The notes beneath the pieces are model-generated. The model searched no databases, was not told the origin of the DNA, and saw nothing but the letters and a program-made list of their open reading frames with translations. Source: Mytilus californianus (lineage: Eukaryota). Taken from it: 64,000 nt of DNA. Below are positions 1 through 64,000 of the stretch, piece by piece. A program made the position numbers and the translations under genes. Positions within the stretch are counted from its first letter, which is position 1. Every line of letters begins with the position of its first letter. The stretch lies in contig NW_026262667.1 in assembly GCF_021869535.1 (NCBI RefSeq), forward strand, positions 2,356,001 to 2,420,000. Direction: 5' to 3'.

Positions 1-318
1 GATATTGGGCCTGCCTTGAAGAGCTTTTTTTAGTTTTCTCACCTGGGCCTTTTATCCAGGAAATCTTATGCCACTCGTTTGCATTTAAAGCTTATGCAGA
101 TCAAATTAAAAGCATGGCCAATAGGATTGGTTTATGTTTTAGATTTAAGTTGCATACGTCAGTACCGATATTGGACTCATTGTATAGACCTTCCGTGAAA
201 TGTCCACTTGAGGCTTTTGGTCCAGGAAATATTTGCTCTCTGATTTTCATATACACCTAGTGCAGATAAAATTTTCGACGCAGGAATTGTTTTACAAAAT
301 AAATTTAGGTTGTATAAA

Positions 319-568
319 TAATAAAATTGAGAATGGAAATTGCGAGTATGTCAAAGAGACAACAACCCGACCAAAGAGCAGACAACAGCCGAAGGCCACC
401 AATGGGCCTTCAACGAGCGAGAAAATCCCGCACCCGGAGGTGGTCCTCGGCTGGCCCCTAAATAAAATTGTGTACTAGTTCAGTCAAAATTGACGTCACA
501 CTAAACTCCAAAACATATAAAACAACTAGAATTAAAAAACATACAAGACTAACAAAGGCCAGAGGCTC
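319..568 (-). mobile_element. 3' end fragment of a Naiad-type Penelope-like element
   Basis: Closely matches 13662-13915 (AATAAAATTGAGAATGGAAAT...AAAGGCCAGAG), which is contiguous with a minus-strand RT thumb ORF. Confidence 0.65.
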
Positions 569-838
569 ATCATAGATACCAGGATTTAAATTATGTACGC
601 CAGACGCGCTTTTTGACTACAAAAGACTCTTCAGTGATGCTTGAATCATCAAGTCTAAAAAGACCAAATAAAGCTGAAGAGCATTGAGAACCAAAAAATT
701 CCGAAATGGTTTATCAATACAGCTAAAGGAGGCTATTCCTGGTGTAGAAAATCCATAGTATTTCGAAAAATGTAAAGTTTTGTAAACAGTCAATTTATAA
801 TGATGACCATATCAATGATAATTCTTGTCAACACAGAG
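569..838 (-). mobile_element. Retrozyme-like repeat fragment with a degenerate type I hammerhead
   Basis: Minus strand 634-596 reads CTGAAGA-GTCT-tttgt-AGTC-AAAAA-GCGCG-tctg-GCGTA. The fragment is homologous to 40025-40180 and overlaps both ends of 63308-63430. Confidence 0.6.
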
Positions 839-2249
839 GGCAGTAATGTCAGATACCAATATTGGAAAATGTGGTTTAGACCTTTCTAAGAGTAGTCATA
901 AACTGGGCATTTGACTAAAAAAAACGTAGGACACAGGTTTGATTTTTTTATTAGTGGGAATAAAAGCATTGACGTATGGAGTTAAATTTAGAGTGGATAA
1001 AGGTTCAGTTATATCAGATCTTTATATTTAACCTATAATGTAGACCTTCCGTTAGTCCTCCCACCTGGATCTTTTGGTCCAAGAGATCTGAGGTCACTGT
1101 CTTAAATTTGCATCATGTGTGGATCAAAATGGTGTCGAAGAAAACTTTTTAATTAAGTGATGGTAAGGGGTAGGTAATCTCAGACCCCGATTTGGATCCT
1201 ATGATGTAAATCTTCTGTTGTTTAACCCATCTGGGCTTTTTGTCGATAAAACCTTATAGTCTACCTTTCATATGCATGTAGTCCGGATACAAGTATTGCC
1301 ATTGGAAATATTTTCGAATTAAATTTAGGCCGTAGGAAGGAGATGAGTATTATCAGACCCCAATATTGGATATGTGGTGAGATCTATCTTAGGTTTCCCC
1401 TTGTGTCTTTTGGTCAAGAGAACATTAGGCCTGTAGTATAGAATTGACAGTTCGGCCGCACTAAAACATAGCACCGGTTTTTAAAACATAAACCCGTAAC
1501 CCTCACCCTAAACCCTTAACAGCCAAGTTGGAAAAAAACAATTGACCTGACAGGAGAATGATAAAATGAAAAATACAATATGGAAATGACATCAACATAT
1601 AAAGTTGAAAGCGAGGAAAGATTGAATATATACAGATGATATGAACGGAAATGTCTCATGAGGCTATGAAATGTGCACTGTGATATCTCAGAAATTACAG
1701 AAGTGGATGGAAAATTTTGAAATAGTAAATTGTTAATTCTTAGAAATAGAAGAAATGGAAATCACTAAAGTCTCAGCTTACAATATACTACACAAAAAAA
1801 TTAAATAAATTGGTGGGAACTTGTGTCAAAAGTAACGGTTTACAAATAGACCTACATTTTGATCTGTAAATAGTATCAGGGTTGGATTAAAAACTTTAAA
1901 TAAACTTTAAAATGATAAAAAAAACTTTTTTGAAGAGAGGGGATAAAAAGATATACAATTACGACATGGTATTAACAAATACAATGGTGTTTGCTGTTGA
2001 AACAAAAAACCGTAGAAAGCTTTTGCTAGGAATCAACTGCTTTAAAAAATTAAAATATAGGGAAAGTTCAGACAATTGAACCAATTCAATCTAAAACTGA
2101 CATAATGCTGGCGGAAAGAAACAGACATTTGTGGAACTTTTTTGTAAGTAGTCAAACCTAGAAAAAACTCAAAGTCTAGATGGATCCAGAGACATTTTAA
2201 AATACCACACGTTTCAAAAGAATGGAAATTATAAATGGGGGTACTACGA

Positions 2250-3912
2250 AAATTGGCAAAAGTATATGTGATTTTAAATTGCATGTTTGAAAAGATGGTT
2301 GGTGATAAGAAGGAAGAAGAAGAAGCTTGTATTCATTGCTGAACAAACATGACAAAGGCGATCAACTTTGAAGAGATGTTGAAAATGATGTAAAATAGAT
2401 TTGGAGAGAAATTTGTAAGTCGGACATCAGACAAAAGTGGTTAGGCACTGACTGAGGAGATTAAAATAAAATTTGATATCGATAGATAAAGATCCATTAT
2501 CGGATGTCAATACTAGGTCTTACCTAAGTGGCTGGCAGACAAGAAAGCCATCATTGATGTGAACCAGGACGAGCAATGTTTTATTTGGGCGATTTTGGTG
2601 TCGATACATTACGAATGGGTAGAACATAAAAGTGCTGACCGGGTAAACTAGTACCATCGATGGGCAGAAGAGTTCACGTTTGAAGTGATTGACTTCCCAG
2701 TGAATCTCAAGTTTGAGAAAACAATCCAATATATCAACTAGCGTGTATGGTTTAGAAAAGAAAAATACCTACTCACTCAGGATGTATGATACTGACAAAA
2801 GAGAACTGAATGTGGACTTGTTGGAGATTGAGAAAGAAGGATTGACACACCGCTATTATCTGATACCTAATCACTTGATCTAAAGTATCAACATATTTTA
2901 TAGATCACCCCCGGTTTTTTGTCAGTCTGATTTCGACTTATGAGTTTAACATTTTAAAATATCTCTTTGGTTTATTTCGCCTCTGTTTTAATCACTCTCA
3001 AAGTGAGCAGACCCTATCCAAGCAAAAAGAGAACAGTAATAACAAGATGATTGTTAAGTTACGATGACGGATCAAGGGGCCTACGATGATTTTGAAAACC
3101 ATTTGAAATCAATGAAGGTTCCATTAATTCGATGTGTACGCAGGATTTGAGTGCTTTACTGATGACATGAAGTCGAAAACATTGTGAGGGATTGTAGTGA
3201 AAACAATGCAATTTTTTTTTAAATCAAGGAACAGAATAAGATTCCAACTGAAGAAATCATGAATCGCTGGTGCCGAATGGATAACTTCAAACCCTACCAG
3301 AAGCACACATCGTGCAGAATTTGCTATAGCATTAAGGGCTATGACGACAGGGTGTAATCTAGAGAACCAATTTGTTATACAACATGTTAAATGCAGAAAG
3401 AAAGGGACGATGTTACCAAGATCTTTGTGATTACTTGAATATGTACCAGAAAGATAATTATTGAATGTTCAAGGAGATGTCGGAGGAGAATGAATAAGCA
3501 TTACAGCAGGCAACGATGTAACGGATCTGTTGAAAAACTAGGAGATGACAAAGTGATACATAACTGTCAATATACCGGGGATGCAGGGCGCAGCTCACTA
3601 TGTGAAACCTAAAGAACAAGATACCCAAATTAATTCCGTTGATCTTCTACAATCAGACCGGGTACGACAATCATTACAAACATGGGAGTGAGTGGAGCAC
3701 AGATTACTTACATACCCCAAAACGAAGAATTATACATTCACAAACATTGTTGCGGTTGGTGAATTTAAAGGGGAGGAGGGGAAGATGTAGACAATGTACC
3801 GGGACTCGCGCTTTATTGACAGCCTGGCATTGATAAAAGCAATTGTTCTTGTACTTGTAGAGAATAACACAGCCGTCGCATTTCCAAACACACAGAAAGT
3901 GTTTGGAGAAAT
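2250..3912 (+). pseudogene. Decayed protein-primed family B DNA polymerase (Polinton/adintovirus type): N-terminal and exonuclease regions with an endonuclease VII-like insert
   Basis: Translation across stops and frameshifts gives KVYVILNCMFEK, SG*...LPKWLADKKAIIDVNQDEQCFIWAIL...FPV...SVYGLE, VDLLEIE, MKVP..VYAGFEC (Exo I), YQKHTSC, HNCQYTG..GAAH, IFYNQTGYDNH (Exo II), ITYIPQNEELYI and RFIDS. Confidence 0.8.
2904..2989 (+). mobile_element. Internally deleted Naiad 3' end inserted in the polB fossil
   Basis: ATCACCCCCGG...TTCGACTTATGAGTTT...TTTCGCCTCT matches 8380-8432 and the reverse complement of 5145-5365. Confidence 0.55.
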
Positions 3913-4215
3913 CAGGAATTCTAATGCAATTTTTATGTAACAATTTTTTCATTGGCTAAAAGTTACCATCAAATCCACAGTTTACATGGCGTAACTAAGG
4001 ATGGAACCCGCCATTTTGAATTGCTTGGATCAATTACTATCAATAACTACAATATTATCGAAAATAAAACAACATCTACCTCAAAATCGCCGTTTTGATA
4101 TGATTTTATCCAAAGTTTAATCGTAGAATTAACGTAATGACCTACAGTTTGTAAGTTTTCATTTGTATGACCATTTTCCGGATTTAGTTTTATTGTAAAT
4201 TCCGGGTAACGGGAA

Positions 4216-5140
4216 ATTTCTCCAAGCACTTTCTGTGTGTTTGGAAATACGACGGTTGGGTTATTTTCTGTAGACTTGCTTTCATAAATGACTGGCTGTT
4301 AATAAAGCGTTATGCCGGTACACTGTCTGCATCTTCCCCTCCTCATCCCCTTTTTGCTCTGCGACACTTTTTGTAAAACGAAATATATTTTTTGTTTGTT
4401 TTTGGGTATGTAAGTAATCTGTGATCTACTAACTCACATGTTTTCAATGAAGCGGTAGCTTTCGTACCCGGCCATGTTGTAGAAGATCACCAGAATGAAT
4501 TCAGGTGCCTTGTATTTTAAGTTTCACTTAAAAAACTTTCACAGTGAACTGTGCCTTTGTAAACCCCGGTATGTTGACAGTTATCTTTCACTTTGTCATC
4601 TCCTAGTTTTTCTCAACATTCTTTGCCTGGTAAAACGCTTGTTTAATCTCTTTCGACATCTCCATGGACATTATTATTATTTTTCTGGTACAGAGCTCAA
4701 AAATCTTCTTTAAATATATTCATAAGGATCTCGGCCACATCATCCCTCTATTTCTACATTGTACATGTTGAATAACAAACTGATATCTAGTCAACACCCT
4801 GTCGTCACAGTAATTTATGCAATAGAAAAAGGACGGTGTGTGCTTTTGGTAGGGTTTGGGGTCTGGTTTGCAGTCATACATTCGTCACCAGTAACTCATA
4901 ATGTCTTCGACCGGGATTTTACTCTTTCATTGACTTTTTTACAGTCTTGAATTTTTTTTTATCTACTAATCCTCACAATGTTTTCGACTTGACGTCTTCA
5001 GTATAGCACTCAAATTCTACGTACACTACGAAATAATTAAATCTTCATTGATCTCATACGGTTTTGAAAATCTTGGCATCGTTACTTTCGTTGTCATCTT
5101 TTTTATTTTTGCTGAGATAGGGTTTGTTTTCTTTGGAAGT
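4216..5140 (-). pseudogene. Second, inverted copy of the pPolB exonuclease/endonuclease VII segment
   Basis: The reverse complement aligns by eye with 3008-3912, at roughly 70-75% identity. It translates to VYVEFEC, VKDNCQHTGVYKGTVH and IFYNMAGYES. Confidence 0.75.
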
Positions 5141-5144
5141 GATT

Positions 5145-5365
5145 AAAAGAGAGGTGAAAAATACCAAAGGGATATATATACAAATAAGTCGAAAATAAAC
5201 TGGCAATGCCATGGCAAAACACAAAATATGAGCAGGACACAATACACAACATAGAAAACTAAAGACTGATAAAAAAGAACCCGACCAAAAACGAGGGGAA
5301 ATCTCGGGTGCTTTGGAAGGGTAAGCATCTCCTGCTCCACATTTAACATCCGTCGTGTTACTCCT
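5145..5365 (-). mobile_element. Naiad 3' end fragment
   Basis: Homologous to 40493-40700 and to the tail of the 6585-8432 element. The antisense ORFs ending VEQEMLTLPKHP come from this repeat. Confidence 0.65.
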
Positions 5366-5762
5366 ATAAAATATTTTCATTGACTATATCAAGTGATTCT
5401 GTAGCACACGTTAGTTGATTCAATTTGGTAATTGACAGTTATCTAACCCTACGACAGCAACAAATTCATCAACCATCAACATTCATAAAGTGTTCTTTAC
5501 ATTTTTTATACAGAGAACTGGGGTTTTTAAGTAAGAATCACCTAGATTGTATGGCAGAGCAAAGTTTTTACCAACTTTACGGATATGCATATAGATATGC
5601 ATATAAATATGAAATTTTCTAACTCACTTTTTCCCTTTAAGATACTCTTGTATGGTATTTGACTGAAGTAGATTTTACGCAACCACATGAGCATACAACT
5701 ACTAGATACCTCACTTCTTCACGGGAATGAAGAGTAGAAAAATGATCAGAAGTATTAGATAA

Positions 5763-6168
5763 ATGAGTGAAATACAGATATTTGATATAGTACTCCCCAC
5801 AAATCAATGTCTTATATGGGATTCGAAAAATGAACGAAAGACTTAAAAATTATAAACGTCAGATAGGTCTTTTTGGTGTATAAATTACTATATGAACCAC
5901 AGGATATATAGTGTTGTATTTTAATCAACATTCTTCCATAGGAACTGGAACACACTGGACATGGTGATTTAAAAACGGATCAAAATATATATATTGTGAT
6001 TATTATGAACTTCAACACCCCGAGAAATCGATTGAGTATTTACAAATATAAATTGACTAAAACATAGATGAACTACAAAAACGCGACACAGTAGTGTGTG
6101 AAAATATTTGTTTGAACGTTTTGAAAATGCTTTCAGATAGTCAACCGTTTGATGAAGTGACGTTTTGA
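5763..6168 (+). pseudogene. Decayed adenain-type (Polinton/adintovirus) cysteine protease
   Basis: The frame starting at 5941 reads GTGTHWTW*FKNGSKYIYCDYYELQHPEKSIEYL...ELQKRDTVVCENICLNVLKML. This keeps the His (THW), Asp (YxD), Gln and Cys positions of the G-T-H-W...YFD..P...Q...CG..C pattern. Confidence 0.7.
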
Positions 6169-6584
6169 TTAAAATTATGAAAAAGAAAGATGGTAAATTA
6201 GTTTATAATTGTTAAAGACGAGCGAGCATTGTTACTCTTTTCCTGAACATCGATGGTAAAACGAATGCAAACCGGATTATGCAGAACCACTCAATTAGTA
6301 ATATCTCCGAGCAAAATAAGGAGATACACCGATGAAGAAAGGCTAATATACAAAGAATTTGCTCGAATTAGTCGTAAACATGAAAACAAAATAATTAAAA
6401 AATTGTTAAAAGCATGTTATCGATGATTTCAGAAATCAAGGAAAACCTCGATGTGATTGTTCAATTGAAACTTACGGATAAACCTAAACAATCACTTACA
6501 ACCGAAGATGACAAGATAGAGGTAAAAAAAACCCATCAAAGTCCTTTTCTACATACCAGGTGCAAACAGAAGTTAGGGAACTAA

Positions 6585-8432
6585 TACCTATCATTTCTTA
6601 TACCTATACCAAACCAATTGCAACTAAAATTTTCAATTACAAACGCGTGTTGCAGGATCTCAATATTGACGACTTCAAGTCTAAACCTCCTGATTGCACC
6701 TGTGCTAGTTCCCCATTCATATATAATCCGGCTGACCATGTTATTACTGGTGACCTAAACATTGTCAATAACACTTCTCTGCGAAATGTGTTATCCAAAG
6801 GCCCGAAATATCGTGAGCCTAAATCCATCAATTGGAAACACAACTTCAAAATACTGTTGGATTCAGTCGAGAATTATGCCAGGCAATGGGTTACACGCGA
6901 GAAAGAAGAAGTAGATACTCTTTCCGAATGGATTAAGGTTGTGAGGTCGTTAAAACAAATCAGAATTAAGACACTGAATGGTCTATTAATACCCATGCTA
7001 CATCAATCTTTAAAGACCCAAATGTTGCTATACACTTGTCCTACCTCCATGACAAATATGTTGTTGTCCCCGCAGATAAAGCCCCAAACAACATCGTTTT
7101 TGTGTTTAAATCACATAACATAAACTGCTTGATAAATGAATTAGGTATTGACAATTCACTTGGAAACTCAACATATACCCCCACGACACTTACTAAAGAG
7201 GAAATCCTGGATAATCATAGGTCTGTTCTATGTTCCTTTGGAATCTTCAACCGAAGGTGAAGAACTGGATCTTCCATCACTGTATTGGATACCTAAACTA
7301 CATAAGTGTCCTTACAAACAACGGTATATTGCTGGGTCTTCCAAGTGCTCCACGAAACCTCTTTCTAAATTATTAACATCAATTTTATCAGCAATCAAAG
7401 CCGGGCTTCAAAGTTATTGTAAAACTACCTATTCAAGAGGTGGCGTGAATCATATGTGGATACTAAAAAATTCCAAAGATCTTTTAGAGTACATACAATC
7501 TAAGACTCTTTCATCTTGCAATAATATTATAACATTTGACTTTTCTACAATTTACACAAGTATTCCCCATTCCAAACTAAAAGACAAATTGAAAGAGTTG
7601 GTCCTGCTTTGTTTCATAAAAAAGAATGGCCAACGTTGATACAAGTATAATGTCTTAGGGAGGGATAAATCCGACTTTGTAAAAAATCACTCTGATTCTA
7701 ACAGAAAGTTCTCTGATAATGACATTATCAGGATGCTTGATTTCTTGATTGACAACATATTTGTTACGTTTGGAGGGCGTGTTTTTCAACAAGCAATCGG
7801 CATTCTCATGGGAACCAACTGTGCCCCTCTTCTTGACACTTGTTCCTTATTCATATGAGGCTGACTTCATACAGGAACTTCTTAGGAAGAAAGAAAAGAA
7901 GTTAGCAGTATCCTTTAACTTTACTTTCCGCTACATAGATGATGTTCTCTCACTAAATAATTCAAAATTTGGTCACTATGTTGAACGCATCTATACCATC
8001 GAACTTGAGATAAAGGATACAACAGATACAGTTAAGTCTGCCTCATATCTTAACTTACATCTAGAAATTAATAATGAGGGTCGGTTGAAAACAAAACTTT
8101 ATGACAAAAGAGATGATTTCAGCTTCCCCAGCTCCCCAATTGTGAACTTTCCATTTTTATGTAGCAACATTCCAGCAGTATCTGCATACGGAGTATATAT
8201 CTCCCAGTTGATACGATACTCCAGGGCTTGTATTTTCTATCATGATTTCCTTGATAGAGGGTTGCTGCTCACAAGGAAGCTATTAAACGTGTTGCTCAGT
8301 CTTCAGTTTTCTATGTTGTGTTTAGTGTACTATTATTTGCCTGTTTGTCTTTTTCTTTTTTAGCCATGACGTTTTCAGTTTATTTTCGACTTATGAGTTT
8401 GAATGCCCCTTTGGTATCTTTCGCCCCTCTTC
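6585..8432 (+). mobile_element. Naiad-clade Penelope-like retroelement, 5'-truncated and frameshifted
   Basis: Shows the CxC linker PPDCTCASSPFIYNPADHVITGDL, then KGPKYREP, VVVPADKAPNN, LYWIPKLHKCPYKQRYIAG, TFDFSTIYT, FRYIDD and LYDKRDDF. An internal deletion at about 8290 joins the RT to the 3' UTR. No GIY-YIG domain is seen in the window. Confidence 0.9.
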
Positions 8433-10395
8433 TACTTGAGAAAAAATCCAGGGTGTTGTTCGGTTTAGTTTTTTTTTTAAATCAGGTCACCCTACCCCAC
8501 CCATACGGAAAAGTTAATAAAAAATTCCCTACGGCAATAATTTTTTCCGCACTAGGTGCAAAGTGAAGCTGAGTAGCTGAGGTTTACTTGAGAAAAAATC
8601 CAGGGTGTGGTTCGGCTTAGTTTTTTTTTAAATCAGGTCCAAAGTTGGGGTCGGACACCCTACCCCACCCATACGGAAAAGTTAATAAAAAATTCCCTAC
8701 GGCAATACTTTTTTCCGCACTAGGTGCAAAGTGAAGCTGAGTAGCTGAGGTTTACTTCAGAAAAAATCCAGGGTGTGGTTCGGCTTAGTTTTTTTTAAAT
8801 CAGGTCCAAAGTTGGGGTCGGACACCCTACCCCACCCATACGGAAAAGTTAATAAAAAATTCCCTACGGCAATACTTTTTTCCGCACTAGGTGCAAAGTG
8901 AAGCTGAGTAGCTGAGGTTTACTTCAGAAAAAATCCAGGGTGTGGTTCGGCTTAGTTTTTTTTTTAAGCAGGTCCAAAGTTGGGGTCGAACACCCTACCC
9001 CACCCATACGGAAAAGTTAATAAAAAATTTCCCTACGGCAATACTTTTTTCCGCACTAGGTGCAAAGTGAAGCTGAGTAGCTGAGGTTTACTTCAGAAAA
9101 AATCCAGGGTGTGGTTCGGTTTAGTTTTTTTTTTTAATCAGGTCCAAAGTTGGGATCGGACACCCTACCCCACCCATACGGAAAAGTTAATAAAAAATTC
9201 CCTACGGCAATACTTTTTTCCGCACTAGGTGCAAAGTGAAGCTGAGTAGCTGAGGTTTACTTCAGAAAAAATCCAGGGTGTGGTTCGGCTTAGTTTTTTT
9301 TTAAATCAGGTCACCCTACCCCACCCATACGGAAAAGTTAATAAAAAATTCCCTACGGCAATACTTTTTTCCGCACTAGGTGCAAAGTGAAGCTGAGTAG
9401 TTGAGGTTTACTTCAGAAAAAATCCAGGATGTGGTTCGGTTTAGTTTTTTTTTTTAATCAGGTCCAAAGTTGGGGTCGGACACCCTACCCCACCCATACG
9501 GAAAAGTTAATAAAAAATTCCCTACGGCAATACTTTTTTCCGCACTAGGTGCAAAGTGAAGCTGAGTAGCTGAGGTTTACTTCAGAAAAAATCCAGGGTG
9601 TGGTTCGGCTTAGTTTTTTTTTTAATCAGGTCCAAAGTTGGGGTCCGACACCCTACCCCACCCATACGGAAAAGTTAATAAAAAATTCCCTACGGCAATA
9701 CTTTTTTCCGCACTAGGTGCAAAGTGAAGCTGAGTAGCTGAGGTTTACTTCAGAAAAAATCCAGGGTGTGGTTCGGTTTAGTTTTTTTTTTAATCAGGTC
9801 CAAAGTTGGGGTCGGACACCCTACCCCACCCATACGGAAAAGTTAATAAAAAATTCCCTACGGCAATACTTTTTTCCGCACTAGGTGCAAAGTAAAGCTG
9901 AGTAGCTGAGGTTTACTTCAGAAAAAATCCAGGGTGTGGTTCGGCTTAGTTTTTTTTTTAATCAGGTCCAAAGTTGGGGTCGGACACCCTACCCCACCCA
10001 TACGGAAAAGTTAATAAAAAATTCCCTACGGCAATACTTTTTTCCGCACTAGGTGCAAAGTGAAGCTGAGTAGCTGAGGTTTACTTCAGAAAAAATCCAG
10101 GGTGTGGTTCGGTTTAGTTTTTTTTTTAATCAGGTCCAAAGTTGGGGTCGGACACCCTACCCCAACCATACGGAAAAGTTAATAAAAAATTCCCTACGGC
10201 AATACTTTTTTCCGCACTAGATGCAAAGTGAAGCTGAGTAGCTGAGGTTTACTTCAGAAAAAATCCAGGGTGTGGTTCGGCTTAGTTTTTTTTTTAATCA
10301 GGTCCAAAGTTGGGATCGGACACCCTACCCCACCCATACGGAAAAGTTAATAAAACATTCCCTACGGCAATACTTTTTTCCGCACTAGGTGCAAA
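8433..10395. repeat. Homogeneous tandem array of 12 units of ~168 bp; units 1 and 6 lack a 17-bp segment
   Basis: The GAAAAAATCCAGG anchor occurs at 8440, 8592, 8760, 8927, 9096, 9265, 9416, 9585, 9753, 9921, 10089 and 10257. Confidence 0.98.
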
Positions 10396-11829
10396 CGGAA
10401 GCTTGTGACCTAGGGCCTGCTTGACCAAAATTCAAAATCGGGGTATAGCACGGATCTATTTTTTAAATAGATAATAATTAATTTCCTTGCCCACCATACT
10501 TTGTGTACAAAAAATAAACCTTTTGTCTAATCAAAAGTAAACTGGTTTAGAAATAGAATGTTTCGTTAAAACATATTTGTCTGATTAAAAAAATATTAAA
10601 GCACGAGCGCAACTTTCTATTCTTGTAATGCAGAACAATTTTAACTTTTCAGGAACTATTTGACAGGATGCCGAGAATATGGAAAGCCATTTGACACAAT
10701 ATCACAAAAATAATTTCTGATGTCTTAGTCGATTCCATGTGACAAGCAATTTTGCAAGCATTTCAATAATTTCATAATCAGGAAATGAAATTTTTAAATT
10801 CATTGAATAGTGTCTTCGACTGCTTAATTATATATTAAAAACTAATAGTATAGTAGTTATATATTAATAAAAACATTTTGAGTACGTTTGAATCTTATGC
10901 AACTTTTGGGTTCATAGACATATCCGAAAACTGGCTGCTAGCGTAGTGGCTGCTAGCGAGTGGCTGCTAGCTTGAGCCTGGTAACAATTCAATTGAGAAA
11001 ACTACCGGCCTGATTTAAAACAAAACAATTTACGAAAAACAAATATAACAGATATGAACCAACGACAACAAGTGAACCACATGCTCCTGACATGGGACAG
11101 GCACATAAAGAATGAGTGCTCAACCCCTCCCCCTAAGCCTGGGACAGTGGTGCAACAGCACGACATAAAAACAACCTGGAAAAACCTTCCTTCACAGAGC
11201 TAGGTTTACACATATATACATATTTAAAGTAATTATGAATATTAAATTTGTTTTCAGCCGTGTATTACCTTCACTGGTGATCCTATGCACGGATATGTCG
11301 TAGAGTTTAACTTTATATATAAATATATATCTTTAAGGCGAGACAAAAATTGAAACTAAAAATTTTTGCTTACCTCAATCAATATGTTATAGTTTAAGAA
11401 TCCACTTCTAATTGGACTAGTAAGAGTTGTCTTAATCCAAAAACAACTATGTTTATATGCAGATTAGTCATCTATTGCTAAATAATCAAGTACACCTTCC
11501 AAATTACAATCTATATATAACGAATTGGTGTACACATTTATTTACATATATCATTTTTAATCACAAAATTCTTTTTTTAATGTTAGTTGACTTTCATTTG
11601 AAAGAAAAGTGTATGTCAACAATTAAAATTGAAAGAAGTACAAGACCTGTATTATTTGTTTTTTAAAATCTACACATCCCTTTGTCGAACGTTTTCTCTG
11701 GGAAAAAAATCGGAGATTGTAAATAAACAAGATTAACTGCAGAAGAAGAGAACGTTTGAAATGATGCTTAATAAAGTATGATGCAATCCCAGTTATCAAC
11801 TTTAACAAAGACAAATTCTGACTAATACT

Positions 11830-12338
11830 TTGAATTCGATATTTCTGAAATTGCTAGAAAAATCTCTGTCTAATAATAAATACCCTCGGAAATTAAATAT
11901 TATAAAACATTAAGAGACGAAAGGAAAAAGGGACACCAATCTGATAACTAAAAAATAAAAGCATGTCAAATATTGAATAATAAAAGGTTCATTTGCAAAG
12001 TATATCGAAATACAAAGTCATGGTCAAAATCATGATAGAAGACTCAAATCAATTGTATGATAGGTAAAGATACGTGTATATACGTGGTCTTATGACAGTG
12101 AAGTTTTGGCGGGAATCTCAATAATCACGTGATATATAAAAATCATGATTTCTTTCGTTTTTCATCATCTTAGAAATACTTGATATTGATAAAATTATCA
12201 TGAATGGGTTTAATAGTTTAGGAATATTTTTTTAAAACTTAAGTGACGCATTTAATAAAATTAATAGGTTAGCAATAACCGGTCTCGTTACGTGCGTACG
12301 TCGAGTTAGGTACGTATGTCATTTATTGGAAATCTCTA
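11830..12338. mobile_element. End of a probable DNA transposon or MITE family (terminus ...ATGTCATTT(T)ATTGGAAATCTCTA)
   Basis: About 500 bp of inverted homology to 27542-28000. The same 23-bp terminus occurs at 35825-35847. Confidence 0.55.
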
Positions 12339-13661
12339 ATAAGACTTAACTAGTTGCACTAAAATAAAAAAAAGTTGGAAAACTTAATTAAGTATGAATT
12401 TTAGGAGCATTGAAAACCAAAAATATTAAAAAATGTTGAGCAAATTCATACTATCTGAATAACAGGTTCACTGATAAGCTTTATGAATATTCAGAAAATG
12501 GATTGAGATAGTTTAGACAATAATGTTTACAATTTCCTCATATTCCGTGTACAAATCGTAATCAAATTATGTAAAAAAAATACAACCAAATATGTCCACT
12601 ACTTTAATAATTATAAGAAAACATCAAATAATCAATTGTTCATTATATTCTTGGTGTTTATTAACAATTGAGAGAACTTTTTTTTGCATTTTTGTCATTT
12701 TTTCATGGGATAGGGGGTATATATTTCAATTTTGAGAATAATCGTGAACAACAAAGCTGACAACCTGAAAATGTTAAGTAAGCTCATAACCTGGGCTTTC
12801 ATTTGATACCCTACATGAATATGTACTGAACTGTAGCATATTGGAAAAATTAGGCGTATGATATTCTATTCCAATTACCTTATGTCTACAATGTTTATTT
12901 TGGCGGCCATATTGGATTTTTTTTCGTGGTTCCATATCCAAAAATGTTCATTAACATCATAACTAACTTTGTACACATTTCTTATGATTTTATCATAAAG
13001 TGATCGATTATTCTGAAATCCGCTGGACTAACAGTTATGATTTGAAAACCGAGTAGTAAATAAATAAAACTTACTGTCAATTTCGTTTTTTAGATGAAAT
13101 GACAACTAACATTCGCAAGATAAGATTCATGAGAAATAAGACAAATTTATGCATAAATGTCTGTAACAGGAAATACACTTTTTATTTTCTCTGTTCTTGA
13201 ATTAATCGGAGTCACAATCATGTATTTTTATGATTTTCACCATTTGTTTGAACGGTTCAGAGATTTTTTGCTCTTGAGAACAGTCTGTAAAACTAGCTGG
13301 GTTAGGCCAGTAAAAAGTACCTAGTAAAATCAAGACAATGTTTATGAATTTTCATAAATGATAGTTTTTCAAGTCACTTATCAGTACGCTGTTTCTAATA
13401 TGAATAGTCACTTATTTGTTATTGGATATTTATGACTATATGTTAGTGGACGTAAGGCAAGTTAAAAATAAATCAATCATCTTGGAAACTTAAAATATTT
13501 CGCCTGTGTGAGAAATCATTTATACCTTAAAATGTCCAACAGAAATAAAAACTAAACTAAGGTCATCTACAGTCAAAGGGGTAAGAAATCCTTAGTGATT
13601 CGAATTATTTAACATTTCATAAACAGTAAATTTACAAATAATAACCGTATTAATGATATTA

Positions 13662-14851
13662 AATAAAATTGAGAATGGAAATGGGGAATGTGTCAAAGAG
13701 ACAACAACCCGACTAAAGAGCAGAAAACAGCCGAAGGCAACCAATGGGTCTTCAACACAGCGAGAAAATCCCGCACCCGAAGGCGGGTTTCAGCTGGCCC
13801 CTAAACAAAAATGTGTACTAGTTCAGTGAAAATGGACGTCATACTAAACTCCAAAACATATAAATGAACTAAAATTAAAAATCATACAAGACTAACAAAG
13901 GCCAGAGACTGCTGACTTGGGACAGGTGCAAAAATGCAGCGGGGTTAAACATGTTTAGTGAGATCTGAACCCTCCCCCTATACCTTTAGCCAATGTAGAA
14001 AAAACAAACGCACAGCAATACGCACAGTAAAACTCAGTTTAAAAGAAGTCCGAGTCCGATGTCAGAATAGATAACAAAAGAAACTAAGCAAAATGACAAT
14101 GATACATAGATAACAACAGACTACTAGCAGTTACTGACATGCCAGCTCCAGACCTCAACTTAACTGTTTGAAAGATTATGTCTTCATCATATGAAAATCA
14201 AGCACAATCCCACCCGTTAGGGGTTTAGTATCATACCATCATAAAAAATATGAGAAGAACATAACCCGTATCATGCTTAAACCCGCTGCAATTGTTTGCA
14301 CCTGTCCTAAGTCAGGAATCTGATGTTCAGTAGTTGTCGTTTGTTGATGTGGTTCATAAGTGTTTCTCGTTTCTCGTTTCTTATATAGATTAGACCGTTG
14401 GTTTTCCCGTTTGAATGGTTTTACACTAGTAATTTTTGGAGCCCTTTATGGCTTGCTGTTCGGTGTGAGCCAAGGCTCCGTGTTGAAGACAGTACTTTGA
14501 CCTATAATGGTTTACTTTTATAAATTTTGACTAGGATGGAGAGTTGCCTCATTGGCACTCATACCACATCTTCTTATATCTATTCACAACTGGTTTTAGA
14601 AGAAATGTGTTTATTTCCGATGCAAAGACCCTATGAGTGTATCAATATTAATACCAAGATATGCCATCTTTAATGACCTGACAACAGTATCGTAACTATA
14701 TCCCTTCTGAATAAGTCTGTTTAAAGGTTTGGTTAGCTTTTGAGGTGAATGCCGACATTTTTGTGCTTTGTAAAGAATATTAACATAAAAGATTGGATGT
14801 GAAATACCTGAAGGTATAAGATATCTGCATGTTGATTTATATTTACGAATC
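13662..14851 (-). mobile_element. 3' portion of a Naiad-type element (RT thumb plus 3' UTR) with a nested insertion
   Basis: ORF 14611-14850 reads DMIRKYKSTC...GISHPIFY...LTKPLNRLIQKGYSYDTVVRSL and is homologous to ORF 60256-60534. Confidence 0.75.
14277..14583 (+). mobile_element. Nested 3' end of another Naiad subfamily, in the opposite orientation
   Basis: Near-identical to the reverse complement of 63452-63750 and to 15962-16230. It ends in CATACCACATCTTCTTATATCTAT. Confidence 0.75.
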
Positions 14852-14945
14852 ATGTCAACACAGAAGTATTCGCTACTAAGCTGGTGATACCCTCGGAATG
14901 AAACGCCTGCCAGCAGTGGTACGGACCCAGTGATTGTAACCTTTC
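14852..14945. mobile_element. Retrozyme-like repeat fragment fused to the Naiad truncation point
   Basis: CATGTCAACACAGAAG...CTGGTGATACCCTCGG..GAAACG..CCAGCAGTGG...CCCAGTGATTGTAA matches the reverse complement of 63335-63425. Confidence 0.65.
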
Positions 14946-15399
14946 CCAAAATACCACAGTTATTATTGTGTTCCCAATACGCGTTTTATTTTCCAAACAT
15001 ACTAAACATGTTGTTAAATTATAGAGAAATTGTTCTATCACTACAAGAAAGATAACTGTTTTGAAGATTTAAATACATCAAACTGATGCCACAAGGAGTG
15101 CAGTGTGTATAGTATACTGTTTAGGAGAAAGAGGCGGAAGATACCAAAGGTATAGTCAAACTCATAAGTTGGAAAATACATGACAATGTTTTGGCGTAAA
15201 ACGGACAACGACCAAAAGACAAACAGCAGTCTACAAAACTAAAGGGTAAATGCCAAACCAAAATTTAAATTAAATGTAATTTGATTAGGGACTTTCCGTT
15301 TTGAATTTTCCTCGGAGGTCAGTATTTATTGATTTAACTTTTTGCATGTTATGATCAATAGCTTTGTGTCATAATCTACCAAGATTTTATAAGAGGGTA

Positions 15400-16360
15400 C
15401 TTTCCGTATCACCTGGAACTAAAAAAATCTTCGTTTTAAAGTAACTAATGGGAATCTCTCTTGAACACTTAACTCAAAAACATCAAAATTGATCTTTACC
15501 TTATTCTATGGACAATGACTCCGCATTCTAATTTCAAGATTTTGTCAAGAGGTCCTTTCATCCAGAAATTTAAAGAAAAAGATTTTTATGTTAAATAAGG
15601 GGCATAACTCTTAATGAAAATGTCCAAATGATTGAAATCTAATATGACCTGTATTTAATGATCAAGACATGGTGTTCAAATTTCAAAGTATTTTATCAAA
15701 TGGTACATGAATTATCATTTGAAATTAAATGAAAGTACAAACTTTAAAGGTAACTATGGATATATACCGGTAAATGCGAAAACCATCAAAATCGAACTTG
15801 ACCTGTTTTTGATGGTACATGACATTGTGCTTCAGTTTCAAAAGATTTGCTCATTCGGGATTACAATTATCATCCCGTAAACGAAGAAAACCAAATTGTA
15901 AAGGCAAGCGTAGGGGCATAACTCTTGAACATTACATGTCAAACAATCAAAATCAAACTTGAATCTGATGTTCAGTAGTTGTCGTTTGTTGATGTGGTTC
16001 ATAAGTGTTTCTCGTTTCACTTTTTATATATAGATTAGACCGTTGGTTTTCCCGTTTGAATGGTTTTACATTAGTCATTTTTTGGGGCCATTTATAGATT
16101 GCTGTTCGGAATGAGCCAATGCTCCGTGTTGAAGACCGTACTTTGACCTATAATGGTTTACTTTTACAAATTGTGACTTGGATTGAGAGTTGTCTCATTG
16201 GCACTCATACCACATCTTCTTATATCTATTGACCTGTACTTTATGATACATGACAATGCGCAAAAATTTAATTATCATCCGGAAACTAAACTGTGACGAA
16301 CAAACGGACAGACTGACATTTGCAACATTATATTCCTCCGTCTGCGTAGCGGTGGAAAAA
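15400..16360 (+). mobile_element. Helentron-type non-autonomous element (HINE-like) with a degenerate tandem core and a nested Naiad 3' end (15962-16230)
   Basis: Repeated AGGGGCATAACTC and AAATCGAACTTGACCTG modules, an ACGG/GACA microsatellite at about 16300, and a terminal CCG..CGG stem-loop at 16335-16357. Confidence 0.55.
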
Positions 16361-16444
16361 AGCCAAATCTGTCATTTATCTGTTTTATTGCATTAAATTA
16401 TCAATTCATTTACGATTGAACCACATTGCACATATTGTGATATA

Positions 16445-16760
16445 ATTATCGCCACAGGTGCGAACGGTCATGGTGTCGATTCAAGTCCGTGTCAAAAAAG
16501 CAATCTAAAATTGATATCGACTACTTCTTCGTTTAGCACTTGGCATTATGAAATAAGAGCAAAGACAGGTTAGGTCACACTCAGAATAATTTGTACTGTT
16601 TGACTGACATGTCTTTCCGGGGACGTTTTTCTAGTAAACCAGCACGTTATATATCTGGCTCTGCATGTTGGTCGAGAACAAATCAGGGTTAATATTCATA
16701 TCGCAATGATATGTTATCGTTCTGATGTTGCGAATGATGGGTAAAACATAGAAACGATAA
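16445..16760 (+). mobile_element. Degenerate tRNA-derived SINE with a Meta-like central domain
   Basis: B-box-like GGTGTCGATT followed by TTAGCAC...AAGAGCAAAGAC.GGTT....CAGAATAAT...GACATGTCT. Homologous to the reverse complement of 28345-28625. Confidence 0.55.
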
Positions 16761-17965
16761 AATTAAATTACAGATTTTATATATTTGGTTTTGTCGAGTT
16801 TGGATAATGTGATTATTTTTAGGTGGTCCCACAATTCCTTCTCAAATTTGTATATAGTTTAGCCAAATACTAAATGTGCAATACTTTTGTGTTCAAAATC
16901 ATTGTCTACGCTAAGAATGCAATGATACTACGAGTAAGATTTAATGTTAGTTGTTTAAGTATATTTATTTTGCGTCTAGTCTAACTTTCCAAATAAGATA
17001 AACACATAAGATCACAAACATATCCGTAGCAATCTAAACAAACCTTTGGCAATTTTTAACATCAAAATGACTTTTCAGTCATTTATTAAAAAAAGCAACA
17101 CAATTTTACAATGTGTTTGTTATGAATAAACTAATAATAAAAATAAAACATTTTATTCGGTTGTTTTGCATGTTTGTGATGTATGTTTTCACAGTTTTTG
17201 TTGATTGATCCCAATTATCGTCACATCAACCAGTTATGTACGTTTGGGTTGCTCGCCCAATTATGTCAATATAACGGAACAATAAACAACTGTCATACAA
17301 ATGGGAGGTTTAGCTAACTATAAAACCAGGTTTAACTCACCATTTTCTTCGAGAAATGCCTGTACTAAATTAGGAATATGACAGTTGTTTCCCATTCAAT
17401 ATAGTCTAACGTATGCATTTGTCATCAGGTTTTATTGACTTCCCGATTTCTGAATTTACCTTAGATTTAGGTATTTTTGTTAATACATTTTTTTTCAAAA
17501 GCAATAGAATACACGTTGTTATAATAAATATTAGACGCATCAGTGTCGTTATTATAACAAACATTGTACAATGTTGGGATATATCCATATGGCGGATAAT
17601 GAAAATAATCAATTGATAACTACGGAATAAAATCTATATATTACGGATGTTTCGGCATGCAACAAACTTTACCTATATTATAAAGTTTTCTTTTAAATTG
17701 TGAACAGTGTACAGTAAACTTGAAACTTTTTGCCTATTATATATAAAAAATAAGCATAATTAATTTTCAGTTGAAACAAAAAAAATAATCTTTGTATTCA
17801 TGGTATTACGTGTATGTAGTGAACTAAAAAGACATAACCTCTTTGGTTGATGTTCATTCATTATAGGCTTATATCAGATCTAGACATACACAACTATTTT
17901 CTAAAGTAAACAGTTTTATCATGAAGACATACAAAAGTGCAGCGCAGAATTTGACTCCGTTGTCA

Positions 17966-18416
17966 TTAATTTATTGCGCGAATGATTTCCTGCATAGGTG
18001 TAACCAGTGATAATCCTGACTTCGAACAGAAGGCAATTGCCATACCGACACATCCAGATTTCTCTTTCGTGTCTCCAGTGATGTAAATACATGTTCCTGA
18101 ATCCCCCAGTTGGAGTGGAATGTTCATAACCATTTGATTGTACATTGTAAAAATCCGCTTCTCGGTCAGAGTCCGACTTGTAGTTGCATGTGAGCAGGTT
18201 GAGTGATTAATAGTGGATGAAAGGTTAACCCATTTGCATGACCAATAAACTGACCATTATCTTGAAAACATACGTCGGTATGTGTTGGTCGCTGGAATGT
18301 CACTTTATCGTCTATTTTTGTAGATGCACCTTGAGCAACAATCGGCACAGTTTCTCTGGTACAACACAATTTCATATGATCGCAGGAATGCCGATTCACG
18401 AATTCTGAAGTTAGTT
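17966..18416 (-). CDS. Last exon of the protease gene, containing the catalytic Ser; broken by a frameshift or a short intron
   Basis: Acceptor CTTTCAG at 18417. Frame A gives VAQGAST; an overlapping frame gives TMYNQMVMNNSTPTGDSGTCIYI...GCVGMAIAF...LVTPMQEIIRAIN*, with the stop at 17966-17968. Confidence 0.75.
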
Positions 18417-19844
18417 CTGAAAGATAAGCATAAAAAACATTATTTTGTCTCATTTTCTCATTGTTGAAGGCTTTAAAGTATTGAAATAGATATTTGTATT
18501 TAGGTGTTTGCTGGATGATTGTCCCATGAGTGATCATACTACTTCCATTTTTATTGACACGATACCCTTTCTAAGTTGATATTGAAAGAACGAAAATGAA
18601 CAAAAAAGGAGTCGTTAAATTGACAGCAAAACAGTTTTTTGGTTTATTTTGAAAGCGCTTTCAGATTTGTTTAACCTGACACGTGCTGTGTCTATTTTCC
18701 AATCTCTCAAAGCTGTAAACCCTTAATGGCAATAGCAAAAATTGGCAATTTCGATTTTGACCTCCATATTTGTCATAAAAAACAACATTGTACCACATGA
18801 AAATCTTTGATTGAACGATCTACATGTTATTTCTGAGAAATGACATAACACGCACACGCCAATTTTTAATCTATCAGTAATCCTGAATCGTAAACATAAA
18901 ATTCGTCAATATCGATATTGATCTTCTCTTTGTCATCAGAAAGATCATATCAAAATCTTAAAAGTGTTTGTGGAACGGATTATAAATGTTTGCACAAATG
19001 CCAACAGCATGCCATTTTCCATCTATCAAGGACCAGCTATCAACTCCTAAACAGTAAAAGTGAAAATCATATCTAACTTGACTTCCATTTTGTTATCAGT
19101 AACAATATATCAAAATTTAAAAAGCATTTATGGAACAATTCATAAGCTAATTTGATATATCTTTCTTATGAAAGAGAAAGGCGGAAGATACTTAAGGGGT
19201 ATTCAATCTCATAAGTCGATTACAAACTGACAACGTCATGACAAAAAAATAACAAACGGCCTAAACACACACAATAGTATACCAAACACAAAATAAAATC
19301 TTAAGACTGAGCAACACGAACCCTACTGAAAACTGGCGGTCATCAGTTAAATGGAATCACTAAACAGCATTGGTATTGCTAGAAGGATATCGGGTGACCA
19401 TATGTTTATTCTTCAGTTCATTGTGTAGCATCACCTTCGGATACAGGTACCCCCGAAGCAAAGAAACAATGATAACAAAAGTAGCTATTCTAATCCCCGC
19501 ACAATAAACAACTATTCGCTGCTATTCGTCGTACAACTTTCTTTCTTAACATGAATTTCTCTGTGTAAACGATAGTTTGATTTTGTCAGTTATTATCGAC
19601 TTTCCATTTTTGAATTTGTCTTGGAGTTCGGTAAATTTGTTATACTTTTTTTCTTTTCTAACATTTGAGAAGTTACTCCTCAGAAAACAATATTAAAGAA
19701 CAAAAAGAAACAAAAATTGCCAAATAAACTTTTGTTAGAAATAAAGGTTAAGCATCAATATGTGAACAATGGTATACATGGGGGTAATACTATTAGAAAT
19801 CTTTTACTTAAGACCATAAAATAGATTTGGTAAAAATAGTATAC

Positions 19845-21023
19845 TTAAGCTGCTGGCTGGATGAGGAGCCCCATTGATGTCTCGTACAATATCGTTAGGA
19901 TCGATGAAAAAGTCAGACGGTTTTATTATGACTAAGCCTGCATCCACACTGGTTTTGTTAGGATCATCATGGTTGAAAACTCCACGGAAAACGTCACCAC
20001 AATGACTTTTACTTTTCTGACGATCCAAAAAAACTTTAATTTCCTCGTCATAACTAGGGTCATCTTTAGGAGCTAACAAGGTTGGAAGGCTGTATAACAC
20101 ATGGGCACATGTCAAAAAGCATTTAAACTTTCCTGCAATTCGATAAAAACCTCCCAAAGTTCCACACATAGTATCAGTGCCTATTTTATCTCCTATTCGT
20201 AACGGGGTTGAGGCCAAATAGCTATGGCCTTGCAAAACATCTGTTAGTTGGCCTTTGATGATCGATGGAAAATGGTTTTCACCGAGAGGAATGTACCCTT
20301 TTCTTTTACAAAATAGTTGAATGCAAAATGTTTGTGAAACTTTATGATCAAAACCATAATTTGTAGACTTCATGAATGAAGGACAAATCAAAGATAGATT
20401 TCTGTGTTGTTCAAACATTGTTGATGCAATTTGACCATCGATTTGATTCATTAGTAGACTGCTCGAAGAAGACCCATTATTGTCTGATATTTTTGACATA
20501 ATATCTTTCATTTCGTCAGTCGCTGCATTTCCTGTTTTACAAACGTTATCACAGCTGAATAATTTTATATCAAAATAAAAAAATGCAGCCGGCATACAAG
20601 AACGTTCATTTCCTTTCCATTCAATAGCTATTATCTTTTTTCCTGTAAGCAAACATACTTTTTTCGTACATGCATTGTGACATTCGCACTTATATGCTGG
20701 ATATATGTCGATGGCATTGTCATCCAATAACTTTTTATATTTCTTGTAGAATTGTCTTGTAACTTTCCAAGCCAAGGTTTTAATTGTTCCATTATTTCCA
20801 ACTTCAAAAGATTTAGACAATACTTGAACGATACATTCGTCTTCATACTGAAAGTGAGACAATAACCAACGGCAAACAAATGATAATTTGTTCTCAACAG
20901 CAGTAAGCAGTATTTCTTTGAATAAAAGTGATTCATGATGAGCGTTCATTAATGAGATAATTATCAAATACTCTGATTTCATTTTCCACTCAATTGTTAT
21001 TTCATCTAATTTATAAAACAACT
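19845..21023 (-). CDS. Main exon of a NAL1-like trypsin-fold (PA clan) serine protease with an N-terminal helical region
   Basis: An intact 405-codon ORF in 70% AT DNA, with acceptor TTTTTCAG at 21024. Motifs are CIQLFCKRKGYIPLGENHFP...TDVLQG, GTLGGF, FLTCAHV (His) and SVDAGLV (Asp). The probable donor is A|GTATAC at 19844. Confidence 0.85.
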
Positions 21024-21274
21024 CTGAAAAACAAAGTATATCATTACCAGATTACATTATTCATATGTATGTAAATTAATACATTTGTAGTAAAAGTCGA
21101 TGAGACTGCAACCTCACAACCCGGCAACAATATCATCAAAAGATATCTAGAGGCCAAAAAATCGTCTTTTAGTAATCGAAAATTTTCTATAAAATATGTC
21201 ATGCTCTTAATCTATCGCGTCTGCAAATCATCCAAATAACAAAACATTAAGACTGATGTACTAAATTAAATTAC

Positions 21275-21314
21275 CTTCGATGAGATTTGAGACATGGTGG
21301 CCACACAAACTCAT
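21275..21314 (-). CDS. Candidate first coding exon of the NAL1-like protease gene (MSLCGHHVSNLIE)
   Basis: An ATG with an upstream in-frame stop, 40 nt long, with a phase-1 donor G|GTAATT. This matches the phase-1 acceptor at 21023. Confidence 0.45.
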
Positions 21315-23515
21315 GTAGCACAGTTTTTAAATTTCACTCCCATTGTTATCTTAGTCGGTAAACAAAATAAAACGTACATACATGTTTTTTCCTTAAGAAT
21401 TAGTACGGGAAAAGGAGTACACTAAGTGAGATAGCAATGACAATAATGCAAATATCTGTTTAAACCTTGAATACATTAATGGAATAATCCGTATATTGCT
21501 TTCATATCAATATTTCATATTTTGTTTATTAGATATAAACGGAAGTGTTCCTGGAATTGTCCCTAAAATTCTAGTATCTGCATATCCTGAATGTTTATTA
21601 AATGCTGAATTATACTGAGATATGATAAATTTGATAGGTAACCAGATGACATAGCCATCAACTCGTAGTCGAGTGTTTTTTTAAGAAATGCACGTATTTT
21701 CGATTAAACCACTAAGAACCCTTGTTGGTAATATTCCTCCTAACCTGATTTATATCCTGATAAAAACGTAGTATCAGCCGGTAGATATGAGGTGGTTAAT
21801 TCTATGTATAGTTCAGATTAAAAAAAAAGCCGTTTATTATCATTTTGCGTGTTCCAAATGTGTCAAATGTGCATTTGTAATGGATGACTAAATGCGTCCA
21901 GGATAGTAACTTCTATATGGGTCATCTAAAAATGTCAAGGTAAGTACATGAAAATGCAAATTTTGATATATTGAACATTTTTTCTATTCAAAATTTACTG
22001 TTTTCACTATATAAGCAGAAAATGGTTGAAAAATATAATTCAAGGGCCGTAACTCCTATATCAGTGATTTTGACAATATTTTCATTTTTATTTCCGATTG
22101 TTGATAACTTCACTTTCAGTGTAAATATTTGCATATATAATTCGGACAAGAACAAAAAATAATTGATTCAGTAGGTAGGTTTTGCAAGGTGTACCAGCCC
22201 TGATGAAAGGTGGGAAATTTAACATTCAGAGAGCGTGTCAGTCTCCATACATGAGTCATCGGATTTTGTGACTTTTAGTACATCGGGGATATTTTTATTT
22301 GGAATGACTCAAATGTAAAATATCTTTCTGAAGACTGACTGACCCTTTTCCACTTTTGGATTTGTTCCAACTGAAACATCTTCCGAATTCAGCACTAACA
22401 GAGTTTTGTGGTTATGATAGGCAAGTAAAAACATTCTATTCCTTAGGAGAAAATTCGTATATGACCATTTGGTGTCCAATGTCATGAGAGAAAGGTTCCC
22501 ACGGTTTGTCATAAACGATGAAAATAATGATGTTCGATAAAAATTATAATTACATTAGATAAAACAAAAACTAAACATATAAAGGGGAATAAGTTCTTTG
22601 CGTCTTGTGATGAAAAATAAATATAAGGGGTAAGGGGCATTAACTACGATTTAGACAAAAAAATTATAGTGAGATATATATAAATATATTGATAATGAAT
22701 GCTATTACTAACTTTTGTTTCAGTGTTGTAAAAAATAAACTGAAAAACCTCACTGTTGTATAGAGTTATCTTGCAAGACAATAATTCGACCTCGTTTGAG
22801 TTCGTATGCATGCATTTGAAAACAAAATTGACGCTTAGTTGGAGAAAGTTTGCGCTTGTCAGTCGTGATTTATTATTTTTTTTATTTGGCCTTGATCACA
22901 GTTTTGATTCGAGCGCCACCGAGGAGTGTAATATAGACGGAATAACAAATTTTAAGCTTGGTTTGATGAGTTTTATTTGTTTGTATCAAACAAAATTATG
23001 AAAACTGACATTATTCTGCTGCTCGTTCTTACATTCTTTTGGATTGATGTTTACCTGTCTGTTCATATTTATAATTTTAACAAAGTCATTTAATAGTCGA
23101 CATTTTTTTTATATAATTTTAACAAAGTCATTCAATAGAAGACATTTTTCTTGGGTCATATCGAAGGGGAATTAGATAACTTTCAGTCGGGAATACACAT
23201 AAATGTTGATACTTTATAATTGAAGTACTGAATTAGGTTTAGTAAATATATATAATCAAATTTGAGAGTTTGAATCAATTTGGTGGGTACGGTATTGGTA
23301 GCCTATATCCCTTTAACAATGTATGTATACAAAACATTTATAAGCATTTAACGATATAAATACACTTGCCGTGAACAGTTACGTTAGAAGTGGAATTTTG
23401 GACTTTTGGACCATTGCAAAGTTTCATATGTAGTCTAACGTCAACAAAACACAGTATATTGATTCCATTACAATTTAAATCTCAAATAGCAAAATTATCT
23501 GTAACAAAATTTTGA

Positions 23516-24096
23516 AAAGGAGTAGGGGCATTAAGGCTCGGTTTTGGCCCAAGAAAATAAAATGTTTGACAACTACACCAAATTGGCACATTATGTTAGG
23601 AAATGCATAGAGTCAAGAAATATAAATGAAAACATAAGATTTTTTATCTGATGACGTCACAATTACGTTATGATATGTATCGTTTTCGTGAAAATGACGA
23701 AAAATACAGAATTTAAGCAGTTTTTCATCGTTATTGCCATTGTGGAAACATCATGCGCAACTAAGAAACAACAAAATAATTTAAGAGAAGCTTTTTCATA
23801 ACTATTGACATAATCTCACCAAATATAAAGTTGTTTCTTGGATGCGCACATACTTTGCCAATCTCAAATATACTTAAAATTTGATGAAAAACAAGGAAAA
23901 TCAAGAAATTTTACAAAATACAAGAATTTCGTCATGGTTTGTTACCATGGTTACTCGATCAATGTCAAATTTGTTTTTATTTTCTGAATACCTCGTACCT
24001 TAGTCTAGTTAGGACAAATTTAAGAATATGTAGGATAACTTTTAAATTTGCAGTAATATTTGGGCCAAATAATGGCCTTATTGCCCCTACTCCTTT
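23516..24096. mobile_element. MITE of ~580 bp with ~37-bp terminal inverted repeats
   Basis: The left end AAAGGAGTAGGGGCATTAAGGCTCGGTTTTGGCCCAA compares with the right-end reverse complement AAAGGAGTAGGGGCAATAAGGCCATTATTTGGCCCAA. No intact target-site duplication is visible. Confidence 0.8.
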
Positions 24097-25639
24097 GAGA
24101 CAAAAGAATCTTAGTTGTACAAAGCAGTTTACAAAATGTGGTTTATATAGTTGCTTACCTTTTACGTCAATTGGTCTCTGATGGAAAGCTGTGTCATTGG
24201 TAATTCTTTATATTTTTTATATTTTTTGGTTTTTATAGTTATGACTGTGGTTTGGATTGTTACAACCGTTTCAAATAAGTTGCATACATTTGCGTTGTCT
24301 TTTTTTTTTTTTTTTGGAGATTTCTGGGTTCGAGAGCTCGGAACCGCGACTCTTCACGGATGCAACGACAAAATTGATGGTGTAGATAATTTGTCAAGTT
24401 CCAGGTGAAGTGATCTCAATATATTAAATTTAGTTACAACTCTTTTCGATCTTATAAGGGTCACGGTCGTCGAAAATATGCACCACCTGCAGATAACATT
24501 ATGTCTATGGATGGATTTTTATCTTAGGTTTTAAAACTTTTGGGAATTCAAATAGAACAAATTTGTTTTCCATACCATTGGCAAAGCTCATCTAACTATT
24601 TCAAGAATTGCAAAACACTTCCAATATTAGTTTAAATTTTGTAAAGTACTATGGGTATTGTTATCCACAGACGTTTTGAACATGTGACAAATATCTCCAA
24701 GAATGAAGAATTTTTTTGTACCATCTGTACTTTACGTAGTTTTTTAAAACATATGTTTCGCTAATAAGAGTTTCAATACTATCAATATTAGCACATTTTC
24801 ATTAAAGCTGTGCAGAACACAAAACCTGGTTACTTAATCTGTCATTTCATTTGCCTACACAAGACCTATAGCGACCAATATTTTAAACCATTAGGTTACA
24901 AGAGAGACCTTTACATTCGTTTGTAAAATCCAAAACCTCTCTATTATTCTTTTTTTTATCGTCCCAATAATTCCTTTAAAAGTTTGCATTGTAAACAATG
25001 AACATCTTGCATAATTGTTAGCCAATTGCCAGAAATATCGAATTCCTCTGCCTTTCAACTGCAACTTCAGGTTACACATTGATGTAGTTGAAGACAATTA
25101 ATGCCAGAAAAAATGGTAAAGCGTAAGCCAGATGAAATAAAACTAGACACATCGTCTATACCGCTGTTCGGTCATGCTTACTTAAGACCATTAAAAAAAA
25201 CGGGCAAAGAGCACACGAATCTCTAACCCTTTCTATATGACCACGGTTAAGGATTTTTATCCTCTTTTTACGACAAATATGACGTTAATTCAGCAGAAAA
25301 AGCTCGAAACAATACTGTTTTTAATACAACAAAATCATTATTTGGAATATCAAACTCGATATTCGAAGTAAAACTCTGAATCTCACACATACCTATACAT
25401 CATCCACGAAAGAGGCGATTTTACAAAATTACAACCCGTCCTTCTCTCCTTTGGTTATAACTTACAGATGGGCGATGATAATTGTCGATCGTAATACTGG
25501 ATATCTAAACTTCCCAAAAATTCTGATAAAGAACAGTAAATAGCCGGGTCATCAAGATGTTCGACTTAAAATCTGTATAAAGTCATTAAATGTCATGATT
25601 AGTTATATTTAACAAGCCCTGTCAATCAGATGTAGATTC

Positions 25640-26510
25640 AAAAATAATCTCAGAATCTGCTGGAAAATCTTCAATCATATTCCTTACAATATTAAAGTAA
25701 TACTCTTATTCCCCATGCTCAATTGAAAGATCGACTAGTCTTCTCATTAAACAGAGCTCTTCTACAAAAATGGAAATCACAGATACAAAATTGATTGTGG
25801 TCATGACAAATATTTCCTTGTGAAGGAGCCCACTAATTCCATATACAAATAAACCGAAGATCATCAAAATACTGGACTTTTTGATTGACAGCCTGTTTGT
25901 TGAACGTGGTGAATTGATATTTTAGCAGACAGTCGGTTTTCCAATGGGTGATAGATGTGTACCACTACTGCCCGACTTGTTTTTGTACCCATATGCAGCA
26001 CAGTTCCCACAGAAACTTCTTTTCGACAAGAAGCACGAACAGCACGCAAAGTTCCTTAATTTCACTTTTAGATATATAGATGATGTCATGTCACTCAATC
26101 ACTCACATTTCGGTAAGTGCTTGCATCTAATGTATCCCAGTGAATATGAGATAACCAAAACTAGAAGATCTACTTCATATTTTGATATTTCCCTGGATAT
26201 AGACACAGATGGATGACTACAAAAAAGAATCTATGACAAACGGGATGATTTCTACTTTTAAATTATTAACTTCCAATTTCTTCAGTAGTATCTTACTCTC
26301 TATCCCATCGTATGTGTTTACATATCTGAATAGATACGTTACATTTGTGCGTATTCCCACTATACGGCCTACATTAATTTGGGTGTCTTCCTTACACAAA
26401 TACTTCTCCAAAAGAGACAGAATGATTGACATGGCAATGATTAACGGACTATCACAAATTTAACAAGATGTCTTATTCCTGATTGTGACATGTACTAAGA
26501 ACTTGCTTAA
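25640..26510 (+). mobile_element. Highly decayed Naiad RT fragment
   Basis: PMGDRCVPLLPDLFL, LNFTFRYIDDVMSLN, SYFDISLDID and YDKRDDF remnants. Confidence 0.8.
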
Positions 26511-26830
26511 AAAGTATGGCATCCTCGAGTTTCGTCTTTGTAATATTAATGGATCAGTATTTCAGCATAAAGATTCAAACTATGTTCTTTTCAATTCAGT
26601 AAAAGTAATCGTACGCAAATACATAATTTTGGTTGTGATTTAAAAAACAAAGTTTTATGAACGTATCGTTATAAAGGATTAGAATAAAACATGCATGGCA
26701 AAAGTGTTTACCTCAGAACAAAGGACGCAATTTGTTAGTTGAAATAAGAAAGGTTAAGATCAAATTGATTTTATAGATCTGATTATCCGTAAGTGTTTTA
26801 TGTGTAACGAAACAGTACACAACTACTTAC

Positions 26831-26959
26831 CATTTATGGCCACCTTGTCATCGTTAACTGTTCTTTGTAAGTAGTCCTTGTAATTATTTATAAGTCGTTT
26901 ATCCACAAAACAGTGCAAATGAGTACCATCACAAATTAAATCAACTGTTGCAAGATCTC
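26831..26959 (-). CDS. Candidate orphan 129-nt symmetric phase-1 exon (DLATVDLICDGTHLHCFVDKRLINNYKDYLQRTVNDDKVAIN)
   Basis: Acceptor TTTATTGTAG, donor G|GTAAGT and an open frame between them. No recognisable domain. Confidence 0.3.
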
Positions 26960-27541
26960 CTACAATAAATATGAAGTTTATACACGAAAACAAAGAAGTC
27001 TTCAAATGAATAAAATCATTATATAATAATAATACATTTCAAAAGAATTTATTATAAACTATTATTTTCATGTAATGAAAAGCCATTCATGATGTTGTAC
27101 AATGAAAAATAAGTTCATGCAATTCTTCAAAACATAATTTAGGCAAGATTGTATAAACAACTTACCAAAGTTATTTTCTCCCCCTTAAATGATCTGCTAC
27201 GATGTTTACATTGCAAAGAAGGTAAAATTGGTTTTCAAGACAACATTTGATTTATGATACATAGAACCACTAATTCGGGACTGGTCGCAAAGAACATACA
27301 AGAAAGCAATAAATATTTTGAACAAAATAATATCCTATGCATAGCTGTCACTTTGTCAAAAAGAAAAACATTTGGGAAATTTCGGTATCAAATGAAAGTG
27401 TAAGGACTTTGGATCACTGTAGAACCCTTGTTAAAAGCTTCTCTTGAATAATAAAATAAATATATGAAATTTTGATAGGAGGCTCAGATCAGAAGTATCT
27501 GTTTTTGTACTAACCAACTTCCGGGAATAAGTGAGCTCTAA

Positions 27542-28000
27542 TAGAGATTTCCAATAAAATGACATACGTACGTAACTCGACGTACGGACCTAATGGGACT
27601 GGTTATTGCCAACTATTGAATTTGATTTAATACGTCGCTCAAGTATTCCAAGACTTTTAAAATCACACACTAGAATTTTCGTCCATATAGAATAATTTTA
27701 TCATGACGAAAAATGATAGAAATCTTGCATTTTTATTTATCAAGTCGTTTTCCAGATTCCCACCTTTATTTTCACTGACATAAGATCACGTATAAACACA
27801 TGTATCCCATACCTTTTATACGTACGATTTCAGTTATCTTTCATAGTTTTGATTATGACAATTATTTTTCAATATACTTTGCAGATGAACGCCCCATTAT
27901 ACTTTTTTCTGTCTTTCCTAATCTATCTTTTTATTATATTTGTTGCGGGGAAAATATTTAGAAGGATATTTTTCTGACAATTTCAGAAATATTGAAACCA
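27542..28000. mobile_element. Inverted copy of the 11830-12338 transposon end
   Basis: Begins TAGAGATTTCCAATAAAATGACATACGTACGTAACTCGACG and aligns with the reverse complement of 11830-12338. Confidence 0.55.
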
Positions 28001-28344
28001 GAGTTTGTTCTGTATTGTCTTGTTTAACGGGAATTCTATCGGAGTCCAAATACAAAGACATTTCTAGGCATTCTTTTTTATATCCTTTGAAGAAGTAAAT
28101 TAACTTACAGTATTTTATCCATTTTATTGATAAACAATTAAAAGGGGCACCGAATTCATTTTACTGAATAAATCATTACCGGAAATGTGTTAGGTAAGTA
28201 ACACTGAACAACATAATATAATAAGATTTCGTTGCCAGATGCGGATCAAGGCTTTCAAAAAAAAAGGGGGGGGGGGGGGGGGTGGGGGTGATAAAGGCAA
28301 CGTTAGAAGTTGAACATAAAATATAAGTATTAATAGGATGAAAG

Positions 28345-28625
28345 GACGCTTAATATATAAGTGTTCGTTGCATATGTATTTTACATATGCATATTTAGGA
28401 CGAGAAGATGAATATGAACCAGACTTTGTATTAAACCGCAGGAAGACATGTCATCCTACCCGCACACATGATTTTGACTCCGAACCGACCAATCTTTGCT
28501 CTAACTCAAAATATTGTGTGCTTGGTAGGGAGGCAGCCAATATTCGATTTGAAACGGGCGAGGACCGAGCCAGACTTCCCGCACTCAAGCAGTGGTGTAA
28601 CTTTCATTGACGCAATGAGGCAACC
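28345..28625 (-). mobile_element. Degenerate Meta-like SINE
   Basis: The reverse complement contains CTAC-CAAGCAC...GAGTTAGAGCAAAGATTGGTCGGTTCGGAGTCA...GACATGTCT, homologous to 16445-16760. Confidence 0.55.
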
Positions 28626-29489
28626 GCCTCACCAAATTTTTGACCATTAAAAAGAGAGATAAAGAGAATTATATACCGTGCACTTCATAGTATAAAGTAA
28701 ACTGAGTGACGACGGTTCAAACCGTTGACTGCTTAAATCTTTACTCACTCATTCCTCATTATTAACGTCTTGAAAACTTTTTCTTTCATAAAATGAACAA
28801 GGTAGATGCAAATATCTTTTTAAAGTAACATACAAAGTATACCTCGCAAAAAAACTGATTCAAGCAAGAGGTCATAACTTGTGAAACTGATATGATGCTT
28901 GATTTTTTTTTGACAACGAACTTGATACTTTTGGTGGACATAATTTTCAACAGACACTTGGTACTCCTACAGTTAATGTAGTACTCTTCTACCTTGGTTA
29001 ATATAAGCAAGACTTCATAGTTCACCCAGTTATTATAATCCATTTTGACAAAAGCTAAACGTATAAAGTTAAAAGACATAGCGGATCTTGAACGTAATTT
29101 CCCCAAATCTGTACGAAAACATTTTAGAGTAGGTCATACAAATAATTTTGTCAATTATTTTTGTTTTGATCAGGACCTGTCTGTAACTGAATACTGAGAA
29201 TTAAACCTTTAACCAGCAGTTTCATTGAAATATATTGACTAAATGCGCACTAGGAAATATCATTTCATGATAAAATTCCTAAATTTCTTGATTTTTCATA
29301 GACAGGATCTTTTTGCCAGTGTGTGACCTCTCAAGAGTATGATCACCTACACCTATTTTGCGATTCATATTTTCAATTAACCGTCCACTCCCTATTGGCA
29401 TTGACGTCTTTTAACAAGGTGAGGCTTTGACTGCCAAGATTCAAATCATTTCCTTCACCAGAAATAAAATTTCAAGTTTCGGTACTGTC

Positions 29490-29770
29490 AATTGATTGAT
29501 AGTTGGTTGCTTAACGTCCAGTGGCAAATATTTCATGCATAATTAACGTGCAGAGAGCGTGGCATTCTCTCTACAAGAGGCATTGGATTTAACGTCCCCA
29601 CTCTGATCGGACGGGATTTTCTACTTGAACATCCCGCACAGCCAAACGGACTTCCCACTTTGTCAATAGTTTATAAATTGCCGATCGGAACAAGACCAAC
29701 AGTGACCATATTTCTATTCCCCGATCACCCTTGAGGGGTTACTGTCGAGGCGAGCTATCACAAGACCAAA
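29490..29770 (-). mobile_element. Probable SINE with a Nin-like central domain
   Basis: The tail TTGGTTGCTTAACGTCCAGTGGCAAATATTTCATGCAT is shared with 53455-53530. The reverse complement contains GGGACGTTAAATCC...GCCACGCTCTCTGCACGTTAA. Confidence 0.4.
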
Positions 29771-30814
29771 GAGACACTTATGAATGTACATGTATTAATC
29801 AAAACATTTGTTGCCTTAAGACACCATGTCCCTTCACACGATCATATTTCCATGTTCAGTGCACCACTTAATCCGAGTCAAACTCTAATTGGGTATATAA
29901 TTTTAAACGTTTTATATTTTGAACAAAACGGAAGAACGGACGGATGCACATACCAGTAAATATAATATCCCTTTGCTATCATAAGTTGGTCATAAAACTC
30001 AAATGATCATCATACTTAACAAAACTTCAATTTAAAAATTCCGTACATGTCCGTTTTTCATACGTATTAGTATAAGTTAAACGCCAAACAATTTAGAAAA
30101 ACAATTTAAGAGCAATGACGTTAAATTACACATACGTTTGTACGGGCTCTCCCTAGAAACCATGCATGATTATAATTAAAGACAAGATATAAAAACATTA
30201 ACGGATTCAGTAAAGTGTAATCATATTGATCACTGAAATAAATTATAGAAGTATGCTAAAAAGAATGAAGAAGAAGCAAATCGTGTACACCTTTTACATT
30301 CCGGCGTGTTTGAAACTCTGGTTTTAATCTTTATAACTTTTAAATCAAAAATGAGAATATGATCTCGCTTCAGATTCCATTATCTTTATTTTTTTCAAAC
30401 TTAATTTTGATGTAGTAGCTTTAAGAATTCATCGTTTGAAAAATATGTATATGGGTCAAGTGAAATGACGAAGTAATGATCGGTGCATTTGATTACCGGT
30501 AACTTAATTAATTATGTCCTCGAAAGGTTGTTATCAATGAAATTATTCCAAATTTAATAACAAAATAAGTCAAGAATTAAAATAGCAGTTTGTGCTAATT
30601 TTCAAGTAGCATCTATTCCAACAAAGTATGTGTATTCAACGAGCCAAAAATTTATGCAGTCTATGCTCCCCTCCGTCATCCTTCAATGCAAAAGGCCAAG
30701 ATACGGTCAGATAGGTTGGTTATTATTGATGCGCAATGATTAGAAACACGGTATTGGCAGTATTTGGCCACAGCTTTATTATAAAATTATAAACACATAT
30801 AACTAGGTAAACAG

Positions 30815-31030
30815 TTAAGATATATATATGTAAAGTAAATAGATATTTCGATGAACGTAGTCACCTTTCATATTGGCAAACTACGACACGATAACTAGAT
30901 AACTAAATAGATAAATAATTAAGATATATATATAGTAAATAGATAATTAATTAAACGTAGTCACCTTTCATATTGGCAGACTACAAAAAGATAACTAGAT
31001 AGATAGATAGATAACTAGATAACTAATTAT
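30815..31030. repeat. Local ~100-bp tandem duplication with (GATA)-like simple repeats
   Basis: AACGTAGTCACCTTTCATATTGGCA(A/G)ACTAC occurs at about 30854 and 30955. Confidence 0.8.
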
Positions 31031-32201
31031 TTACAATAAATAAAGCATCCAATTAAATGAATCCTGGGAAACAGAGATTCGTAAATTTTTGTGTGGTGGT
31101 CCTGGGATACAGAGACCCACAATATCAAATGTTTTGGATGCTAAATGAAATATGACGCCAAATGACGCATATTTAAAGGAAACGCAGCGAAATGTGCCAA
31201 ATTGACCAAGACAGTCATAAATGACTGTCGGGTCAACCGCCATTAAAAGCGGATAGAGCTGCGTAGAAGCTGTGAGCCAAATACAATATAAAGGACTCAT
31301 ATATTTAAACCCTAACAATAACTGAATTCTAATGAATATCATGCAATTTCTTAATACACATTGTGGAAAGTATGTGGTGTGTAGACAAGAAAGGCTTCTA
31401 CCGCGCCTTGAAATGTGGTAAGCAAAATGTATTACCAATATGAGTCAAATGTTCACCATCTTGGCATTTAAATATGGAATTGGGAGATACATCGGAGTAT
31501 CGTATGTATTGATTGCAATATCCCCCTTGACGAATGATCAAACTAGCCAGCCAGCTGATTGTCCTCTTTCTGGTTCTAATCATTGTTGCTGTTACTACGG
31601 AATAATGTCATGTTTATTTGGCAAACTTAAGACCACAACAATCTGATATTCAGTAAAAGAACAGAAACTATATTCACAGTATTTTCCCACATCTTATATG
31701 TTTTTTCCCACTTCTTATATGTTATACTCCTGTCGTATTGTCAATTCAATCAATTCCGCGTATCTACATATGTGTAAAATTAGAGATATTGAAAACTGAA
31801 TTCCAGTTTAATCTTGTACAAGATGAATGCCACCTGGTATATTCCAAACTTGAATAAATTCGTTTTCTACAAAGGTGGAAACCAAACTCTAATGATTACT
31901 GGCGAAACTGCTAATCTTACATAACGGTTAGTATTACTAAAGTAATTGCAAGTTCTAAACATAAAATTAGAAAAAATTCAAACAGTTTTACCCATTGTTG
32001 TATTTGAATATATGAACGAAATGACATAGACTTCCATGAACACATTGCCTGAGGTTTAGAATCAGGTCAACCATTTATGGCAGCTCTGTAGCAGCGCCTT
32101 TCCTGAAGAAACGAGAACTTTGTATCCCTTGACTTAATCCGAAAATATTCAGTGACTATTTAGGACTCCTAAACTGATATTTAGAGAAAGGAGTTCTATC
32201 A

Positions 32202-33440
32202 AAACAAGCATTCTGAAAGTAATGCATTGCAATACATAGCCACTACCGGTTAATAATTCATTGTACTGGAACAAAATATTAACTTGATCTATAACTTGTC
32301 ATGGTGTAAACTATAGAACAAATATCAAGTCAATATATTCAAGCATGACGAGAAAAAAAATGTGGAAAACTGATTATTAAGTAAATTTTTATTAAGTCCA
32401 GGGACCATTACTCTGCACAAAATCACCAAACCGGAACAAAACTCGAAACTTGAGCAATTACTTGTCATGATAAAACTATATACCAATTATTAAAGCAATA
32501 TCTTCTAGCATGACAACAACAAAAAATTGAGGAAAACTGATAATGTGTGTGAATTTATAGAATATTAAGTCCAAGGACCAAAACTCAGCACAAAAATCAG
32601 CAGACTGGAACAAAATATGAACTTGATATGTAACTTACCATGATAAAACTATGTACAAATTATCAAATCAATATCTTTAAGCAATAACAAACAAAAAAAA
32701 TAATTGCGGAAAACTGATTATTTGGGGGAATTTTCTTAGTCCAAGGACCATAACTTTGAACAAAATCATTAGGCTGGAATACAATTCGAACTTGATCTGT
32801 AACTTGTCATGATAAAACTATATTCCAATTATCAAATCGATATCTTCAAGTAAGACGAACAAATATGCGGAAAACTGATTATTTGAGTGCATTTTCTCAG
32901 TCCAAGGACCATAACTTTGCACAGAATCATCATACTGGAACGCAATTCGAACTTGGTCTGTAACTTATCATGATAAAACTATATACAATTTATCAAATCA
33001 ATATATTCAAGCATGACGAAAACATGTGCAGACAACTGATTATTTTAATGAATTCTCTCAGTCCAAGGACCATAGTTTGCACAAAATCATCAGACCGGAA
33101 CACAATTCGAACCTGATCTGTAACTTGTCACGATAAAACTATATACCAATTATCAAATCAACGTCTTCAAGTATGACGAAAAAATGTGCGGAAAACTAAT
33201 TATTTGTGTGTATTTGACCACAACTCTGCACAAAATCATCAGACCGGAACAACATTCATACTTGGTCAGTAACTTGTCATGATAAAACAATACACCAAAT
33301 ATCAAACCGATATCTTCAAGCACGAATACAAAAATGTAGAAGACTGATTTGCCGGATTGACAGGTGGACAGACAGACAGACGAACATAGTGAGAACCTTA
33401 AGTCCCCCTAAACTCAATCGGTAGGGGACTTATAACAAAG
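32202..33440 (+). mobile_element. Helentron-type non-autonomous element (HINE-like) carrying about 6 tandem core repeats of 160-173 bp
   Basis: The AGTCCAAGGACCA anchor occurs at 32395, 32568, 32738, 32899 and 33060, with (GACA)n at about 33366-33380. A 3' hairpin reads AAGTCCCCT...AGGGGACTT, and the 5' partner inverted repeat TAGCCACTACCGGT lies at about 32237. Confidence 0.75.
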
Positions 33441-35019
33441 CAATTGACCAGTGACAGGTCTAAACTTGTAAACAGTAAGTTATTTCGTTTAAGCAAAAAT
33501 AGGATAAGCATCTCTAGGCCGCTCATCAATAACGTGTGTGGTTCCTTCAAAGCACTGGTCAGTCTTAGATAAAATTAAATGGAGTTCAATAATATATATA
33601 TTTTTCTTGATACCTGGCGAGATGACAATATTATTTGTAATTTAGTTCATTTGTTAGAATAATTTTTTTTTATTAGTATTAATCATTAGCGTAGAGATCG
33701 TTTGTACACTATTTTCGATTGCAAGTTACTTTTACAAACTTGATCACCAAAAGTTTTAATCTTTGAAAAGATTATCGTCTGCAAATCGTTGACATGAACT
33801 TACAATCTCAGAGAGTTAACGGTTTCCTTACATTTACTATATATCATTTCTAAGGTCAAGAAAAGTTCAAATCGTAATCGGCATCGCAGCTTGTAGATAC
33901 ATTACGTTAGGAATTTATTATCTCAAACTGTAACGTATCTAATTAGAAAGATTTTGTATTCGAAAGAGAAACATCGAAATGTGTGTTAAATAATGTGAAC
34001 AGTTGTACAAGGACTATCAAGTATATATTGTAAACATTAAACGTAGATAACATACTATTCATTTTAATGACAGCCAAATCGATTGAGGATATAATAATAC
34101 TGCTATATTAACATAGTTGTCGAATGCCTAGTCCCAAACCGTTGAACTTTATATCGAGCTTAATTCCACTGCAAAAGTATCTCAGCAACAATATATTTAT
34201 ACTCAAGTTCAATTTCTTTATTTGTTATTTTTGTATGAGGCAAAACTGGTTTAATAAAAAGTTTCCCCTGTTCATATGACACTTTTTACTGATCATTATC
34301 AATTATAGAGTTGTTCCTAAGTAGAACAAAGATGACATACTCGCCCGTTTGATTTTTTTATTTTATTTTAAGTACTGACTAACATCTTAATCAAGACTAG
34401 GAGAGTAACTAGTTGTTTGCGTGAGATTTGAATGATCTTTACCGATTGCATTACCTGGTCGATTTACTACATCAAAAGAACAACTATCCTCCTGAAGTTG
34501 GGGGATCGTTAGATGCTGGTACTGAACCTGGTTAAAGTTGTGTTTCCTCTTGTCTAGATGCAGCTCCTTATGTTGCAGTGGCTTTCCATCTTTTTGATGA
34601 CCTTCTTGTATTCATCTTAGTGCCAAACAACTATAAGATTAAATTGAACAACCAAAACAGAATATTGCTTTGTACTATAAATAAAGAATTTGTCAATTAG
34701 CGAACTTTAAAATTTCATTGACGCCTATAACCAACCAGTTTAACATTCATCTGTCAGGAATGAAATATTTGTGTTTACGTGAAGTGATACCGTTGCACAA
34801 ATGTCGGTCAGCTTCCGACAATAAATTATTCTGGGTTACACGAGCGAGGAGGCTGATTAAACAATCTGTACCGAATGGCGATGCTGTTAAAAATAGCGCA
34901 AGTGAGGTGATATATGCTAATTTATATTATAAAATCGGTCAAAGTAATTAAACGGACACAGAGTTAATTTAACAGAATACTAGACGATATTTAAAACACA
35001 TGTACTATATATAACTATC

Positions 35020-35121
35020 TATAATGATTATAATAACATCTAGAATGATGATAATAACATCTAGAATGATGATAATAACATCTAGAATGATGATAATAAC
35101 ATCTAGAATGATAGTAATAAC
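35020..35121. repeat. 21-bp minisatellite (TAGAATGATGATAATAACATC), about 5 copies
   Basis: Direct inspection: three perfect units plus degenerate flanking units. Confidence 0.9.
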
Positions 35122-38100
35122 CTGAGGTAGATAATAAGACAGCTAACAAATTGTTGCGATTGCATATATAATGATGCTTACAGTTAAGGTTATGGTGATG
35201 CATACATGAAGAGATAAAAAATGATTATGTTGAACATGCGTAACCTTCAATTAGCATTAAGCTGTGACCGCCGGAGTGAACTGTGCAGATCGGTGTCAAG
35301 CGTTGAAATGAAATGGAATAAAACGTGTATATCTCTATGTAACAGTACATAAAAAAAAATTAATGGCTCAATTCTTATACATAAACACCGATCGCTACCT
35401 CCGGATAGTAAAAGTATTATAACATGTAAAAATAAGCAAAATAAGCAATAAATTGAAATTAATTTGTTATAAAACACTGATATTCTATTAGATATCCCAC
35501 AATTGTTGCGGGAGACTAACTCTAATTATACCACCTGAGTTCCAATTGTAGAAAAGTGATACCAAAACCTGCACAATGTGGCTCCTATATCTTTTTAATC
35601 ACCAAAATAATTTTCTTTAAATCTTTAAATCACCAAATAATATTCCGTCTGTTTCTTTCAAATGTCGGAATGAAAAGATCGCGTGCGCAGTCATATTGCG
35701 CATTGACAAACATACATCTGATAGCCTACATTTAATAGAGATGAAACAGCTAATAACACAAGTAATCTATGCTTACACTAATAACCGAATTTATGCTGAA
35801 TCATAAATTCTATTATGTCGAGTAATGTCATTTTATTGGAAATCTCTTATATGCAATTAAAGGTATGTTGAATTTTTAAGTACAAGTAAGAATAAGGTAT
35901 AGTTTTGCTATGAAATTACTGCCACGTTATTTGAACATAAAAAATAGATATAAATGCTTGAAATTGCTCAGTTTAACATAGAAAGCAATGGGACTATGAA
36001 TTAGAGGTTTTTATCCTTATCCGTCATCGTAAATATCGACAAGAATTGTTGATATATCTTTCCGTTGTTTTCTTTCTGATCTTTTTTTCCCTTGTTTTTA
36101 TCTTTGAACTTTAATCTAATTTAGTATCTTCTCTCTCTTTCCTCTATCTCTCGTTCTCTCTCTTTACACAATATGGAGTTTCTTAATTTCTGCCTTTTTT
36201 AACTTGATATCATTGGCTTTCAAATATTTTAGTTTGAGCTTTCCTGATGAAGGTAAATCCAGAAATCTATATTAATCAATTTCGGAAATACTTTTGGTTT
36301 ATCATAAAATACCTTAGTAACATTTATGAGAAGCCAAAGAGGAACAAAAATACGGAAAACTGTTCTTTCATATTGCGAAAAATGAGTAGCCAGTCACATA
36401 ACTATTCATCTGACCAAAGTAAACAACATTATATTGATTGACTTTGTCTACAATTTTTTTTTACCAATTGATGGTAGATAAATGTGTTGTTTTTTACAGA
36501 TCTAATTGACATAGTGTGTTAATATGTTGCTGTTTCCTTTACACAAATCAACATCTTTTTCCGTCACTGATGTATGGTAGGAGGTAGTTAACCGACAATA
36601 AACATTAATAAAATAACTAAACTAAGTTACGAATAACATTCATTGGAAAAACGTAAAAGGCATGAAATTGTTGTGGATAATAGAGGCGGGAATCTTTATT
36701 ACTGTTTCTGAATAATTTGTGATTTTGTTCTTGTCTATTTTTTCCCTAAAATATTACTGAATGTTCGTTTCTCATATGGACTATATTTTTGCGGTATAAG
36801 CAATCATCACAATATGTTATTAAAAAATGGTAATCTATTCATAGTGCCGACTTGTATGGAATAAACCCGAATCAAGCTTCTCTTTCAATGTTGTTCAAAT
36901 GCATTTATCCCAAAGTATATTTTTCAAATAGTATTAACATAAAAAGGACATGAAGGAAATGGCGCAGGAAAATTGTTTAAAGCATTCACAGATTTTCATC
37001 ATATACGCACTAATTTGTTTTACTAAGAATTTCGTAATAAATATAATCGAATGTATTCAATATTTACTGGCATAAACTCAGAGGTACTTTGTGAATGCTT
37101 GCATTGGTTTCTGGATTATTGTTATTGAATATCGGTAAACAACTGTTTGCTCTCAATCTTCATATTTACCGCAAGTGAATATTCCAACATATTTTCAGTA
37201 CTAGCAATATATATATAGCAAATATTTAACCTGAAATATTTCTGCCCGAGTCATATTCAGACTGACTGATTGCTTCAGAATCTGTGCCACTAGATTTTAG
37301 AGAACAATCCTTGTCGTTTGAAAAAAGACGAAAATCCGATTGTACATGTTCGTTGTCATTGATGCAACTTTTTTGGCTCATCTGCAAAATAAAATGATGT
37401 GCATTATTTGCATTCGTTTTAGTGTGATTGATGTTTTTACATATGCTTTTTATTGACTTGCTCACAATGTTGCACAATATATGTATGTCTGTACAATATT
37501 GCAGGCCCCAACTATACAACAAGACGAAAATAAATTTAACAGTGACTATCAAATATTTGAAAGCAATTCGTTTTGTAATAAATGTCCTAAATGACAAAAA
37601 CATTACAAATGCTATTGTGAATAATTTGATGTAGGATACTTTTATAGTAAATATTTGCACAAAAGCTTTTAATCATAATCTTATCTATACGAACGAGTTT
37701 CATAGAGATAATATGCAATAAAGAGAAGTGGTTTGAATGCCAATGATATTTCTTATTTCCTCTAAGTACAAACAAATGTATAATACGATATTCAACGATA
37801 TTCCATCTTGTACAGTTTAATGATAATAAAACCATTTTTTACTTTCCTCATCTAACTTAAATTTTAATTGTCAAGTGTATTCGTTAATTTGATTTAAGTG
37901 TGTAGATTTCTAATTATCTTGTTCGGATTTTTACCTTGCTTTAAGGTAAGATAAATAACATGCTTTATGTAAAATTAATTGTGACATTTGTTAATTCCAT
38001 AAATTTGTGTTTGATTTAAATATATTAGGCAAGTAAATAAGATACATTTATACATGTTTCCATTTCAGAATTTGTGCAATACCTATTTTTGATTTTACGA

Positions 38101-38544
38101 ACTAATACTTGATAACACATGGATTATTTTATTATTTTTTGATTGGATTGTTTGATTTTACATATTGATTTGTCGATTTACTTCTTTGGTTTTTACACGT
38201 AGTAGGAGTTATAGATTGTAACTCGTATACTTGTTAGGAACATGTCGAAACCAATATACTCTTTGTCTGTTATGTTATAGGCTATGACTACATCTCTTAA
38301 TTTGATATGTTTTTTCAAATAAATTTGTGATGAAATTCGATTGATTCCTCAAAATTCTTTTAAGAATTTATATTCAATGCAAAAGTGACAATATTAAAAA
38401 TGTTTTGTTGATTCATTTTTCGATTTGTAGAGATATTGTCTATTTGGTGAAATTTAACTTTTCCAAGTTAACAGTTTATTCATCAGTTTTAAACTTTGAC
38501 GTATACATTGAAACATTTTCATGAAAACTGAAATTTATGTGTAA

Positions 38545-38975
38545 TTCTGTTTTACCTTGTTCACGCCCGTTCTATTAATGAAACAAAATAGATCTACTTC
38601 TTTTAGTCTGTCTTCTAGTTTAGAAAATGGGAATATTATTGTACAGGGAAGAGAAAGTCAAATGTTTTTTACTGTTGCAAAAGGAAAGAGACGTAGACTG
38701 TATGTACTTTAACAGATCAATGGAATGATTTGGTATCCATATTCGATTCACAACTCTCCTAGAGTAGATCGGTTCACAGTTACTCCAAAGCCCTGCTTTG
38801 ATTGCTGATAAAATTTATGCTTATAGTTTGAAAATGAGTTTCATGGAACAATTGGCGGACCCAGCAACACAACGTTGTTTGTAAGGATACTAATGTTATG
38901 CTGGTATCTAGTACAGTTCAGAAAGATCCTAGTCTTCATCTTTGGTTGAATTCCAAAATATTTCCGTATAATCTA
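38545..38975 (-). mobile_element. Decayed Naiad RT fragment
   Basis: The reverse complement gives ILSAIKAGLWSNCEPIYSRRVVNRIWIPNHSIDLLKYIQS...TFDF...LEDRLKEVDLFCFI. Confidence 0.8.
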
Positions 38976-38984
38976 CTATATAAA

Positions 38985-39165
38985 AAATAAGGAGATGTGG
39001 TATGATTGCCTATGAGACAATTATCCACCAAAGTTCAAATGAAATGGATGTTAACAATTATAGACGTGCGGCCTTCAACCATGAGAAAAAACCCATACCG
39101 TATAGTCGGCAATAAAAGGCTCAGACATGAAAAATATGAAACAATTCATTTGAGAACACTAACGG
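38985..39165 (-). mobile_element. Naiad 3' end fragment
   Basis: Matches 59514-59700 and 47570-47655 (AAGGAGATGTGGTATGATTGCC...). Confidence 0.7.
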
Positions 39166-40024
39166 CCTATGTCTTGTTATTAACGTATATTGAATCCAAG
39201 GACATTTAGACTTAAGAACATTTTGATTTAGATGTAAATATTGAAAATTTTTACTACCTACTTTGAATAGATTTGTAGGAGTGAATAAATAATAAGTATT
39301 CATATTCTTCCCTTATAAGTTTACTTTATTACTGTTTACTCTTCATTCAAGAAATACATCAATGAAATACTTATTTTTCATTACTGTTTCAGAATATATC
39401 AAGCCGTTTGTTTAGCATTTTATTATTGTGGGGCCTTTTCTATCTAATTATGCGGTATGTTTTTTTTTCAACATAGTTGAAGACAGAACAGAATAGTTGC
39501 GCACATCAGCGTCCTGTGATCTCGGGATGCAAGTCAATGGCAGTCATATCACATCTCCTAATTTTTATATTGAACTCAATATATTGATGTATTACGTTTC
39601 TTCGAAAGGAATAGACGTTTTGGATTACAGTCACTGCATACGACAAGCTGCCGGCGTATTTAAGTATAGCAGGACACTAATTCAATAGATATACATTTCT
39701 GAAGATTCTAGCAAAATAAAAGAACTTATTTATATAGTCTATGTACATTTGTTTTATAACATTTAGCCATTCAAGTATATAAAACATATTCATCTCTTTT
39801 ATTAAATTTGAAAAGTCAAAGACTTTAAATACAATTTAGTTCTTTCTAAAAACAAACAATTTACAAACACTTATTCATTTATTTCAAAATACAAATAAAC
39901 ATAATTTAAAGGGACTTGTTAGTTAAAATCGCTCCAATATATTTAATTCCAATATTTGTATACAAAAACAAATTTATATATTTACAAATCTAATGTGAAC
40001 ATGTGCAACTCCGTACTATTCCTG

Positions 40025-40180
40025 CAATTTGGTACGCCAGACGAGCGTTTCGTCTGCGTAAGACTTATCGGTGGTGCTAGAATCAAAACAGCAAAAAGCC
40101 AATCAAATACAATTTGAAGAGCGCTTATAACTTAAATTTCCGATTTTTTTTGCTAAATACAGCAAAGGCAACCTTCGCAT
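40025..40180 (-). mobile_element. Retrozyme-like fragment with a degenerate type I hammerhead
   Basis: Minus strand 40071-40033 reads CCGATAA-GTCT-tacgc-AGAC-GAAA-CGC-tcgtctg-GCG-TA. Stems II and III are intact, but the core has U4C and G8A changes. Confidence 0.7.
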
Positions 40181-40492
40181 TAGTTGAATCATAAGTGGAT
40201 TTTTTAGAGACTCTCGTTAGTTTTTATATCAAACCGAGTCTTGAAATAAGAAAAAAAACTTACTTCTGTAACTCTCACGGGCTTTGAATCTGTGCTTATT
40301 CGTTTATAAACACGTCCAAAATCAAATTCAGACAAAATTGATTTCGGCAAATTATGGAAAGAGCTCTGTCTATTGTCGTGATTCAGCCCAGGTATGTTAT
40401 TATCAAAACTGCAGTTATTTTCTTTATTTTTGCACAAATCTGAAATAAACAAATTTATGGCATAAGATAAGGAATATAGAAGACCAAGGTAA

Positions 40493-40850
40493 AAGAGAGG
40501 CAACAGGAACATTCACACTCATAAGTCCGAAATAAATTGACAGCACCATGACAAATAACGACCACAAGACAAACAACAGTTTACAAATACCAACATAGAA
40601 AACATAAGACTGAGCATCACAAACCCACCAAAAACCGAGGATGATCTCAGGTGATCCGGAAGAGTAAGCAGATCCTGCTCCACATTTGGCACCCTCCGGC
40701 TGGTTCATGTAAGGATACATCCAGTGATTCGGTCTTATTCGGTAGGTCACATTCGAGGAAAGGAGGATAGGATTGTGGTTACGACAATTGGAACATATCC
40801 GTCGTCATCTGTGAAACAGATATTACATAATGGTCAACCACTCGTAATAG
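40493..40850 (-). mobile_element. Naiad 3' end (end of ORF plus UTR)
   Basis: Homologous to 5145-5365, 8296-8432 and 52040-52170. Confidence 0.7.
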
Positions 40851-42229
40851 CCTAAATCATTCCTTTGTGCTGCGATTATTGTCTTCAAAAACGCCCAACA
40901 AGTAAATCTTTCAGAAATGCACGAGGATTTTATTTGAAGATGTATTAAATAATAAACAGATATTGCGTAAAATTACTTTCTTTATGTCATAATGATCCAA
41001 CATGAAATGATCGTACCGTTAATCTTGGTTTCTTAAATTTAAACTTTTTTTGTTTTCATGTTTAATATCTTGTATTATCTGCTGAATTTTTTTCCGATTT
41101 AAAATGTCATCAGGACCTCTGGATGTCTTTGAATTGTATTGTTGTCTCGTGTGCATATACACACATGTTGTTGAGTCACTTGCATAAAAGCAAATTAAGT
41201 AAGCAACCCAACAAATCAAAATTTTAATGCTGTATATCGCAGCAGTGAATGAAAAAAAAGAAAGTCTTACTATTTGTTTTCATATTTAACGCATTAATTT
41301 TCAAACACTTCTATTGATTAGTTAAAATATTTTTATGTTGAAGACATTTCAATAGAATAGGAATCAATACTTAATGTAATTGTGGAATAGGTTGCTTTTC
41401 CTAAAATTGTACATCTCATATTTCTCGAAGAATATTTTTTTTAACAATATAATAAAATATCTTCTGGTTATCTGTGGTTTTGGTTGCTGTCTCATTTACT
41501 TATTTATTTATGCATCACAAACGATGAAAGGTATTCTCGTTTCGCGTGTTGTGCGCATTAAGATAACAAACATTGATTATACATGTACAAACGTTTGTCC
41601 AAATGCATACAATAAAACATTTATTCTTTTCAAAAACAAACATCTGATGATTGCAAATCTATTATTTGGTCCATTATCGTTACCATCCATTAGTATTTGA
41701 ATATGGTTCCTACAAAACATGATTTACCTGGTTTATCGCTACCCGAATTATTTGAGAAACTAGTATTTTCTAAATATGCAGGTTCTGGACTACTGGATTG
41801 ACGATGAGACTCATCGTCTATTGAAAAAGATAGTTCTGCAGCTTGCAAATGTTTGTTCTCTTTGTTCGATCTTTGTTGGCTTCTCTGCAAAATATCAACG
41901 TTTTTGTTAATATCAAAATTAATAAAGGTTGACTTTATTCATTTAGATAATTCATATTTTATTCCCGTTTTTGTTGTCATATATCTCTCTGTTGCAAACC
42001 TAACATTTTGCTCTGGGCGTTCATGAGGAATACCGTACATTTTAATTTTGCGTACTCTCGAATGACAATTTGCTAAGCTATATTATTACCTAAAAGAAGT
42101 TGTCATGCAGTCCTTACATATAGAAGGACAGTAAGATGGGATTTATTACATTAGAACTATTCTTTTTTCACTGCCTGTTAATTGCCTAAAATTTTTGAGA
42201 GATTATGCACTTGACAAAGGATGAATAAA

Positions 42230-44565
42230 TATGTTTTCTCCAATATACAGACTGGTAAGTATAATTTGTGATGTAGCTCTTTTCCATCTTTTTAAACAAG
42301 TAAGATCGGAACGTTTAAATGATGAAAAGAGGAAATTCCTTCCTGTTCAGTTTACCAATAAAGGAATTGATGCAATCAACATCAGCAACGTTCTACATTA
42401 CAAGGAGGTAACATCTAAAATTCCACTTTATTTTCAAAATCAGTCTGTTCCTATTGTATCCTACAGTTACACCTAATCCATTGCACCTAAAGTATTTAAC
42501 TATAAGCAAGCATTGCGGGACCTAGATTTAGAAAAATATCTAAGAAACCCTCTGACATGTGACTGTTCCCACTTGCCTTATATTTACAGCCCCTCAAGCC
42601 ATGTTGTTACTGGGGATCTAAACATAATTCAACATGAACATCTCCGAAAGGTGATATCTCATGGTCCTTAGTTTAGAGAACCCCAACACATCAATTGGAA
42701 CCATAATTTCAACATAATTATGGATTCCATTGAGAACTACGCCAGAGCAAAGGCAAAACGAAAAGAAGTTGAACTGGACACTTTGTCAGAATGGGTCAAA
42801 ACAATCTGGTCTCTGATAAAACGTCGAATTCATAAGTTGAAAAACTGTGTGAATGATCGACCAAAGTCCGTTTTCAGAGACATAGAAGCAATGAAATGTC
42901 TATCATCTCTTCACGATAAGTATGTTGCTGTTCCTCCGGACAAAGCTTCAAATAATATTGTCTTCGTGTAAAATCGTACTACTACGAGTGTCTTGTAAAA
43001 GAATTAGGAATAAATGAGCACTCAGGTAATCCCACATACAAAAACATATCAATTGACAAGGATGAGATTTTGGCGAATCATAAGTCCTTCATGGCTTCAA
43101 TGAACATTACATTGAACAGCAAATCGGAGGACTTACCTTGTATTGGATACCTAAGCTTCACAAAATTCCGTACAAACAACGGTACATTGCCGGCTCATCT
43201 GCATGTTCGACGAAGGAATTGTACATTAGACTGACAAAAATTCTGTCTGCAGTGAAAGAGGGTCTTCAGAAATACTGTGAAACTGTTTACTCGCGTAGTG
43301 GTAATAACAATATGTGGAGTCTAAAAAACTCTAAAGAACTTCTGGATAATTTTAAATCTCGATCTTTCTCTGAAATTAGGTCTATCAAAACTTTTAATTT
43401 TTCAAACCTGTATACCACCATTCCCCATGTGAAATTGAAAAATCGTCTAAAAGAAATAATCCACAATGCTTTTCAACATAAAAATGGAAGTATACACTAT
43501 AAATTTATAACTTTGGGATACCATACGGCATATTTTGTTAATAGTGAACAAAAATTTAAAACATGATACACAGAGGAACAAGTGATCAGTATGCTGGAGT
43601 TTCTTTTTGACAACATATATGTTGAATTTGGAGGTAGACTTTTTCAACAAATTGTCGCCATTACAATGGGAACGAACTGTGCGCCTCTCCTTGCCGACCT
43701 CTTCTTATTTTCATATGAGTCGGAGTTCTTTCAGACACTTGTCAAAAACAAGAAGATAAAAAAAACCAGATAATTTAATTTCACATTCAGATATATTGAT
43801 GATGTTCTTTCCATTAACAATCCAAACTTTTCTGATTGGGTTCAGTGACTGAGCAGAAAGTTGATGAACCAGGTTTATGTCAAAGAACGTCACTTCCTTT
43901 TTCTAAAAAAGTTCTTCGGAAGATACCAAGACCTTGTTGAAAAATATTCCGTATCAACTTCACAAATAATACACGATGGTCTTGAAGTGTATATTCTAGG
44001 TACTGACCTTGTTTACCATCTTAATTACGTTTTATAGTGTTCTTTTATTTGTCTTTGCAAATTATTACTTTTACTGTTTAGTCTATTTTTGGTAATATCC
44101 ATTTGACGTGGCTCGGTACTTATACATCCTGTCATTGTGTTATTGCGATATGGTAATTTTTTTTACTCTTGTCTTTCGTTTTTGCTAATGTACTTTGTCT
44201 ATATGCCTTTTTGTTTTTCTTTGTTGACATATTTGTTTGTTTTTATAGTGATTAAGATTTTAACACAATGTTGACTGCTGTACCCCTATTTTTGACATTT
44301 TTACCTATTATGTCTAATTGTTTTGTTCACACATTATTGCGAATATAATGGAACTTTATGCGGCTGTCATACAAGTGAGAGGTTTAGCTAGCTATAGAAC
44401 CAGGTTTAATCCTCAATTTTCTACATAAGAAAATGCCTGTACCAAGTCAGGAATAAGACAGTTGTTATCCATTCGTTTGATGTGTTTGAGCTTTTGATTT
44501 TGCCATTTGATTAGGGACTTTCCGTTTTGAATTTTCCTCGGAGTTCGGTATTTTTGTTATTTTAC
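42230..44565 (+). mobile_element. Second long Naiad Penelope-like element (different subfamily), decayed
   Basis: FLPVQFTNKGIDAINIS, CDCSHLPYIYSPSSHVVTGDL (CxC linker), PPDKASNN, YWIPKLHKIPYKQRYIAG, MGTNCAPLLADLFL and FRYIDD. There is an internal deletion at about 43845, and the 3' UTR tail is shared with 15280-15340, 17295-17400 and 19600-19650. Confidence 0.9.
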
Positions 44566-46423
44566 TTTTATCTTAACATTAGGTAGAGAAAATGGTTATG
44601 CTCTTGTCAAGATTTAATATATTACTGTTTAGTCTTGGATAATACTATGGTTAGTTCGTCTGTAATTTGATGACCTAAGAGTTTATCTGAGATATGATCT
44701 CTGTAGTTCCTCTGCGAGTTCGTATCATTGACAAAATATAGTTCAGAGCCAATAATCCTCTTGTTGTAGCACCTCTCTGTATACACAAGAAAAGACTACT
44801 GGATTCGAGAACTTTAAACTGGAACACTTTATGGTTGCCATAAAAAAAATTACGAGAAAGGTATTTCTCAGTAGTCCATCTTTCAGCTCTGAGAATGTGA
44901 TGAATTTTCTAAACGCTGGTCCTCGACGTAGACGCAGCTATGGTCATCGTTATTATACGTCACCGTGTATTTAAGACGATTTTATTAATGATTTTCAGCC
45001 ATTTATAAGCAATCCGTTGGTAATGTAGTACTAGTAAAAGTAATGTCATATGAAACGAATTTCTTGTGATAATAATAAAATGGAAATTTGGAAATCAATG
45101 CATACATATATTCTTACTTACTCCTCTATGCACGTTTTTCACATTTATTACAAATTATTGCATATTCAATGTGCGCAATGAATATACTACTACAGATTTG
45201 TTTTGTTTACTTCCTCCGTAGAATAATATAAACAACAAACAAATTGAAATTTTGAAATTTGGCTGATTATTTGTCATGGCATTTATTCAACAATATATAC
45301 CAAAAACAACCAACATTAACAAACTGGCCAACAAGTTAAAACTTGATGACAATTGATCACTGAAGGGAAAACCAACAGTAAAATGCAAAACAATTTGTAG
45401 CTACTGGGCAGATCCATAACAGCTCAATGAACAATATTTAAATAGATCACTGCCAATTGAATCATGTTAATGATGACATCCAACGCAATTTCCATATTGA
45501 ACTGAATGCCCTGATGATAGACATATTTTTCTTTATTTATTACTGCAAATCCTTGAATTTTCGGTTTTCATTGCATCTGCCGATGAATGTTGAAACTTCT
45601 GACATTTTTTATGATACATGACAATCTAATTGGAACATTCAATACATTTGGGTCTGTTCACCATGCAATCTGAAAAATAAACTAAAACAGCAGCAATTTT
45701 GTTTATTAAAGGGAGGGAGGGTGGTTTGTACTGTCTTGTTGAAAAATAATTGTAGAATGAAAATTGACCGGGAACACGTGTTTATATATGACAAAAGTCC
45801 ACGAGGCGTTCAAAGCATATTCTTTCGTATGTTTAAATATATGGTTGTGTAAAGATTTAATGGCAAACCGTAAATAATGGACTGACTGTACATTTAAAAC
45901 ACAATAATAAAATACATGTATTTTCAATGCAATAAATAAATTTAATTATTAGATCATTAAATTTTATCATTGTATATTCAATGTGCGCAATGAATATACT
46001 ACAACAGATTTCCTTCCTTCCTAGAATAATATAAACAACAAACAAATAGAAAATTTGAATTTGGCTGATTATTGGTCATGGCATTTATTCAACAATATTC
46101 AACAATATAAACTAAAAAACAACCAACATCAACAAACTGGCCAACAAGTTAAATCTTGATGACAATTGATTACTGAAGGGAAACCCAACAGTAAATGCAA
46201 AAACAATTTCTAGCTGCTGGGCAGATCCATACCAGCTCAATGAACTATATTTGGATAAATCACTGCCAAAATTGGCATTTTACTGAACTCTCAATCAAAT
46301 GCTAGTCCGCCTTGAAAATGGAATAACCAACATATATTAAACTAGAATATAATCAACTAGTTGTTATGCATTTCAACATACAACATACATCAAATATAAA
46401 CAAACAACATCGGATAAATAGAA

Positions 46424-46990
46424 TTATTTGGTATATAATAAAATTGTTCTAAAGCAGTTTGAAAATGAGTTCAAAAATATATCATTGCCAATAAACGATA
46501 AATGGACTCCATCGTGACTAAATAAAGATTGATGTTTGTCTTCAAAATCAGAATGAACTATAGTGTAACCCCCAGTTTTATTTAAATGTGATTTAACTCC
46601 CCTCTTTATACGATTCCTGGTTACATCCATTGCTTTTAAATCTTTTGAATATCTCCCTTTCAACCTTGGTAAAATGCTTAAAAAAATGATTTTACTTCCG
46701 TTCACCAAACGTCCAACTATATTTAGCAAAAATTTAATATATAAAAAAAGTTATGCACAGTTAACATGTCCAATATCATTGCCACCACAGTGAAGCAAAA
46801 CACTGGTAATCAAATTCTCCACTATTGGTACAACATTATATACTGACATACCAGACATTCCTGCCCACATCAACTTGTAACCTAACTTATGTAACCCCAA
46901 ATCATTTCCCAAAGGTCTAATTTGACTATGTGATGATGCTTTGGTAAACAAGGAGGATCCAATAATCCAAACCACAAAACGGCCTGAAAA
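46424..46990 (-). pseudogene. SGNH/GDSL hydrolase ORF of the Ngaro element (frameshifted)
   Basis: VWIIGSS (block I), LLHCGGNDIG (block III), IIFLSILPR and FSHDGVHLSFIGN (block V). Confidence 0.85.
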
Positions 46991-47003
46991 CAACTAAATT
47001 TCT

Positions 47004-47990
47004 TTAATTTACCAAACGACTAAGTCTTATATACGATTTAAAAGAATTAAAATTCCATCTACCCATGGATTGTATTTCTTCATCCGTTTTGCCTTCCAAG
47101 GCTGCAGTAGTTGCAGCCCCTATTCGGAATGAATGAGTACTAAAGTATTAAACTCCTCAGGATTTAAACTAAGAAAATTTAAAGGAGATCTTAAAACAGC
47201 TAAAAACTCAAAACGAGTCAATTCATTTTCATTCAGATGACAAAATAGTTGGCCTTGACAATCGGGACGTAAGTTTAAATAATCTCTGAATGTTTTGACA
47301 ACACAAATTTCGTCATAAATATCAATTGAAGACAAAATAAAAGTTATCGAACAACCAATTTGATCCGTCTTTGAAGACGTTATTGTAACAAAAACTTCAG
47401 AATAAATATCAACAAATTTAATATCTGAAATTTTTACAACATGATTATCAGCATTTTTGTTAAAATATGGGATTTCTCCGATTCTCATGAATAAAAAAAA
47501 AGGCTGTCCTAAACAGTTTTGTCTCATAAAATGACTTACACACATGGTGAAGAACTGATATATATATAATTAAGGAGATGTGGTATGATTGCCAATGAAA
47601 CTATCCACCAAAGTTCAAATGAAGTGGATGTAAGCAATTATAGGCAACCGTAAGCCGTTTTAATACATCAACAGTAATAGGTTTTCTTGAATCAACTCTT
47701 TCACACAAACGCTGCATACCTTTTAACATTTTTTCCGAAATGAATGATTTGCTATAATCATTCCAATTATTTATTTTCAACGTATAATTAATTCCTGATA
47801 GATATTTTTTAGAAGTGGTGTAGGAATAACCATTTTATGAAAGATAGGCAACGTTATTTATTATATGATCAACAAGAGGTGGCCAACTTTCCTCTATTTG
47901 AAAACTGGTCCGAAATTTACTGAATGAATAGATTGTATTTTCATACACATTCATCGTATTTGAAGTTACAGAGTGCTGTAAAAGTTTATG
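47004..47990 (-). pseudogene. Tyrosine recombinase of the Ngaro element, interrupted by a Naiad 3' end at about 47560-47655
   Basis: DSRKPIT, FMRIGE, SKTDQIG and THSFRIGAATTAA...GRWNFNSFKSYIR. Confidence 0.9.
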
Positions 47991-48009
47991 CACTTCGTCT
48001 TTAAAAGGT

Positions 48010-49620
48010 TCCAAAAACTCCACTGGAATTGGATGTGGCAAATCGTTGGCTGGAGGTGCTAGACGTCGAAATTTCGAAAAATTTGCACGAGATAATGCCA
48101 AAATGTGAACAGCTTTAACATGTTTGAACTGAAAATTACCAATTAGTGAACAGTAAACAATTAATCTTAAAACTGACATAACTCGTTCAGACTTGATTGA
48201 CCTTTTATTTAAAAAATTCACTACTGCCATATTATCGATGTGAAAAAGTATTTAAGATTAATCAAACCACAAAAATATTGCTTGTGCTATTGGAATGATT
48301 TCAAGATATGTTATATCTTTAATTATTTCTGAACTATTCCATTCTTAAGACCACTCGAGAAAAGTCCATTGACCATTAAGATAAGCTGCACAACCTTTAC
48401 TTAATCCACCAGCACTATCTGTATATAGTTCAAGATCAAAATTTAATATCCATTCTATATCATTTATATACGAAATCCCATTAAACTGTTCCAAAAATAA
48501 TATCCACATCAATAAATGATTTTTCATGCCTGATGTCACCCTAATAAAGTGAAACGGGTTTGAAACTTTGCCCATGGTCGAATATAAACGACAACTAAAC
48601 GCTCTTCCTGCAGGCACAGCCTTTGTGCAGAAGGCTAATGAACCACATATTAACTGCAATTCTTTTAACGTTACTTTTTTCATGCCTGATAATTTAATAA
48701 TTCTGTCTAAAAGTTCTTGAACTTTTTATGTGGAATTTAAACAAGCATATTAACAGTATCAATTGTAAAACCCAGATATTCAATCAGTGTAGTTGGACCT
48801 TCAGTTTTTTTCATTTGCAAGAGGGACTCCATTATCTTTGCAAATTTCATTATACTGAAACACCCGTTGTTCACATTTATCAGAATCTTATTTGCCACCA
48901 AATAAAAAATCATCTAAATAACGGTCTCTATTATTTGAACAAGACTTGTTTTTTAAAACACATTGCAAAAAGGTTGAAAATTTTTCAAAAATAGCACATG
49001 AAATTGAGCAGCCCATTGCCATTGCCTTGTCTATGTAGTATTCATCTAAATTTTGAAACCAAGTAAGTCAAAATCTCCTGGATAAACCAGAAGTAATCTA
49101 AATGCTGACTTAATATTAATTTTTGCTAATTTAGCACCTTTTCCAAGTTTTTAACCATATTTACAGCATTATCAAATGAAGAATATTTAACCGAGGGAAC
49201 CTATCATCAATGAAGTCATTAACACTGCTCAATGGTGGATATGATAATGGGTAATCAGACGAAGTCCCCCAGTTTGTTTAGGAACTAATCCAATAGGAGA
49301 ACATCTTATATTAAATATTGATTTATTACAAAAAGGACCTGATATTCCTCTTAATGATATAACAGATTCAATTTCTAGCTCCAACAGGATTTGACAAAAC
49401 AGATTTTAAATTTTTTGATTCAAATGGAATTCTTGGTCCATGATAAGTCAAACTAAATCCAAATTTAAAACCATTAAACAAAATTTGTTTATCCTGTTCA
49501 TTTGGATAATCTTTTAGAAATAATTCTAATTGTTCAATATTAATAGGTGAATGTCCCATCTTCTAAATAAATCTATCCTTTGACAATTCTGAAAGAAAAG
49601 TTAATTTCAATTCATTTGAT
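48010..49620 (-). pseudogene. Reverse transcriptase/RNase H of the Ngaro element
   Basis: SPINIEQLELFLKDYP..GFKFGF, FRLITH, VTLKELQLICGSLAF...GRAF, LELYTDSAG and NMAVVNFLNKRS. Confidence 0.88.
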
Positions 49621-49799
49621 TCAATATAGGTACGGAATACCTATCATCAATGAAGTCATTAACACTGCTCAATGGTAGATATGATAAATGGGTAATCAGA
49701 CGAAGTCCCCCAGTTTTTTAGGAACTCATCTAATAGGAGAACATCTTATATTAGATATTGGTCTATTACAAAAATGACCTGATATTCTTCCTAATGATA

Positions 49800-50090
49800 T
49801 TGTATGTTATTTAAAGTATTACCCGGTCCAGCATGAACAGCTGTAGTTTCCAGTTGTTTCTGAGGTGGAGGTTGAACATTTGGCTCCACAGGTTGATCTG
49901 CTTGTTTTCTATTTCCGCGTCTTATTCTGTTAACCACTTGTGCAACTTCTTCATGGACAGGTTCCTCTTCTGGTGCAGGTGCTTCATGAGGAGCAGGTTG
50001 TTGAACACAAACATTGCTAATCCTGGGCCTTAATTTCCGGCGAATTTCATTTCTTCTCCTAGGCATTTTATAAAATGAAGTCATTTTAAA
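49800..50090 (-). pseudogene. N-terminal part of the gag-like ORF1 of the Ngaro element
   Basis: A basic, Pro-rich ORF (MPRRRNEIRRKLRPR...) in the ORF1 position, truncated by a duplicated RT segment. Confidence 0.55.
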
Positions 50091-51774
50091 TATAATGTTT
50101 ATAAGTATACAAAGATGTTTTAATTCATGAGACAGATTACATTGATGCTTCGGCTGCATATAGATAAATTCGTAAATTAAACAACTGTTCCGTACTTAAA
50201 ATATATTCTACTATAAATGTGTATAATGTACGCCTCTTAAGACAGCTATATGTGCATAATAACACTTGGAAAATTGGACAACAGTTGTAATTATAATTAA
50301 ATAAATGCCTTTACATTTGTAATAATCGGGAGTTCCGTAACTTGATAACAGGTATCATATCAGTGTCAATTTATTGAATCAAATTTAGGTAAAGTACGTA
50401 AAATAAAATAATGTAACTAAGCATATAATCACAAGCAAGCTTACACATGCATTCCACAGCTAACTAAATGAGAATATTTATTGCCAAATTGGTAAAATAA
50501 GAACAAACACTTACCGATAAAAATACCTTGTTTAAGAACTGTGAATTAAATGCAACAACCAGAAGTAAATGAAATTAAACGGTTGTAAATAAGCATATAT
50601 ATAAATGTTATATTAAAGCGAAATAAAACAATTCATGTATTGAAAACGTGAAGATAAAAAAAATATACGACCACGTGCAAACACATGTTAAATTTAAAAG
50701 TTACCTGTTTCACTTTATCTTCACAGATTTTCAACACATGTAATAAATAAATTTGCTCTTTAAATGTAAAACAAATTATTAAAGTGAATTAAATGCATAA
50801 AAGGAAAAATATTTAAAGTATATTGGATAAACTAAATCAACTTATCTTATTAATGTTCCGGTCCTCTCCTTGTACTGTCTTGTTGAAAAATAATCGTGGA
50901 ATGAAAATTGACCGGGAACACGTGTTTATATATGACAAAAAGCCACGAGGCGCTTCAAAGCATATTCTTTCGTATGTTTAGATATATGGTTATGTTAAGA
51001 TTAATGGCAAACTATAAATAATGAACTGACTGTACATTTAAAACACAATTAGCAAATACATGTATTTTCAATGCAATAAATCAATTTAATTATTAGATCA
51101 TTAAATTCTATTAATATTGTATGATCGATAAAACAATTTAGTTCGCTGATTGTTGATAAAAAAAACTATGGCTGTTATTCAACTTTCGGGTTTTTGGTGT
51201 TAGAGTTTACCGATCTTAACCTTAAAAGACATTCAACACATAATCAGGTAGCACGTGTATAATACATGAGAGGATAGAGCGATGTTAATTTGTTTTTCCC
51301 TGTTTTTCATTCGTTCCCATTTGTTAATTTGTTATTCCCCTATCACACTTTGTTAAATTGGCATTTTTCAAAAAATTGTGCCGAATTCATCTTTGTTTTA
51401 AATAAAGAACTACTTGTCATGAGTAAAGTGTTATCCTGTCCAGTACTACAGTCAAAATTTCACATAACATTTAATTGTATATAAGATAATAACCATCACC
51501 GGAAGTAGACCAATCAAATTTTCACCCCTTTTTCCCTTTTTACAAGCTTTAGTCACCATGTCATCTCAAGTTTCCAAAAAATATTTTATAGAAACACCAA
51601 ATAAAAAAATAATGGTACTTTGAAACACCCAAGATATATGTTTAGGAATCAGACATTTTTTTTTATTGCAATGAAATGTAGGATTATTTTCTAAAACTGT
51701 TGATTCAAGGGAATATTGTTTTCGACCCTTTTTCGTATGAAACCGGATGGGACGTACTATGATTTATTGATATT

Positions 51775-52170
51775 ACACCTCACCTCATATCGTGACTTAT
51801 ATCTAGAAATTAACAATAAGGGTCGGTTAAGAACAAAATTTTACGTCAAAAGGGATGATTTCAGATTTCTAATAGTAAACTTTCCATTTCAATGTAACAA
51901 CATTCCAGCATTGCCCTACAATATTCTAGAACTTGCGTTTCCTATAATAATTTCCCATGCTAATAAACGAAGAGTTCATTGAGGTAAAGTTGGAGTCATC
52001 CCTTCTAAAGTTTGACGGACGCAATCACGAGAGGGGTTATCGTTATGAAATATCAATGTCACACGGGTATACTTAATTGTCGTTACCACAATCCCGTCCT
52101 CAATTCGTCGATTTTGACATAATGAAATGAGACTCATCACCGAAATTGTACTTACCATTAGCAACACGAA
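51775..52170 (+). mobile_element. Naiad RT C-terminal fragment
   Basis: SYRDLYLEINNKGRLRTKFYVKRDDFRFLIVNFPFQCNNIPA, then KLESSLLKFDGRNH. Confidence 0.8.
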
Positions 52171-55100
52171 TTATAAAGGGAGAGACGCATTTATTTCTTT
52201 TCGTCTTCTTGACAGTCAATAAAAAGTTTAACACTTTGAGATTTTGATGTATAATAAGTAAAGTGGCAAGCATACATTTAAAGATTTGTTTGTTTTATTG
52301 TTGAAATGTTCATTTAATCATATTAACTTCAACATATTGTAATTTGCATTACATTGCATTTTGTAGTTTTTACTATGACAGATACATTATTTACCTCTTT
52401 AGTTAGAATGGCTTTAGCAAATACAGTTGTGTCATCGTTATACTTATTATTTCTGTATTTGAGTTGAAGACATTGCTCGTCACCATCTTCGACCCAAGGT
52501 GTGGACGCTTCAACATTGTCATTACTATATGCACCGCTGTGTATCTATCAAGGAAAAATATTTTTTTTTTTATAAATGGTTTATTTAAATTTTTGTTCAG
52601 TTTTTCTTTCAAAAACAATCCAGATATATACTTATTAATTGAAGTAACTCAAATTTTGGAACAAAATTAACATATCCTAAAAAGGAGATGAAAATCAACG
52701 GCTCTTGAAATTATTCCAACTGAGTCAAACTTTGAGAAAATCGCATAAATTTCTAGCATAGCGATCCTGATGTGTCGACAGGGTTAATATCTCCTGTAAT
52801 GCATACATAATCTTATTTTGAATCCAAACATAAATGCCACAACAGTTTATAGAACACAATCTGCTGATTTATAGACGACGATTTTGGTTTATAACAATAG
52901 CAACTTAAAACTATTAAAACATAGCAAATTATCAAAGGGACAATGGAAAACATAAACATATTGAAAATATTTCAATTTGGCTTTATTTTTGAGTGGACTT
53001 TTTCTTTTATGTAAATCACATACTTACATCTACTAAAACGTCTTCATTTCTTACATTCTGATCTCCAATTAAACATATATGCTTTTTACTTCTATGTAAA
53101 TTGTCGAAGACCTGTGAAATATTGAGACACGTTTGTTATGACGACTCATAATTGCATTCAACATATTTTTATTTTAGTTTTAAGCAGGAACTAGATGAAT
53201 GCTGGAATAAAACTTTATACTTTCAGTGTGCGTCACAATAACCAGTCAATTGTAAACAAATGTTATTCGAAATACCAGTAGGTTATACTACAACCAGAAA
53301 CAATGTTAAACTTTCAAAGGAACATATCTGTTATAGTTTCAAGTAAACACCAATAAAAGAACAATAGATAGGAAAGCAAGGTTAACGTCAGAGAGATTAG
53401 GCTATTCTTATCATTCTGATTTTTATCACGGTTGATATATCAAATGTATTTAGTCTAATTGGTTGATTGATGTTGTTTACTGAACATGCAGTGGAAAATA
53501 GTTCATGCATATTCAGGAGGAGAACAAATTAAGCAGGTAGATTTTGAACTGTGTGTCTAAGTTGACAACTTGTAGCAACCACCATCCCGTCCTCTTTTCA
53601 TCTATTGTGGCATTACCGTATGCGACTTGTCATCGTTTTTTATATGCAACTAGAAATACGAAAGTTGCCACTACAGAAGCAGGAACTGCTCACCCTTGCG
53701 GACGAACTGAATTCATCCTGGTTTTTTGTGGTCTTGGCATTGCTAAATCTTTTTTTTTTCTGTAAAAGATTTTGTTATTTAATAATTACACTTCAATCTT
53801 GCATGCCACTTCGTATGTTGTAATACTGTTCCAGTTGATATTCACTATTACCGAAAAGGTGTAATATGGCATAAATTTGTAGGGGAACGGCACAGAGGTT
53901 TAAAGCAAAAGCAGATATGTGGTGAGCATGAGTTATCTCTCTACAATACATAATTTCTGATAAGTTTGTCCGATGCATTTTTAATTTTATTATCATGCAT
54001 TAGAGATAAATTGCTTTATTTAATACACAGATACCAATACATGAACCCTAGGACCGAGACGGATAAAAAGTATGTCGTTTTTTTGTTATTTTCTGTGAAA
54101 CAAACTTTAGTTATAATAACAACTAGAGGTAGCCCCAAAACAATCTGATAAATAAAGTAGAGTCACCTCTCATTAAATACAGAAATTAAAGAAAGAAAAT
54201 ATGTTCAAAGTATAAAAATTGATTTCATAAAACAAATACATGGAAAGAGAGCGACATCTGATCAATACAAGCAGTTAGCTATATAGGCATGCTTTCCTAT
54301 TGTTTTAATGAATATTTGAGCAAATTCAGAATTTCAAAGGAATGTTTAAAAAAAATTATTGACACCATGGTAAAACATTTGTTGGTTCAGATATACAATT
54401 GCGATAATCACCTTGACGAAGGTCTAACAGCTATTTTATGCTAACTGAATTAACTACTTTGTTTAACAAATAAACAACAAACATTTATAGAGATATGAAC
54501 AAAAATAACATGTAAAAACGAAATTTGTGATTTCACTTCCATCCAATTTCAGTTTGAAGCTGTAGATTTTAAAAGCTAGTTAAAACGATCTAATATATGA
54601 AAAATATATTCTTGACGGCAGAGGCTAATTTTGTTTATCAAAGAGGTCGTTAGAGATGAATCATTTTATGAAACAATCTATAAGGATTACAGTTATAATT
54701 AAAAGGTTTTTTCTTTTGAATCATAAATATGATTAATAAAAATTGTTTCAAGGTTGTACACGTTTCTTGAGAAAAAAGGACCGACCATATATCTTATTTG
54801 GTAAATGGATTTGTATATGGAATATAAAAGATATGCTATATGAAGAAAAGTTTTAATTTTTTTTAACATAATAAGTTAAAAACGTTTGGTTGGAAAAAAG
54901 AGGCGGAATATACAAAGAGGACACCTAAAGCTCACACGTCATTCAATATGCTTGAAAATAAACAAAGACATTTTGGAATCAATAAGAAATTTAACAGACG
55001 GATATCAAACAAATGACAATTAAATCAACAGAAATAAAAGGACATAACACAGATAAAAGAGAAATGCGAACAGCAGAGACAAATAGTAATATAAGTGCAT

Positions 55101-55234
55101 GTACTTAAATGTCTCATTAATTGACGAAAGTCATGCCAAGGGAAGGCAATAGACAGTTTCTATACAATACATCTAGCTCTAAATCCTGAATAGGTATGAA
55201 TAAATGGAATCCATTCAAGATCTTTCATCAAATA

Positions 55235-55474
55235 TTGCTTATTTAATCGAACACCGAATATTTTTGAAAACTTCGGTGAAGATAACAACTTCTGTAACGG
55301 CATTGTAGCTTCTCAATCAATTTAAAGTCTAGATTATTTATTATTTTTTTCGGGTTTTGTAGATATTTAAATAATATGGTACCTTATTTCATAAGTTACA
55401 ACTTCCATGGAAACAAAAACATTAATCATATAAATGGATTTTCTTAAGTTGGGAGGACAATTTATGAATTTTTC

Positions 55475-55537
<63 letters not shown>

Positions 55538-55775
55538 GCTTATTTAATCGAACACCGAATATTTTTGAAAACTTCGGTGAAGATAACAACTTCTGTAACG
55601 GCATTGTAGCTTCTCAATCAATTTAAAGTCTAGATTATTTATTATTTTTTTCGGGTTTTGTAGATATTTAAATAATATGGTACCTTATTTCATAAGTTAC
55701 AACTTCCATGGAAACAAAAACATTAATCATATAAATGGATTTTCTTAAGTTGGGAGGACAATTTATGAATTTTTC

Positions 55776-55815
<40 letters not shown>
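55235..55815. repeat. Perfect tandem duplication with a 301-bp period, each copy ending in (GA)n
   Basis: Copies start at 55235 and 55536; the GA tracts span 55479-55535 and 55780-55815. Confidence 0.95.
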
Positions 55816-55817
<2 letters not shown>

Positions 55818-55899
55818 CGGCATGTAAAAATCTTGATAATTTACTTTTATGTACCTTTCTAAAAAAAGAACTTTTAACACTGTGCATTCAAAATCGAAT

Positions 55900-56514
55900 T
55901 CACAAAAAAATAAACACAAAAATACATATACATACATAAACATCTTTCTCTGCGAGATTTCCTTGGTAAATGTTTTCTATCTTCAGTTGCTTTTCACATT
56001 TGTCAAGACATAAACGTAAAATAATAAGTAATAAGAAAATAAACAATGCAGTTGCACTAACGATAATACTATTGTAAGAAACACTTATTGAAGCGAAGCA
56101 TGTTCCTTCAGAAATGTTGCATGTGCATATAGTAAGAAGACTTTCGTTGAAATTGTTGCAATTTTGGCAAACTTCTTCACACGCTAAACATGATTTGTTA
56201 GTTTGATTCATATAGTATCCACTTGGACATTTGTTGACACAACTCAGATAAACATGTAAATCATTGATAAGACCCGTTACGTTCACAGGTGGGACTGACG
56301 TAGTTGAAGTTATTGAATGGTTAACGAAAATTCTCTGAGAACTATGTGTACTTGAATGTGTTATAGTAGTCATTTCACTTTCTGTCAAACCTGAATTTTC
56401 ACATGGAGTTGCATTAATGACTGTTGATGATATATAGAGAAGTGAGCCTTTTGGGCACGAATTTTCACACGATTTGACATCTTTACAGTCGAGAAGACAT
56501 CCGTTTAGGTCAAC
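55900..56514 (-). CDS. Exon encoding a Ser/Thr-rich stalk, a furin-like Cys-rich repeat and one transmembrane helix (receptor-like membrane protein)
   Basis: Acceptor TTTTCAG at 56515 in phase 0, followed by CVNKCPSGYYMNQTNKSCLACEEVCQNC, several N-x-S/T sequons and the TM segment IIVSATALFIFLLLIILRLCL. There is a possible donor GTATGT at 55935. Confidence 0.65.
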   Translation of the reverse strand, partial: VDLNGCLLDCKDVKSCENSCPKGSLLYISSTVINATPCENSGLTESEMTTITHSSTHSSQRIFVNHSITSTTSVPPVNVTGLINDLHVYLSCVNKCPSGYYMNQTNKSCLACEEVCQNCNNFNESLLTICTCNISEGTCFASISVSYNSIIVSATALFIFLLLIILRLCLDKCEKQLKIENIYQGNLAEKDVYVCICIFVFIFL

Positions 56515-57752
56515 CTGAAAATGTATAAAGCAAAGCAAAACATCTAATTAATCAATGAAACTATGTCAATTATCTCCATACAGGGCCTAATCTAGGATAT
56601 GTTTAAGAATGATTCTAGGCCAATAAATAAAGATATCGGTCAACAAAATATTAATTAGCAATTATAGAGCTTATTTTTGATTCTTTTCAAAAAACAAAAG
56701 TCACTCACACAAAAATAACGAATTGGTCTTGTTAACAAAACAACGGTTGATGATCTCCAGCAGACCAAGCGTCATACGTTTTCTTACAATCCACTTATCC
56801 GTCATCTGATTTTAACTTTTGAATATTTTAAATTAAAAGAGTAGCAAGAAATCACCCTTTAATTTCCACTCCTAAACCTACCGAAGACTCATAATAAATT
56901 AAAGGAATACAAATCAGCTGAGTGGTTACGCAAAATCCTCATAACGCAAATCAACGTCAAATTATATTCAAACAATTGCACGATTTCCTGATTAATTGGT
57001 TTGAATGTGAAAGCCATGGAGGTACAAAGACGCCGTTCTATTTATTTCATTTAAATCATCAACAGTATTAGTCCTCCGTCACTTTGAATATCTCGATTTT
57101 CTTTGTCAGTAGACATTTATGTTGACATGTGCGACTTGAAAATCACAAGTTGTCTTCCTTATACCGAATTTGATGGCGCTATGAAGTCTGTTGTTTGGCG
57201 AGTTTTAATTATTTTTAAAGACTCCAAGTAATACATTCAAATTATTATAAACAAAGATTCCATAGATGTATCGATGCCCAAAACTCGTAAATACACTGTG
57301 AATACTGTTATGATATTGCAACTATCATATATATTTAGTTGGCTTAATTTGTTTTGTGTGGCCTATTATATATTTTTCTATTGTGTACAAAATAATACAC
57401 ATTGTGTTACAACTATGCAGTTTAGCAATAACTGGAACAATCATTGATACTCATGGAATGATTAGAACTTTCTATTTCACTTACATAACGTTTCCAGAAT
57501 GATCATAACAAAAGATGCGCAATTTAAATATCTACCGATATCTAGAAGTTTCCGTTTGAGTATATATACAAGTATGCAGACCCTAAAGTTAGAGATAGAC
57601 TTAGACATCGATAGACATCAACATTCTCAGCAGTTGGATTGACACTTTTATTTACTAACAACATCATACTAAATTGTGACCTATTGGACGTAATATTCTG
57701 TGGATTCCCGTGAGGATTTCCGGATAAAGACAAGATAAAAGATTGGACTCAT

Positions 57753-57832
57753 ATTGAAAATGCTCAGTGATAATGATACAAATACACTAATGTATTATAA
57801 AGCATGTATCAATATCACTGAGCATTTTCAAT
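57753..57832. other. 80-nt near-perfect hairpin (28-bp arms with one mismatch, 24-nt loop)
   Basis: ATTGAAAATGCTCAGTGATA-A-TGATACA ... TGTATCA-A-TATCACTGAGCATTTTCAAT. Confidence 0.85.
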
Positions 57833-58942
57833 GAAAATATTTCACTTTTTATTGTGAAGTTAGTTGTATATTGACTAAGTTCATTGAATTGACTTTTAAA
57901 TAATTGATTTATCTGTTATCTAATTATTTGTACAAAAAAAAATGAAACTACACAATGAAAACAAAAACACGAATACATAGAAATTACAGATAAACAATGC
58001 CTATAAAGTTTGAACAGACTATACAATTAGAAGCTTGTCTATTTTGTTTACTTAATAAGAAGATCATTGTATAATAAACAAAAGTAGGCAAACAAGGAGT
58101 AAACCGTTCTTTCTTCAGTAACACAAATGACCTTCAAAAGGTTTACATTATTATGAATTACTCTACGATATGGGTTTTACTCATTGTTTAAGGCGGTACA
58201 GTGACAAATAGTTGCTTACATCTACGTCATTTGGGCTCTGGTGGATAATTGTCTCATTGACAATCATACCACATCTTCTTGTCGTATCGGAGTGTTTCTA
58301 AACATTTTAACCTGGCTGGTCTGTAGTATTGGCCAAACGCCAAGAAATAACAATTTTCATCATAATGGTTCTCTATCATTGTACGACTGCCCTACTAGAA
58401 CCCCATTTAAAAATATTAATAAAGGGCATATACCTTCTTACAGTTTGAGATATTCCTAAATTCAAATTGCAGTCTCATAGTTTTAAGAATATCTGACTTA
58501 TCTTTATAGTTTACGGAAACTGCCACGGGCAAGCTCATATCGCAGGAAGTAAATGAATAAATTGATAAATTGAACATAAATGTACAAATGAATATATTAA
58601 TTTGGAAACTTAAAACGACGCTTTTATCACGCAATTGTGAAAGATTATTAAAACCGGACGAAAATATCAACAATCAATTGTCTCGATTGATCAATTTTAT
58701 TATCCGTTAAGAGTTTTAACTCAACATAAATTTGAACAAACGTATTATATGTCACGCAAGCTGCATGCAACCTATACATTAAGGCTTCACGTAATTTTGT
58801 CTTTTTATAACAACTTCATATCAACCGAAAACATTTGATTCGACCTTTACATATTTTGTTATTTATTTGTATCTGTTCTAGATAGTAATGCTTTAAATAA
58901 ATAAGTAGATGAATAAATAAATAGATAAATAAATAATAAGTG

Positions 58943-59096
58943 NNNNNNNNNNNNNNNNNNNNNNNNNNNNNNNNNNNNNNNNNNNNNNNNNNNNNNNNNN
59001 NNNNNNNNNNNNNNNNNNNNNNNNNNNNNNNNNNNNNNNNNNNNNNNNNNNNNNNNNNNNNNNNNNNNNNNNNNNNNNNNNNNNNNNNNNNNNNNN
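58943..59096. other. Assembly gap (N run)
   Basis: 154 consecutive N bases. Confidence 1.
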
Positions 59097-59513
59097 CGTA
59101 AATGAAAAAAAGAAATGATTTTGAATTGTCAATTATTGAAATTTCAAGGTTTAAAATGATTTTTAAAAACAGGTTTTGGTGAAGTATAGTAAATATAACG
59201 TGTGTGAGTGAATGTCAAATAAATGAAACAAGAATTAAGACTTTATATACAATATATCTTCCTTTAGATGAGAACATGCATGTTTGTAACAGCATGAAAG
59301 TTTCATACCCAAAATGTATGCATTTAGTACATACGATATGATTTCCTGAGACACAACATGAGTTTCTTGAATAACTCGCATAGGTATGCTTGATGACCAA
59401 AAGTTTAGACAATACAAAATATGCGGTAACATAAAGTCCATTCGGCACAGAATACTGATATTAGCTATTTGCATTTCGACACTTTTACGGAAATGATTGT
59501 AAGGCATTTAAGA

Positions 59514-60540
59514 TAAAGATAAGGAGATGAGGTATGATTGCCAATGGAACAACTATCCACCAAAGTTCAAATAAAGTGGATGTAAGCAATTATAGGCAAC
59601 CGTATGGCCTTCAACAATGAGAAACACACATACCGTATAGTCAGCTATAAAAGGCCCCGACATGAAAAATATGAAACAATTCAATTGAGAAAACTAACGG
59701 CCTAATTTATAACAAAACAATTAACGAAAAACAAATATGACAGACATGAACCAACGACAACCACTGAACTACAGGCTCCTGACTTGGGACAGGCACATAA
59801 AGAATGTGGCGGGGTTAAACATGTTTGTGAGCGCTCAACCCTCCCCTTACCTGGGACAGTGTTGTAACAGCACAACATAAGAACAAACTATAAAAATCAG
59901 TTGAAAAAGACTTAACTCATCAGATTGATACAATGCAGAATAACATCAAACATAAACACAGACCGAACATGGCTTGGTATTTATCCATCCATCATCCCTA
60001 ACAACAAAAAGGATACCAAGTACAGATCTGAGAGAACTCGCAGTTACTAACAGCTAGTTCAAAGCCAATAACAACTAATAAAAAAAATCATGTATCTTAG
60101 ACTAAAATATCAATCAGTACACATCCAATATCCAATGGATTTAGTATAAAGACGTCATTAACAGTCAGAAAAAATACGACCTTGTGCAATGCCAAAATGA
60201 CAAACGATCGACAGATTGTAGTACCGTTAAAGTGCATATGTGTATAACAAAACTATTAGTATGATTTTAATTTACTGATAAAAAAATCAATATTTATACC
60301 AATAAAAACAATATTCAAAGATTTAATTACAGTGTTGAATTGGTAACCTTTGAGAATAAGTTTATTTAAAGGATTGATAAGTTTACACGGATCGTATATA
60401 AATTTCCGGGCTCGGCAAACAACATCACCGTAAAATTGAGGATGTGCTATTCCGTCTGAAATAAGTTTTTTACAGGTACAGTCAAACCTGCAAACCAAAT
60501 CTTTGTATTTATGGAAGAATTTAGTAAAGGTCAATTTACA
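59514..60540 (-). mobile_element. 3' portion of a Naiad-type element (RT thumb plus 3' UTR)
   Basis: ORF 60256-60534 reads FTKFFHKYKDL...GIAHPQFYG...LINPLNKLILKGY. The UTR is shared with 11020-11170, 38985-39165 and 47570-47655. Confidence 0.78.
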
Positions 60541-63299
60541 GTCAATGGACTATGTCACAGATTTTGGTACAATTTTGTATACAACTTTAGCTCGTTAAAC
60601 TGTAACTGAAAATCTCTGAAATTTAACTGAATTTGTCTTAAAATCATCAAATCTCCAATTTCGAATAAATAGATTTTTCTTTAAAAAATGTATTTTGTTG
60701 ATAAAAATATTTCCGTTTTAATGGTGTAAAATAATAATAAGATCATCGACTTTGTTTTTTACGGAATAATTTATTCAAAGTTGTGTTCCAGGTGAAAAAA
60801 AAAACACAAAACGTCGAAAAATGCGTAACGTCATCGCGTTGTAATCCGTCGTTTTGTTTACGTTTTTCAATACCAACCAGGTAACATATTTGTTAAAACA
60901 CCAAAAACGAAGTCGGTAACCAATTGATTATTTTATATCATTAAAACGGAAATTTATGTCAACACCCGAATGCAATTTTGATTTTAAAAGATACTTTTCC
61001 TTAAAATTCAATTATTCATTCTTTTGAACTAGTTGACTAGTAAAGTACCACAATTATCTTCTATCTATTGATCTGAATGTATGGTACTTCAAATGGACTC
61101 TAGATAAATTCAATAACTTACTTTTGATGTATTTTGTGATATCAACAACGACAAAAATACAGCTATCTTTTCCATATTTTAAACTGAATGTGACTTTAAC
61201 ATTTATATATACATATATATTACGAGCAAATTCTTGACAAACACTAAATAACACATAGGATTGTACTAGTAATTGTAATCAACATAATCAGCAATAAGAT
61301 AACCATTATACAGCAATACTTATATAATATTTCAAAATGATTACTCTCCCGTGAAGAAAAATATACTTATAATACATCCCTTTTGTTAATGTATTGTAAA
61401 GATAATACTTAGTCATGTAACAGGAACATTAAAATGGAATTTCATAAACGTCCTTATAGACAAAGTTATATTGAAAGGTCTGCTAAAGTTTAAACTCTCT
61501 CAGGCAAAGTTAATCTTAGATCGATTTGGCTTTTTTATGGTCCTTTTTGGTCATATACGTCTTCAACTGTTTGGTTTTCATAAATCCTTGGGTTTCAAAT
61601 ATTCGACTTTGAGCGTTCCTGTTGTATGTAAATCAGGAAAAGCACTTCGTACGCATGAAATTTATAAAGTGTAGTGTTCATTTTATTCTGTCAAATGCTC
61701 CACGAAAGCTCTTTCCAAATTACTTACATCGTTGTTTTAAGCTTTCAACACTGGGCTTCAAATTACTGTAAAAATACCTACGATGTTGAGACTTTTATTA
61801 TTTTAAATATCTGTTAGCTAGAGAAATCTAAAATGTAACCCCCTCTTATCATGCAAAACAATATATCCGTATGACTTCAAGTGTTTTTTTTTAATTCGAA
61901 ACGGAAATGCTGATTGAAAAAACAGTCCAACTTTGTTCCACATAAAGCATAAATACAATTATATTGGTTTAAGAAAGAAAAATAAATCATACACTGTTAA
62001 AATCTCTGTAATTTAATCAAAGAGTCTCTGGGAAAAAAACATCACCATAATCTGTCAATCTTTTTTCGAAAATTTTTTATTACGTTCGATGAACGTGTTT
62101 TACAGACAAGTGGCAAATGCTGCTCTTGTCTTGCGACTTGTTCTTTTATTCGTAAAAGGTAGACTTCATGCAAAATCTCTTAAAAAATTGAATGAAGCGG
62201 CTTTATCTTTTAATTGAAATTACCCTATACATGATGTATGATGTCGTCTCATTTAACAATTCAAGTAGGGTTCGCTTCATATGTCATTAATTATATATCG
62301 AAATTGACATTCGGTTCGGTAGGGATCTTTATTTTCAACAAATGATCATATTTTTCCCATTGTGAATATTCCATTTGCAATCAGCAACATTCTAGAAGCA
62401 CCTCCATATATATGGTATTGATCCCCTCAGTTGATAATTTATTTCAGGGTTTGCATTTTCCTTTTATGATTTCATCTTGTTTGCATGAATACATATTATC
62501 TCTTCGAAGACTGTATGCATACCATTATTTGATTGACTATGTATTATATTTATCACGGTAGACCCCGGATATATTTCATTTGTTAAAGACACATTGAGAT
62601 TTCGTCCCAACTTCAGCCTTAATGATATACCTACCGGATTGTGCTTTCCATAAACAACACTGCAATTGTTTCTAGCGGAAACGGAGATATGCCTTTTGAG
62701 GTCATCCCAGTTTTTGGTAAGATTCATGTTCCACCAGCGTTTTTAATAAAGGGAAATGTGGGGAATACTATTATGTCAGTGAAACAGCAAACCAACTAAA
62801 AATAACAAAAAGACAACTTGAGGGCAATATACAAATTTTAACAGGTTCCATACAAAATGTCAACCTCTAAGTTGTCCCGAGAATATCAAAATTGTGAATA
62901 AATTTACCAAAACTAATTAAAGATCTGCCTTCAAAACCCATTTCTCCACATAACGAAAACATTAAAGTAAGGCACACAACAACTGCTGACGAGGTTGCTG
63001 ACTTGGAAGATGCTTTTGGTACCTTATTTCCCCTAAAAAAGGCTATTAGCAAATCGAAATGTTTGAAATATTCAGAAAACCTAATAGGATATTTTCAGGC
63101 CGACACAGAACATATTTACACCTTCGAGTGACAATCCAAATGTAATCTAATTTTCCTTAAAAACTGAACTTGTGCTCACAATAAAATTTTATAAACGCAA
63201 AGTAAATGATCGTTTATGGTAATTCTAATAGATGGAAAGAAACAGCACTGCAATGGTTTTTGTAAGGGGTAAAATGGTAGACTTCATGGGAATCCTAAA

Positions 63300-63450
63300 T
63301 TTAATATTGTAACCCGGTATCTATGATGAGTTTGTTTACAATCATTGGGCTGATGCCACTGCTGTTAGAGGTTTCCTCCCTGAGGGATTCATTAGACCAG
63401 TAGTCAGCACTTATGTGTTGACATGAATTATCGTTCATATAGTCATATAT
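63300..63450. mobile_element. Retrozyme-like repeat fragment containing the second hammerhead-like motif
   Basis: Minus strand 63395-63368 reads CTAATGA-atCCCTcAGGGag-GAAAC-CTC. Both ends overlap the 566-833 fragment. Confidence 0.6.
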
Positions 63451-63451
63451 A

Positions 63452-63900
63452 GATATAAGAAGATGTAGTATGAGTGCCAATGAGACAACTCTTTTTCCAA
63501 GTCAAAATTTATAAAAGTACGGTCTTCAACACAGAGCCTTGGCTCGCTCACACCGAACAGTAAGCTATAAAGGGCCCCAAAAATTACTAGTGTAAAACCA
63601 TTCAAACGGGAAAACCAACGGTCTAATCTATATAAAAAACGAGAAACGAGAAACACTTATGAACCACATCAACAAACGACAACAACTGAACATCAGATTC
63701 CTGACTTAGGACAGGTGCAAACAATTGCAGCGGGTTTAAACGTTTTAATGATACCAAACCTTCACCCTTATCTGAAACAATAGTGTAACATCACAACAAA
63801 GAAAGACACACTATAAAATATGAATTGAAATGGCTTAACTCAATCAAAAGACATATTAACACCAGTGAACATACACTGAACAAATAAATTTGATCTATGA
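63452..63900 (-). mobile_element. Naiad 3' end
   Basis: Near-identical to the reverse complement of 14282-14583. Confidence 0.75.
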
Positions 63901-64000
63901 TACAATGTTAATACAAAATAAATAAACTAAGGGAAGAATAATTAAAGCAACACGTTATACCGCTGTGAAATGTTAAACAATTTAAGAAAAACAATATGCT

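Follow-up and report, generated by a model that had tools for sequence, protein, structure and literature searches.

The longest open frame in the window, i.e. the 64,000-nucleotide stretch of mussel DNA analysed here, carries the motifs of a chymotrypsin-like serine protease, and the locus raises the question of what kind of protease is encoded and whether the gene is intact. A preliminary description had read it as an intact, cytosolic, NAL1-type protease from a lineage-expanded family. That description is partly supported: its interpretation largely holds, but its gene model and the supposed intactness of the gene do not. Our preferred reading, to which we assign a probability of roughly 0.6, is that of a host gene in a Mytilus-type mussel for an intracellular, multi-module serine protease, a candidate immune or cell-death effector, with functional and null alleles that segregate among individuals and a null allele in the window.

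Gene structure and alleles

The gene is located on the minus strand and is both spliced and transcribed, as seen in an RNA contig from another individual (X8; 3,016 nt, depth 22.8, 6 differences over ~1,950 nt, identity >99%) and in L001, a Logan contig of SRR13891812 (Table 1). The longest frame extends from 19804 to 21021 (405 aa from a TTG; 415 codons from stop to stop), and the runner-up in the window has ~215 codons. GTLGGF (20163–20146), TCAHV (20112–20098), and SVDAG (19950–19936) are encoded in this frame and GDSG in the next exon, as previously reported, and CIQLFCKRKGYIPLGENHFP starts from 20325 in the frame of exon B. Along this exon, the ankyrin-like helices are followed by a Cys-rich linker, then by the pre-protease alpha/beta domain, and finally by the first beta-barrel with the catalytic His and Asp. 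A transcript that joins it to the GDSG exon, as proposed in the preliminary description, does exist.

Table 1. Features of the protease locus (positions in the window)
Feature	Position	Strand	Evidence
Exon A, upstream coding exon	26831..26959	-	5' loose end of X8 RNA contig (beyond 21024) maps uniquely, 1 mismatch
Intron between exons A and B, GT..AG, 5.8 kb	21024..26830	-	X8 contig junction; dinucleotides checked
Decayed exon A duplicate, inside the 5.8-kb intron	23368..23499	-	tblastn of P0012 and P0159 against the window; translation
Exon B, long open frame	19845..21023	-	Reading frame and X8 contig
Ankyrin-like helical pairs (KEILLTAVENKLSFVCRWLL... to ...TRQFY)	20746..20919	-	BLASTP to P0067 residues 163–238, E 4e-9
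Pre-protease alpha/beta domain, one helix and ~5 strands	20227..20439	-	Model residues 1–76, pLDDT 94–97
Catalytic His codon (TCAHV)	20101..20103	-	His in 118/120 family sequences
Catalytic Asp codon (SVDAG)	19942..19944	-	Asp in 117/119 family sequences
Intron, 1,428 nt, GT..AG	18417..19844	-	Skipped by X8 contig and L001
Exon C: second beta-barrel, TAA stop (17966–17968), 3' UTR	17650..18416	-	X8 contig and others
Disabling lesion, 1 base missing between 18172 and 18171, with an adjacent substitution	18166..18172	-	Homologue, RNA, and DNA comparison
GDSG motif, catalytic Ser codon 18098–18100	18095..18106	-	GDSG in 53–55 of 55 family sequences

The 5' part of the gene differs from the earlier model, in which a first exon contained an ATG at 21314: the main X8 contig skips 21276–21314, and only a low-depth unspliced X8 contig covers this segment. 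X8 splices the exon at 21023 to the exon ending at 26831, and the gene thus reaches at least 5.6 kb beyond the limits given in that model. Exon A is a phase-1 exon with the donor G/GTAAGT at 26830–26829, and its acceptor is a predicted AG at 26960–26961. Its peptide contains a short motif, ..CDG....C..D.RL.., which is kept in the family members P0012, P0159, and P0174 and occurs in tandem copies in P0052 and P0061. The decayed duplicate of this exon, which the X8 transcript skips, contains an in-frame TGA, a change of CDG to CNG, and a GC donor. Another candidate exon further upstream, non-coding and ending at 27166 (TTTG/GTAAGT), was not accepted as the coding exon that precedes exon A: it would bring in a stop codon in frame, and no ATG follows that stop. 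The start codon and true 5' end were not found, and ~594 nt at the 5' end of the X8 contig were not placed. The protein may thus begin with a signal peptide or a further domain, and the lack of a signal peptide stated in the preliminary description is not confirmed for this gene. At the other end, the 3' UTR runs ~345 nt further below 17650 in the X8 contig. A raw RNA run (X21) yielded only five partial reads, uninformative on splicing, which indicates that expression can be very low. In two DNA runs, the exons are at single-copy depth and only a high-copy repeat at ~19014–19757, inside the 1,428-nt intron, is high (depth up to 6,361 in X1); the gene has a single copy within the window by tblastn. 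The intron repeats are unremarkable, and an Rfam scan of 17000–27600 gave no match.

The preliminary description was correct in regarding the frame as the longest in the window, but the gene is not intact. The sequence GGACCGCTGACC of intact copies is replaced by GGA-CTCTGA in the window, and this 1-nt deletion generates a premature TGA at 18166–18168, 20 codons ahead of the GDSG serine, leaving GDSG out of frame with exon B. In the window copy, the barrel with His and Asp is therefore not followed by the GDSG serine in one continuous reading frame, and the second barrel is truncated; the window allele is null. The extra base at 18171/18172 is present in four homologues, in the X8 RNA, and in the X3 DNA, whereas the X1 DNA contigs, which derive from the matching DNA run, are identical to the window and share the deletion. 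Two further alleles carry other lesions: that of X3 is one T short in a T7 run at 20577, and that of L001 is one base short near 20660. No frameshift interrupts exons B and C in the X8 allele. The coexistence of intact and differently frameshifted alleles among individuals indicates a functional/null polymorphism that is segregating rather than an old pseudogene. Frameshifts in three of four observed alleles are also compatible with a gene that is dispensable or in decay. Comparison of the window copy with L001 over 420 codons gave a dN/dS of 0.18 at a dS of 0.11, i.e. purifying selection.

Protease domain and its relatives

All of the catalytic and family-invariant residues are kept in the window copy, and the catalytic Ser is present in 54 of 55 family sequences. 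The AlphaFold2 model has a pLDDT of 88.3 and a pTM of 0.77 (an earlier model, built on the shallow alignment A1, had a pLDDT of 35 and was discarded). In a Foldseek search, ranks 1–33 were all occupied by NAL1 (E ~1e-9), with alignments spanning ~400 columns. The family profile likewise matched rice NAL1 alone in PDB (E 2.7e-5; nine distinct NAL1 sequences) and no S1E or S1A chain even at E 10. By itself, the open frame of the window gave no protease match in single-sequence searches of Pfam and PDB, and the 27-sequence profile A1, from which C-terminal columns are missing, gave only chance PDZ matches in PDB.

The window protein reaches no Pfam threshold, and Trypsin (PF00089) does not match it; five of 131 family slices match Trypsin below the threshold (best E 0.0073). 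For Nal1_C (PF25819; gathering 26.1 bits), no match was obtained at E<=1 with the window frame, P0003, P0009, P0011, or P0028. Eleven of the 131 slices match this profile below the threshold, and one oyster member, P0183, passes the gathering value (28.6 vs 26.1 bits), with P0182 at 25.3; as P0183 alone is above it, the link of the window protein to Nal1_C is only transitive. Peptidase_S64 (PF08192) is matched by 12 of the 131 slices (best E 1.5e-6), with P0163, the one member examined individually, scoring 22.2 bits against a cut-off of 23.6 over profile positions 579–682 only. Scans of 38 family members with NCBIfam and PADLOC yielded no meaningful match, and the bacterial homologues mentioned in the preliminary description were thus not recovered. 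These data support the assignment of the gene product as a chymotrypsin-fold serine protease domain, distinct from the classical secreted S1A trypsins, and of rice NAL1 as the nearest solved relative of the mussel protease.

NAL1 (PDB 7Y77, 8PMG, 8HAS, and others; PF25819) is an intracellular chymotrypsin-fold protease with an H-D-S triad and a small alpha/beta domain before the protease. The mussel protein, probably intracellular too, has this fold and triad, its model places a helix and ~5 strands before the protease, and both share the local motifs GTLG..v....flT.HV and f..GDSGsl. The two differ in that NAL1 is from plants and the mussel family from animals (bivalves), their identity is ~16%, and the ankyrin-like N-terminus of the mussel protein is unlike that of NAL1. 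In NAL1, an ATP-binding alpha/beta domain directly precedes the protease (basic loop, loop 2, D166/V167), and a hexameric cage, a trimer of dimers, is required for activity (PMC12012508). The pre-protease domain of the mussel family has no detectable sequence similarity to this ATP-binding domain. Its signature is HxNLSLIxxS...CIxLxCxxKGxIPxGExxFP...TDV, with K, F, and P positions that hardly vary across the family. A profile of the domain (101 sequences) gave only chance matches in PDB and no NAL1 chain, and the NAL1 likeness ascribed earlier to the CIQLFC...TDV motif is not supported.

The core of the model superimposes best on S1E proteases, i.e. Streptomyces griseus protease B and alpha-lytic protease (Z 19–19.8, 178–183 aa, 2.3–2.4 A), and these share compact barrels and short loops with it. 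By rigid-body alignment, the core is slightly closer to these secreted bacterial enzymes (VIA-align to SGPB: Z 19.8, 178 aa, 2.3 A) than to the NAL1 protease domain (Z 16.4, 206 aa, 3.5 A; model residues 76–348 only). However, S1E proteases have pro-regions and lack both the pre-protease domain and the ankyrin/DED/STAND context. Ssy5 (Peptidase S64, PF08192) is a chymotrypsin-like protease that works in signalling inside the cell, as proposed for the mussel protein, and has a large non-catalytic N-terminal part. It is fungal, and the PF08192 matches are confined to the half of the second barrel that contains GDSG and do not occur on the window protein. HtrA/DegP proteases are oligomeric, cage-forming, and of the chymotrypsin fold, but their structural match is lower (Z 14–15), there is no sequence signal, and their PDZ domains are absent from the mussel protein.

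N-terminal modules and the bivalve family

The evidence on the ankyrin-like nature of the N-terminal helices, suggested in the preliminary description, is mixed. The helices of the window protein align to a repeat of the clam paralogue P0067, GKTALHLA...CRWLL, and residues 141–188 of this paralogue match Pfam Ank_2/Ank at 23.4 bits, under the cut-off of 27.3; the Ank and Ank_2 profiles matched neither the window protein nor 27 close relatives. A Pfam scan of the 27 full open frames for an N-terminal module returned no consistent family, and no HEPN_DZIP3 match fell on the N-terminal helix region of the window protein or the 27 relatives. A reading by eye of 'RWLLSH' as the Rx4-6H motif of HEPN was dropped, the His not being conserved in the family. 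The RefSeq homologues P0009 and P0011 begin inside the ankyrin-like helix, without a leader.

At 50% identity, the family falls into at least 520 clusters. All named members are from bivalves, each annotated as an 'uncharacterized protein', which agrees with the lineage expansion proposed earlier. In longer paralogues, the cassette of pre-protease and protease domains is preceded by an nSTAND3 NTPase in P0082, P0094, and P0101, by two stretches of DED in P0157 (47 bits vs a cut-off of 35.9), and by B-box or NHL modules in other paralogues; HEPN_DZIP3 is found in P0135 and P0174. The sensor–protease architecture previously suggested is therefore present among the paralogues, and the window gene itself contains ankyrin-like helices only, with no DED or STAND module. 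For sessile marine bivalves, death-fold and STAND architectures have been described as expanded in a lineage-specific manner, and trypsin-like peptidases serve as effector domains in them (PMC8195603). No description of animal NAL1-like proteases was found in the literature searched.

Alternative readings and possible role

The locus could be a pseudogene in decay: a duplicate within an expanded family that died recently, with transcripts that are noise and no function in any individual. Three independent 1-nt frameshifts in four haplotypes (window/X1, X3, and L001), the decayed exon A duplicate in the intron, and the near absence of reads in X21 are in keeping with this. Nevertheless, the dN/dS of 0.18 was obtained between two frameshifted copies, suggesting that constraint acted until recently, and X8 expresses, at the contig depth given above, an allele open across exons B and C. 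The retention of the catalytic and family-invariant residues in the window copy also argues against a dead gene, and we regard this reading as unlikely. It is far less plausible that the protein is a catalytically silent scaffold that functions by binding only: in the window subfamily, the part equivalent to the 'K.GA.SG.T.G' segment, with which the second barrel of other members starts, is divergent and precedes an insertion modelled at low confidence (model residues 250–266), but His, Asp, Ser, and GDSG are almost invariant across the family, the window subfamily included.

Equally improbable is a secreted or digestive extracellular protease of the S1E or alpha-lytic type, for which the NAL1 likeness would reflect a generic chymotrypsin fold. 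The best rigid-body matches are indeed SGPB, the S. fradiae protease, and alpha-lytic protease (Z 19–19.8, 2.3 A), but the profile and Foldseek results both single out NAL1, the cassette is fused in paralogues to cytosolic DED, STAND NTPase, HEPN, ankyrin, and B-box modules, and P0009 and P0011 lack a leader. The high-copy repeat in the intron might also point to a protease of a transposon or endogenous virus. This is scarcely credible for a gene with at least three exons, GT–AG introns of 1.4 and 5.8 kb, single-copy exons, and relatives fused to host signalling domains; moreover, no transposase, reverse transcriptase, or integrase was detected in any family member scanned.

We thus retain the reading of a host gene for an intracellular protease, segregating between functional and null alleles. 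The encoded modules follow the order of the CDG..C..D.RL motif, ankyrin-like pairs, Cys-rich linker, pre-protease domain, and chymotrypsin-fold protease with a His-Asp-Ser triad, the last being a distant relative of plant NAL1 and fungal Ssy5 (S64) in a large, unnamed, bivalve-expanded family. The product is probably cytosolic and proteolytically active. The position of the paralogous cassette behind STAND NTPase, DED, HEPN_DZIP3, ankyrin, B-box, and NHL modules suggests that the protease is a proteolytic effector, which may be recruited or activated by oligomerization in signalling of the innate-immune or cell-death type. Its role would be caspase-like, and self-assembly of the NAL1 kind may be involved. 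The order of DED or nSTAND3 ahead of the cassette corresponds to the layout of proximity-activated death and immune proteases, and P0157, P0082, P0094, and P0101 resemble caspase-8-type DED–protease or STAND–effector proteins. This is an analogy of organization and not homology, since the mussel catalytic domain is a PA-clan serine protease, and it extends to the paralogues rather than to the window gene, with its ankyrin-like helices only.

A broader proposal, which we would entertain only tentatively, is that bivalves possess a new class of intracellular NAL1-related proteases that are the proteolytic output of STAND-NTPase/DED/HEPN signalosomes, activated by self-assembly into cages like those of NAL1, with individual loci kept as functional/null polymorphisms. 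If true, these enzymes would be serine proteases with the place that caspases have in the immunity or cell death of invertebrates, and the null alleles would be part of the open pan-genome of mussels. Work on NAL1 to date has treated it as a yield gene of plants; the profile, the fold, and the transitive Pfam match link NAL1 and S64 to a large bivalve family that lacks annotation. The repeated joining of its cassette to DED, STAND NTPase, and HEPN makes it a candidate non-caspase effector of mollusc innate immunity or cell death. Several independent null alleles beside an expressed intact allele are also relevant to how mussels vary in gene presence/absence and loss of function. At the level of the window, the message is modest, namely that the gene model needs correction and that this copy is broken. 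The alignments A3 and A4 supply a profile with which the bivalve family can be annotated.

Exon structure and transcription of the gene

The window consists of AT-rich eukaryotic DNA (GC content, 29-41%), in which 154 N at 58943-59096 represent an assembly gap or a masked stretch. Its longest open frame encodes 405 aa from a TTG (415 codons from stop to stop), the second-longest frame being of ~215 codons. All motifs listed in the preliminary description were found, four of them within the longest frame and GDSG in a separate frame downstream.

Features of the protease locus in window coordinates
Feature	Position	Strand	Remarks
Exon A	26831-26959	-	Donor G/GTAAGT; in frame into exon B; matched by 30 letters of the X8 contig
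Decayed exon A copy	23368-23499	-	In the 5.8-kb intron; in-frame TGA, CDG changed to CNG, GC donor
Exon B	19845-21023	-	His/Asp exon
Longest open frame	19804-21021	-
CIQLFCKRKGYIPLGENHFP motif	from 20325	-	Inside the longest frame
GTLGGF	20163-20146	-	Inside the longest frame
TCAHV	20112-20098	-	Inside the longest frame
SVDAG	19950-19936	-	Inside the longest frame
Intron, 1428 nt	19844-18417	-	GT..AG; L001 alignment and X8 contig
High-copy repeat	19014-19757		In the 1428-nt intron
Exon C	17650-18416	-	GDSG exon
GDSG	18106-18095	-	Separate frame
TAA stop	17966-17968	-	End of the GDSG frame

In transcripts of the window locus itself, the His/Asp exon is spliced directly to that with GDSG. L001, a 1684-nt Logan contig of SRR13891812 that encodes the homologue P0003, matches 20743-19845 and then directly 18416-17652. 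When public runs were compared over 17650-21350, the same junction was present in a 3016-nt contig (depth 22.8; 6 differences over ~1950 exonic bases) of X8, a transcriptome-sized RNA run from another individual. The preliminary description had staked the gene on a transcript linking these two exons, and the X8 contig spans their junction. The first exon proposed there, beginning with an ATG at 21314, is absent from this contig, which jumps from 21024 elsewhere: the 30 letters behind 21024 place uniquely at 26832-26861, with 1 mismatch, in exon A.

Exon A codes for a short motif, ..CDG....C..D.RL.., which is kept in the family homologues P0012, P0159, and P0174 and occurs two to three times in P0061 and P0052; judging from these repeats, the decayed copy may be a lost second repeat. 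No location was found for ~594 further 5' bases of the X8 contig, and a candidate upstream exon ending at 27166 was rejected because it carries an in-frame stop. The predicted protein of the relative P0159 (521 aa) has a long stretch of acidic, Ser-rich repeats (..SSEDYEKV..) ahead of the exon-A motif, and exon-C-like sequence follows directly, exon B being skipped or the gene model faulty. The intronic repeat, which has no Rfam match, reaches a summed contig depth of up to 6361 in the DNA run X1, compared with ~15 in the exons, and harbours a 53-nt replacement at 19248-19302 in the DNA run X3.

Family and predicted fold of the protease

Single-sequence searches of Pfam and the PDB gave no match. 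A word search returned 35 relatives, the named ones being 'uncharacterized' proteins of Mytilus californianus, M. galloprovincialis, and M. coruscus, and an exhaustive profile search yielded 520 clusters at E<=1e-3 (104 at E<=1e-30), among which the sampled names were all bivalve (Mercenaria, Saccostrea, Mizuhopecten, Tegillarca, Ostrea, Argopecten, Sinanodonta, and Potamilus). The catalytic triad is conserved across the family (His in 118/120, Asp in 117/119, and Ser in 54/55). When 131 domain slices were scanned singly against Pfam, every match was sub-threshold, i.e. Trypsin_2 in 20 slices (best E 0.0048), Peptidase_S64 in 12 (1.5e-6), Nal1_C in 11 (2.2e-5), and Trypsin in five (0.0073). 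The oyster member P0183 scores above the Nal1_C gathering score (28.6 vs 26.1 bits). A 38-sequence domain profile searched against the whole PDB matched nine distinct sequences of NAL1, the rice NARROW LEAF 1 protease (E 2.7e-5 to 1.5e-4), the sole other match up to E 10 being a phycobiliprotein (E 1.6).

From a 131-sequence alignment, AlphaFold2 modelled P0003:82-429 (94% identity to the window protein) with good confidence (pLDDT 88.3, pTM 0.77). The top 33 Foldseek matches of this model are NAL1 chains (E about 1e-9, ~400 aligned columns), followed by SGPB and alpha-lytic protease from E 7e-7. In rigid-body comparisons with the model core (residues 76-348), SGPB gave Z 19.8 (178 aa, 2.3 A), the NAL1 protease domain Z 16.4 (206 aa, 3.5 A), and HtrA/DegP Z about 15. 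We conclude that the window protein belongs, as a divergent member, to the PA-clan serine proteases, with NAL1 and, less strongly, Ssy5 as the closest characterised relatives. Classical S1A trypsins do not include it, as the preliminary description had recognized in likening it to NAL1-type proteases, but neither is it a Nal1_C member by Pfam's own threshold.

Residues 1-76 of the model are confidently predicted to fold into an alpha/beta domain with a single helix and about five strands. It bears the signature CIxLxCxxKGxIPxGExxFP...TDV, in which K, F, and P are near-invariant. NAL1 carries a small alpha/beta ATP-binding domain ahead of its protease domain (PMC12012508), and the long Foldseek alignments suggest that the mussel domain may correspond to it, but no NAL1 chain was retrieved from the PDB with a profile built from 101 sequences of that mussel domain. 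The helices KEILLTAVENKLSFVCRWLL..., previously described as degenerate ankyrin-like, match a GKTALHLA..CRWLL repeat of the clam homologue P0067 (E 4e-9), itself just under threshold for Pfam Ank_2/Ank. This makes the description reasonable, although Pfam detects no ankyrin on the window protein itself.

Domains preceding the protease in paralogues

The protease cassette is preceded by an nSTAND3 NTPase in P0082, P0094, and P0101, by HEPN_DZIP3 in P0135 and P0174, and by ankyrin, B-box, NHL, fn3, or coiled coils in other longer members. P0157 (Mercenaria mercenaria LOC123545053) carries two DED stretches (47 bits vs a cut-off of 35.9), a layout mirroring caspase-8 with a serine protease replacing the caspase. 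Sessile marine invertebrates possess lineage-specific immune and apoptosis expansions with such module types, in which trypsin-like peptidases are effectors (PMC8195603). From these two lines we infer that the protein may act as a cytosolic proteolytic effector, which would be recruited or activated by assembly.

Frameshifted alleles and rival readings

The gene had been described as intact. In three-frame translation, however, the exon B frame continued into exon C meets a TGA at 18166-18168, with GDSG in another frame. Relative to L001, the window has 1 base fewer between 18172 and 18171 and an adjacent substitution (GGA-CTCTGA vs GGACCGCTGACC), and tblastn alignments of all four full-length homologues break at this point. 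The deletion cuts off the catalytic serine, 20 codons downstream. X1, probably the sequenced individual, equals the window over all 3.7 kb, deletion included, although contigs show presence rather than absence and X1 may be heterozygous. As X1 has the deletion and the X8 RNA and the independent X3 DNA have the extra base, the lesion represents a true allele, not an error of the consensus. The X3 allele has one T fewer in a T7 run at 20577, and the L001 allele one base fewer near 20660, because of which P0003 begins at an internal ATG. Together with that of the window, these lesions in other individuals make three independent 1-nt frameshifts, which gives the impression of a hotspot at which null alleles segregate.

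The main rival reading sees in the locus nothing more than decay, as three of the four haplotypes are frameshifted. Against this, the X8 allele, alone among the four, keeps an open frame across exons B and C and is expressed, and dN/dS between the window copy and L001 is low (0.18; dS 0.11, 420 codons), indicating that constraint on the gene acted until recently. A secreted protease and a transposon or virus gene are both unlikely origins for this sequence, given that it has several exons at single-copy depth and one copy only within the window, and that fusions with host signalling domains occur in its relatives.
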